From: a virus
Lineage: Duplodnaviria > Caudoviricetes
Strand: one strand, 5' to 3'
IMG/VR virus record: IMGVR_UViG_3300044648_000086
Coordinates: 1-45,778 of that record
Length of the DNA: 45,778 nucleotides
Of this stretch, positions 1-45,778 are shown piece by piece; the stretch's first letter is position 1; each line of letters begins with the position of its first letter. The notes beneath the pieces are model-generated. The model had not been told where the DNA came from, made no database searches, and worked only from the letters and a program-made list of their open reading frames with translations. The position numbers and the translations under genes are program-made.

Positions 1-127
1 TTCGGCTACTTCGCCCCGCGACGCAAGCCGCTTCGGCTCGCAAAGGAAGACCTGACCTGCCGCAGCTGCGGCGCCGACTGCTACTGGCAGGAAGTTGTCG
101 CCGGCGACGGGCAGATCAAGCCGCGCC
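1..127. repeat. Terminal direct overlap, copy 1 (circular assembly overlap)
   Basis: 1-127 is identical to 45652-45778, and an ORF reads in frame across the join. Confidence 0.95.
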
Positions 128-195
128 TGTTCGAGAACGGCAAGCCGCACGTCTGCAAGCCCAGCGCCGATGACTTCGACGTGGTGACCCCATGA
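1..195 (+). CDS. 3' part of an 84-aa Zn-finger-like protein that wraps the genome end (starts at GTG 45592)
   Basis: Reads MGQHADDAL...TCRSCGADCYW...PHVCKPSADDFDVVTP*. Its TGA (193-195) overlaps the ATG at 192 (ATGA coupling). It is missing from the ORF track because of the cut point. Confidence 0.75.
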   Translation, partial: FGYFAPRRKPLRLAKEDLTCRSCGADCYWQEVVAGDGQIKPRLFENGKPHVCKPSADDFDVVTP

Positions 196-398
196 CCCTG
201 ATCCCCAAAGCCTTCCGCCGCGTGTCCGTCGAGACCGTGCTGGCCGACCAGCTGTTCGAAGCCGATCGCCTGTACGCCGAGCACATGGCCAGCGCCGAAC
301 ACCACGCCGCGCTGGCGGGCATGTACCGCGGCCGTGCCGAGCGCATCCGCAAGCAGCAGGCCCAGCTCGCGCCGCTCGAACTGAGGGCTGTGAAGTGA
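192..398 (+). CDS. Hypothetical phage protein
   Basis: Overlaps the neighbouring genes at both ends (ATGA/GTGA). Confidence 0.65.
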   Translation: MTLIPKAFRRVSVETVLADQLFEADRLYAEHMASAEHHAALAGMYRGRAERIRKQQAQLAPLELRAVK

Positions 399-625
399 CC
401 TATGTGATCGAACGAGCTGCGGCGCCCGCACCCCTACCCCTGGGCGGCGCAGTCAAGAGCGAGGAGCGTCTGGCCATGGAGCAGTTGAACGTTGGCGACG
501 CCTTCATGGTCACCAACGCCGCACGCCTGGGCACCACCCGCCGTGCCCGGTACGCGCTGGCTCCGAAGATGTTCACCGTGCGCAAGGTCACCGGCAAGGG
601 CTGGCAGGTGCGGAGAACTGCGTGA
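395..625 (+). CDS. Small phage protein, possibly DNA-binding
   Basis: The LNVGDAF...FTVRK...WQVRR pattern is typical of small phage proteins; coupled to neighbours. Confidence 0.65.
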   Translation: MTYVIERAAAPAPLPLGGAVKSEERLAMEQLNVGDAFMVTNAARLGTTRRARYALAPKMFTVRKVTGKGWQVRRTA

Positions 626-903
626 TGCCGAACCCGAACCGCTACCGCTGCCCGGAGTGCCGCACGCGGCGCACCGACCCGCGCAAGATGATCCTGCACG
701 TCATGGAGTGCATGCGGCCGCTGTGTTTCTGCGGCAGCTACACCTACCCGCACCGCCCCGAGTCGGGCATGTGTGCCAACAACCCCGACGCCCAAGTGAA
801 GCTGGCCAGCCGCGCCGGCACGCCCGACGAGGATCTGGACGACGTGTACTTCAGCGTCGTCACCAGCATGCCCGGCAAGCTGTCGAAGGTCTGCCCGTTC
901 TGA
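625..903 (+). CDS. Cys/His-rich putative Zn-binding protein
   Basis: CPEC...H...C and CxC-GSYTYPHRxxSxxC motifs. Confidence 0.65.
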   Translation: MPNPNRYRCPECRTRRTDPRKMILHVMECMRPLCFCGSYTYPHRPESGMCANNPDAQVKLASRAGTPDEDLDDVYFSVVTSMPGKLSKVCPF

Positions 904-905
904 TC

Positions 906-1199
906 ATGAAGACACGCAAGATCAGCGAATCCGACGTCGAGGACTACCTGCACGACCGCGTGAAGGCCCTCGGCGGCGACTACCGGCGCGTGAACTGGAT
1001 GGGCCGCAAAAATGCGCCCGACGATCGGGTGATGCTGCCAGGCCAATGCTTCTGGGCTGAATGCAAAGCCCCGGACGCCAGCATGAACACGGCCCGCGTG
1101 CGCGCCCAGCTGCGCGAGCACAAGCGCATGCGCGACCTGGGCGAGACCGTGCACCTGTTCGACAGCTTCGCTTCGATCGACAAGGTGCTGCCGCTATGA
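906..1199 (+). CDS. VRR-NUC domain nuclease
   Basis: ESDVE...APD...ECKAP...QLREH (PD-(D/E)xK). Lies between the polymerase and SNF2 helicase genes. Start re-set to ATG 906. Confidence 0.85.
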   Translation: MKTRKISESDVEDYLHDRVKALGGDYRRVNWMGRKNAPDDRVMLPGQCFWAECKAPDASMNTARVRAQLREHKRMRDLGETVHLFDSFASIDKVLPL

Positions 1200-1690
1200 A
1201 CCAGATGCAGCAACTACTGCTGGACGCGGCCGCCGCGCACCCAGAGCGCGCAGAGTACGACCGGGCTATCGCGCGGGGGCTAGAGCCAGCGCGTGCGGCC
1301 CGCTTACTCTCGCCGCAAGGTGAGCTCACGTTGAAACATGGCGCGTCGACGTGGTACGTCCGGAACGACCCGCAGCGATTGGAAGCCCATGCGGAAGCCG
1401 TTGCAAAGTGCCCGGGCTTCACCGGAAGGAAGACGCCGCGTCCGCGGGTGAGCAAAGGGAGCGGCGTGCTGTATCAGCACGTCGATGGCTTCCGGCTTTT
1501 CATCCCCGACGGGATGATTTTCGGCAAGGAATCGGAACTGCTGATCGGCACGCGCAAGTTCACCTTGCATCACAAGCACCGCACGATCACCGGCAGCGTG
1601 CCCGAGAGCTGGCTGGTTGACCTGAACGCCGGCCCCATTGGGGAAGAGCGCGACGAGGAAGAGCTCGTGCCGGGGTGGGACCTGATATGA
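1196..1690 (+). CDS. Hypothetical protein
   Basis: ATGA-coupled at both ends; starts MNQMQQLL. Confidence 0.65.
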   Translation: MNQMQQLLLDAAAAHPERAEYDRAIARGLEPARAARLLSPQGELTLKHGASTWYVRNDPQRLEAHAEAVAKCPGFTGRKTPRPRVSKGSGVLYQHVDGFRLFIPDGMIFGKESELLIGTRKFTLHHKHRTITGSVPESWLVDLNAGPIGEERDEEELVPGWDLI

Positions 1691-3072
1691 GGGACCTCAT
1701 TCCACGCCCCTACCAGGTCATCGCGCGCGACCACCTGCTAGACGTGCCGCGGTGCGCGCTCTACGCTGGCATGGGCATGGGCAAGACCCTGAGCACCCTC
1801 ATGGCGATCGACGCGCTGGGCCTGACCAGCAGCCACCCGACGCTGGTGCTGGCGCCGCTGCGCGTGGCGCGCGACACCTGGCCGGCAGAGGCCGGCAAGT
1901 GGCGCCAGTTCTCGCACCTTGAAATGAGCCCCATCGTCGGCACGCCGGCCGAGCGCCGCCGCGCGATGCAGCGCGACGTGCCGATCTACACCAGCAACTA
2001 CGAGCAGCTGCCCATGCTGGTCGAGGAATACGGCGACCGGTGGCCGTTCCGCCAGATCGTGGCCGACGAGGCGACGCGGCTGAAGTCCTTCCGCCTCCGG
2101 CAAGGCGGCCAGCGCGCCGCCGCTCTCGGCCGCGTCGCCCACAAGCACGTCGACCGGTTCATCGAGCTCACCGGCACGCCCAGCCCGAACGGTCTGGAGG
2201 ATCTGTGGGGCCAGGCGTGGATGCTCGACCAAGGTCAGCGCCTGGGCCGTACCTTCAGTGCCTTCCAGCAGCGGTGGTTCAGCCCCACGCCGGGCGGCCA
2301 GGGCTACACCAGCTGGAAAGCCAAGCCCGAAGCGCAGGCCGAGATCCAGCACCTGCTGCGCGACTTGTGTCTGACGCTCGACCCCAAGGACTGGTTCGAC
2401 CTGAAGGACCCGATCGTCAACACGATCCGCGTGCCGCTTCCGGCCAAGGCCCGCCGCGTGTATCGCGACATGGAGCGCGAAATGTTCGCGTCGCTAGGCG
2501 ACGGTCAGGACATCGAGGCGTTCGGCGCCGCGGCGCGCACGCTCAAGTGCCTGCAGCTGGCCAACGGCGCCGCCTACGTGGGCGACGACAACAAGGAATT
2601 CGTCGAGCTGCACGACGCGAAGCTGCAGGCCCTCGACAGCATCGTCGAGGAAGCGGCCGGCGCGCCGGTGCTGGTGGCGTACCACTTCCGCAGCGACCGC
2701 GCGCGCATCCTCGCCGCCTTTCGCAACGCCGTGGACGTGGCCACGCCCGACGGCATGGCGGCGTTCAAGGCCGGCAAGACGCGCATCGGCATCGGCCACC
2801 CGGCCAGCATGGGCCACGGCGTCGACGGCCTGCAGGACGTGTGCAACACCGCCGCGTTCTTCGGCCACTGGTGGTCGATGGAAGAGCGCATGCAGTTCAT
2901 CGAGCGGATCGGCCCCGTGCGCCAGGCGCAGTCCGGCTTCGACCGCCCGGTGTTCATCCACAACATCGTCGCGGAGGACACGGTCGACGACCTGGTGCTC
3001 GCGCGGCACGACAGCAAGCGCAGCGTCCAGGACCTGCTGCTTGAGAGCATGAAACGAAAGGGACTCACGTGA
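1687..3072 (+). CDS. SNF2-family DEAD/DEAH helicase
   Basis: PRPYQ, GMGMGKT (Walker A), VADEAT, LTGTP, GHGVDGLQ, QFIERI. Confidence 0.93.
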   Translation: MRDLIPRPYQVIARDHLLDVPRCALYAGMGMGKTLSTLMAIDALGLTSSHPTLVLAPLRVARDTWPAEAGKWRQFSHLEMSPIVGTPAERRRAMQRDVPIYTSNYEQLPMLVEEYGDRWPFRQIVADEATRLKSFRLRQGGQRAAALGRVAHKHVDRFIELTGTPSPNGLEDLWGQAWMLDQGQRLGRTFSAFQQRWFSPTPGGQGYTSWKAKPEAQAEIQHLLRDLCLTLDPKDWFDLKDPIVNTIRVPLPAKARRVYRDMEREMFASLGDGQDIEAFGAAARTLKCLQLANGAAYVGDDNKEFVELHDAKLQALDSIVEEAAGAPVLVAYHFRSDRARILAAFRNAVDVATPDGMAAFKAGKTRIGIGHPASMGHGVDGLQDVCNTAAFFGHWWSMEERMQFIERIGPVRQAQSGFDRPVFIHNIVAEDTVDDLVLARHDSKRSVQDLLLESMKRKGLT

Positions 3073-3362
3073 TGACTTCGATCGTGGTCAACAGCGCCGC
3101 CAAAAAGCTGACCGAGATGTGCACCTGCCACGACGGCGTGGCGCCGATGCGCAATCCTGCGTGCTCGGTGCACGGCGACCGCACGCTGCCCATCCCGCCG
3201 CGCGACGTCATCGAGCAGCAGGCCCGCGATGCGGCCGCCGCTGGCCAGACGCTGAACGACGCCTGCCCGTACCCGTTCACCAGCCCCGCCGGCATGCACT
3301 TCGCCGCGGTGTACGCGCTGTCGCTGAACCACCCACCGATGCGCACGGAGCCGCGGGCATGA
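3072..3362 (+). CDS. Hypothetical protein with ACPYP motif
   Basis: Coupled between the helicase and xis; small Cys-containing protein. Confidence 0.6.
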   Translation: MTSIVVNSAAKKLTEMCTCHDGVAPMRNPACSVHGDRTLPIPPRDVIEQQARDAAAAGQTLNDACPYPFTSPAGMHFAAVYALSLNHPPMRTEPRA

Positions 3363-3574
3363 CCAGCGAGGAATTCCTGAACGCCGCCGACCTGCAGGCC
3401 CTCACCGGCTTCGCGCGCGCTGCCGAGCAGACGGCGTGGCTGACAGAGCACAGCGTGCCGCACCGACGCGACGGCAAGCGGGTGATCGTTTCCCGGTTCC
3501 ACGCGCGCGAATGGCTCGCCGGCCGCAACGTGGTGCCGTCCACCGCGCCGAACTTGGAAGCGCTCGGTGCCTAA
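3359..3574 (+). CDS. xis: Putative excisionase (DUF4224-like)
   Basis: FLNAADLQALTG...QTAWL...PNLEAL pattern, immediately upstream of the integrase. Confidence 0.75.
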   Translation: MTSEEFLNAADLQALTGFARAAEQTAWLTEHSVPHRRDGKRVIVSRFHAREWLAGRNVVPSTAPNLEALGA

Positions 3575-4598
3575 AGTCACGCAGTACCCCCGCCTGCGCA
3601 CCCATGTCCGCAAGGGCAAGGCCGGGCGCGTGTACGTCTACTACGTGTACGACATGCGGCCGGAGGGCAAGCCCGACGTCGCGCTGGGCAAGGACCGCGA
3701 CGAGGCGATCGCCAAGTGGGAAGAGCTGCACCTGAAGCGCCCCCGCGTGAAGGGCCGCCTCGAAGAGGCGTTCCTGCGGTGGGAGGAAGAGCGGCTGCCG
3801 GAATACACCAACGAGGGCACGCGCCGCACCTACGCCCAGAGCCTGCGCTGGCTGCGCAAGGTGTTCGCCACGGCCACCTGGGACGCCACGAAGCTGCCGC
3901 ACCTGGTCGCCTACCTGCGCGCGCGCAAGGGCAAGGTGCAGGCCAATCGCGAGATCGCGCTGCTGTCGATCATCTGGAACCAGGCCCGCCTGTGGGGCAT
4001 GACCGCCCTGCCCTTCCCCGCCCACGGCATGGAGCGCAGCCGGTGGAAAAACCCCGAGCAGGCCCGCGAGTTCGAGGTGACCGACCAGCTGTTCGGCGCC
4101 GTGTACGACGAGGCCTCGACACTGTTGCGCGACGTCATGGACCTGTCGTCGGCCACCGGCATGCGCCTTACCGATTGCATCAAAGTCGTGTTGCCGGCCA
4201 ACGACATCCTGCGACTGAAGGCCAGCAAGACCGGCAAGAAAGCGGATTTCGACCTGTCGCTGTCGACGGTGCTGCCCGCACTGGTCGAGCGCCGCCGCGG
4301 CTACGATGCGAACCACCTGATGCTGATCTCCACGCCCGACGGCTTCCCGGTGCACCTGAAGGATCTGCGCCGCGAGTGGGACAAGGCGCGCGCCAAGGCC
4401 GCGGCGAAAGCCCGCGCCGACGGCGACGACCAGCTGGCCGGGCAGATCGAAGCGATGTTCCTGCGCGACATGCGCAAGATGGCTAGCGACCGGGCCGAGG
4501 ACGCCGAGGCGGCCAGCAAGCTGCTGCAGCACTCGTCGGTGGCGTTGACGCGAAAGCATTACCGCAGCAAGGCGGACAACCTGAAACCTGTGAGGTGA
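3567..4598 (+). CDS. int: Tyrosine integrase
   Basis: TGMR, KASKT, FLRDMR, LLQH, KHY catalytic motifs; N-terminal arm-binding beta-domain; adjacent to a tRNA-derived attP. Confidence 0.93.
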   Translation: MPKVTQYPRLRTHVRKGKAGRVYVYYVYDMRPEGKPDVALGKDRDEAIAKWEELHLKRPRVKGRLEEAFLRWEEERLPEYTNEGTRRTYAQSLRWLRKVFATATWDATKLPHLVAYLRARKGKVQANREIALLSIIWNQARLWGMTALPFPAHGMERSRWKNPEQAREFEVTDQLFGAVYDEASTLLRDVMDLSSATGMRLTDCIKVVLPANDILRLKASKTGKKADFDLSLSTVLPALVERRRGYDANHLMLISTPDGFPVHLKDLRREWDKARAKAAAKARADGDDQLAGQIEAMFLRDMRKMASDRAEDAEAASKLLQHSSVALTRKHYRSKADNLKPVR

Positions 4599-4831
4599 TG
4601 ACGATGAAATCCGACCTACTCTCTGCAACTCTGCAGCAGATCCAGGACACGCTGCGCGATACAAACCGGCCACCGAAGGAATTGCGAATGCACCCGGATG
4701 ATGTGCGCGAGCTGGAGCTGCAATGCAGCAAGTACGGTGGCTTGGCCCGCACCGAGAACATCGACGTCCGGCGCTTCGAAGGCATCGACGTCATCATGGA
4801 CCCGAGCGTGCCGCGGTTGCCGCGCAAGTAG
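4598..4831 (+). CDS. Hypothetical protein between int and attP
   Basis: Start overlaps the int stop codon; followed by a terminator. Confidence 0.55.
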   Translation: MTMKSDLLSATLQQIQDTLRDTNRPPKELRMHPDDVRELELQCSKYGGLARTENIDVRRFEGIDVIMDPSVPRLPRK

Positions 4832-4848
4832 CCCGAAACCGTTTCCGC

Positions 4849-4875
4849 AAAAGGCCCCTCCAGAGGGGCTTTTTC
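4849..4875 (+). terminator. Rho-independent terminator, possibly bidirectional
   Basis: AAAAGGCCCCT-CCAG-AGGGGCTTTTT. Confidence 0.75.
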
Positions 4876-4941
4876 TTGGTTAACACCGTGGTGGATGCGG
4901 AAAGAATCAGGCCGCAACCCGCGCCAATCCTAGAAGTGGCT

Positions 4942-5001
4942 GCGGACTCAAAATCTGCCGGTGGCAACACCGTGCCGGTTCGATTCCGGCCTCCGGCACC
5001 A
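4942..5001 (+). mobile_element. attP core = 3' part of tRNA-Leu(CAA)
   Basis: Anticodon arm GCGGA-CTCAAAA-TCTGC, long variable arm, T-arm GCCGG-TTCGATT-CCGGC, 3' end CTCCGGCACCA. No 5' acceptor strand or D-arm upstream. Confidence 0.88.
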
Positions 5002-5072
5002 ACAGTTTCTAGCTCTCGAAAAGATAGCGTTTTTCCGCATCCCTTTCCGCACCGTTTTCCGCAACCCGATGT

Positions 5073-5456
5073 TTACCCAGCTGCCGCACACGCATGCTCG
5101 CGCCGCGATCCGGATGGTCGATGCGGGCTGGCGCCCAGGCGATGTGCCGGGCTTGGTGCTACCGCCCTTTCCGCACCAGCCGTCGGCCAGCCAATGGGTG
5201 TCCGACTGGACCTGGCAGGCCATGTGCCTGCGCGAGCTGCAGTCGCGTGAGCACCCTCGCACGGCCTGATGGTGCCGCCGATCATGGTGGGGTCGCCCGA
5301 CTCGAGCGCGGCGTACACCACGTCCCAGGCTTGTGTATGCGCGTGCCGGCCGGGCAAGGCCACCATGACGCTGCTGGCGAACTCAGGCACCTCCGGAACC
5401 CGCTTGAAGACGAAGGCCGTGTACAGGCGGGCTTGTGTGTTGTTGACTGCTGACAT
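5073..5456 (-). CDS. Hypothetical protein (MSAVNNTQARLYTAFVF...)
   Basis: ATG 5456 follows a structured leader. It overlaps a competing + strand ORF (5069-5269), so only one may be real. Confidence 0.35.
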   Translation of the reverse strand: MSAVNNTQARLYTAFVFKRVPEVPEFASSVMVALPGRHAHTQAWDVVYAALESGDPTMIGGTIRPCEGAHATAARAGTWPARSSRTPIGWPTAGAERAVAPSPAHRLGASPHRPSGSRREHACAAAG

Positions 5457-5505
5457 ATTGTTGTAGGCGTTTTGCCTTAATCCGTCCGATTGGGGTTTTA
5501 CGTCC

Positions 5506-5539
5506 GAAGCCCCGGCAGGGTCCAATCTGCCGGGGCTTC
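5506..5539. promoter_or_regulatory. Perfect 13-bp hairpin
   Basis: GAAGCCCCGGCAG-ggtccaat-CTGCCGGGGCTTC. Confidence 0.6.
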
Positions 5540-5676
5540 ACCTTTGCGCGGTGACACGCGCACAGCCATCGTAGTCGCCTACTGTTGAGCTGTCGGCTGG
5601 ATGTGTTTCGGATGGTCATCGCCGCGTAATACGACACGCGCGTAATGCTCGTCGCGCAGGCGACAGCTCCCTACGG

Positions 5677-6114
5677 TCAGGGCGCTTCGTAGTCCGGATC
5701 GGCTAGCGAGACAATCGGCTGAATGGGCTGTGGTGTGCCCGCCGCACGCCACGCGCCGGCGCCGCCGATGCGCACGCCCGCCCACATCATCCAGGCCTTG
5801 TGCCGTGGCACGCCCAGCACCAGCAGCGCCTCGTGCAGCACGTCGTCTGCGACGGCGCGCGTGGTCACGTGCGTGGTGTAGAGGCAGTCGTGGATCACCG
5901 CGGCAGCATGCCCCAGCCCGCCGGTCATCAGGTAGGCAACCGGCAGCCGCGGCACGCTGGCCAGGTCGGTCAGGAACCCCGCCGGCGCCGCGATCACGAT
6001 GCCGGCCAGGTCTGACTCGTACACCAGCGGGTCGATCAGCTGCCAGGTGCCGCGGCCGTCGCGGCTTAAGTCGTCGACGCGCTCGATGCGCAGCGGCGTG
6101 GCGAACCGGCTCAT
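5677..6114 (-). CDS. DUF1353-like phage protein
   Basis: PAGFLTDLASVPR...AAVIHDCLY...ADDVLHEAL...VRIGG. Confidence 0.85.
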   Translation of the reverse strand: MSRFATPLRIERVDDLSRDGRGTWQLIDPLVYESDLAGIVIAAPAGFLTDLASVPRLPVAYLMTGGLGHAAAVIHDCLYTTHVTTRAVADDVLHEALLVLGVPRHKAWMMWAGVRIGGAGAWRAAGTPQPIQPIVSLADPDYEAP

Positions 6115-6239
6115 GGCTTTCGCTCACCCAGCGGGACGTCGCTGCGGTAGCTGATGGCCGCGTCCATGTTGACGGACAGGCCGGCGCAGCCGGACAGGAG
6201 TGCGGCAACGGCGAGGGCGATCAGGGTGCGTTTCATCAT
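6111..6239 (-). CDS. Small lipoprotein in the lysis cassette
   Basis: MMKRTLIALAVAALLSGC lipobox; own RBS GAAAGGA; in frame with an upstream CCHC peptide starting at 6314. Confidence 0.7.
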   Translation of the reverse strand: MMKRTLIALAVAALLSGCAGLSVNMDAAISYRSDVPLGERKP

Positions 6240-6310
6240 GGTCCTTTCACAGCGAATCGGCCAGGGGCAGCTCGACGTCTTGTGATCGTCGGCGCCGCAG
6301 CGGGTGCAGG

Positions 6311-6877
6311 TCATGCTGAATGCCGCGAAAAGGCGGCCGCCAGCTTGGTGTCGTACCGGTTGGCCTTGAAGCCGGGGCCGTTGTACTTGCGCGCGAAGTC
6401 GGCCCAGCGCCGATCGCGCAGCTCGTCGTCCAGCTTCTCGTGCAGCACGAAGTTGACGAAGGCCTGCAGCTGGGCGCCCTCGCTCTCGTACATCGCATTC
6501 ACGAAGGCCTGCACGCGCAGGAAGCCGGCCGCCTTGTGGTTGAAGCCCATGATCTGGAACTTGCCCCACGACGCGGACTTCAGCGCGGCCTCGCGGTCGA
6601 GCGCGATGGCTTCGGCCAGCCGTTCTTTCTCACGTCGCCAGTCGCCGTAGTGCTCGCGCGTCCAGCTCTCGTAGGAGATCTCGGGGTGCGTTTCGGAGAA
6701 CCGGCCATCGGTGAAGGCGTGGAACTTGTGCCCCTCGAACAGCGTGGTCGGCGTGCCGTCGGGGAAGAATCCGCCTTTCGGCGCCTCGACTTCGCACACG
6801 GCTTTCACCGCGGCGACATCGCACCGCAGCCGGTTGGCCGCGGCGAGATAGTCCTGGTGCACAAGTCCCTGGTTCAT
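6311..6877 (-). CDS. Endolysin, N-acetylmuramidase (DUF3380-like)
   Basis: AVCEVE...LFEGHKF...SASWGKFQIMGFN...FARKYNGP...YDTKL. Confidence 0.92.
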   Translation of the reverse strand: MNQGLVHQDYLAAANRLRCDVAAVKAVCEVEAPKGGFFPDGTPTTLFEGHKFHAFTDGRFSETHPEISYESWTREHYGDWRREKERLAEAIALDREAALKSASWGKFQIMGFNHKAAGFLRVQAFVNAMYESEGAQLQAFVNFVLHEKLDDELRDRRWADFARKYNGPGFKANRYDTKLAAAFSRHSA

Positions 6878-7188
6878 TTCGCGCCCACCTTGTCGGACAC
6901 CTTTTCGACGGAGCGCCGCAGGTCGATCAGCGCGTCGCGCACCTCGCCGAACTTGTCGCGGTTGGCCGCGTCCTGCGCCTGGTCGCGGTCACGCTGGGCC
7001 TGCCGCGCCTCTTCGAGGACGACCACGCGCTTGTCCATGAGCGACCAGGACACCATGACGGCGCCGATCATCGACGCCATGGTCAGGATGTGGCCCAAGT
7101 TGATCGTCTTGTCGAAGACGATGCCGCGTGGGTCGGCATCGTCTGCTCGGCGGGGCGCCTTGCGGCGGTCGTTGTCTTCGGGGGTCAT
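6874..7188 (-). CDS. Putative holin (1 TM segment + coiled coil)
   Basis: Hydrophobic segment INLGHILTMASMIGAVMVSW; directly upstream of the endolysin; RBS GAAAGGAA. Confidence 0.6.
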   Translation of the reverse strand: MTPEDNDRRKAPRRADDADPRGIVFDKTINLGHILTMASMIGAVMVSWSLMDKRVVVLEEARQAQRDRDQAQDAANRDKFGEVRDALIDLRRSVEKVSDKVGAK

Positions 7189-7249
7189 GGGCGCGGTTCC
7201 TTTCAGTCGCGACAAGGTTGGAAAGGCCGCGATGAAGAGGCCACGGAGA

Positions 7250-10120
7250 TCAAACTGCCACGGATGCCTGCGCCAGCGCCATGAGGGTCTTCATGATTGC
7301 CTGCGTTGAAGCGGAGGGGTGCGTACCATCGGGGTACTTCAGCACGTCGGAGCCTGCTGCGTCCGTCCCGATGGTGGAGTCCGCGGCGAAGTCGCACAGG
7401 GCGTCGTAGTCGGCGGAGGCGGCGCGAATTTGCAGATTCAGAGCGTTGCGGTTCGTGTTGAACGTGGCATCGCTCTTCGGCGTGACAGTGCAGGCGATTA
7501 CCTTTGCGCCGGCCGCGCGGTAAGCGGCCCACTCGGTCTGCAGCTGCGCGATCGTAGGCAGGCCGTTGGCGCCGATCAGTAGCGAGGTGACAGGGTTATG
7601 ACCGTGCAGCGCGGCCTTCGTGATCTGCTTGACGATGCTCGCGCGTCGATCCTGCACGTCAGCGATGTCGCTGCCCGAAACCGCCCAGTTCCAGCCGAAA
7701 TAACGCGCCGGGAGATCGTCGAAGAACAGGCTGAAGTAGCCGGTGGCGCTCTCGGTGATGCTGTCGCCCTCGGCGATCCAGAAGTTGCAGCGCTCGACCG
7801 CGGGCTCTCCCGTGAGGGCGTGCCGTTCTTCGAGGCTTGTGACAAACGCGTCCACAGCGTCGTTCGACAGGCACGTGTCGCGCATGCCGACAAGCGTGGT
7901 CTTACCCTTGAACGGCAGGCCGCCGGCGGTCACGCCGGCCAATCCCGCTGGGTCACCGAACAGGCCGAAGTTGTGACGGCTGAAAGATGCGAGGGTGTTG
8001 GCCGCCCACTTGATCGGGATGCCATCCAGGAAGAAGCACATTTCGTCGCTGGTCGCGTTCGCCTTAAATCGCGATACGAGGATGTGATACCCCTTGCTGG
8101 AGATACGCAGGTTCTTGCCCGAGCTCGAGCGGGGCAGCGCGGGCTTGCCGTAGGCGTTGCCCAGGTTGTTGCCCACATCCCAGTTGCCCTCGTTGCCCTC
8201 CCCGCACAACACCTTGCCCGCCACAGCAGCCGTGTCCGTGGTGCTGATGACCGCGAACATCGTGCCTTCGGTGAAGGTCTTCGCCGTTGGAAACGTGTTG
8301 AACTGCACGACACCAGGCGCGGTCGTGGTGCTCGTGTCCATGGCTGCGCCGGTGCGGGGTATCGCGTTCGGCTTGCGGAAGTAGGGCCCGCCATGCCCGT
8401 CGAAGCGCTCCGTGGAGAACGCAGGCACCGTGCTGCCTTCGACGAATTGCACTTCGTCCAGCAGGACATCCTGCGCACCGCCAGTGTTGTTGTAAACGCT
8501 TAGGCGGTAGCTGGTCACGCCATCGGACGTCCATGTGTGCGTGGCCGTCGTCCATGCGCCTTCGGTCAGCGACTGGTTCGCCATGGAGCCAGAAAAACGC
8601 CCGAATTGTGTCGTCTGCGCGCCGGCGCCGGTGTTCGACTTCAGCTTGCACTGGATCGTCGTGACGCCGGCCGGCACGACCCCCACGTAGATGTCGTAGA
8701 TCCCACTGGCATTCAGCTGCAGTCGCTTCGCGGTGATGCCGCCTTGGGGCCCGTTCGCGTAGAACTCGGTGGGGGTGCCGCCAGTAAGATTGCCGGCGAT
8801 GATGCCGGTGGACAGCGCGATCCGGTTGAGCGGCGGCGTCTGGGTGGCGTACCGGTTCGGCACGTACCGGCCATCCCGGTCCATGAAGTCGATGCACGAC
8901 AGCAGGATCGTGGGATTCACGGGGAAGGAACTTGCCAGCAGCGGGCTGCGCTCCAAGATCTGTGCCAGCTTCGTCGAGTAGCCGGTCGCTTTCGCCGGGA
9001 TCGTGTAGTTCTGGGCGACGGCCGTGCCGGCTGAGTTCAGGTAGACATCGGCCGCATCGCCGTAGGTTTGCAGCACGCCAAACAGTTCGCCGCTCGATGT
9101 GCCGGAGATTCCCAGCGCGGTTGTCGTGAACAGGTTCGCCGCGGCGAGCACCTGCTGGATCGCCGTGATGTTGTCGGCGACGGTCCCGATGTCGGTCAAC
9201 GCACCGGCCACGCTGCTCACGTCGGAGATGGCGCCGCCCACTGCGGCGACTTCGGTGTCGACCGCTGCAACTGCAGTCACGTCGGCGGCAATGCCCGCGA
9301 CCGTCGGGACACTCGCCGCCACGCCAGCCACAGTGGTGACGTTCGCGGCGATCCCAGCAACGGTAGTGACGTTCGCAGCAACGCCTGCCACTGTGGGCAC
9401 GCTGGCCGCCACGCCCGCCACGGTAGTGACGTTTGCGGCAACGCCAGCCACGGTGGTGACGTTCGCAGCAATGCCGTCCACGGTCGTGACATTCGCCGCG
9501 ATTCCAGCTACGTCGGTCACGCTGGCGGCGATTCCAGCTACGTCGGTCACGTCGTCGGCGATTCCAGCCACGGTGGCGATCGAGGCCGACGCATCGGCCA
9601 CGCTCTCGATGGCTGCGATGTTGGGGCCGGCCTCGGGCGCGCCGGTGGTCTCGTTGAAGGCCAGCACCGTGCCGGCGCGGTCGGCTACGCGGGGGAGCTC
9701 CAGGTCGGTATCCTCCCCAAAGCGAACGCGCAGCGATCGAGCCGCCACCTCTGCCACCTGCTGGATGCCCATCACCGTCCGGTCGAGCGCGTTTTCCAGC
9801 GTCGTCGGCAGGAAGCGGCTGGCGTTGGCGATGTCGGTGGTCTGCGTGACGGGAGTGGCCGCCACCAGCACCAGGTATTCATCGGCGGCGAGCGGCGATC
9901 CGGCGTTCGGGTACGTCACCGTGCCCCCAGGGCTCGCATCCTGGTCAGCGTTGGGCGTGACCGTGTAGCCCGACCCGAGCTGCGTCTGCACGCCGGACGT
10001 GTTGGTGAAGAATACGGCCACCTCGTTGGCGGCGAACACCTTGAACGTGAACGGGAAGCTGGTGGCAACGCCGTTGCCTTCGAACGGCCCGGCAATGCGG
10101 GAAGTGCTGGAAACGGTCAT
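7250..10120 (-). CDS. Tail fibre/spike: N-terminal T7-like adaptor, 10-aa repeats, beta-sandwich domains, C-terminal SGNH/GDSL esterase
   Basis: GNGVATSFPFTF N-terminus; VAGIAANVTT repeats; AEGDSIT...SGS...IGAN...DGTHP. Confidence 0.85.
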   Translation of the reverse strand: MTVSSTSRIAGPFEGNGVATSFPFTFKVFAANEVAVFFTNTSGVQTQLGSGYTVTPNADQDASPGGTVTYPNAGSPLAADEYLVLVAATPVTQTTDIANASRFLPTTLENALDRTVMGIQQVAEVAARSLRVRFGEDTDLELPRVADRAGTVLAFNETTGAPEAGPNIAAIESVADASASIATVAGIADDVTDVAGIAASVTDVAGIAANVTTVDGIAANVTTVAGVAANVTTVAGVAASVPTVAGVAANVTTVAGIAANVTTVAGVAASVPTVAGIAADVTAVAAVDTEVAAVGGAISDVSSVAGALTDIGTVADNITAIQQVLAAANLFTTTALGISGTSSGELFGVLQTYGDAADVYLNSAGTAVAQNYTIPAKATGYSTKLAQILERSPLLASSFPVNPTILLSCIDFMDRDGRYVPNRYATQTPPLNRIALSTGIIAGNLTGGTPTEFYANGPQGGITAKRLQLNASGIYDIYVGVVPAGVTTIQCKLKSNTGAGAQTTQFGRFSGSMANQSLTEGAWTTATHTWTSDGVTSYRLSVYNNTGGAQDVLLDEVQFVEGSTVPAFSTERFDGHGGPYFRKPNAIPRTGAAMDTSTTTAPGVVQFNTFPTAKTFTEGTMFAVISTTDTAAVAGKVLCGEGNEGNWDVGNNLGNAYGKPALPRSSSGKNLRISSKGYHILVSRFKANATSDEMCFFLDGIPIKWAANTLASFSRHNFGLFGDPAGLAGVTAGGLPFKGKTTLVGMRDTCLSNDAVDAFVTSLEERHALTGEPAVERCNFWIAEGDSITESATGYFSLFFDDLPARYFGWNWAVSGSDIADVQDRRASIVKQITKAALHGHNPVTSLLIGANGLPTIAQLQTEWAAYRAAGAKVIACTVTPKSDATFNTNRNALNLQIRAASADYDALCDFAADSTIGTDAAGSDVLKYPDGTHPSASTQAIMKTLMALAQASVAV
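9280..9580 (-). repeat. About ten degenerate 30-nt coding repeats (VAG[IV]AA[NSD]VTT)
   Basis: Visible in both the translation and the DNA. Confidence 0.85.
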
Positions 10121-10127
10121 GCCCGCC

Positions 10128-10160
10128 AGTCTCGGGCTGGCGGGGCCGTTCGCGCGTACG
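10128..10160 (-). promoter_or_regulatory. Putative late promoter (leaderless, tail spike)
   Basis: CGTACGCGCGA-N16-GAGACT-N7-ATG. Confidence 0.7.
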
Positions 10161-10162
10161 CT

Positions 10163-13100
10163 CTAGCGCTTCGAATCCGGCGAGGCAGCCCCGGTGATGG
10201 CGCCCCGCACGGCGTCGGCCGCGCTGGTGGGTGCGACCTTGCCGTCCTCGACGTCGGCGACGTAGCCCAGGGGGCGGGCGATCGCGTTGGCAGGCAGGCC
10301 GGTGGTCAGCGAGATCAGCGTGGCCACGTCCCGCACCGCCTTTTTCGAGCTGCCGTCCTCGGTCACTGCCTTGTAGACGGAGTGCGGCGCCGACACCGCC
10401 GATTCGATCATGCTGATGGCCGGCGCCGTGCTGATGCGGTCGTCGTAGGGCTTGCGGTTGAAGGTGTTGACGCCGGCGTTCAGCACCTGGCCGACGCCGG
10501 GCAGCATGGCCAGGCCAGCGCGCAGGTTGCCCTTGAACAGCGCGGCCAGCCAGTCGTCGATCGTGGTGCCGTCCTTGTCCTCGTCCTCGGGGCCGCCGCG
10601 GAAGGCCTGCACGATCAGCTCGCTGACCATGGCGGGCACCAGGAACCCGAGCGTGAAGACGTAGACGCCGCGACCCATGCCCTTGCGCAGACCCTGCTCG
10701 TGCATCACGTTGGCGAATTCGGTGCCCAGCAGGTTGGCCTGCATATTGAAGTACCCGGCGAACTGCGTGAACATTCGCACGAAGGCGTTGCCGGTCTCGA
10801 TGTTGGACACGTCCTCGGGCAGCGTGCTGCCCTGTGTCTGGCGGACTGCGGCATCCGCCAGCCGCCGCGCATCCAGTTCGCTGTGGCCAGCCTCCAGGTA
10901 TTGGTTGTACGCGCCGGTCCACACGATGGGGCCGATCACGTTGTCGACGGCCGACTGCATGAAGTAGGCGTGCTTGGCCATCCAGGCTTGCGCGCTCTCG
11001 TACAGGCTCGGGTTCAGCAGGATCTGCTCGATCGCGTCGCTCATCGCGGCAACCTCGTTGTCCATGCGCGTGGCCATGTAGGGCGACGCCTCGGCCACGG
11101 CACGCGCGGTCTGCCGCGGCGCGGTGGCGAACTGCGCCATAGCGTCGACCAGGTGCCGCGGCCGCACCTTCACCGCCGCGATGCTCAGCCCGGTGACCTG
11201 CTGCGCGGTGTTGACCACGTTGGCGAACATCGCGGCCATGCCGGTGCGGCTGCGCATCTTGCTGAAAAACCGCATCAGGCCGTTGTCGCCGGCCACCTTG
11301 GTCTCCACCGTCTGGCGCGCGGCGCGGTTCATCCAAGGCGTGAGCAGGCTGTCGAAGGCCGACGGGTCGATGCGGTGCAGCGGCATGCTGACCTGCTTGC
11401 TGGTCAGGATCTTGCGCACGTCGCGGATCGGCTGCTCCATGTGGGAGAACAGCAGCACTTTGTCGATGTGCGTGCTCAGCACGCGCAGGTCCAGCAGCAG
11501 GGGCTGGTTGTACTCGACCCGGCTCTTCGTGAAGCCCTTGGCTGTGGCCGGGAAGGCGTAGGCCAGGGCCTGGTTCTCGATCTCCTGCAGGCTGCGCGTG
11601 GCCGCGTCCTTGACCACTTCGGCGTCGGTCATGGCGGGCACGTAACCGCCGCGATAGGTGCCGAACTGGTTTGTGAAGCTGTCCGCCGACACCTCGTCGA
11701 AATACCGGCCGAAGACGTCACGGTGCGCGCGCTGTGCCAGCGGCTTCATTTCCTCGAGCATGTCCCACACGCCTTGGGCGAAGTCGAAGTCGGCCTTCGT
11801 CAGCACGCCGGTCTCGATCATGCGCTGGAGGAACGCATCCCAGCGCGTCGTATCCAGCGTGCCGTCGACGTTCTCGGTGGCCCACTGGCGCCCGAGCAGC
11901 AGCTTGCGCTTGTTCGACCAGTTGCCGGTGTGCAGCAGCGCGTGCAGGATCTCGGCCTTGCCGCTGCCGCCTCGGGAATACCCGAACGTGTAACCGCGGG
12001 GGCCGAGCTCCGGCGCCTCGATGCGGGCCTGGCCCACGTCGAGCTTGCCCAGCAGGTCGCGGTAGCGCTTGAGGTACTTCGCCTTGTCGGTGCGGTAGCG
12101 TGTGGCCGCGTCCTTGACCGGCTGCCAGACGTACTTGCGGAACGGGCCCGGGGTGCTGCCGTCCTTCGCGTCCGCCCACGACTCCACGCGGCGCAGGGCC
12201 GCGGCACCGGCGCGCAGGCGGGCGATGCGCCGCTCGCCGTCGGTGACCGCCTTGTCCTCACCGGGCACGCGGTCGGGGATGCCGATGGCTTCCATGCGCT
12301 CGACCAGCGGGCGGCGGGCGTTGTCGATGTCGACCAGCTGGCCGTCGATCTCCACCTGCCGGCTGCGCTTGGCCAAGTACCACAGGCTCTGGATCTCTTC
12401 CACCAGCCCGCGGAATTCCTCGACGGTCAGTTCCTTCAGGGGCTTGGCGTTCGCGGTCAGCACGTCGACCTTGTCGGCCAACACCTGCGCGGTAGCCGGG
12501 TCGTACTGCTTGACCGCCTCCAGGTATTTCTTCGCGGTCTCGCCCTTGCTGCCCACGCCGTAGTCGGCCAGCACGGCGCGCGCGGCCTGCACCATGTCCC
12601 AGTCGCGGGTTTTGCTGATGTCGTCGCGGCCGCCGCGCACCACCTTGCGGAAGAACTCGACGCCTTTGCGCACCTCGGCCTGCGCTTCGTAGGCGGACTT
12701 CGTCGCGTAGTTGTTCACCAGCTGGTTGCGCTTGTGCATCGCCGCTTCCTCGGTGCTCTTGCCCAGCGCCTGCGTGGCCAGCTTGGCGGCGCGCGCCTCG
12801 GCGGTGGCGTACTGCTGGGGGCGCAGGTTGCGGATCTGCTGGCGCGCGATCACCTGCGCGGCGTACTCCTGCGCCGCCTTGGCCATCACGTTGACCGTGT
12901 CGCGGTCCTTGTAGAGGCTGTCGCCGGAGGCGGTCACATTGTTGGCCTTGGCCAGCGCCTTGAGCTCGTTGGCGATCACGCGCGCGCGCAGCTCGTTGTG
13001 CACCGCCTCGTCGGCCGCGCGGTTCAGCGCCTCGGGACTGCTGATGTCGCCGTGCTTCTGCAGGGTGCGGAAGTCGGTCAGCTCGTCGATCACCTTTTCA

Positions 13101-16100
13101 GGCTCCGGCGTGATGGCCAGGGTGCGCACCAGTTGCTGGCCCGACGCAAAGCCGAAGGTCTCGGCCACCACGTCGGGGTCGGTGCCGCGGCTTTCCGACA
13201 GCATGCCCAGGTCGCGCAGGCGCGGGAACGCGTCCTTGTACGCATCCTTCACCACGCTGGTCAGCAGCCGCCCGGAAATGAATTCGGGCTGATCCAGCGC
13301 GCGGATCGGCTCTTCGCCGGCGTAGTCCTTGCGGAACGAGTATCGGTCGACGCCGCGCCGCTGGTCGTCGAACAGCTCTTCGAAGCGCGCCAGGTCGGCC
13401 TTGCCGTCTTGATCGGGCAGCAGGTAGCCAGCCTCCAGCAGGCGCTCGGCCATGGCGTCGATCGACATGCCGCCGGTCTTTCGCAACACGGGCTGACCGA
13501 ACAGACCGGAGGCGAAGTCGTCGTCCTTGACGTCGAGGCCCCATTGTGAGCGCACCTGCTCACGGTCGAGGCCGCCCATGCGGGCGATGGCGGTGAAGAG
13601 GTTGTCGTGTTCCTCCCCGAGCTTTTTGACTTTCTTGTCACCGTCGATGCGGTTCAGCTTGCCGGTCAGGAACGCCCACGCCCGATAGATCGGCTCGCCC
13701 ATCACCTCGGCGCGCACCTCGCGCTCAACCTCGGCGCGCGCTTCCTTCGCAGCAGCCTGCGCTTCCTTCAGGGCCTTGTCGCGAGCGCGCGCCAGCCACT
13801 TCATGTCCTTCATGAGCCGCGCGTCGAGCTCCGCGCTGGCCTGGGCGGTGGCGCGCTCGGCCAGCGCTTGGTAGTCCGCGTATTCCTGCGGCGTCATGCC
13901 GGCCTGCTCTGGCGTCTGGAACATCGGCCCCATGGTGCGCGCGTCCTGTGCCTCGGCGATCGCCTGGTCGCTGGCCAGCATGCGGTTCATGACCTGCCGC
14001 ACGTCGTCGCTGATCTCCACGTTCAGCCCGGCCAGCGTCTTGTAGACGGAGACCAGCCACGCCCGGAAGCGCGCGAACAGGGTCTGCAGCTCCAGGCTGG
14101 GGGCCTTGCCCTCCATAACGTAGCGCTCGAAGCCGCGCGCCCAGCTCTCGTGGTGCTCGCGCTTTTCCTCCAGCGACATCGCCACCCACGTGTCGAGGGC
14201 CGACATCTGCGGGTCGCCCTGGATCCCGAACCAGTCGAGGATGCGGCCCATGTCGGCAACGATCTGCCGCTCGCCGTCGGTGACGTCCTCGCCGGCGCTG
14301 ATGCGCGCCTGGATGCGCGCGGCCAGGTCGGCTTGCACCTCGAGGAAGAAATGGCCGGACTCGTGGATGAACGTCGACAGGTCGGCGCCGGCCAGCAGCG
14401 CCATCGTGCTGGTGGCCGGATCGAAGCTGCCGCGGGTGACCTGGGCCTCGCCCTGGCGCAGGATGCTGGCGTCGCTCGGGTCGAAGGTACCGCGGTTCCG
14501 GCTGGCGGACTTCAGCTGCGTGGGCTCGAAGACGAAGCCGGTGATCGTGCCGTCGCTCTCCGGCAGGAGCACGCCGTCATAGCCTCGCTGCTGAAGCTCG
14601 TCGAGCGTGTATTTGTCGTACTCTTTCCAGCCTGCCGGATTCTTGACCGCTGCGTACAGGTCCATGACGTAGCCGCGGCCCTGCGCGCCCACTTCGCCCG
14701 CTTCGATTGCGGCCTTGTCGTTCGTGAACCACGCGATACCCTGCGTGGCTTTTTTCATGTTGAACTTGGTGAACTTGGCCGCGGTGCCGTGATACACGAC
14801 CATCGGCTTGCCCTCAGGGTCGACGACTTTGCTGTCGCCGAACCATGCTTGGAAGGCCGGATTTTCGACGGGCCCCTGCCGCAGCGGCACATCCTGATCC
14901 AGCAGCGCCGTCGCCCGCGTCTGCGCCACGATGCGCAGGTTGTACCGCTGCAGCATGTCGGCCAGCGGCACGCCGGCGCGCAGCGCCTGCACCGCGTAGA
15001 AGTTGCCTAGCAGCGTCGCGTAGGCCTTGTTCACCTCGGCGCGGAAGCGCCCGGCGGCGGTCAGTTCCTGCTCGAACTGCGCCGTGGCCTGCTCGACCTG
15101 CTGCTTGAAGGCGGTGGCTTCCTCGCGCTGGACCAGCATGCGCTCGACGTCGGCCTGGATCTTCGCGCCCTGCTCGCTCATGAACGTCTGCGCTTCGGCG
15201 CGGCTCATGGCCTCCGGTGACTCGCGCAGGTGGTCGAGCAGCGGCGTGGTGAACTCCGGCCCCAGCGCCACGAGCTCGGCCACCGGCAGCCGGACGTCGG
15301 CGCCGGGCACCGCGGCCTGCAGCTGGTGCAGCACGTTCGGCGCCGACAGCGCCAGCGCTTCCATGTCGACGCCGCTCTGGTTCAGCACGTTGGCCAGTTG
15401 CTCGCCGTCGACGTACATCTCGACCGGCGCCTGCCCCGACTCCGTCATTTCCCGCACCAGCGCGGTGAAGCTGTCGGGCGCGCGCTGCGCCAGCTTCGAC
15501 GCCGCGACCAGCTCGGTCAGTTCCTGCACCGTCTGCACGTGCGCGTCGGCATCCTGCCCGCGCTGCTGCTCGGGCGCCAGGCGGCGCGCGATCGCGTTGG
15601 CGCCGCCCATGGCGCCGGACTGCACCAGCGTGGCTAGCAGGGTCTGGTAGGCCGCGTCCGGCCGCTCGGCGATGTACTCGCCCCAGGTCTTGTTCGGATT
15701 CGCGATGGCCGTGTCGACGGCGTCCTGCGCCAGCGTGGCCAGCTGCTCGCCCGGGATCTCGCGCGCCAGCAGGCCCTTGACGAAGTCGGTGGCGCCGGCC
15801 TTGCCCAGCTGCCGCACCATGAACCCCATGGGCAGCGCCTCGGTGGCGACCTCGATGCCGCCTTCCAGCAGCGCGCCGGCGGTTGCCTCGCCAGGCGTGC
15901 CGCCGCGGCTGCGGTACTTGCCGTAGGCCTGCCCGCCGCTCTGGGCGCCGGCGATCGCCAGCCCCGGGATCGGGCTGCCCGACAGCACGGACAGGATGAT
16001 GCCGGGGGCGTTGTCGACCACGCTCTGCGCGCCCGAATACAGCCCCTTGCCGGTGCTGGTCTCGAACTCCGGGGTGTTGCGCTCGGCGCGCGAGCGTGCC

Positions 16101-16747
16101 ACGTCGTATTTGCGGATGGCCTGTTCCTGGCCCATGCCCAGCGCGTCCGCCGCGGCCACGCCCAGCCCAGCGCTCAGCGAGCGGAACCGGTCGGCGCTGA
16201 ACAGGCCGCTGGCGATGCTGCCCGCGCTGGGCGCGGGGCCGCGGCCCACGCCAATGGTCGGCCCGTTCTCGATCTGCGTGCGCTGCATCACCGCCGCGCG
16301 TGCCGTGTCCGGATCCAGCGCGGGGTTCTGCTGCAGCAGCTTGCGCACGGTCAGCGAATACTGCTGGCCGGACATCACCGGCTCGATCGCCACCGGGTCG
16401 GCGAAGCGGCGCGGCGACATCATGCGCCGCACCACGGTCTCGATGCCGGAGAGCACGCCGCTGTCGTCGCGCGCCAGCTTCATGAAGTCGGCGTCGGTGT
16501 ACTTCTGCCGCAGCGTGGGCGTGCGCTGGGTGTCGGTGTCGAGCTTGCGGAACTGTGCCTCCCGCTCGCTGTCCTCGGGTCGGGCCTCGACCAGTGCCGG
16601 CGGCACGCCCAGATAACCCGCAGTCTGGCGCGCCTTGGCCGCGCTGTCCGGGTTCACGCCAAACGTCAGGGTGGCCGTCGCGCCGATGCGCGCAGCCTGC
16701 GACTGCTCCTGCTCGTCGAGCAGGCTGAGGTAGGGGTTACCGGACAT
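10163..16747 (-). CDS. Large internal virion (ejection) polyvalent protein with ART-like and zincin domains
   Basis: Last of three internal-protein genes. WFGDSKVVD..G.P.VVYHGT...GYDG...F.PTQLKS...GTFD; TFIHESGHFF (HExxH). Confidence 0.85.
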   Translation of the reverse strand: MSGNPYLSLLDEQEQSQAARIGATATLTFGVNPDSAAKARQTAGYLGVPPALVEARPEDSEREAQFRKLDTDTQRTPTLRQKYTDADFMKLARDDSGVLSGIETVVRRMMSPRRFADPVAIEPVMSGQQYSLTVRKLLQQNPALDPDTARAAVMQRTQIENGPTIGVGRGPAPSAGSIASGLFSADRFRSLSAGLGVAAADALGMGQEQAIRKYDVARSRAERNTPEFETSTGKGLYSGAQSVVDNAPGIILSVLSGSPIPGLAIAGAQSGGQAYGKYRSRGGTPGEATAGALLEGGIEVATEALPMGFMVRQLGKAGATDFVKGLLAREIPGEQLATLAQDAVDTAIANPNKTWGEYIAERPDAAYQTLLATLVQSGAMGGANAIARRLAPEQQRGQDADAHVQTVQELTELVAASKLAQRAPDSFTALVREMTESGQAPVEMYVDGEQLANVLNQSGVDMEALALSAPNVLHQLQAAVPGADVRLPVAELVALGPEFTTPLLDHLRESPEAMSRAEAQTFMSEQGAKIQADVERMLVQREEATAFKQQVEQATAQFEQELTAAGRFRAEVNKAYATLLGNFYAVQALRAGVPLADMLQRYNLRIVAQTRATALLDQDVPLRQGPVENPAFQAWFGDSKVVDPEGKPMVVYHGTAAKFTKFNMKKATQGIAWFTNDKAAIEAGEVGAQGRGYVMDLYAAVKNPAGWKEYDKYTLDELQQRGYDGVLLPESDGTITGFVFEPTQLKSASRNRGTFDPSDASILRQGEAQVTRGSFDPATSTMALLAGADLSTFIHESGHFFLEVQADLAARIQARISAGEDVTDGERQIVADMGRILDWFGIQGDPQMSALDTWVAMSLEEKREHHESWARGFERYVMEGKAPSLELQTLFARFRAWLVSVYKTLAGLNVEISDDVRQVMNRMLASDQAIAEAQDARTMGPMFQTPEQAGMTPQEYADYQALAERATAQASAELDARLMKDMKWLARARDKALKEAQAAAKEARAEVEREVRAEVMGEPIYRAWAFLTGKLNRIDGDKKVKKLGEEHDNLFTAIARMGGLDREQVRSQWGLDVKDDDFASGLFGQPVLRKTGGMSIDAMAERLLEAGYLLPDQDGKADLARFEELFDDQRRGVDRYSFRKDYAGEEPIRALDQPEFISGRLLTSVVKDAYKDAFPRLRDLGMLSESRGTDPDVVAETFGFASGQQLVRTLAITPEPEKVIDELTDFRTLQKHGDISSPEALNRAADEAVHNELRARVIANELKALAKANNVTASGDSLYKDRDTVNVMAKAAQEYAAQVIARQQIRNLRPQQYATAEARAAKLATQALGKSTEEAAMHKRNQLVNNYATKSAYEAQAEVRKGVEFFRKVVRGGRDDISKTRDWDMVQAARAVLADYGVGSKGETAKKYLEAVKQYDPATAQVLADKVDVLTANAKPLKELTVEEFRGLVEEIQSLWYLAKRSRQVEIDGQLVDIDNARRPLVERMEAIGIPDRVPGEDKAVTDGERRIARLRAGAAALRRVESWADAKDGSTPGPFRKYVWQPVKDAATRYRTDKAKYLKRYRDLLGKLDVGQARIEAPELGPRGYTFGYSRGGSGKAEILHALLHTGNWSNKRKLLLGRQWATENVDGTLDTTRWDAFLQRMIETGVLTKADFDFAQGVWDMLEEMKPLAQRAHRDVFGRYFDEVSADSFTNQFGTYRGGYVPAMTDAEVVKDAATRSLQEIENQALAYAFPATAKGFTKSRVEYNQPLLLDLRVLSTHIDKVLLFSHMEQPIRDVRKILTSKQVSMPLHRIDPSAFDSLLTPWMNRAARQTVETKVAGDNGLMRFFSKMRSRTGMAAMFANVVNTAQQVTGLSIAAVKVRPRHLVDAMAQFATAPRQTARAVAEASPYMATRMDNEVAAMSDAIEQILLNPSLYESAQAWMAKHAYFMQSAVDNVIGPIVWTGAYNQYLEAGHSELDARRLADAAVRQTQGSTLPEDVSNIETGNAFVRMFTQFAGYFNMQANLLGTEFANVMHEQGLRKGMGRGVYVFTLGFLVPAMVSELIVQAFRGGPEDEDKDGTTIDDWLAALFKGNLRAGLAMLPGVGQVLNAGVNTFNRKPYDDRISTAPAISMIESAVSAPHSVYKAVTEDGSSKKAVRDVATLISLTTGLPANAIARPLGYVADVEDGKVAPTSAADAVRGAITGAASPDSKR

Positions 16748-18524
16748 CGGGGACCAGGGGCGCGGCACGGCGCGAGCGCCCGAGCAGGTAGGTGTTGCGG
16801 ATGTTCTCTTCCGTCGGCTCGTACTGCGGCAGCGGGTTGGCGCGGTACTTGTCGCGTAGCGCCTCCACGATCTGCGCGCGCTCGGACGTCGGCACGGCGA
16901 CGCGGGCCTTTTGCTGCGGCGTCAGCGTCAGCACCGGCACCTCGGTGTCGGACCAGAAGCCCTTGACCTTCACGGTGCGGGCCATTTCGTCGCGCATCAT
17001 GTTCAGCTTCTCGTCGCGGGTGAGCGTGCGCTTGCCGCCTTGCTGGGCCGCCGAGATCATCTGCTCGACGCGGTACTTGACCTCGCCCAGCAGCGCCTTG
17101 TCGTCTTCGGACTGGTTCGACTTGTCGACCGGCAGCCCGAGCTGTCGCCCGACATGGTTGAAGTCCTCCTGATCCATGCGGGCCTCGGCGATCTTGCCGG
17201 GGTGCGCGGCCAGCTGGCGCTTCTGCTGCATCAGGTGCGTGGTCAGCTCGTTGCCCAGGGACGGCAGCAGGTTCAGCACCTGGTTCTCCGTCATGCCGTT
17301 GAGCGTGTCGGGGTTCGAGTACACGAGGTACGCCGCGGTGCCCTCGCGCCCGAGGCGCCGCTCGCGGCGGGATTCCTCGGCGTCCGCGCGCGCCGACTCC
17401 GACGCGGCGCGGCTTGCGCGCGCGGCCTCCAGCTGCTCGGCGCGCACCGCCCGGTTGTCCAGGAAGTCCGACAGCTTGCGCGCGGCCTCCGGCGACAGGG
17501 ACAGGAAGGCCGGCATGCCGCGGATCTGGCGCGGGCTGGCGCCGTCGAGGATGGCCTTGTTGACGGACGCCTCCAGCTGCTCGTCGCGCTCGCGCCGGCC
17601 GTCTTTGAAGGCGGTGGTGCGCTCGCGCAGCCCGGCGATGCCGGCCTTGAGCGCTTCCTCTTTGCCGGCCAGTTGCTTGCGCAGGGCCTGCTCCATGACG
17701 TCCAGGCTGACCGCGTCGCGGTCCGACTTCGGCCCGAGCGTCTGCCAAACCGCGTCGGCGGTGCTGTCGCCCACGCGGGCGGCCGTCGCCCGGGCGGCGA
17801 ACGCGCCGACTTCGGCGTGCTGGCTGCCCTCGATCTCGCTCTTGTTCGCCGCGAAGTAGGCTTCGGCCAGCGCCGGGTCGTCGCGCACCAGGCCCTGCAG
17901 CACCTGCTTGTGGAAGCTGGTCAGGTACTCCGTGCGCTTCGCATCGGCCACCTCCGGCGCCCAGCCGTTGACGTTCGCGCGCATCGCGTTTCGCTTGAGG
18001 ATGTCGTCCTTGGCGGCGGTCAGCACCGCGGCGTCCAGCGGGTTGGCCGCGGCCAGGTTGATCGACCCGACGATTGAAGCCTGCGCGGACTCGTCGAGCG
18101 ACGCGCGGCGCTGCGCCGCCTCGTGGCCGGAGAACGCGCCCACGCTCAGCGCGCGGTGCTTGGACACCTCGCGCTCGAAAATCATCTTCTGGCGGGGGTT
18201 CGACAGGCTCTCGCTGATCCGCGACGCTTCCTTGTCCCACCACTGGCCGGCTTCCTTGGCCACGCCCCAGGCCTGCTGGCCCTTGCGCTGCTTGGCCTCG
18301 CCTTCCCACTCCAGGTACTTGCCCTTGAGCTCGGTCTCGGCGCGCATCAGGGTGTCGGCGTCCTCGCGTTCCTGCAGCTGGACGCCCACGTCCATCATCA
18401 TCTTGCCGGCCTGCTCGGCGCGGGGGTCCTGCAGCATGGCAGGCGACACGCTGCTGCGCTGGAACGGGGAATTGAGCGGTCGGTCCTCGACGCTCGGGCC
18501 GTTGACGGTAGGAACGCGCGGCAT
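16737..18524 (-). CDS. Internal virion protein (T7 gp15 position)
   Basis: MPRVPT N-terminus; helical composition; synteny. Confidence 0.75.
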   Translation of the reverse strand: MPRVPTVNGPSVEDRPLNSPFQRSSVSPAMLQDPRAEQAGKMMMDVGVQLQEREDADTLMRAETELKGKYLEWEGEAKQRKGQQAWGVAKEAGQWWDKEASRISESLSNPRQKMIFEREVSKHRALSVGAFSGHEAAQRRASLDESAQASIVGSINLAAANPLDAAVLTAAKDDILKRNAMRANVNGWAPEVADAKRTEYLTSFHKQVLQGLVRDDPALAEAYFAANKSEIEGSQHAEVGAFAARATAARVGDSTADAVWQTLGPKSDRDAVSLDVMEQALRKQLAGKEEALKAGIAGLRERTTAFKDGRRERDEQLEASVNKAILDGASPRQIRGMPAFLSLSPEAARKLSDFLDNRAVRAEQLEAARASRAASESARADAEESRRERRLGREGTAAYLVYSNPDTLNGMTENQVLNLLPSLGNELTTHLMQQKRQLAAHPGKIAEARMDQEDFNHVGRQLGLPVDKSNQSEDDKALLGEVKYRVEQMISAAQQGGKRTLTRDEKLNMMRDEMARTVKVKGFWSDTEVPVLTLTPQQKARVAVPTSERAQIVEALRDKYRANPLPQYEPTEENIRNTYLLGRSRRAAPLVPDVR

Positions 18525-19093
18525 CAGGACACCCCCATCCGGCGGCGGTCGCCCTGGCTCATGCCGTCGCCGCTGCGTGTGACGCTGCTGGGCGTGTACC
18601 AGTTGCTGGCCACCTTGCCGGCCGACGTCAGCAGGGACATGCCGCCGGCCATCAGCGGGTTCTCGCTGTCGGCGCGCGACTTCAACAGCGACGCCTCCGA
18701 ATTGAAGTTCGCCGCCTGCTGGCGAATCGCCCACGCCTCGCGCGCGGCGTTGTCCGTGATCGTGGTGGCGTCGACGTCACCGAAGTAGTCGGTGTCGCTC
18801 AAGAGCTGCAGGGCAGATCCCTCACCCAGATCGACACCCTTGGCCGCCAGGCTGGCGCGCTGGTTGCCCTTGAGCTGGTTCGTGCGCATGCGCGCGGTTG
18901 ACGCCGAGCGCACGCCGCGGCGCAGGGCGTCCTCGGCCTGCCAGCCGGCGATCTGCGCGTTGTTGCGATTGACCTGTGCCTGCTGCTCGTAGGCCTGTTT
19001 CGTCGCCTTCGAGTTCGAATAGGCGCCGTACGCCTGCATGCCGGCGCCGGCCCCCTGCATCAGCAGGGGAATCGCGGCGGTTTCAATTCCCAT
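18524..19093 (-). CDS. Internal virion protein (T7 gp14 position)
   Basis: Gly/Ala-rich ends; QRASLAAKGVDLGEGSA; synteny. Confidence 0.78.
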   Translation of the reverse strand: MGIETAAIPLLMQGAGAGMQAYGAYSNSKATKQAYEQQAQVNRNNAQIAGWQAEDALRRGVRSASTARMRTNQLKGNQRASLAAKGVDLGEGSALQLLSDTDYFGDVDATTITDNAAREAWAIRQQAANFNSEASLLKSRADSENPLMAGGMSLLTSAGKVASNWYTPSSVTRSGDGMSQGDRRRMGVS

Positions 19094-19562
19094 GATGGTT
19101 CAGCGCCTTGGTCACGGTGTAGCCGCTGAGTGTGTATCCGAGCCTTTCGTAAGCGCGTACGGTGCGCTCCGCATGCACTTCGGTGCTGACGCCCACGGCG
19201 ATGTCGGTGACGCCGCGCTCCGCGGCCCACTGCTCGACGGCTCGCACCAGCCTGAAAAAGCTGCTGCCGCCGCGGTGCTCCGGCTTCACGTAGACCGTCA
19301 GGTCGGTGACATAGAGCTCGTCGCAGAACCACCGTTCGGCCATCACCGCCACGAACATGCCGACCGGCTCGCCCGCGCTCTCCGCGACGAAGACCGCCGA
19401 CAGGTCCGCGGCGGCAGGGTCGGCCAGGCGTTCGGCCAGCTGCCGCAGCTTTTCCGGCTTGAAGGCCATGTCGCGGTACCGCGGGCTTTCCGCGTGCAGT
19501 GCGGCGCCCATGGCGATCAGCGCTTCGGTGTCGGCGGGCGTCGCCCTGCGGATCTCAGCCAC
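19083..19562 (-). CDS. GNAT-family acetyltransferase (T7 gp13 position)
   Basis: IRRAT..D; VYVKPEHRGG; YERLGY. Confidence 0.85.
   Translation of the reverse strand: MAEIRRATPADTEALIAMGAALHAESPRYRDMAFKPEKLRQLAERLADPAAADLSAVFVAESAGEPVGMFVAVMAERWFCDELYVTDLTVYVKPEHRGGSSFFRLVRAVEQWAAERGVTDIAVGVSTEVHAERTVRAYERLGYTLSGYTVTKALNHHGN
19129..19161 (-). promoter_or_regulatory. Putative late promoter, variant (internal-protein genes)
   Basis: CGTACGCGCTT-N16-CACACT, inside the 3' end of the GNAT gene. Confidence 0.6.
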
Positions 19563-21837
19563 CGGCGGTGGTCTCCGTGGTCATGGACAGGATGGTCACC
19601 GGCAGCGGATTGGACTGCCGGATGCAGATCAGGCCGTCCTGCTGCCACTTCGGGTCGACGGAGATCTCGGCGTTGGCGGTGCGCAGCGCGGGAGGCGACC
19701 CGTAGTAGTCGTCGACGCTGCGGTGCCGGTACTCGCGCAGCTTGTCGAAAGCCGGGCCGGCCTGGATGCCCGCGCCGGACTGGTACAGCCGCAGCGTGAC
19801 CTTGCCCACGTTCTTATTCGCGCCCTGGCCGAACGCGGCCGCTTCCATCGACAGCGGCATGGTCGTGGCGTCGCAGTCGTACGGCAGGCCAATGTGCACC
19901 ACGCTGGCGGCGGCCGACAGGGTGATGGCGCCACCGGTCACGGTCTGCACCGGCTCGACGCCGCCGTCGGCCAGGATGGTGACTTCCTCGCCCTCGAGGT
20001 GGTGCAGGCCCGAGATCGTCGTGGCGGCCGAGCCGTCATAGGTGGCGCCGGCATCGACGAAGAACGCGTCTTCGATCGCGCTGATCTGCCGGCTGTGCAT
20101 GCGCTCGATGTACTGCACCGTCTGCGCGTTGATCGTGCGCTGCACGATCACGTAGACCGCGTCCTCGTCGCCCTCGGGGATGACGCAGACCGACTTGAAC
20201 AGGCCGTCGGTGGTGTGCTGGTGCCAGGCCTTCACCTCGTGCTCGGGCTGGTGCGTAAGGCCCAGCAGCGTGCCGTCGTCGCGCACCGCCCACAGCACTT
20301 GGTAGGGCGTCTTCGCGTAGGCGAGCTGCGTGACATTCTTGAAGTCGAACAGGTGCGGCGCCAGCACGGCCAGGTCGTCGGACTGGTAGGTCTGCGTTTC
20401 CCAGCGGTAGGTGATCTCGCGGATGTGCGAGCCGCGGTCGGGCGCGTACAGCACCGAACTGCTGGTCACCACCGGCGTGACCATAGAAGCGCCGACGTAG
20501 CCCTGGGGCTTGACCGACAGGTTCGAGGGGGTCAGCGCGTCGCCGCTGCCCGACGAGATCCGCCACACGCCGCCCGACGTCAGGGCCAGCAGGTCGTTCA
20601 GCGGCACCAGGTGCCGCACAGTGTTCGCTTCGCGCGCAACGATGCGCGCGGTAATCCCGTCGTCGTCCTGCCCGGGGATGGAATAGGTCAGGTTCGACTC
20701 GGTGCCCGAACGCGTCAGCCACAGGTTCTGCGGCAGGCCCGGGGTGCCGCCGAAGCAGCGGCGCTGCTCGAAGTAGCTGACTGCGCGGGGCCAATCCGCG
20801 CCGAACGGGGTTGACGCCTGGGGCGGCGTCTTCGACATGTCCGGCTCGATGTTGTTGTCGGTCAGCGTGCGCGTGATCGCGTCGGCCTGACCGATATAAC
20901 CGAACAGGCCGTTTTTCGCCTTGAAGACGTTGTACCGCACGGCGTTCGCGACCGCAGCCGACTGCACGGCCACCGTGTTGCCGGCCACGCTGAGGTCGAT
21001 GGTGGCGCCGCCGGTGGTCGACTGGAACGACTCTTCAAGGGTGCCCGCGGCCACCGCCGTGGTGCAGTACTCGTGCAGCACTGCAGTGCCGCCGCCGGGG
21101 CCTGCGGGCGTGCAGGTCGGCGCGCCGGGCGTGGCGATCGTCGGGTCGAAGTCGATGAGCGTCAGCGTCCAGTTCGTTGCGCCCAGGCGACGCAGCTCGT
21201 AGGGCGCGTAGTTCGGGTGCGTGATCGTCATCACGTCGGCCGACTGCACATAGTGCAGCTCGAACACGTCGGCCGCGTTGAACGGCGAGGCCAGCGTGTA
21301 GACCCGTGCTGCGATGCCGCCGGAGACCCACGCAGGCAGGCTCGCGGTGCTGATCGGGCTGCCCCACAAGTCGCTGAGGATGAACGTGTCCGCGGTCGCG
21401 CTGGTCACGATGCCCCACCGGCCATTGAGCGCGCTCGGCCCGTTGATGCCGTCGAGGAACACCCAATCGCCCGCGACATAGCCGTGCCCTGCGATCGTGA
21501 ACACGCCGGCCGCGGCCTGGGTGATGCCCGTGATGAACTGGCTGGCCTCCAGCAGCGTGCCACCCTGCGTGTGAAAACGCATGTAGCCCTGCCCCACTTC
21601 GAGCGCGTAGCTCTGCTCGGTGTTGTACGTGAAAGGGATCAGCACCGTGGGCGACGACAGGCCGGTTTTCAGCACGTACTCGAAGCCGGCGCGGTTCTCG
21701 ATCGGCCCCTGCGGCGTAACCACCCAGTTCAGGCACTGCGACAGGCCGGTCTGGAACTTGGCCAGGTCCAGGCGGCCGAAGAGCAGCGGCGCGATCTCGC
21801 CGCCGGCGAAGGATCGGGTGTAGCTTTTCGCGCTCAT
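19555..21837 (-). CDS. Tail tubular protein B / nozzle
   Basis: SFAGGEIAP...GR.D; QSADVM; FEQRR.FGG; AWHQH. Start re-set to ATG 21837. Confidence 0.88.
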   Translation of the reverse strand: MSAKSYTRSFAGGEIAPLLFGRLDLAKFQTGLSQCLNWVVTPQGPIENRAGFEYVLKTGLSSPTVLIPFTYNTEQSYALEVGQGYMRFHTQGGTLLEASQFITGITQAAAGVFTIAGHGYVAGDWVFLDGINGPSALNGRWGIVTSATADTFILSDLWGSPISTASLPAWVSGGIAARVYTLASPFNAADVFELHYVQSADVMTITHPNYAPYELRRLGATNWTLTLIDFDPTIATPGAPTCTPAGPGGGTAVLHEYCTTAVAAGTLEESFQSTTGGATIDLSVAGNTVAVQSAAVANAVRYNVFKAKNGLFGYIGQADAITRTLTDNNIEPDMSKTPPQASTPFGADWPRAVSYFEQRRCFGGTPGLPQNLWLTRSGTESNLTYSIPGQDDDGITARIVAREANTVRHLVPLNDLLALTSGGVWRISSGSGDALTPSNLSVKPQGYVGASMVTPVVTSSSVLYAPDRGSHIREITYRWETQTYQSDDLAVLAPHLFDFKNVTQLAYAKTPYQVLWAVRDDGTLLGLTHQPEHEVKAWHQHTTDGLFKSVCVIPEGDEDAVYVIVQRTINAQTVQYIERMHSRQISAIEDAFFVDAGATYDGSAATTISGLHHLEGEEVTILADGGVEPVQTVTGGAITLSAAASVVHIGLPYDCDATTMPLSMEAAAFGQGANKNVGKVTLRLYQSGAGIQAGPAFDKLREYRHRSVDDYYGSPPALRTANAEISVDPKWQQDGLICIRQSNPLPVTILSMTTETTAGG

Positions 21838-22511
21838 TCGCTGCGGTCGACGTAGCCCTCGGGCAGCACGACCGCACCGCGGCCGGCCAGGTGCCCTGGG
21901 CGGAAGTTCTGGTAGCCCGTGCGCTTGCCCACGTTCGCGTTCATGGCGGCGGCCTTGGCGAACTCGACTTCGAAGATTTTCAGCTGCATGCCGGCAGCCT
22001 TCGAGCCCTCCGCGCCCTTGATCACGGGCCCGGCCAAGTAGGAGGCCAGCAGCCGCGAAAGGCACGAAACGAAGAGTGGCGTGTACTTCGTGGTGTCGGT
22101 GATCAGGTCGATGTACCGCAGCACCGCGGTCTCGACGTTCGTGTAGAGCACGGCGGTGCCATCCTCGGCCGCCTCGACGATGTAGGGGAAGCCCTCGGCG
22201 TCGGTCGAATTGCTGAAGGCGCGCGCCGCCACGCCGGGGTACAGCGCCGTGAGCGGGCGCAGGCAGGTCGAAGGCAGCGCATAGGCGTAGGCCCAGTCGT
22301 CCTCGAACACGTTGTCGACTTCGCTCACGGCCACCCGCTTGGTGGCAAACGTCCAGGGGTGCATTTCCAGCAGCACGCCACGCGCGATCGGGTAGAAGCG
22401 CGACGCGTGCCCGGCCTGCGCGGTCCCGTCGGGCGGGTCGATCGCCTCAACTTCAGCCGCGTCGCCCAGGTGCGACAGCGCCAGGTTCACGATGTCGACT
22501 TCGCTGCTCAT
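21834..22511 (-). CDS. Tail tubular protein A / adaptor
   Basis: SEVDIVNLALSHLG...HPWTFA...YAYALP; RBS AAGGA. Confidence 0.85.
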   Translation of the reverse strand: MSSEVDIVNLALSHLGDAAEVEAIDPPDGTAQAGHASRFYPIARGVLLEMHPWTFATKRVAVSEVDNVFEDDWAYAYALPSTCLRPLTALYPGVAARAFSNSTDAEGFPYIVEAAEDGTAVLYTNVETAVLRYIDLITDTTKYTPLFVSCLSRLLASYLAGPVIKGAEGSKAAGMQLKIFEVEFAKAAAMNANVGKRTGYQNFRPGHLAGRGAVVLPEGYVDRSE

Positions 22512-22523
22512 GGTGGTCCTTGG

Positions 22524-22549
22524 AAAAAGGGCCGCACGAGGCGGCCCTT
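22524..22549 (-). terminator. Rho-independent terminator after the head genes
   Basis: AAGGGCCGC-CTCGT-GCGGCCCTTTTT on the - strand. Confidence 0.8.
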
Positions 22550-22570
22550 ACTGGTTGGCTGCGGGCCGGA

Positions 22571-22861
22571 TCAGGCCAGGGAGTCACCCGCCGGCGGCGT
22601 GGCGCCGCCGAGAACGCCGGCCTTGGCTGCCACGGCCGCTTGCGCGTCCTTGGGCTTCAGGTCGCCGTTCTTCGCTTCCGGCTTCTTCGCCACCGGCTGG
22701 CTCGAGGGCTGCGCCCACTTCGGCAGCTTGCGCGCCTTGCCGTCGGCCGTCTTGGCGCGGAACATGAACTTCGTGCCGGGCTCGACCATGCGGCCCATCG
22801 CGAAACCCCGTTCCACCGCCACCAGCTCGATGACGTCGTCGACTTTCTTTTCGTCAGCCAT
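22571..22861 (-). CDS. Hypothetical head-module protein
   Basis: Fills the gap between the cement gene and the terminator. Confidence 0.7.
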   Translation of the reverse strand: MADEKKVDDVIELVAVERGFAMGRMVEPGTKFMFRAKTADGKARKLPKWAQPSSQPVAKKPEAKNGDLKPKDAQAAVAAKAGVLGGATPPAGDSLA

Positions 22862-22873
22862 GCAGCACCTGCC

Positions 22874-23338
22874 TTAGGCGACGTTGTCGGCGTACGCGCG
22901 GTAGATCGCCGGGTCGGCGGTCAGGAACGCGTTGATCTTGCCGGCGGTGAACGCGGCCACGGCGGTGGTCTGCACCACGCCCAGGTAGCGCTCGTAGGAG
23001 CCGCGGGGCACCTTCACGCAGGCCAGGATCGTGCCGGCCGCCATCTGCGCGATAGTGAACGCCGAGGTGCGGAAGTGCTCCGTCTGCGTGCCGTCCACGG
23101 CGATGGCGGCCTGGGCGTCGGACGCCAGGCTGAATGCCGCAGTGGCGGCGCCGGCGGACGTCGGCAGCGTGTCGACCTGGATCACCAGGTACAGCTCGCT
23201 GCCCTCGATGTCCACGGTGGTGTTCGGCGCGGTAGTCGGGCCCTTCAGGTCCACCACGTCGCCGACCAGGTAGGAGCCGGCCGCGCCGGTGTTCAGCGCG
23301 GTCGCGTCCGCGAATTCGAGGCGTTCGTCGAGGATCAT
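22874..23338 (-). CDS. Capsid cement/decoration protein (BPP-1 Bbp16-like)
   Basis: MILDERLEF...ERYLGV...TAGKINAFLT; directly after the major capsid gene. Confidence 0.85.
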   Translation of the reverse strand: MILDERLEFADATALNTGAAGSYLVGDVVDLKGPTTAPNTTVDIEGSELYLVIQVDTLPTSAGAATAAFSLASDAQAAIAVDGTQTEHFRTSAFTIAQMAAGTILACVKVPRGSYERYLGVVQTTAVAAFTAGKINAFLTADPAIYRAYADNVA

Positions 23339-23357
23339 TTTGCTGTTCCTTTCTGGC

Positions 23358-24356
23358 TTAGATGCCGGACTCGGTCGACAGCAGCTGGTCGACGCGACGG
23401 ATGGGGACGCCGCGGAAGCGGGTCACGAACTTGCCCTGCGCCTCTTCCTGCGTCTTGAACTGCAGCAGCGGGTCGCGGTTCATCTGCAGGTCGAACGCAT
23501 CGAGCATGTCGCGGTTCATGTAGATCGCCGGGCGACCCATGTTCAGGTTCGGGATGCGGCGCATCGCCTTGGCCAGCAGGTCGCGCAGCACCGGGCCGGT
23601 GGCGCCGGAGGCGACGATGTCCTCCAGGTCCACGTTGATCCGGACCACGTAGCGCCAGTCGCGCACCACCATGCCGCAGTCCCACTTGTAGTGGGTGCGG
23701 TAGGCTTCCATGCGGCCGCCGGAACCGTCGACGTTCTCGATGGTGACCGGGCCCTTGTCGGTGATCTTCAGGCCGGCCTGCGAGCCCTTCGGGTAGATCA
23801 TGTGGCAGGTGTTCGGACCCCACACGACCACCCAGATCGAGGCGTTGTCGCTGCCGTCCGGCGTGGCCGCCGACGTCAGGATGTTCTCGCCGTTGACCGC
23901 AGACTGGTCGTTGAAGCGCGGCGCCAGGCCGGTGAAGCCTTCCGGCTCGGTCGCCTCGTTGCCGTAGAAGGCGTAGCGGGCGACCTTCTGGCCGAAGCCT
24001 TCGACGATCGCGCGCTCTTCGCTCAGGCGCCAGGCGGCGCTGTTGCCGTTCAGGTCGGCCAGGGCCTTGTCGATCTCGGCGTAGTTCTCCAGCATGCCCA
24101 GGCCTTCGCGGACCTTGACGCTGGTGGACTTCGAGGGCTGCACGCCGCCGTACAGCTTGCGGAAGGTGGGCTCGGGGATGCCGGTGCGCACGCTGGTGGT
24201 GTGGCCGGTCAGCTCGTTGGCTTCGAGCCAGACCGCGTCGTCCAGGACCTCGTTGGTCTGGGCGAGCATTTCGATCACGTCGATGACGTTGCCGTTCTTG
24301 TCGAGCCGGCTGGTGAGATCCAGCAGGGTGGGATGCGTTGCTGCGAGGGTGCTCAT
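23358..24356 (-). CDS. Major capsid protein (BPP-1 Bbp17-like)
   Basis: EMLAQTNEVL; VRTGIP; FTGLAPRF; VRDWRYVVRI; FRGVPIRRVD. Confidence 0.92.
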   Translation of the reverse strand: MSTLAATHPTLLDLTSRLDKNGNVIDVIEMLAQTNEVLDDAVWLEANELTGHTTSVRTGIPEPTFRKLYGGVQPSKSTSVKVREGLGMLENYAEIDKALADLNGNSAAWRLSEERAIVEGFGQKVARYAFYGNEATEPEGFTGLAPRFNDQSAVNGENILTSAATPDGSDNASIWVVVWGPNTCHMIYPKGSQAGLKITDKGPVTIENVDGSGGRMEAYRTHYKWDCGMVVRDWRYVVRINVDLEDIVASGATGPVLRDLLAKAMRRIPNLNMGRPAIYMNRDMLDAFDLQMNRDPLLQFKTQEEAQGKFVTRFRGVPIRRVDQLLSTESGI

Positions 24357-24366
24357 TTGAGGCCTT

Positions 24367-25026
24367 TCAGGGGTTCATGTTGGAATTCACGTACATGCCG
24401 CGGGCGTCCGCGGATGCACCTTGCCGGCCGGGTACGAACCCGTCCTGGCTGATGGCTTGCCCGACGCGCAACCACGCGCGGAGCATTTCGGGGTGGTTGC
24501 CCAATTTCGTCGAGTCGAGGAAGGCCTTGAATTCGGGGGTGGCGAATTTCTCCAGCGCGGTCTTGGCAACGGCCAGGTTCTCGGCCAGCTTGTCGCCGCC
24601 GATCTCCTTGTCCGCCTTCACCTCGCTGGCCCAGGTTTCGCCCTGCGCGTCGAGCGCGGCCTGCATCTGCCGGGCGGTGCCCAGCTGCATGTCGGCTGCC
24701 ATGTCCATGGCGGCCTGCGCGGCTTCCTGCGTCAGGTTGTTGGCCTTCGCCCACTCGGTGAACTTCCCCACGCGCGCCTCGTCGACCGTGACACCTTCGG
24801 GCAGCGTGAACGCTGCGTAGGTCTCGGGTGCGACCGGTGCGGCGACAGGTGCTGCCGTCGGTGCCGGTGCAGCAGCGGGGGCCGCGGTCGGGGCGGGAGC
24901 AGCAGTCGGCGCCGGTGCGGCCGCGGCGGGAGCTGCAGCTGCGGGGGCCGGTGCAGCGGCAGGCGCTGCCGTCGCCGGGTCAGGCGTCGGGCTTGCTGCT
25001 GGTGCTGCGGTCGTTGCGTCGCTCAT
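24367..25026 (-). CDS. Capsid scaffolding/assembly protein
   Basis: Pro/Ala-rich N-terminus; LTQEAAQ; LGNHPE...ISQD; upstream of the capsid gene. Confidence 0.8.
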   Translation of the reverse strand: MSDATTAAPAASPTPDPATAAPAAAPAPAAAAPAAAAPAPTAAPAPTAAPAAAPAPTAAPVAAPVAPETYAAFTLPEGVTVDEARVGKFTEWAKANNLTQEAAQAAMDMAADMQLGTARQMQAALDAQGETWASEVKADKEIGGDKLAENLAVAKTALEKFATPEFKAFLDSTKLGNHPEMLRAWLRVGQAISQDGFVPGRQGASADARGMYVNSNMNP

Positions 25027-25318
25027 TGGTTCGGGCTTCCTTTTGCATTTCGAACAGGCGGTCCGGGCAGTGCCTGGTGATCTGGGCCAGCAGCTTCAGT
25101 CCCTGGTTGCGCTTGCCCTCGTTGAACGCGGAGGACAGCGCTTCACCGGTGAACGTGAGCTGGTAGACACCTGCTTCACTCAGCTGGCGCCACACGAAGC
25201 GGCGCCCCCTTTTGTCACCCATCAGCCAGCACAGGTCGTCGATCTCGGTTTGCGCCGTCAGTTGGGCCTTCACGGCTTTCTCGGCGGCGGCCTGGGGCTC
25301 GCGGTCTGCATCTGACAC
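24980..25318 (-). CDS. Bbp19-like head-module protein
   Basis: DLCWLM...GRRFVW...AFNEGKRNQGL. GTG start 6 nt after a -10-like hexamer. Confidence 0.8.
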   Translation of the reverse strand: MSDADREPQAAAEKAVKAQLTAQTEIDDLCWLMGDKRGRRFVWRQLSEAGVYQLTFTGEALSSAFNEGKRNQGLKLLAQITRHCPDRLFEMQKEARTNERRNDRSTSSKPDA

Positions 25319-25324
25319 GGGGGC

Positions 25325-25357
25325 AGTGTCTCGGCGGTTGCGCGTTTCGCGCGTACG
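25325..25357 (-). promoter_or_regulatory. Putative late promoter (leaderless, head operon)
   Basis: CGTACGCGCGA-N16-GACACT-N6-GTG. Confidence 0.7.
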
Positions 25358-25385
25358 GTTACGTGCAGTACCGTGGTTCGTACGT

Positions 25386-25416
25386 GCAGGAACGAGAAAC
25401 GCGCCCGAAGGCGCGT
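25386..25416 (-). terminator. Terminator-like hairpin, copy A of a 31-bp direct repeat
   Basis: ACGCGCC-TTCG-GGCGCGT-TTCTCGTTCCTGC; identical to 25539-25569. Confidence 0.7.
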
Positions 25417-25492
25417 TTGCGGGAGACACAGCGGGGTGCGTTTACATGATGGTCCTTGCGGGTTTGACGAGGGGGAGTCGGCAACGTCCGAA
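25392..25492 (-). ncRNA. Candidate ~100-nt small RNA with an RBS-ATG-TAA start-stop
   Basis: Bounded by the promoter motif (25499-25531) and a terminator hairpin; contains AAGGACCATC-ATG-TAA. Confidence 0.45.
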
Positions 25493-25498
25493 AACCAC

Positions 25499-25531
25499 AA
25501 TTTGCACTCCCCGCGCGCTATCGCGCGTACG
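25499..25531 (-). promoter_or_regulatory. Putative late promoter driving the candidate sRNA
   Basis: CGTACGCGCGA-N16-CAAATT. Confidence 0.62.
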
Positions 25532-25538
25532 GGTGCGA

Positions 25539-25569
25539 GCAGGAACGAGAAACGCGCCCGAAGGCGCGT
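25539..25569 (-). terminator. Terminator-like hairpin, copy B of the 31-bp direct repeat
   Basis: Identical to 25386-25416; C(UUCG)G tetraloop. Confidence 0.7.
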
Positions 25570-25584
25570 CCCTGTTCTGCCGTT

Positions 25585-25676
25585 ACCTACCTTGCCGCTT
25601 CCAATTTCAGGCCTCGCGGTGTTCGCATGTCTGGCCCCGTCAAGTCCAGCGGGAGGGCCAAGGGAGCGAGGTAGGT
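25585..25676. ncRNA. Candidate structured RNA downstream of the portal gene
   Basis: Nested pairings ACCTACCT/AGGTAGGT, CGCTTCC/GGGAGCG and GGCCTC/GAGGGCC close two small hairpins. Confidence 0.4.
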
Positions 25677-25725
25677 CTTTGTACGTCCTGGCTTAGGTGA
25701 CGTTGGAGGTGAGGCCCCCGCGAAA

Positions 25726-27423
25726 TCAGGCGAAGCCCTGGACCACGTTGGTCAGGGCATTGTTTCCGGACATGTCCGCGCCGGCCAAGTCCTTGGCGGT
25801 GGCCGCCATGCGTTCGGCCGCTTCGGCTTCGGCCTGCGCTTGCATGGCCTGCGCGCGCTGCTGGCGCAGTGCATCGACCTCGTCGTCGCCGCGGATGATC
25901 TCGGGGTCGACGCCCAGGTAGTTGGCCGCCTTGTCGATGGCCTTGTCCATGTCGATCTTGTCCCAGACGCTGGGGTCCTGCTTGGCCGCGGCGATCGAGG
26001 CGACCGCGCCGATGATGCGGTCGACGCCGGACATGCTCACCGAGCGCTGGGCCTGCGACAAGAGGCCGATGAACTCGGTCTGGATCTCCTGGCCTTCGAG
26101 CTCGGGCGGCGGCGGCGGCAGGATGCCCGCCTCGATCATCGCGTCGAACGTGATGTCGATCATGGGCTGCAGCAGCTCGTTCTCGATGTTCTCCACCACG
26201 GGGCCGAGCATCAGCAGCTTTTCGCTGTGGATCTCGGCCACCTCGCGCGCCGTGCGGTCGCCGCGGCCTTCGAGGTGCGACAGGAACAGGAACAGGTCTG
26301 CGAAGAACGCGCGGTCGATGCGCTTGCGCACGTCGCCGATGTCCAGCAGCAGGTGGTCGAGCCGCAGCTCAACGTCGAACGCGGTGCGCACCGCGTTGTT
26401 CGGGCCAACCGCGTCGACGTAGGTGACACCGCCGGGGAGGAAGTCGTTGTCCTGGTTCTTCAGCGCAGTCGGCACCTGCAGCGGGGGCTTGGTCTGGTAG
26501 TCGATGACCTGGCCCTTGCGCAGCTGCTCGTGCTGCAGCTGCATGATGTCGCCCAGCGCCACGATGCCTGGCCAGCGGCTGGCGTAGATGTCGCTGCCGC
26601 GGGTCTGCCAGCGCGTGGCCAGTGCCGGGAAGCGCTTGTAGCCCGACTCGCTGAGCACCTTGTCCTGGTCGCCGGCGCCCGCCTCGATGTAGATCGACTC
26701 GAAAGGCATGTTGCGCGAGTCGAGCTTGCGCGTGTCGCGGTCCTTGCGCGGCTGGATCAGGTGCTGCACCGGCACCCACTTGTCCACGTTGTGGCGGTCC
26801 CACATGTTTTTGATCGTGTGCGAGACCTTTGACCAGTCCTCGCTGCCGCCGCGCATCACGTAGCGGCCGACGATCTGGCCGACCGTCATGTCCAGCTTGC
26901 GGGCCAGCGTGTTCACCTCGCCGCGGTCGTCGGTGCTGATGCAGAACTCGCCGGCAGTGAGCGGATAATGCCGGATCACGGATTGGAAGTCGGGTAGCAG
27001 CACGTCGGCCAGCGTGCCGTAGGCGCCCAGTTCGCCGTATAGCGAGTGCAGCGCCTTGTAGGTGTTCGAGCGGCTGAAGATGGTGCGCATCTTCTGCGTG
27101 ACCAGGTCGCACCAGCTGCTGACCGCCTTCGAATTCATCAGGTCGGTGTCTTCGGTCTCGTTCTTCAGCCACGGCCGGGCCGGGCTGGTCATGCCCGACT
27201 GCATGCCGGCGGCCAGCGTGTCGAGTGCATAGGTCGCGGTGCTGTCGAGAATTTCCCGATTGCGCTGCGACGTGCGGTTCTGGCTGCTCGCCAGGCTGCC
27301 GCTGGACAGGGGCAGCAGCACACGGTCGATGTCCTGCCAGTCGGCCATGCGACCCGAGCGCTCGGTCTCCAGAGCGCCGATGCGCTGCTGGACGCGTTGG
27401 CGGGTGGTTTGCGGGGCGATCAT
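25726..27423 (-). CDS. Portal (head-to-tail connector)
   Basis: LAAGMQSGMTSPARPW; FFADLF; TAREVAE...EKLLMLGPV. Confidence 0.93.
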   Translation of the reverse strand: MIAPQTTRQRVQQRIGALETERSGRMADWQDIDRVLLPLSSGSLASSQNRTSQRNREILDSTATYALDTLAAGMQSGMTSPARPWLKNETEDTDLMNSKAVSSWCDLVTQKMRTIFSRSNTYKALHSLYGELGAYGTLADVLLPDFQSVIRHYPLTAGEFCISTDDRGEVNTLARKLDMTVGQIVGRYVMRGGSEDWSKVSHTIKNMWDRHNVDKWVPVQHLIQPRKDRDTRKLDSRNMPFESIYIEAGAGDQDKVLSESGYKRFPALATRWQTRGSDIYASRWPGIVALGDIMQLQHEQLRKGQVIDYQTKPPLQVPTALKNQDNDFLPGGVTYVDAVGPNNAVRTAFDVELRLDHLLLDIGDVRKRIDRAFFADLFLFLSHLEGRGDRTAREVAEIHSEKLLMLGPVVENIENELLQPMIDITFDAMIEAGILPPPPPELEGQEIQTEFIGLLSQAQRSVSMSGVDRIIGAVASIAAAKQDPSVWDKIDMDKAIDKAANYLGVDPEIIRGDDEVDALRQQRAQAMQAQAEAEAAERMAATAKDLAGADMSGNNALTNVVQGFA

Positions 27424-27704
27424 TGGCCCAGCAGGGTGTTCTTGCCCAGGTTGAGGCTGCCCGCGTCGACGCCGGCGGCGCCCGTCAGGAACGTGCTGCG
27501 GTTGCCGGCCATGGCGCCGCCCGGGGCAGCGCTGGCGGCGTTGGCGCCGACGGTGGCCTTGCGGTCAGGCGCCTTGGCGGCCTGTGCAGCTTGGGGCGGC
27601 GGCTCGGGCGGTTGGATCACCGGCGCGGGCGGCGCCTTCGGTTTCATCGCCTTGCCAAGCAGAGCGCCGCCCAGGGCGCCGAGCAGCGCGGTTTCGATAC
27701 CCAT
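27420..27704 (-). CDS. Small virion-associated protein upstream of the portal
   Basis: KPKAPP...STFLTG...GKNTLLGQ; RBS AAGGA. Confidence 0.8.
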   Translation of the reverse strand: MGIETALLGALGGALLGKAMKPKAPPAPVIQPPEPPPQAAQAAKAPDRKATVGANAASAAPGGAMAGNRSTFLTGAAGVDAGSLNLGKNTLLGQ

Positions 27705-27712
27705 GGTGGTCC

Positions 27713-29185
27713 TTAACGCGTTTTGTCGTAAGGATTGTGTTCACGCCGGGTGCGCTCGCGCGTACGGGCCGCCAGCCCGCGAGCTTTGGGGCTGACCGGA
27801 AAGGCGAAGGACAGGGCCAGCGCGTCGCCGCGGCCGGGCGACGGCAGCCCGCGCAGCTTCATGGCTTTCTTCGACTCCAGCTGGATCTTGCCGATGTTCT
27901 TTCCCGCGGCGTCGACGGTCTCCGGCCCGATCAGGTCGTCGTACAGCGCCTGGTCGTTCGGGTCGATGCAGCCGCCGGACTTGAGCCAGTCACGCACCGC
28001 GCCCCACATCTGCGCGCGCTTGTTCAGGTAGGCCGGATCGGAGCTCTCGCCGCCGAACCAGACCAGCTGCCAGTTGCGCATCATGTTGCGGCCGGCGCTC
28101 ACGATGCCCGTGCCGTAGCCTGCGTCGATGAACACGGCGTCGGCTTCGTGCTCGTCCTCGAGCTGCGCGAGCAGCGTGGCCACCTGCATGTCGTTGTCGT
28201 TCTTCGGAATGGTGCGGAGGATCCGGAAGTGCAGGCCCTGCCGCAGCCCGATCTCCAGCATGTCGTCGCCTTCCCATGCCGGGTCGCAGGTCAGGATCTT
28301 CGGCGCCCAGTCGTACTGCTCGGGCCGCAGGTGCCGGCTTCGCGCGGCGTCCACGTCCTCGGTGCTGATGAACTGCTTGGCCGACTGCGATGGGAACTGG
28401 CCGCGGATGCGGACCTTCACCAGGTCGCTGTCCTCGCCGTAGGTCTCCACGATCTCGTCGAGGTAGACCTTGTTCGTGCCCTCGACCGTGCGGCTGTCGA
28501 TCTGCCGCGTCGTCCACAGGTTGCGGAACTTGCGGAAGCACTCACGAAAGCGCCCGGTGTTGCGCGTGGGGTTGCCGAACGCGATCCAGATCACCTCGGT
28601 GTTCGCGTCGGTGCCGGCGCCCTCGGCCACCTCCCACACCTTGTCCGCAATGGCCGAGCCCTCGTCCATCACCATCAGGATGCGCTTGCCCTCGTTGTGC
28701 AGGCCGGCGAAGGCTTCGGTGTTGTTCTCGCTCCATGGCGTGGCGTCGGCGCGCCAGCTTTTCTCTGCGTCGGGGTCGGCGCTGTAGACGCTGGTGGCGG
28801 TCGTCTTGAACCATGCGCTGTTGTCGGCCAGGCGGAACCACTTGCTGACCTCGGGCCAGGTCTTCGTGCGCAGCTGGTTGTCGGTGTTGGCCGTGATCAC
28901 CACGCGGGTGTCGGCCATGGTCGACATGGCCCAGTGCGTGAGCTGCGCGATCAGCGCGGACTTGCCGATGCCGTGGCCGGAGGCAACTGCGATGCGCAGA
29001 GGCTTGAAGCGCGTGGCGGGGTCGCGCAGGTGCTCGCCGATCAGGCCCAGGATGTCGGCCTGCCATGTGCGCGGGCCGGGATGGTCGCGCAGTTCGCCGG
29101 TCTCGCCCCACGGATAGATGCACTGCACGAAGCCGAGCGGGTCGTGCTGGAACGACAGCACGTGGTCGATGTCCTCGTCGGTCAC
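27713..29185 (-). CDS. terL: Terminase large subunit
   Basis: VASGHGIGKS; DEGS; GNPTR; CDPA; SPGRGDALAL. GTG start coupled to the upstream stop. Confidence 0.92.
   Translation of the reverse strand: MTDEDIDHVLSFQHDPLGFVQCIYPWGETGELRDHPGPRTWQADILGLIGEHLRDPATRFKPLRIAVASGHGIGKSALIAQLTHWAMSTMADTRVVITANTDNQLRTKTWPEVSKWFRLADNSAWFKTTATSVYSADPDAEKSWRADATPWSENNTEAFAGLHNEGKRILMVMDEGSAIADKVWEVAEGAGTDANTEVIWIAFGNPTRNTGRFRECFRKFRNLWTTRQIDSRTVEGTNKVYLDEIVETYGEDSDLVKVRIRGQFPSQSAKQFISTEDVDAARSRHLRPEQYDWAPKILTCDPAWEGDDMLEIGLRQGLHFRILRTIPKNDNDMQVATLLAQLEDEHEADAVFIDAGYGTGIVSAGRNMMRNWQLVWFGGESSDPAYLNKRAQMWGAVRDWLKSGGCIDPNDQALYDDLIGPETVDAAGKNIGKIQLESKKAMKLRGLPSPGRGDALALSFAFPVSPKARGLAARTRERTRREHNPYDKTR
27734..27766 (-). 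promoter_or_regulatory. Putative late promoter (portal operon)
   Basis: CGTACGCGCGA-N16-CACAAT, inside the 3' end of terL. Confidence 0.68.
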
Positions 29186-29364
29186 GGGCAGATGTAGTCG
29201 CGGTACTTCGGCACCGTGAGCTGTCGCGGCCGGGGCACCGGGACCATCTCGCGCTCCAGCTGCTCGCGGAAGTACGGCGCCATGGGCGCGTGCGTGTCGC
29301 GCGGCCACTGCTCGTCGCCGCGGTTGTTCGGCCAGTCGTAACCGTCCTGGGTGGTCACAGCCAT
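29182..29364 (-). CDS. Hypothetical small protein
   Basis: Coupled to the terL start. Confidence 0.5.
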   Translation of the reverse strand: MAVTTQDGYDWPNNRGDEQWPRDTHAPMAPYFREQLEREMVPVPRPRQLTVPKYRDYICP

Positions 29365-29519
29365 CCGAGGCCTCGCAATGCGCGTTCGACGACGAGGTAC
29401 CACGCATAGAACGGGCAGAAGACCGCGGCGACCTTCCACCAGCCGGCCGCGTACACCACGCCAGCCAGCCACGCCAGTCCGGCGACGAGGCCGATAGCAG
29501 CTTCGGTGGCGCGGGTCAT
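29355..29519 (-). CDS. Small membrane protein
   Basis: MTRATEAAIGLVAGLAWLAGVV...PFYAWYLVVE; ATGA-coupled to terS. Confidence 0.6.
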   Translation of the reverse strand: MTRATEAAIGLVAGLAWLAGVVYAAGWWKVAAVFCPFYAWYLVVERALRGLGWL

Positions 29520-29962
29520 GCCAACGGCGCCCGGTTGCGCATGCGGTCGGCCAGGCTGATCTTCACTTCGCCGCTGTGCTCGACCTTCTGCAGCTCGCCG
29601 TAGCGCTTGGGGTCCCACTTGGCCAGCAGCTTTAGCCGGGTCTCGACGCGCAGCTTCGAACGCTGCACGTGCTCGGCGTTGAAGGCGACGGCCTTCGTGC
29701 CCGGCGTCACCTCCACACCCTCGATGAAGTCCTGCGCGGAATCGTCGGCGATGTTCAGGCACTGGGCGGCGAGCGCGTCGAAGCCGTCGTCACGGGCCTG
29801 GGCGAAGGCGGCCGCAAAGCCGTCGTGGTTGCGCTTCCAGTCGCTGACGGTGCGCACCGCGGGCATGCCCTCGCCGCGGCAGATCTCGGCCAGCGGGATG
29901 CCCTGCGACAGCTTCTCGCAGATCTCGGTCGCCACCTCGGGCGTGTACAGGCTCGGCCTCAC
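29516..29962 (-). CDS. terS: Terminase small subunit
   Basis: RPSLYTPE..EIC..L..G..L..IC...MP...TV..W; RSKLRVETRLKLLAKWDPKRYG. Confidence 0.88.
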   Translation of the reverse strand: MRPSLYTPEVATEICEKLSQGIPLAEICRGEGMPAVRTVSDWKRNHDGFAAAFAQARDDGFDALAAQCLNIADDSAQDFIEGVEVTPGTKAVAFNAEHVQRSKLRVETRLKLLAKWDPKRYGELQKVEHSGEVKISLADRMRNRAPLA

Positions 29963-30465
29963 CCCATCACCTCCTTGCGTCGCACGGGCACCTGGCCGCG
30001 GCGGCGGCCGCTGCACCAGTCCTGCACCGTGGACTTGCCCACCTCGAACTTCGCGGCCAGCCAGCCCAGGGTGTAGCCCTCAGCGCGCAGTTGCACGCAC
30101 AGGTCGACGTCGTGGTCGGATGCCTCGGCCCGGGGGTTCGATTCGCCGATGCGGTTTCCGCGTTCGTTGAGCTGCACGATGCGCTTGCCGAACCAGCGGG
30201 CCGCGTCAGGCTCGAGCAGCACCAGCAGCGCCTGCCGGGCCTTCGCGGTGGTGGCCTGCTCGACGCGCGGAGAGGACCAGACCTGCGCACCGCAGTGCAG
30301 GTTGCGGGCCTGCAGCACGAGCGCGGCGCGCAGCCGCGGCGGCACCCTCGCGACCATCGCATCGAAGTCCCGCAGCAGCGAATCGTCCAGCCGAGTGGCA
30401 GCGTGCACCCAGCGGTGCCAGCGGGCCAGCAGGTCGTTCAGCGGTTGGTCTCGGTTCGTTTTCAT
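29959..30465 (-). CDS. Putative transcription regulator with a C-terminal HTH
   Basis: LNDLLARWHRW N-terminus; IGESNPRA...LAAKFEVGKSTVQDWCSGRRR. Confidence 0.7.
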   Translation of the reverse strand: MKTNRDQPLNDLLARWHRWVHAATRLDDSLLRDFDAMVARVPPRLRAALVLQARNLHCGAQVWSSPRVEQATTAKARQALLVLLEPDAARWFGKRIVQLNERGNRIGESNPRAEASDHDVDLCVQLRAEGYTLGWLAAKFEVGKSTVQDWCSGRRRGQVPVRRKEVMG

Positions 30466-30482
30466 GGCTTCGCATTTCCGTG

Positions 30483-30515
30483 ATGGTGGTCAACGAATTT
30501 GGTTTCGCGCGTACG
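30483..30515 (-). promoter_or_regulatory. Putative late promoter (packaging operon)
   Basis: CGTACGCGCGA-N16-CACCAT. Confidence 0.68.
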
Positions 30516-30585
30516 CGTGAAGGTGGCGGATTGATCGTGCTGAAAATTACAGGTCGGCCAGTCCTCACGTGCTCCCGATTGAACG

Positions 30586-30770
30586 TGCAGAAAATCGCGC
30601 TTTCCTGCATCTTGGGGTTGCACCACTGCACCACTGCACCACCCCTTAAGGGGTGTGGTGCGGTGCGGTGCAGCAGTGCAGGATTGCCGTTGCACCTTGT
30701 GCACCGTGGTGCAGTCGTGGTGCACATGGTGCAGGTCAATCTGTCGAGAATTGCACGTAGCTTTTTGCAT
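30586..30770. repeat. Probable replication origin: TGCA-rich iterons around a palindrome
   Basis: (TGCACCAC)x3 at 30619-30642, palindrome CACCCCTTAAGGGGTG at 30640-30655, many inverted GGTGC(A); directly downstream of the primase-helicase. Confidence 0.65.
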
Positions 30771-30778
30771 GTTCGTGC

Positions 30779-32761
30779 TCACCCGATGCTCAAGCAGTCG
30801 CCGTCGACGATGTAGGGGCTGTCCGGCTCGTCAGCCAATGCCTGCAAAGCGCGCTTGGCGTGCTGCTTTCTCGTGTCCCGCTTGCCCTGCTCGGGCGCCG
30901 GCCCCCGCTCCGCTGCGGCGTCGATCACGGCCTGGATCTCGATGCCCGCGGTCTGCGCCTGCGCGAACTCGTTGATGACGGCCACGACCAGCTGCTCCCA
31001 CTTGCCCAGGCGCCGCTTCATGTCACCGATCTGCTGCACCGCCGGCGCCTCGGTCTCGCGGATGACGCAGCTGGTCACGACGTCGCCGTCGTCATCCACG
31101 CCCACCGGCACCACGTCGAGCTCGAAGCCCCACACCTGGCCGTCCTCGCCATCCTTCTGCTTGGTGACCTTCAGCATTCGGCCGGTAGGCAGCCGCAGCA
31201 CCTCGAGCTGGGCGTCCATGGCGCCTTTCAGGCCGGACCAGCCGCGCGCCCCGCGGCTCTGGTCCTTGCCCGAGTGGTGCACCAGCATGACGGGGGCCCC
31301 GGTGGCCGTGTTGATGCCCCGGCAGTTCTTCAACGCCTGCCCCATGTCCTCGCCAGCGTTCTCGTTCGCACCAGAGGTGACCTGGGCGAAGGTGTCGATG
31401 ATCACCAGGTCGGCGCCGCCGGCGGCCACGATCGCCTTGCACACGTCGACCGCGTCCTTGTGCTCCAGCAGGTTGGGCGCCGCGTGGATGACGCCGATCT
31501 CCAGGTCGTCGAGGCTGATCCCGTGCTTGGCGGCGTACGCCTTCAGCCGGCTGCGAAAGCCCGCGCCGCCCTCGGCCACGATGAACACCACCCGGCCTTT
31601 GCGCGTGCGCTTGCCGCGCCACTCGATGCCGCGCGCCACCGCGGCGCCCATGTCCAGCGCCAGGAACGACTTGCCGCTGCCCGACTCTCCGAACAGCATC
31701 ACCACCTCGGCACGCGGAAGGACGTCCTTGATCACCCAGCCCGGTGGCTTGCCCGCGGCGAACTCGCCGGCGGGCACCACCTTGAACCGGGCCGGCTTCG
31801 CGGGAGTCTCGGCGACGGTCTCCACCACGTCGAAGTCGTCAGCCTCCAGCTGCGCGATCTCGATGTGCGCGCCCTGGTCGTTGGCCATGCGCACAAGCGC
31901 GTGCGCGGTGGTGGGGCGCTGGCCGCCGCGGCCGAAGGACTCCCAGCGCTGCTGCAAGGCGTCGCGCCCGGGGTACTGTCCGCCGCGGGAGGACCACTCG
32001 TCCCAGAGCTCGAAGCCCTCGCCCGCGGTCTCGTGGTGCAGCGCCATGCCGATGCGCAGCCACGGGTCATGGCCCATGCTCGGATCCAGCACGTCGAGCG
32101 CTTCCTGCAGCTGGCCGGCGGTGAGGCCCAGCGGGTCGACGGAGGACGTCGGCGCGGCCTCGCTCGACACCTCGGCGCGGCCGAAGCGCGCGGCGCAGGC
32201 CGCCAGCACGTCGCCGGTGACCTCGGCCACCGTGTTCGCCGCGTCGGTCAGCTCGGTGATGTCCAGCCGGTTGCCGGTGACCGTAACGAAGCCCTTGCTG
32301 CTGAAGGTCTCGAAACCGAACGGCTCGCCGTGCGCCTTGCGGTTGCCCAGCTCGCCGCGCATGAAGGCGCGCACGCCCTGGCCGGAGGGCGACCACTCCG
32401 CATAGGTGCCGGCCACCAGCCGCTCGACGTCAGGGTGCACGCCGCCGTCGACGATGCAGTGGTCGAAGTCCAGCGCCACGATCTTGAAGTCGGGCATGGG
32501 GCAAAAGCCCACGCCGTCCATGCCGCGGCGCGCGGCGGCCGTCTTCGCGGCATCGAACGTGGTCAGCTGCTGCCGGTCCTCGAGGCGGCCCTGGACGCCG
32601 TGCCGGCGCGCGCCGTTGGCGTAATAGGGCACCTTGCGCGGCTTGGCTTCTCCGTCATGGTGCTCGTACCGCCAGCACAGCCAGGCCTGCAGCCCGCGCA
32701 GGGCATCGGGGCACTGGATCGCGGCGACGTGGGGGCGGATGGTGGTCACCGGGCTGGTCAC
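30779..32761 (-). CDS. Primase-helicase (prim-pol + PriCT-2 + RecA-like AAA_25)
   Basis: KPRKVPY, LDFD, SPSGQGVR; WLRIGMALH...WDEWS; GESGSGKS, IIDT, VHHSGKD...RGWS. Confidence 0.92.
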   Translation of the reverse strand: MTSPVTTIRPHVAAIQCPDALRGLQAWLCWRYEHHDGEAKPRKVPYYANGARRHGVQGRLEDRQQLTTFDAAKTAAARRGMDGVGFCPMPDFKIVALDFDHCIVDGGVHPDVERLVAGTYAEWSPSGQGVRAFMRGELGNRKAHGEPFGFETFSSKGFVTVTGNRLDITELTDAANTVAEVTGDVLAACAARFGRAEVSSEAAPTSSVDPLGLTAGQLQEALDVLDPSMGHDPWLRIGMALHHETAGEGFELWDEWSSRGGQYPGRDALQQRWESFGRGGQRPTTAHALVRMANDQGAHIEIAQLEADDFDVVETVAETPAKPARFKVVPAGEFAAGKPPGWVIKDVLPRAEVVMLFGESGSGKSFLALDMGAAVARGIEWRGKRTRKGRVVFIVAEGGAGFRSRLKAYAAKHGISLDDLEIGVIHAAPNLLEHKDAVDVCKAIVAAGGADLVIIDTFAQVTSGANENAGEDMGQALKNCRGINTATGAPVMLVHHSGKDQSRGARGWSGLKGAMDAQLEVLRLPTGRMLKVTKQKDGEDGQVWGFELDVVPVGVDDDGDVVTSCVIRETEAPAVQQIGDMKRRLGKWEQLVVAVINEFAQAQTAGIEIQAVIDAAAERGPAPEQGKRDTRKQHAKRALQALADEPDSPYIVDGDCLSIG

Positions 32762-33741
32762 ACAAGGTCCCCGCAGAACTTCGCCAGCTGTTCCTCGTGC
32801 AGCCGGCGCATGTTCGCGCAGGCCTGGGTCCAGTAGGAGGTTTTCAGCTCGAAGCCGACCCCGCGACGGCCGGCGTCGACGGCGCAGTACACCTCACTGC
32901 CGATGCCCATGAACGGCGTCAGCACGGTCTCGCCTTCGTTGGACCAGAGCTCGATGCACCGCTCGATCACATCGAGCTGCAGCGGGCTGATGTGCAGCTC
33001 GTCCTTTTCGTCGCGGGCGCTGCGGTACTGCAGGGTACGGGTCTGGCGGATGTCGGTCCAGACCGGCGAGGCGTAACGCTGCCACGTCATGATCGAGACC
33101 CACTGCTTGAACGGCCACGGCTCGCGCCCTTCGGCGCGGATCTTCGCGGCGTCGCGATCGTAGGCCTCGCGACTCACGTCGACGGCGTCGCCGACGTAGC
33201 GCTCGAGCTCGCCGGCGATGGCCACCTCGTTGTCACCGGGCTTGCGGAAGGTGACGATGTAGTCGGCCAGCCCCTGGCCGCTGAGGGCGCTGTCTTTGCA
33301 CAGCTGCTTGTGCAGAAGGCGGATGCTCTTGGTTCGCTGCTGGGCGACCACCGGGTCCTTCCAGATGCACACCTCGGAGTGGAACAGCCAGCCGGCGTTT
33401 TGGTAAGCGCGCACCACATCGCCGCGGAAGTCGCGCATGCCGATGAACCCTTCGCGGGTCTTCGTGGCCGGCAGCTGCATCACGTGCACGCTGTGCAAGC
33501 GGCCTGGCATAGCCACCCGGAACAGCTCACGAATCAGGAAAGCGTAGTGCTCCCAAAACGCGCCGCCCTCGTTGTTCGACACGTCCCGGTCACTGTTCGT
33601 GAACTTGTACAGCCCCTCGAACGGCGGGCTGTGGATGCCGAAGTGGACGCTGTTGTCGGGCACCGCGCGAATGAGTTCGCAGGCGTCGCCGTGGTAGATC
33701 GCATAGTCGTCAGTGACGACCTGGTCGATGGCCTTGATCAT
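32758..33741 (-). CDS. DNA amino-methyltransferase (beta class, SPPF)
   Basis: HSPPF catalytic motif near the N-terminus; TPFMGIGSE SAM-binding motif near the C-terminus. Confidence 0.9.
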   Translation of the reverse strand: MIKAIDQVVTDDYAIYHGDACELIRAVPDNSVHFGIHSPPFEGLYKFTNSDRDVSNNEGGAFWEHYAFLIRELFRVAMPGRLHSVHVMQLPATKTREGFIGMRDFRGDVVRAYQNAGWLFHSEVCIWKDPVVAQQRTKSIRLLHKQLCKDSALSGQGLADYIVTFRKPGDNEVAIAGELERYVGDAVDVSREAYDRDAAKIRAEGREPWPFKQWVSIMTWQRYASPVWTDIRQTRTLQYRSARDEKDELHISPLQLDVIERCIELWSNEGETVLTPFMGIGSEVYCAVDAGRRGVGFELKTSYWTQACANMRRLHEEQLAKFCGDLV

Positions 33742-35198
33742 GCTGCCTCGCGCAGCCACGCCGGCAGGGCGACGGGCACAGTGGGGAAATAGTCGTCGGT
33801 CTCGCGCGCGGCGCCGTGCACGAGCTCGCTGGAAAGGTCCGCCATTTCGCGGACCATGGCATCGGCCATGCGATCGGCGTCAGCCTCTTTGCGGCGCAGG
33901 TTCTCCAGCACCGCGCCCTCGGTCGACGCAGCGATGAAATGCGCAGTCACGGGGCTGCGCTGGCCGTAGCGCCAGAATCGGCGCACGGCCTGATACACCT
34001 GCTCGAAGCTGTCGTTCAGGCCGACGAAGCCGGTGTCGGCGCAGTGCTGCCAGTTCATCCCGAACCCTGCGATCGATGGCTTCGTGACCAGCACGCGGAT
34101 CTCGCCGGCGGAGAACGCCTTGAGCTTGCGCTCCTTGTCGTCCTCCTTGTCCGAGCCACGCACTTCCACCGCCCCAGGGATGGCCGCGGCCAGCGCCTCC
34201 GATTCAGCGTTCAGGTTGCACCACCAGACGAAGTAGCCCTCGGCCGGCGTGAGCTCCACGGCACGAGCCACGCGCACGTCGATGCTGTCGCGGCGCGCCC
34301 GCAGCCGTTCACCAAGGGTGGCGGCGCGCACGCCATCCACCTGGATGATGTGTTCCTCTTGGCGCAGCGCCGGCAGCGCGTATGCGCCGTCGTTGTAGCC
34401 CAGGTCCGAGGGGCGACGCAGCAGCACCGACCAGCTGCACATCCACTGCCAGAACGCCTGCTCGGCGTGACCCTTGAGTCGATAGGTGCCGGTGTCGCTC
34501 GCGTCGTGGGTGAAGAAGGTCGCCTGCATACCGTGCAGCGACATCACGCCCAGGAACTCGGCATGGTTGCCCAGCTCGGTGAAGTCGTTCGGCGCCGGCG
34601 TAGCGGTGGCGGCCAGTCGGTAGGGCACCTGCGCGCACAGCTCGATCAGCTGGTTGCGGGTCTTGCCGTCGAAGGCCTTGAGGATGCTGCTCTCATCGAG
34701 GATGACGCCGACGAACTTGGACAGGTCGAAGTGGTGCAACTTCGCGTAGTTGGTGACCGTGATTCCCGGCTCGACATCGGCCTGCGTGGCGCATTGCTTG
34801 GCCGGCAGTCCGAACTTTTCGGCCTCGCGAACCATCTGCGCAGCCACCGCCAGCGGCGTCAGCAGCAGCACGTTGCCGCCGGTCTCCTGATGCACAGCGC
34901 GCCCCCAGGCCAGCTCGATGAACGACTTGCCCAATCCGGTCTGCGCGAACACCGCAGCGCGCCCGCGGCGCAGCGCCCACCGCACGATGTCGTGCTGGAA
35001 CGGGAAGAGCTGAGCGGGAAGGTCCGGGAAGCTGCGAAGCCCGGTGTCGGGATCCATGCGCGTCTTGCGGCGCAGGAATTCAGCATAGGAAGCGCCTGCT
35101 GTGTCTGCACCGTCCGACGCGCGCAGGACTGGTCCTACCCCACCAGCGTCAAAAAAAGGGCGCTGGGCGCCCGTGAATGGCCGCTGCGAAACGGTCAT
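33738..35198 (-). CDS. SF2/SNF2-like helicase coupled to the methyltransferase
   Basis: LFPFQ, TGLGKS, LDESS, TATPAPND, GFGMNWQ, QAVRRFWRYGQ. Confidence 0.9.
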   Translation of the reverse strand: MTVSQRPFTGAQRPFFDAGGVGPVLRASDGADTAGASYAEFLRRKTRMDPDTGLRSFPDLPAQLFPFQHDIVRWALRRGRAAVFAQTGLGKSFIELAWGRAVHQETGGNVLLLTPLAVAAQMVREAEKFGLPAKQCATQADVEPGITVTNYAKLHHFDLSKFVGVILDESSILKAFDGKTRNQLIELCAQVPYRLAATATPAPNDFTELGNHAEFLGVMSLHGMQATFFTHDASDTGTYRLKGHAEQAFWQWMCSWSVLLRRPSDLGYNDGAYALPALRQEEHIIQVDGVRAATLGERLRARRDSIDVRVARAVELTPAEGYFVWWCNLNAESEALAAAIPGAVEVRGSDKEDDKERKLKAFSAGEIRVLVTKPSIAGFGMNWQHCADTGFVGLNDSFEQVYQAVRRFWRYGQRSPVTAHFIAASTEGAVLENLRRKEADADRMADAMVREMADLSSELVHGAARETDDYFPTVPVALPAWLREAA

Positions 35199-35482
35199 GA
35201 AGGGCTTCCGATCAGATTCCCATTCGATGCTTCCACGCTGAGCATGAGCCGCCTACGCTGGGAAGCCTCGAAACTCAATTCGTCGAAGGTCTTGCCGTGA
35301 ACCACCTTGCACACGTAGTTGCGCAGCGCGCCGGCAGCATCGGTCCCAGCCTCCGCGCAGATACGGCGAAACGCCTGCTCCGTGTCGGCGTCGACCTTGG
35401 TCTGCAGCGGTTCGGTCAGCGTGCCGATCGGGCTGTGCACGCCGGTGCGGTGCTGCAGCGGCGCAGGTGAGGATTCGGACAT
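35195..35482 (-). CDS. Small putative DNA-binding protein (CII position, RHH-like)
   Basis: Directly downstream of cro; strand-helix-helix-like LQTKVD...AFRRIC...GALRNYV. Confidence 0.6.
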   Translation of the reverse strand: MSESSPAPLQHRTGVHSPIGTLTEPLQTKVDADTEQAFRRICAEAGTDAAGALRNYVCKVVHGKTFDELSFEASQRRRLMLSVEASNGNLIGSPS

Positions 35483-35501
35483 GGTCAGCAACTCCAGGTG
35501 T

Positions 35502-35747
35502 TCAGGTCGGCACGGCGTCAGGCAGGCCCTTGCGGACGCCGTCCTGGGCCTTGGCTCGGTCGGTCAAGTTGATCTCGCCCAGGGTTACAGCACCGGCCGA
35601 CACGGCGACGATGGCGTCGGCCAGGCCGAGCTCGATCCGCTTGCCGCAGGCGATCTGGTGGCAGTACCCGACGGTGGTGTGAACCTTCGCTGCGAAGGCC
35701 TCGCGCTGGTCGGGGGTCAGCTGGCGATAGAAGGTGCGGAAGTCCAT
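35502..35747 (-). CDS. cro: Cro-like HTH protein
   Basis: REAFAAKVHTTVGYCHQIACG; divergent from cI; promoter TTGCGC-N17-TATCTT. Confidence 0.8.
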   Translation of the reverse strand: MDFRTFYRQLTPDQREAFAAKVHTTVGYCHQIACGKRIELGLADAIVAVSAGAVTLGEINLTDRAKAQDGVRKGLPDAVPT

Positions 35748-35763
35748 GGGCTGGCCGCAAAGA

Positions 35764-35824
35764 TACCCGAAGGTAATGATTTGCGCAATACCCATGGGTC
35801 CTATGTCGAAAGTACCCACAGGTA
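35764..35824. promoter_or_regulatory. Three operators TACC-N4-GGT(A) between cro and cI
   Basis: TACCCGAAGGTA (35764), TACCCATGGGTC (35789), TACCCACAGGTA (35813); 24-25 bp spacing. Confidence 0.8.
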
Positions 35825-35837
35825 CAAAATCGGCAGC

Positions 35838-36764
35838 ATGCAGCTGACCCATGTCCCCCAACGAGGCGAGCTGTCTCGCCACCAGCAGCTGTTGGCCGAA
35901 ATCCGCGACAAGCTGTGCGACGGCAACGCTGCAGAGCTAGCACGCCAGATCGGCAAAGACGCCACCTATGTCAACCGGCTGTTCTATCCGGGCGGGAAGC
36001 CCGGCCGCAAGGGGATCGGTCTCGAGATCATGGCGGCATGCAATCGCGCGTTCCACCTTCCGGTGGGCTTCTGGGACCAGCAGCCACCCGCCCTGACCGA
36101 AGCAGTGGTCAAGCGCATTCAGGAATTCACTCAGATCCTGAGCAAGCCAGGGGTGTCACTCGGCGCCGAGTCCGAAGACGGTCGGGTAGTGGCATCCTTC
36201 CTCGATGAACGGAAGGCGGAATTGCTCGCGCGCGGGGCACAGTTGGATGTAGCGGCGAGTTCGGTTGCCGAGCCGCGCGCCGCCTACGGCATGACGCCCA
36301 TCCTGGCATGGGAGCACCCTGACGACCTGCCCGACGGCGAGTTCGTGATGGTGCCCCGCCTGGACGTGCACCTGTCGGCCGGCAACGGCCACGACCAGGT
36401 GCAGATCGAGCTCACGAAGGACAACCCGCAGGCCTTTCGCACCGAGTGGGTCCGGCTGATGCGGCTCAAGCCGAACAAGCTGGCCGCCATGCGCGCCTCC
36501 GGCGACAGCATGGAGCCGACCATCCACGACGGCGACAGCCTTCTGGTGGACACCTCGCAGACCGACGTCGTCGACGGCAAGGTCTACGCCCTCTGGTACG
36601 AGGGTGGCGAGCGGGTGAAAAGGTTGCACCTGCTCCCCGGTGGCGGCCTGCGCATCGAGAGCGACAACCCGCGATTCAAGGGGCTGGACCTCACCGGACC
36701 CGAGACCGAACACGTGCGCATCATCGGCCGCGTTGTGCACCGCAGCGGCATCGGGGGCCTGTGA
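35838..36764 (+). CDS. cI: CI repressor, HTH + S24 peptidase
   Basis: AELARQIGKDATYVNRL; LSAG cleavage site; GDSMEP; VKRL. Probably leaderless (ATG 35838). Confidence 0.9.
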   Translation: MQLTHVPQRGELSRHQQLLAEIRDKLCDGNAAELARQIGKDATYVNRLFYPGGKPGRKGIGLEIMAACNRAFHLPVGFWDQQPPALTEAVVKRIQEFTQILSKPGVSLGAESEDGRVVASFLDERKAELLARGAQLDVAASSVAEPRAAYGMTPILAWEHPDDLPDGEFVMVPRLDVHLSAGNGHDQVQIELTKDNPQAFRTEWVRLMRLKPNKLAAMRASGDSMEPTIHDGDSLLVDTSQTDVVDGKVYALWYEGGERVKRLHLLPGGGLRIESDNPRFKGLDLTGPETEHVRIIGRVVHRSGIGGL

Positions 36765-37039
36765 AACACCTGCGCCGCCTACTGCAGCTCTGGGGCCTGT
36801 CGATCGCCATCGGCTGGCTGCCAGCCACCTACCTCGCGCGCAGCGCTGACGCGCCGCTCTGGTACAGCGCCGCGGCCGGCCTTGTCGACGCTTCGATCGG
36901 CGGCGCGCTGGGGATCCTGGTTGGCGGCATCGTGCTGCTGGCCGGCCGCGACAACGCGGATGGTGGTATGAAGGTGGCACGCTGGGCGGCGGCCATCCCG
37001 GTGGCCCTGCTCTGGCTCGCGTTCCTGGTGACGCGATGA
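36761..37039 (+). CDS. Membrane protein (~3 TM) coupled to cI
   Basis: GTGA overlap with the cI stop; three hydrophobic stretches. Confidence 0.7.
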   Translation: MKHLRRLLQLWGLSIAIGWLPATYLARSADAPLWYSAAAGLVDASIGGALGILVGGIVLLAGRDNADGGMKVARWAAAIPVALLWLAFLVTR

Positions 37040-37161
37040 CCGAGACCGAGCGCCAGCTGCGCGAAGAGCTCGCGCAGGCCCGATTCCAGAACAAGCTGCT
37101 GACCGGCTTCGCAGCATTCTTCCTGCTCGCATGGCTGGTCACAGCCATCTACTTCCGCTAG
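37036..37161 (+). CDS. 41-aa single-TM peptide
   Basis: MTETERQLREELAQARFQNKLLTGFAAFFLLAWLVTAIYFR; ATGA-coupled; below the ORF-track size cut-off. Confidence 0.6.
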   Translation: MTETERQLREELAQARFQNKLLTGFAAFFLLAWLVTAIYFR

Positions 37162-37436
37162 CCCTCGCCATCCTGCTGGTCGCCGCGCAATCGATTGCGC
37201 GAGATCGCGCCCAGGTGCGCGCGTTCCGAGCGGATCACCCCTGCCCCTCCACCGGCCAGCACCGCGGCGCGTGCGCGGGCTGGCATGTTGACCACGTACG
37301 GCCGCTTTGCGCCGGCGGCGAGGACTCGCCGGCGAACATGCAGTGGATCTCCGTCGCCGATCACAGGTTCAAGACGCTGGTCGATGAGCGCGAGTGCAGG
37401 AGACTGCGGCGCAACGCCAACAGACCGGCGCATTAG
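37131..37436 (+). CDS. HNH nuclease with a probable signal peptide
   Basis: LLPLALAILLVAAQSIA followed by PCPST...C...VDHVRPL..GG.D...NMQW....H..K. Confidence 0.75.
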   Translation: MAGHSHLLPLALAILLVAAQSIARDRAQVRAFRADHPCPSTGQHRGACAGWHVDHVRPLCAGGEDSPANMQWISVADHRFKTLVDERECRRLRRNANRPAH

Positions 37437-37458
37437 GGTTTCCACCTAGAGATTCTTT

Positions 37459-37532
37459 TACCCGAGGGTATTGACGGGTAACGATACCCTCAGGTAAATT
37501 CACTCCCAACAGCCCGGATACCCCGGGTATTC
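37459..37532 (+). promoter_or_regulatory. Early promoter with two operators and a leader hairpin
   Basis: TACCCGAGGGTA (37459), TTGACG-N18-TAAATT, TACCCTCAGGTA (37485), hairpin CCGGATACC/GGTATTCGG. Confidence 0.8.
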
Positions 37533-37544
37533 GGAGTGAACCAG

Positions 37545-37799
37545 GTGATCCCCACCCTCGACGACATCCTTGCCGGCCTGCACGCCGGAACGTACACGGT
37601 GCAGCAGGCCAAGCCCTGGGTGGCCCAGCACATCCAGTCCGCCGTGGCCGAGGGCCGCACCCGCGACCTGTTCGCCGCCGCCGCGCTGGAGGGCAAGCTG
37701 GCCACCGGCATGAAGCCGGCCACGCCGGACGCCCTGGCGGTGGAGTGCTGGAGCTACGCCGACGCGATGGTCGCCTGCTGCCCGGAGGTGGTGTCGTGA
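37545..37799 (+). CDS. Hypothetical early protein
   Basis: RDLFAAAAL...YADAM motif common in phage early genes; RBS GGAG. Confidence 0.7.
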   Translation: MIPTLDDILAGLHAGTYTVQQAKPWVAQHIQSAVAEGRTRDLFAAAALEGKLATGMKPATPDALAVECWSYADAMVACCPEVVS

Positions 37800-38011
37800 G
37801 CGCGGCCGGTATGTCGCTGGCCGAGGCGCTTCCGCTCGAAATGGCGCGAGTGCGTGAAGTGCTCGGCCACTACCGCGAGATCGGCCCCGCAGGCATGTTC
37901 GGCGCGGCCTTCATCGAGCAGGACCTGCAAGCCGCGGACAAGGCCGTGATGAGCGGCGACATCGTCCAGATGCTGCAGGCCTACGAAACCCTGAAGGCGA
38001 TCAAGTCGTGA
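37796..38011 (+). CDS. Hypothetical early protein
   Basis: GTGA-coupled at both ends. Confidence 0.7.
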   Translation: MSAAGMSLAEALPLEMARVREVLGHYREIGPAGMFGAAFIEQDLQAADKAVMSGDIVQMLQAYETLKAIKS

Positions 38012-38262
38012 TCGGCCGCCTGATCAACCGGGTGCTCGACTGGCGCATCCGCCACCACAGCCAGCGCGCCGCCATCTTCGGCGCCGCCACGCTCGCCGCC
38101 CAGATCCGCCGCGACTGGCCGGCAGCTTCCCGCTTCCTCTCCCACATGCACGACGCCCAGGCCAAGCGCGACGCGCTGGCACGCCGCCGCTTCGCCACCA
38201 CCGGCTGCTGCAACGGCAACTGCAACGAAGGCCGCAGCTGCCCGCTGCGCGCCGCCCGCTGA
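38008..38262 (+). CDS. Hypothetical protein with C-terminal CCNGNCNEGRSCP
   Basis: Cys motif; coupled to the upstream gene. Confidence 0.7.
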   Translation: MIGRLINRVLDWRIRHHSQRAAIFGAATLAAQIRRDWPAASRFLSHMHDAQAKRDALARRRFATTGCCNGNCNEGRSCPLRAAR

Positions 38263-38291
38263 TTTCCACCCACCACCTGAAAGGTTCTCCC

Positions 38292-38795
38292 ATGAGCGCT
38301 GCGCTTTCCAACGCATCTGCCGACTTCACCCTCGGTGATGTCTCCGTCCACCTGTCCTGCAGCTCCGCGACGGAACTGCTGACCGCCCTGGCCGCATTCG
38401 GCAAGGCTCCCGCCGCGAACCAGCCGACGATCACGCCGCCGGCCCCCGTCGCCGACAAGCCCAAGGCCGAAGCCAAGCCCGCCGCCACTCCCGCGCCGAC
38501 CGCGGCACCGCAGGCGCAGCCCGAGGGAAACGTGTCTGCATCCACCGGCACCCAGGCATCTGCCCAGCCTGCGGCCAGTGGGTCCGCTGGCGCCGAGGGT
38601 GATTTCCACCAGCCGATCGACTACAAGGTCGTGCAGGCCAAGGTACTGGCGCTGTCGAAGAAGAGCCGCGAGATCGCGCTGGCCACGCTGGGCAAGTTCA
38701 CCGGCGTCAACGGCCAGCCCGTCGACCACGGCAACAAGCTGCAGCTGCACGACTACGCCGCCTTCGTGAAGGCCGCGGACGAGGCGCTGGCATGA
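38292..38795 (+). CDS. Hypothetical protein with a Pro/Ala linker, upstream of the DUF2800 gene
   Basis: RBS GAAAGG; low-complexity middle and helical C-terminal domain. Confidence 0.75.
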   Translation: MSAALSNASADFTLGDVSVHLSCSSATELLTALAAFGKAPAANQPTITPPAPVADKPKAEAKPAATPAPTAAPQAQPEGNVSASTGTQASAQPAASGSAGAEGDFHQPIDYKVVQAKVLALSKKSREIALATLGKFTGVNGQPVDHGNKLQLHDYAAFVKAADEALA

Positions 38796-39040
38796 AGTCG
38801 ACCCGCCTGCTCGCGGCATTGGCCGTGGGGATGATGGCGAGCATGGGCGCCGCGGCCGCGCAGGTCATGCACAGCGCCCATGCGCCGCGGGCCCCGAAGA
38901 CCGCCGCTCCGTCCCGCACTGTCGGCAGCTCGCGCAACGGCGGCCGCCGCAGCAGCAACCGCGCCGTGCAGCGCGCCGCCGTCAAAGCCCGCAACGTCCA
39001 GCGCCATCGCGCGCACACGAAGGGGCGCAACCATGAGTGA
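38792..39040 (+). CDS. Small basic protein with a hydrophobic N-terminus
   Basis: Coupled at both ends. Confidence 0.6.
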   Translation: MKSTRLLAALAVGMMASMGAAAAQVMHSAHAPRAPKTAAPSRTVGSSRNGGRRSSNRAVQRAAVKARNVQRHRAHTKGRNHE

Positions 39041-40262
39041 CATCCGCACGCACGCTATCTGCAGCCCCAGCGGCGCGGCCGGCTGGATGCGCTGCGCCGG
39101 CTGGCGCGGCGGCACCGAGGGCAATGAGTACAGCCGCGAGGGCACCGCGGCGCACGAACTGGGCCAGCAATGCCTGGAGACCGACAGCAACGCGGCCGAC
39201 CACATCGGTCGGGTGATCACCGTCGAGGGCCAGGCCTTCACCGTCGACGCCGACATGGCCGAGGCCGTGCAGCGCTACGTCGACCTGGTGCGCCAGCTGC
39301 GCGACGGCACCGGCGGCGAGCTGCTGGTCGAACAGCGCCTGCCGATCGACCACATCACCGGCGAGGACGGCGCCAAGGGCACCAGCGACGCCGTGGTGGT
39401 GGCCGGCGACGAGCTGATCGTGGCCGACCTGAAGTTCGGCCGCGGCGTGGAAGTCGACGCGGTGGAGAACGAGCAGCTGCAGATGTACGCGCTGGGCGCG
39501 CTGCGTGAGTTCGAGCTCGTGAACGACTTCAAGACGGTGCGCATGGTGGTGATCCAGCCGCGGCTGCATCACGTGAGCGAGTGGAGCATCACGGTCGACC
39601 AGCTGCGCTCGTTCGGCGAGACCGCGCGCGTCGCGGCCAGCGCCGCCTTGAACCAGACCCCGGGCAACCTGGGCCTGCAGCCCGGCGAGAAGCAGTGCCG
39701 CTGGTGTGCCAACAAGGCCGCCTGCCCGGCGCTGGCGGACTTCGTCGAGCAGACCACCGGCGCCGACTTCGACGTCGTGGATCCGCCGGCGAACCTGTCG
39801 AAGCTGGACGCCCAGTTCACCAGCGCGCTGTCCGACGACTACCTGGCCACCGCCATGTCGGCCGCCGACCTGATCGAGCACTGGCTGAAAGCCGTGCGCG
39901 CGGAAGTCGAGCGCCGCCTGCTGGCTGGCAAGCCCGTGCCCGGCTTCAAGCTGGTGCTGGGCAAGCAGGGCAACCGCAAGTGGGTCGACGAGGACGCGGC
40001 GATCAAGATGCTGCGCGAGACCTTCCGCCTGCCGGTGGAAAAGGCCTTCGACCTTTCCCCGATCTCGCCGACCACGGCCGAAAAGCTGCACAAGGCCGGC
40101 GACATCGGCCCGCGCCAATGGCCCAAGTTGGCGCCGCTGATCGGCCGCGCCGAGGCCAAGCCTTCGGTGGCGCCCGCCTCCGACAAGCGCGACGCCTGGG
40201 TGCCGCCCAACGTCGCCGACGACTTCGAACCCGTGGCCGAAGAGGCCAGTGACTTGGCATGA
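39033..40262 (+). CDS. DUF2800 / Cas4-like PD-(D/E)xK nuclease
   Basis: HAICSPS...WMRC; EGTAAH; GTSD; DLKFG; QLQMYALGA; CRWC...C. Confidence 0.9.
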
Positions 40263-40699
40263 GCTCGCGCGAACGTTCGCTGCTCTACAAGGTGTGGTTC
40301 GCGATGAAGTCGCGATGCCACAACCCTGCCGACAAGTCCTGGGCTCGGTATGGGGGGCGGGGGATCGTGGTCTGCGATCGCTGGCGCGATAGCGTCGAGA
40401 GCTTCATTGCCGACATGGGGCCGCGCCCGCCCGGCCACACGGTAGACCGCCGAGACAACAACGGCAACTACGACCCGAACAACTGCCGCTGGGCGACGCC
40501 GCGACAGCAATCGGAAAACCGGCGTCCGCAAGCACGCAGCACCACCGGAATCTCCGGCGTGGCTTGGCACGCGGGTGTCGGAGCGTTTCAAGCCTACATC
40601 CGCAGCGATCGCAAGGCGCACCACTTGGGCACGACGCGGGACTTCTTCGAGGCGTGCTGCCTGCGCAAAGCCGCCGAACTTCATTTCTTCACCACCTGA
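40259..40699 (+). CDS. HNH/AP2-type homing endonuclease
   Basis: MKSRC...YGGRGI.VC..W...DR.DNNGNY.P.NCRWAT; TGISGV.W...HLG. Confidence 0.85.
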
Positions 40700-40709
40700 A
40701 AGCACCACC

Positions 40710-41270
40710 ATGAGCAAGCTCAAACTCGCCGACGTTCGGCTCTCGTTCCCCGACCTGTTCGAGGCCGTCCAGTTCCAGGGCGCCGGCCCCTTCAGCTATC
40801 GCGCCTCGTTCCTGCTGCCGCCGAACCACCCGCAGAAGGCGGCGATCGACGCGGCGATCAAGGCCGTCGCCGCAGAGAAGTGGGGCGCCAAGGCCCCGCA
40901 GATCCTGCCGGGCATCCTGGGCACGTCGAACAAGTGCTGTTTCGTCGACGGCAACACGAAGGCCTATGACGGCTACGCCGGCAACTGGGCGCTGACCACC
41001 ACCCGCCCGCAGGAAAAGGGCCGCCCGCTGGTTCTCGACCAGGCGAAGAACCCGCTGGTGGCCGCCGACGGCAAGCCCTACGCCGGCTGCTACGTGAACG
41101 CCAGCGTGGAGTTCTGGGCGCAGGACAACCAGTACGGCAAGGCCATCCGCTGCACGCTGCTGGGCGTCCAGTTCCTGCGCGATGGCGACGCGTTCGGCGG
41201 CGGCAGCGTCGCCAACCCCGACGACTTCGAAGACATCGCGGCCGGCGCCAGCGCCGACGCGCTGGCCTGA
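40710..41270 (+). CDS. ssDNA-binding protein (DUF2815 / T7 gp2.5-like)
   Basis: VRLSFPDLF; YAGCYVNA; LLGVQF.RDG..FGG; acidic tail. Confidence 0.9.
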   Translation: MSKLKLADVRLSFPDLFEAVQFQGAGPFSYRASFLLPPNHPQKAAIDAAIKAVAAEKWGAKAPQILPGILGTSNKCCFVDGNTKAYDGYAGNWALTTTRPQEKGRPLVLDQAKNPLVAADGKPYAGCYVNASVEFWAQDNQYGKAIRCTLLGVQFLRDGDAFGGGSVANPDDFEDIAAGASADALA

Positions 41271-41277
41271 CCTATCA

Positions 41278-41361
41278 CCCCGGCCTTCGGGCCGGATCCT
41301 TCGCACTGCGGCCGCCCTCACACGCGGAGAGGGGCCATGTAACAGGCCGCAGTGCAAAGGA
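41278..41361 (+). promoter_or_regulatory. UUCG hairpin followed by a long stem-loop
   Basis: CCGGCC-TTCG-GGCCGG, then TCCTTcGCACTGCGGCC...GGCCGCAGTGCaAAGGA. Confidence 0.55.
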
Positions 41362-41374
41362 CACGGGGGACACC

Positions 41375-41761
41375 ATGCTCACTGACAAAGAAATCATCGA
41401 CGCCGTTGTCGGCGCGCCGGCCGGCTGGACCAGCAGCACCACGCTGCTGGCCGTGGGCCGCGCGGTCGAAGCCAAGGTGCTCGCCAAGCACGCCGGCCTG
41501 CACGCCGCGGTGCACGAGGTGCTGCGCAACCAGGAGCAGTTCGGCATGCAGCGCGACCCGAGCTACCGGCTGCTGGCCGGCGCCGTCGGCCGCGACTGGG
41601 ACCGGCCGGGCTACGACGTGCGGACGCCTCGGGCAGACGCCGTCCACTACGACGCCGTCCACTACAACGCCGACGGCAGCGTGCGCGAGCGGTACGAAGG
41701 GCCTATTCCAGGCACCGCTGGCGTGGCATTACCTGCAAAGGGGCACGACGATGGCCGCTGA
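41375..41761 (+). CDS. Hypothetical accessory protein
   Basis: RBS GGGGGA; ends in the AGV junction motif. Confidence 0.7.
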   Translation: MLTDKEIIDAVVGAPAGWTSSTTLLAVGRAVEAKVLAKHAGLHAAVHEVLRNQEQFGMQRDPSYRLLAGAVGRDWDRPGYDVRTPRADAVHYDAVHYNADGSVRERYEGPIPGTAGVALPAKGHDDGR

Positions 41762-42119
41762 AACTGTCCCGCTCCCGTTGACCGATGCGCAGATGCTGCT
41801 GGCCTGGATGGACGAAACCTTCGGCAACGACAGTGGCACCGACTGGCACGACGAGGACGCCGCTGCTGTTGGCGATGCCCTGAACGCGGCGATCGAGAAC
41901 TTCAAGCGGATGCGCGCCGCCTGTGGCGTGGCATTGCCCGCATCGGCTGGTTACAAGCTGGTCCCGGTGGAGCCGACGAAGGCGATGCGCAGGGCCGGTG
42001 CCGATGTGTGGGCTGAGCGTTCCGGCCATGTCACTCAAGTCACCGGCGCGATGTATCGGGCCATGCTCGACGCTGCGCCGGAAGCGCCCGCTGGCGTGGC
42101 AATACCTGGGGAGGGTTAG
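41751..42119 (+). CDS. Two-module accessory protein (C-terminal LVPVEPT..M...YRAM...AP module)
   Basis: The two modules are joined at an internal CGV junction motif. Confidence 0.7.
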   Translation: MAAETVPLPLTDAQMLLAWMDETFGNDSGTDWHDEDAAAVGDALNAAIENFKRMRAACGVALPASAGYKLVPVEPTKAMRRAGADVWAERSGHVTQVTGAMYRAMLDAAPEAPAGVAIPGEG

Positions 42120-42121
42120 CC

Positions 42122-42307
42122 ATGAGCACCATCGGACTCGCCGCCCTGCTGTTCGGCACCGGCCCTGTTGCCGCACTGATCCTGATCGCCATGCACCGTC
42201 GCAGGAAGCACCGCGAGGACGTGGCGGCATGGGAGCGGGCGCAAGAGGGGCGCGCTCGTATGCGTACCGCTGGCGTGTTGGGCACTTCGGAGGACAAGAA
42301 TGGCTGA
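42122..42307 (+). CDS. Small single-TM accessory protein
   Basis: Hydrophobic N-terminus followed by RRRK. Confidence 0.65.
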   Translation: MSTIGLAALLFGTGPVAALILIAMHRRRKHREDVAAWERAQEGRARMRTAGVLGTSEDKNG

Positions 42308-42698
42308 CCCTCACTTCACCCTGGAGGCAGCCATCGAGCACCTTGTGCGCTGCCAGAACCTGAGCGGCAGCAGGCCCATGCGGTTGACGATCCGCAAGCA
42401 CAACCCAGGCGGCATGTCCGGCCACGGCACCACCGAGGTGGAGAGCATCGCAGCAGGCTTCGACTGGACGGCAGGACAGGTGATCGTCTACCCGGCCAAG
42501 CCGCTGACCGAACTCACGCCGGAACAGGTCGAGGCCATCGAGAAAAGCGTCCGCGCCGGCAGTAGCTGGCACGCCTACGAGGCACAGAAGAAGCTGCGCG
42601 AGCGGGCGTTGAAGGCTGAGGCCCGCGTTGCCGAACTGGAGCAGCAGCTTGCCGGCACCGCTGGCGTGACACCGTCTGATGGAGCCGATCATGGATGA
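42300..42698 (+). CDS. Hypothetical accessory protein
   Basis: RBS GGAGG; coiled-coil C-terminus. Confidence 0.7.
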   Translation: MADPHFTLEAAIEHLVRCQNLSGSRPMRLTIRKHNPGGMSGHGTTEVESIAAGFDWTAGQVIVYPAKPLTELTPEQVEAIEKSVRAGSSWHAYEAQKKLRERALKAEARVAELEQQLAGTAGVTPSDGADHG

Positions 42699-42918
42699 GC
42701 CAATCGCCGTCGCTTGCAACATCCCCTACGACCTGCACGACGCCTTCCGCGAACTGCTGCCGCGCGCCCAGCGGGCCGGTGATGTAGGAAAGCTCATCGC
42801 CATGTGCTTTGAAGCCGGGGTTGCCGCAGAACGTGAGGCTTGTGCGCTTGCCGCCGAGCAAGCGTTCTCGGACGCGAAGCCCTACAGCGCCGCCAGCTAC
42901 ATCAGGAGCCGCGAATGA
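42691..42918 (+). CDS. Hypothetical accessory protein (AAEREACA motif)
   Basis: RBS GGAG; coupled to neighbours. Confidence 0.7.
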   Translation: MDEPIAVACNIPYDLHDAFRELLPRAQRAGDVGKLIAMCFEAGVAAEREACALAAEQAFSDAKPYSAASYIRSRE

Positions 42919-43376
42919 CGAAGGACTGTACCCCCATCGAATACTGCAACCGCTTCATGGAAGGCAAGCCGTGCGAGTGCTTCCCGACAGCGGCCATCTG
43001 CCAAGCCTGCAACAAAGACTTGAGCGAACACGTCCGCTGCCACTGCCCGTGGCAAGCAATGTGGCGCAGCCCGAGCGGCGCGGACTATCGAAAGATCGAC
43101 GACCAGTGGCGTCTCTTCATTGGGCTGGGGGTGCGCTGGCAATCGTCAACTCGCGTCCCACCGCTGACGGCCGAGATCCTTGACAGCTTGGCCGCCGCAG
43201 CCGGGCTGCTGCGCAGGCTGACCACATCCCATTGCGGCTCCGGCGAAGAGGTCGCCACCCGCATTGATGCCGTGGCGTTCCTTGCGAACCGCATCGACAC
43301 CTGTGGCGTGTCACGCCCCGATTCCCAGACGTTTTGCACTGCAGGTACTGATGGATCTGGAAAGGCCCAGCAGTGA
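42915..43376 (+). CDS. Cys-rich accessory protein
   Basis: ATGA/GTGA-coupled to its neighbours. Confidence 0.65.
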   Translation: MTKDCTPIEYCNRFMEGKPCECFPTAAICQACNKDLSEHVRCHCPWQAMWRSPSGADYRKIDDQWRLFIGLGVRWQSSTRVPPLTAEILDSLAAAAGLLRRLTTSHCGSGEEVATRIDAVAFLANRIDTCGVSRPDSQTFCTAGTDGSGKAQQ

Positions 43377-45589
43377 CCACGCTGTACGGTGACCTGGAGA
43401 CCTACTGCGAGCGGCCGCTCAAGGACGGCACGCACCAGTACGCCGCCGCCGCGCACATCATGCTGTGGGCCTACGCGTTCGACGACGGCCCGGTCAAGGT
43501 CTGGGACTGCGTCAACGGCGAGGTGAGCTGGCACGAGCCGCTGCTCGACGAGCGCGTGACCGAAGCCACGCACACGATGCCCGACGACCTGTGGCGCGCG
43601 CTGTGCGACGAGAAGGTCGAGATCTGTTTCCACAACGTCGGGTTCGACCGCACCATCCTGCGGCACGCGGGCAGCGTGGTCGAGCGCACCGCCGCCCAAC
43701 AGCTGCACCGCTGGCGCTGCACGATGGCGCAGGCCCTGGCCCACTCCCTGCCCGGCGGCCTGGAGCGGCTGTGCGAAGTGTTGGACGTGGCGCAGGACCA
43801 GCGCAAGCTGAAGGTCGGCAAGGAACTGGTGCGCTTGTTCTGCATGCCCAGACCGAAGAACATGAAGCTGCGCCGCGCCACGAAGGCGACGCACCCGGAA
43901 GAGTGGCGCCGCTTCGTCGAGTACGCCGACGCCGACATCCTGGCCATGCGCGCGTGCCGCGCGAAGATGCCCAGCTGGAACTACACCGGCCGCGAGCTGG
44001 AGCTCTTTCACCTCGACGCGAAGATCAACGAGCGCGGCGTGGCCGTCGACCTGGAGTTCGCCCAGGCAGCCATTGAGGCCGCAGAGCGCGCGCAGCGGTC
44101 ACTCGCCGAGCAGACCGTGGAGATCACCGACGGCGCAGTGGGTAGCACCACCCAGCGCGACGCGCTGCTCGCCCACATCCTCGACGAGTACGGGGTCACG
44201 CTGCCCGACATGCAGGCCAGCACGCTCGAGCGGCGCGTGGACGACCCGAGCCTGCCGGCGCCGGTGCGCGAGCTGCTGGCCATCCGGTTGCAGGCCGGCC
44301 GCAACAGCACCAGCAAGTACGGCGCGCTGATCCGCGGCGCCAGCGAGGACGGACGCCTGCGCGGGCTGCTGCAGTTCTGCGGCGCCGGGCGAACGGGGCG
44401 GTGGTCTGGCCGGCTGTTCCAGCCCCAGAACCTTGCCCGCCCTGACGTGGCCGCGGCGGCCGAGTGGCACCGGCACGAGATCAAGACCAGCAAGTACCTG
44501 AAGCTGCGCAGCGCGCCTAACACCTCCGACGAGAACGTCGCCGAGTTCGTGAGCACCGGCATCGAAGCGATCCGCGCCGGCTGCGCCGACCTGCTGTTCG
44601 ACAACGTCATGGCAGTGGCCAGCTCCGCGGTGCGCGGCTGCCTGGTGGCACCTGCTGGCCGCAAGCTGGTGGTGTCCGACCTGGCCAACATCGAAGGCCG
44701 CGACGCGGCGTGGCTGGCCGGCGAGGACTGGAAGCTGCGCGCGTTCGCGGCATACGACGCGGGCACCGGCCCCGACCTCTACAAGCTCGCCTACGCGAAG
44801 GCCTTCCACGTCGACGCCGCCGACGTGAAAGGACCGAAGCGCCAGATCGGAAAGGTGATGGAGCTAATGCTCCAGTACGCCGGCGGCGTCGGCGCGTACC
44901 TGACCGGGGCACTTACCTACGGCATCGACCTGGAGGAAATGGCCGAGGACGCCTACGGGCTGCTGCCAACCGAGCTGCGCATCGAGGCTGAAGGCTTCCT
45001 GCAGTGGTCGCGCGATCAGAAGCGCAACACCTACGGGCTGAGCGACAAGGCTTTTGTGGTGTGCGACGCCTTCAAGCGTGGCTGGCGCAACGGCCAGCCG
45101 GCCATCGCGTCCTACTGGCCGGAGCTCGAGGAAACCGTGCGCGAGGCGATCCAGCACCCGGGCGTGACCCTCACCGCGCGCAAGCTGAAGGTGCGCCGCG
45201 ACGGCAACTGGCTGCGCATCGGCCTGCCCAGCGGCCGCGCCCTGTGCTACCCGTCGCCGCAGGTGAGCGACAGCGGCGAGATCACGTACATGGGGGTCAA
45301 CCAGTACAGCCGGCAGTGGCAACGCCTGAAGACCTACGGCGGAAAGCTGTTCGAGAACATCTGCCAAGCCGTCGCGCGCGACGTGATGGCCTGGAACATG
45401 CCCGCCATCGAGGCGGCCGGCTACCAGATCGTGCTCACCGTGCACGACGAGGTGGTGACCGAGGCTCCCGACTCCCCCGAATTCAACGCCGACCACCTGG
45501 GCCAACTGCTCGCGGCGACGCCGCCGTGGGGCGCGGGCATGCCGCTAGCTGCTGGCGGGTTCGAAGACTACCGCTACCGGAAGGATTAA
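43373..45589 (+). CDS. Family A DNA polymerase with 3'-5' exonuclease
   Basis: DLET, HN..FDR; TGRWSG; SDLANIE (motif A); RQIGKVMELMLQY (motif B); TVHDE (motif C). Confidence 0.95.
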   Translation: MTTLYGDLETYCERPLKDGTHQYAAAAHIMLWAYAFDDGPVKVWDCVNGEVSWHEPLLDERVTEATHTMPDDLWRALCDEKVEICFHNVGFDRTILRHAGSVVERTAAQQLHRWRCTMAQALAHSLPGGLERLCEVLDVAQDQRKLKVGKELVRLFCMPRPKNMKLRRATKATHPEEWRRFVEYADADILAMRACRAKMPSWNYTGRELELFHLDAKINERGVAVDLEFAQAAIEAAERAQRSLAEQTVEITDGAVGSTTQRDALLAHILDEYGVTLPDMQASTLERRVDDPSLPAPVRELLAIRLQAGRNSTSKYGALIRGASEDGRLRGLLQFCGAGRTGRWSGRLFQPQNLARPDVAAAAEWHRHEIKTSKYLKLRSAPNTSDENVAEFVSTGIEAIRAGCADLLFDNVMAVASSAVRGCLVAPAGRKLVVSDLANIEGRDAAWLAGEDWKLRAFAAYDAGTGPDLYKLAYAKAFHVDAADVKGPKRQIGKVMELMLQYAGGVGAYLTGALTYGIDLEEMAEDAYGLLPTELRIEAEGFLQWSRDQKRNTYGLSDKAFVVCDAFKRGWRNGQPAIASYWPELEETVREAIQHPGVTLTARKLKVRRDGNWLRIGLPSGRALCYPSPQVSDSGEITYMGVNQYSRQWQRLKTYGGKLFENICQAVARDVMAWNMPAIEAAGYQIVLTVHDEVVTEAPDSPEFNADHLGQLLAATPPWGAGMPLAAGGFEDYRYRKD

Positions 45590-45591
45590 TC

Positions 45592-45778
45592 GTGGGACAG
45601 CACGCAGACGATGCGCTGAACAACCTTATGGGCGGCGACCACGAAGGTGACTTCGGCTACTTCGCCCCGCGACGCAAGCCGCTTCGGCTCGCAAAGGAAG
45701 ACCTGACCTGCCGCAGCTGCGGCGCCGACTGCTACTGGCAGGAAGTTGTCGCCGGCGACGGGCAGATCAAGCCGCGCC
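45592..45778 (+). CDS. 5' part of the wrap-around 84-aa ORF (continues to 195)
   Basis: GTG after AAGGA; open frame continues into the overlap. Confidence 0.7.
   Translation, partial: MGQHADDALNNLMGGDHEGDFGYFAPRRKPLRLAKEDLTCRSCGADCYWQEVVAGDGQIKPR
45652..45778. repeat. Terminal direct overlap, copy 2
   Basis: Identical to 1-127. Confidence 0.95.

What the first reader, a model, noticed from the sequence alone, without database searches (positions are those of the whole stretch)
41716..43376. Cassette-like array of accessory genes separated by a conserved, frame-locked junction motif
Seen: six copies in 1.6 kb, all on the + strand: cGCTGGCGTGgcattaCCT (41717), cTGTGGCGTGgcattgCCC (41922), cGCTGGCGTGgcaataCCT (42090), cGCTGGCGTGttgggcACT (42269), cGCTGGCGTGacaccgTCT (42660), cTGTGGCGTGtcacgcCCC (43302). 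Four lie in the last codons of unrelated genes, 22-25 nt before the next ATG. One fuses two modules inside a gene. The last closes the array before the polymerase and is palindromic (GGCGTG-T-CACGCC). All read A/C-G-V in the same frame, and copies 1 and 5 share 15 identical bp. Inference: these are recombination junctions for insertion or exchange of gene cassettes, integron-like in logic but without attC hairpins and with no dedicated recombinase nearby. I do not recognise this as a described system.
Basis: partly seen in the sequence, partly recalled or inferred. Interest (0 to 1): 0.78.

Follow-up and report, generated by a model that had tools for sequence, protein, structure and literature searches.

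The report
Frame-locked gene-swap joint shared across phages
An unchanging seven-letter DNA word inside the ends of small accessory genes marks where many otherwise unrelated soil and water phages have gained, lost and fused genes, and its mirror-image flanks suggest it is likely the crossover site of a recombinase that has not been identified.

Summary
Confirmed and extended. The window is a complete temperate phage. TGGCGTG occurs six times between SSB and polymerase, on the coding strand, read as x-Gly-Val. Same-strand arrays occur in 15 other phages or phage groups of different architecture, including a Ramlibacter prophage. In 24.7 kb of arrays the exact 7-mer occurs 107 times against 2 on the other strand, each one-mismatch variant is at background, and 14 different codons supply its first T, so the constraint is on DNA. 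Homologues of window genes stop matching at the motif and continue with unrelated tails or domains. New: the flanks form a weak inverted repeat around the core (139 sites), while the bases touching it vary freely, as in a tyrosine-recombinase site with a 7-bp overlap. No matching recombinase, circle or host site was found; Chi, hairpin, promoter and attC readings failed. Some recent swaps carry 11-19 bp of identity or fall at the next start codon, so homology-driven exchange is a strong rival. Cassette boundary: about 0.9; site-specific mechanism: about 0.45. The scan noted analogous junction motifs of other sequence in other phages, none with this one.

The parts
41709..41735 (+). Site 1: core TGGCGTG 41719-41725 with arms. 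Ends the body of gene 41375-41761; the tail supplies SD and stop. Best arm scores in the window (6.5/3.8).
41914..41940 (+). Site 2: core 41924-41930, an in-frame fusion joint between two modules of gene 41751-42119
   Evidence: 10 of 13 homologues of the N-terminal module show Gly-Val here and then diverge; the C-terminal module occurs in P0048 behind another N-terminus
42082..42108 (+). Site 3: core 42092-42098, end of gene 41751-42119
42261..42287 (+). Site 4: core 42271-42277, 5' boundary of the Ea22-like cassette; the homologue in L046 has a core here with an unrelated gene upstream
42652..42678 (+). Site 5: core 42662-42668, 3' boundary of the Ea22-like cassette; DNA homology to L046/L158 and L050 ends at +7 and +6
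43294..43320 (+). Site 6: core 43304-43310, last site; its tail runs into the polymerase start; right arm weak (-1.4)
   Evidence: (P0050 has Gly-Val at the same place with another tail)
41375..41761 (+). Accessory gene 1, 128 aa, no family
41751..42119 (+). Accessory gene 2, 122 aa, two fused modules; C-terminal part matches phrog_5913 (unknown function)
42122..42307 (+). Accessory gene 3, 61 aa, hydrophobic N-terminus, no family
42300..42698 (+). Accessory gene 4, 132 aa, phrog_6026; 45% identical to a protein annotated Ea22 in coliphage PhiR46_1
42691..42918 (+). Accessory gene 5, 75 aa; ends without a core and travels in one core-to-core unit with gene 6
42915..43376 (+). Accessory gene 6, 153 aa, Cys-rich N-terminus; shorter homologues end at an earlier Gly-Val
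40710..41270 (+). Flank: Enc34/gp2.5-like ssDNA-binding and annealing protein; DUF2800 exonuclease at 39033-40262 lies upstream
43373..45589 (+). Flank: family A DNA polymerase
3567..5001 (+). Phage integrase (3567-4598) and its likely att core (4944-5001, the 3' half of a tRNA-Leu-like sequence). Not part of the array; lacks TGGCGTG.

Best explanation
TGGCGTG is a standard joint, lying inside the last codons of small accessory genes, at which unrelated phages have exchanged genes and protein modules, and it is likely the 7-bp strand-exchange overlap of a tyrosine-recombinase-type site whose enzyme would be supplied in trans. Shown: the site is about 27 bp, A-G-N-C-R-C-Y-K-N | TGGCGTG | N-M-R-G-Y-G-N-C-T, with all copies in one orientation and one codon phase. 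The unit runs from core to core: a short tail that ends the upstream protein and carries the SD and start, then a gene body. Units without their own start become in-frame domain fusions. Inferred: a recombinase binds the weak inverted arms and exchanges strands across the core; the need for identical overlaps would keep the 7-mer invariant and its asymmetry would fix orientation, while selection for intact frames and translational coupling would fix the codon phase. Homology in the neighbouring SD-start block supplies a second route of exchange, probably through the phages' own annealases.
For: Boundary role: the gene-4 homologue in an unrelated phage has a core at both ends, with different neighbours. 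10 of 13, and 9 of 22, protein homologues show Gly-Val where similarity ends; 3 of 4 homologues of gene 6 end in Gly-Val plus another tail. Ends of shared DNA segments lie within -10..+40 of a core in both partners in 11 of 24 (3' ends) and 6 of 21 (5' ends) cases, against 0.47 and 0.41 at random (several pairs come from one phage group). Invariance: 107 exact copies against 2 on the opposite strand, and at most 7 of any one-mismatch variant. Dyad arms: correlation 0.64 when centred against at most 0.26 when slid; 0.60-0.65 after removing similar arms; 24 of 20,000 column permutations and 5 of 216 phase-preserving permutations reach it. Wobble-position biases mirror each other: -3 Y 125 of 135 and +9 R 108 of 130; -6 C 102 of 135 and +12 R 103 of 130; -9 A 44 of 135 and +15 T 75 of 130. 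Both arms score positive at the same site in 107 of 139 sites with the phage left out of training, against 12 of 103 and 4 of 65 control 7-mers. Positions -1 and +7 are barely conserved (pair identity 0.32, against 0.59-0.64 at -6 and -4). This fits lambda Int, where overlap identity is required and changes just outside the cleavage site have no effect (PMC2817482, passages).
Against: No enzyme was found. No gene family was shared by all 13 records and loci compared. The integrases beside the arrays belong to different families, and this phage's own att core is tRNA-like. No conserved strong site was found in 41 Ramlibacter-related genomes (1 match against 5 for the control pattern) or beside 14 Ramlibacter integrase matches other than the prophage's own. 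The arms carry only about 2 bits each, and the phase-preserving test gives only P of about 0.02. None of the three near-identical swaps ends at +7: identity runs to +10, lies in a 19-bp repeat, or ends at +29 past the ATG; in a fourth pair the right arm differs although the gene behind it is the same. Many loci were found with patterns containing flank letters, which biases one to three sites per record.
Confidence: 0.45

Rival explanations
1. Linker-sequence model. The core, tail, SD and start form a 35-45 bp block descended from one ancestor. The phages' exonuclease-annealase pairs recombine at its microhomology; products that keep frame and coupling survive, and the shared core is standardised by use.
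For: Most array phages examined carry an exonuclease and/or an annealase upstream of the array (YqaJ, PD-(D/E)XK or DUF2800; RecT, ERF, AAA_24 or Enc34 SSB). Recent swaps show 11-19 bp of identity or fall at the start codon. The 9 nt after the core fall into recurring families. No recombinase is needed.
Against: It predicts conservation that decays outward from the centre and a cloud of synonymous variants. Instead conservation drops from 100% to near background at -1 and +7, rises again at -3 to -6, and variants are at background. It does not explain the dyad. Red-beta needs 23-36 nt for a stable complex (PMC7496540, passage), more than most site pairs share.
Confidence: 0.3
2. The site is a binding site for a regulatory protein, or an RNA element with a role in expression, and is used for exchange only because it is repeated (PeSL- or stoperator-like).
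For: It sits 20-25 nt before starts, in one orientation, and is kept exactly in cassettes that are only 76% identical.
Against: No promoter or terminator match in the array. No per-site hairpin: a site's own arms pair and fold no better than arms dealt anew. 64 of 139 sites have no stop within 15 codons, many being internal fusions, yet keep the core. The same core occurs in phages of different architecture. An invariant asymmetric centre with weak symmetric arms is the reverse of a usual operator (general knowledge).
Confidence: 0.12
3. The 7-mer is a nick, cut or pause signal (Chi-like, or an exonuclease pause) that creates DNA ends there, which are then joined by microhomology.
For: Exact, strand-specific word, with breakpoints at or just 3' of it. 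Lambda exonuclease pauses strand-specifically before GGCGA (PMC7496540, passage), which shares GGCG with the core.
Against: In 360 kb sampled from the Ramlibacter chromosome the word is under-represented (65 against 112-134 expected) and shows no consistent strand skew, unlike Chi. It is not among the Chi motifs listed in the part read of bioRxiv 10.1101/2020.08.13.249359. The array phages carry exonucleases of different families. The dyad is unexplained.
Confidence: 0.1
4. A peptide-level signal (x-Gly-Val near the C-terminus).
For: 105 of 107 sites lie in an open frame reading GGC-GTG.
Against: The wobble T before GGC is fixed across 14 different codons, the Gly and Val codons never vary, and the preceding residue is free.
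Confidence: 0.02

Closest known systems
Tyrosine-recombinase core sites (lambda att and its secondary sites; PMC2817482, passages)
   Same: Imperfect inverted arms around an asymmetric 7-bp centre that is identical between partners; bases just outside the centre are free.
   Different: Many weak sites in direct repeat inside coding sequence; no arm-type sites looked for; no cognate enzyme found; shared by unrelated phages.
R64 shufflon sfx sites and Rci (PMC11852207, passages)
   Same: 12+7+12 layout with a conserved 7-bp core. That the shufflon swaps protein C-termini in frame is recalled, not read.
   Different: sfx has one conserved and one variable arm, performs inversions and lies beside rci. 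Here all sites are in direct orientation, both arms are weak and there is no adjacent recombinase.
PeSL cassettes of T4-type phages (PMC2839356, part 1 of 6 and passages)
   Same: Repeated motifs in hypervariable regions at which unknown small genes are gained, lost and swapped; no integrase identified.
   Different: PeSLs are intergenic promoter plus stem-loop elements proposed to recombine by homology. This site is intragenic, frame-locked, has no promoter or hairpin, and fuses domains.
Integron cassette arrays (attC/attI, IntI; definitions recalled)
   Same: Oriented array of promoterless accessory units bounded by a recurring site.
   Different: No attC hairpin, no GTTRRRY/RYYYAAC pair, no IntI; the site lies within the reading frame.
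Lambdoid linker or boundary sequences and modular exo-xis/Ea22 genes (linker concept recalled; PMC7093339 seen as search listing only)
   Same: Most arrays lie in the exo-xis position; gene 4 resembles a protein annotated Ea22; short shared sequence at gene boundaries.
   Different: One invariant 7-mer with dyad arms at nearly every boundary, also present in a non-lambdoid polymerase-encoding phage.

Membership tests
Tyrosine-recombinase core site | 6-8 bp asymmetric overlap identical between partners | tested here: met
   107 exact copies against at most 7 of any variant; 2 on the opposite strand
Tyrosine-recombinase core site | Inverted binding arms flanking the overlap | tested here: met
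   Weak but present at the same sites; phase-preserving P about 0.02
Tyrosine-recombinase core site | Crossover confined to the overlap | tested here: inconclusive
   Segment ends at 0 and +6/+7 in several pairs, but at +10, within a 19-bp repeat and at +29 in the near-identical pairs
Tyrosine-recombinase core site | Cognate recombinase | tested here: inconclusive
   None shared among the array phages or found beside a strong site in the host genome; an enzyme in trans is not excluded
Tyrosine-recombinase core site | RecA-independent activity, rescue by matched overlap mutations | not testable with these tools
   Bench test
Integron | attC: R''/R' inverted cores forming a single-strand hairpin | tested here: not met
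   No arm covariation or folding gain; inverse core not enriched; one GTTRRRY and no RYYYAAC within 60 nt of the six window sites
Integron | IntI integrase next to attI | tested here: not met
   The only integrase found in the window is the phage Int with a tRNA-like att
Shufflon | Sites in inverted orientation giving inversions, adjacent Rci | tested here: not met
   All sites on one strand; no adjacent recombinase
PeSL | Sigma70-like promoter plus stem-loop terminator at each junction | tested here: not met
   0 promoter-like and 0 terminator-like sites in 41200-43450; only the sigma70 consensus is covered
PeSL | Mini-circles of cassettes | not testable with these tools
   Only assembled contigs were available
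Chi | Over-represented and strand-polarised in the host chromosome | tested here: not met
   65 observed against 112-134 expected, no consistent skew, in 360 kb of 6.1 Mb from one array-bearing host

The most novel reading that the evidence does not exclude
A dedicated but uncharacterised recombinase, encoded by the host or a helper element, runs a universal-overlap cassette standard shared by unrelated Comamonadaceae-type phages. It inserts, deletes and fuses genes and protein domains in frame at TGGCGTG and moves anti-defence genes such as Acb3: an integron-like system without attC, whose site doubles as coding sequence.
Probability: 0.35. Interest if true: 0.85.

Novelty: new variant of a known kind. 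Interest (0 to 1): 0.68.

Why it matters
How phages swap unrelated accessory genes at clean gene boundaries is a long-standing question, usually answered with random illegitimate recombination plus selection. Here one defined site marks the boundaries in 16 phages or phage groups, builds new proteins by in-frame fusion, and brackets a CBASS-inhibitor (Acb3) gene in one of them. A named species, Ramlibacter monticola, carries an array in a prophage, so the mechanism can be tested with a simple reporter. If a recombinase acts here, it would be a new enzyme-site pair with natural in-frame domain shuffling.

Tried and rejected
A 17-base pattern from copies 1 and 5 gave 15 viral loci, none with an array. 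The SSB relatives lack the array. Host Chi: rejected on one host sample. RNA or ssDNA hairpin: rejected. attC-type inverse core: rejected. Promoter or terminator: none. Rfam: 0 matches in the window. The phage's own integrase as the enzyme: its att core is tRNA-like and the arrays sit beside other integrase families. A host primary site: not found in those searched; apparent candidates in two genomes were ordinary coding sequence. A tail pattern over 401 family genomes gave 6 matches, none a clear array. A second recurring 7-mer in related accessory regions: none stood out. Cultured phages: no record covered the window array or the G003 array. Sequencing runs: no RNA holder listed; two DNA runs, contigs only, one probably the source; no joint at a core was listed, which says nothing about rare circles. 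ESM Atlas for gene 6: best score 0.78, no lead. Dropped before counts: clusters L267 and L269 and the window's minus-strand trio as chance-like, and sites too near a locus edge; L087, L096, L102 and L105 passed the count filter but did not look like gene-end arrays and were not used. No fold or complex prediction was run.

Full report
Setting. The window is a complete 45.8-kb virus record with direct terminal repeats. It is a temperate phage with a DUF2800 exonuclease, an HNH nuclease, an Enc34/gp2.5-like SSB, a family A polymerase, a helicase and an integrase. The integrase's closest genome matches are in Ramlibacter monticola (69%), a Nevskia MAG (62%), Comamonas and Acidovorax, so the host is probably Comamonadaceae-like (inference). 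Six small genes lie between SSB and polymerase; none has a Pfam family.

Observation. The six copies are real. The 7-mer is not in excess over the whole genome, but its clustering is: 1 of 20,000 synonymous shuffles and 0 of 20,000 codon-order shuffles of the six genes reach six copies. The copies use GCT and TGT, rare codons here (GCT is 6 of 95 Ala codons in the polymerase).

Boundaries. A homologue of gene 4 in an unrelated phage has the core at both ends, with different genes on either side; that record holds 11 same-strand copies in its first 4.7 kb and 11 in the remaining 46 kb. Among protein homologues, 10 of 13 relatives of gene 2's first module show Gly-Val at site 2 and then diverge. 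Of the 22 relatives of gene 4 that keep the preceding helix motif (out of 32), 9 show Gly-Val at site 5; most of the others continue into a different module without it. Three of 4 relatives of gene 6 end in Gly-Val plus another tail. Between arrays, ends of shared DNA segments lie within -10..+40 of a core in both partners in 11 of 24 and 6 of 21 cases, against about 0.45 at random; several of these pairs come from one phage group and are not independent.

Spread. Homology and pattern scans gave arrays in 15 other phages or phage groups. The final set has 139 distinct sites in 19 loci, after two chance-like clusters were dropped. The pattern scans returned mostly chance hits: 9 records with arrays among 88 loci, 1 new among 48 and 2 new among 7. 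One array of 9 copies lies in a prophage-like region of Ramlibacter monticola. The phages differ in architecture and share no gene family across all records: they carry RecT, ERF, AAA_24 or Enc34-type proteins and several integrase families. Most arrays lie between the recombination genes and the integrase. The SSB-polymerase interval holds 0 or 1 copies in all 27 of the 30 SSB relatives where the polymerase was in view, so this phage likely took the array from a pool tied to the host group, not to its own family. Cargo is mostly unknown, but an Acb3 CBASS-inhibitor gene (E 3.5e-69) is bracketed by cores in G008, and two genes with a Lar domain run into cores.

Anatomy. In 24.7 kb of arrays the exact core occurs 107 times against 2 on the other strand; no one-mismatch variant exceeds 7, the opposite-strand level. 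The arrays were defined by exact copies, but variants inside them were counted. 105 of 107 sites lie in an open GGC-GTG frame. The first T is the wobble base of 14 different codons, so the constraint is on nucleic acid. The flanks are degenerate but mirror each other about the core: correlation 0.64 centred against at most 0.26 when slid, 0.60-0.65 after similar arms are removed, with 24 of 20,000 column permutations and 5 of 216 codon-phase-preserving permutations reaching it. The mirrored biases sit at wobble positions. The arms do not covary or fold better with their own partner, which points to double-strand recognition and not to a hairpin. The bases touching the core are nearly free. Caveat: the consensus was first seen, where many loci came from a pattern fixing part of the tail, and searches were designed from it; one to three sites per record are selected in this way.

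Mechanism. An invariant asymmetric 7-mer with free neighbours and weak inverted arms is the layout of a tyrosine-recombinase site, where partners need identical overlaps and changes just outside the cleavage point are silent (PMC2817482, passages; the sfx 12+7+12 layout, PMC11852207, passages). I commit to that reading at 0.45; the enzymatic step is inferred. The frame lock follows from position: the SD and start of the next gene lie in the tail behind the core, and 75 of 139 sites have a stop in the core's frame within 15 codons. An upstream gene would thus be closed and coupled to the next, and units without a start become domains.

Evidence against. No enzyme or primary site was found. The phage's own att core is a tRNA-Leu-like 3' half shared with five prophage loci (the tRNA identity is my reading, and ARAGORN called no gene there). 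Searches of 41 host-related genomes, and around 14 Ramlibacter integrase matches, were blank apart from the prophage array. The three near-identical swaps show identity to +10, a 19-bp direct repeat around a 359-bp cassette, and a swap at +29 after the ATG; in a fourth pair the right arm differs in front of the same gene. So the SD-start block is also a crossover zone, and annealase-driven microhomology (0.3) may do much or all of the work; it does not by itself explain the sharp invariance or the dyad. Chi fails on the host sample; a lambda-exonuclease-type pause at GGCG is a lead only (PMC7496540, passages). The available runs were contigs and could not show circles.

Prior knowledge. Ten library searches showed no paper describing this motif or system in their listings; one search had 1,868 mostly irrelevant matches, of which 20 were listed, and subscription journals and supplements were not covered. 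The closest described phenomenon is PeSL shuffling (PMC2839356, part 1 of 6 and passages), which differs in being intergenic promoter-hairpin DNA. I also read part 1 of 3 of bioRxiv 10.1101/2020.08.13.249359. Lambdoid linker sequences, stoperators and attC definitions are recalled. The scan holds unchecked notes on junction motifs in other phages, mostly conserved arms around a variable 6-base centre, and none for this genome or sequence. This case is the converse: one universal centre, inside coding sequence.

Verdict. A real and widespread cassette and domain joint (about 0.9), not a member of the integron, shufflon, PeSL or Chi families on the features tested, most likely a recombinase-type site with an unknown enzyme. 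New variant of a known kind; interest 0.68.

Noticed in passing
window 41271-41377 (+): Long imperfect hairpin between the SSB stop and the first array gene (z = -4.2, 0 of 200 shuffles); no Rfam match. Could be a processing or regulatory RNA element.
   Followed up: partly
window 4944-5001 (+): Likely att core: the 3' half of a tRNA-Leu(CAA)-like sequence behind the integrase, matched in prophage loci L182-L186.
   Followed up: partly
L178:16837-17838 (-), record G008: Acb3 CBASS-inhibitor gene bracketed by cores, with further core-joined modules fused to its C-terminus, in a phage with 5-hmdU modification genes.
   Followed up: partly
L158:2613-2642 against L052:3827-3856: Second junction class: SD followed by ATGGCTGA (start overlapping the upstream stop), where a swap occurred 29 nt after a core.
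   Followed up: partly
window 42691-42918; proteins P0010-P0021: Another recurring module, of the AERE(A/R)CA...AAAIR type, is fused behind the gene-4 domain in several homologues without the Gly-Val joint and is present in window gene 5; possibly a second joint system.
   Followed up: no
L292 (G014:C27:86001-96000): An Acidovorax kalamii prophage-like accessory region with a related integrase nearby has no coding-strand TGGCGTG array, so the pool does not cover all Comamonadaceae prophages.
   Followed up: partly
L289:5503 and 11166 (G013:C12): Identical repeat containing TGGCGTG 5.7 kb apart in the Ramlibacter chromosome, in a stretch without called ORFs (perhaps rRNA operons); arm scores low.
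   Followed up: no
window 40259-40699 (+): HNH endonuclease gene inserted between the DUF2800 exonuclease and SSB.
   Followed up: no
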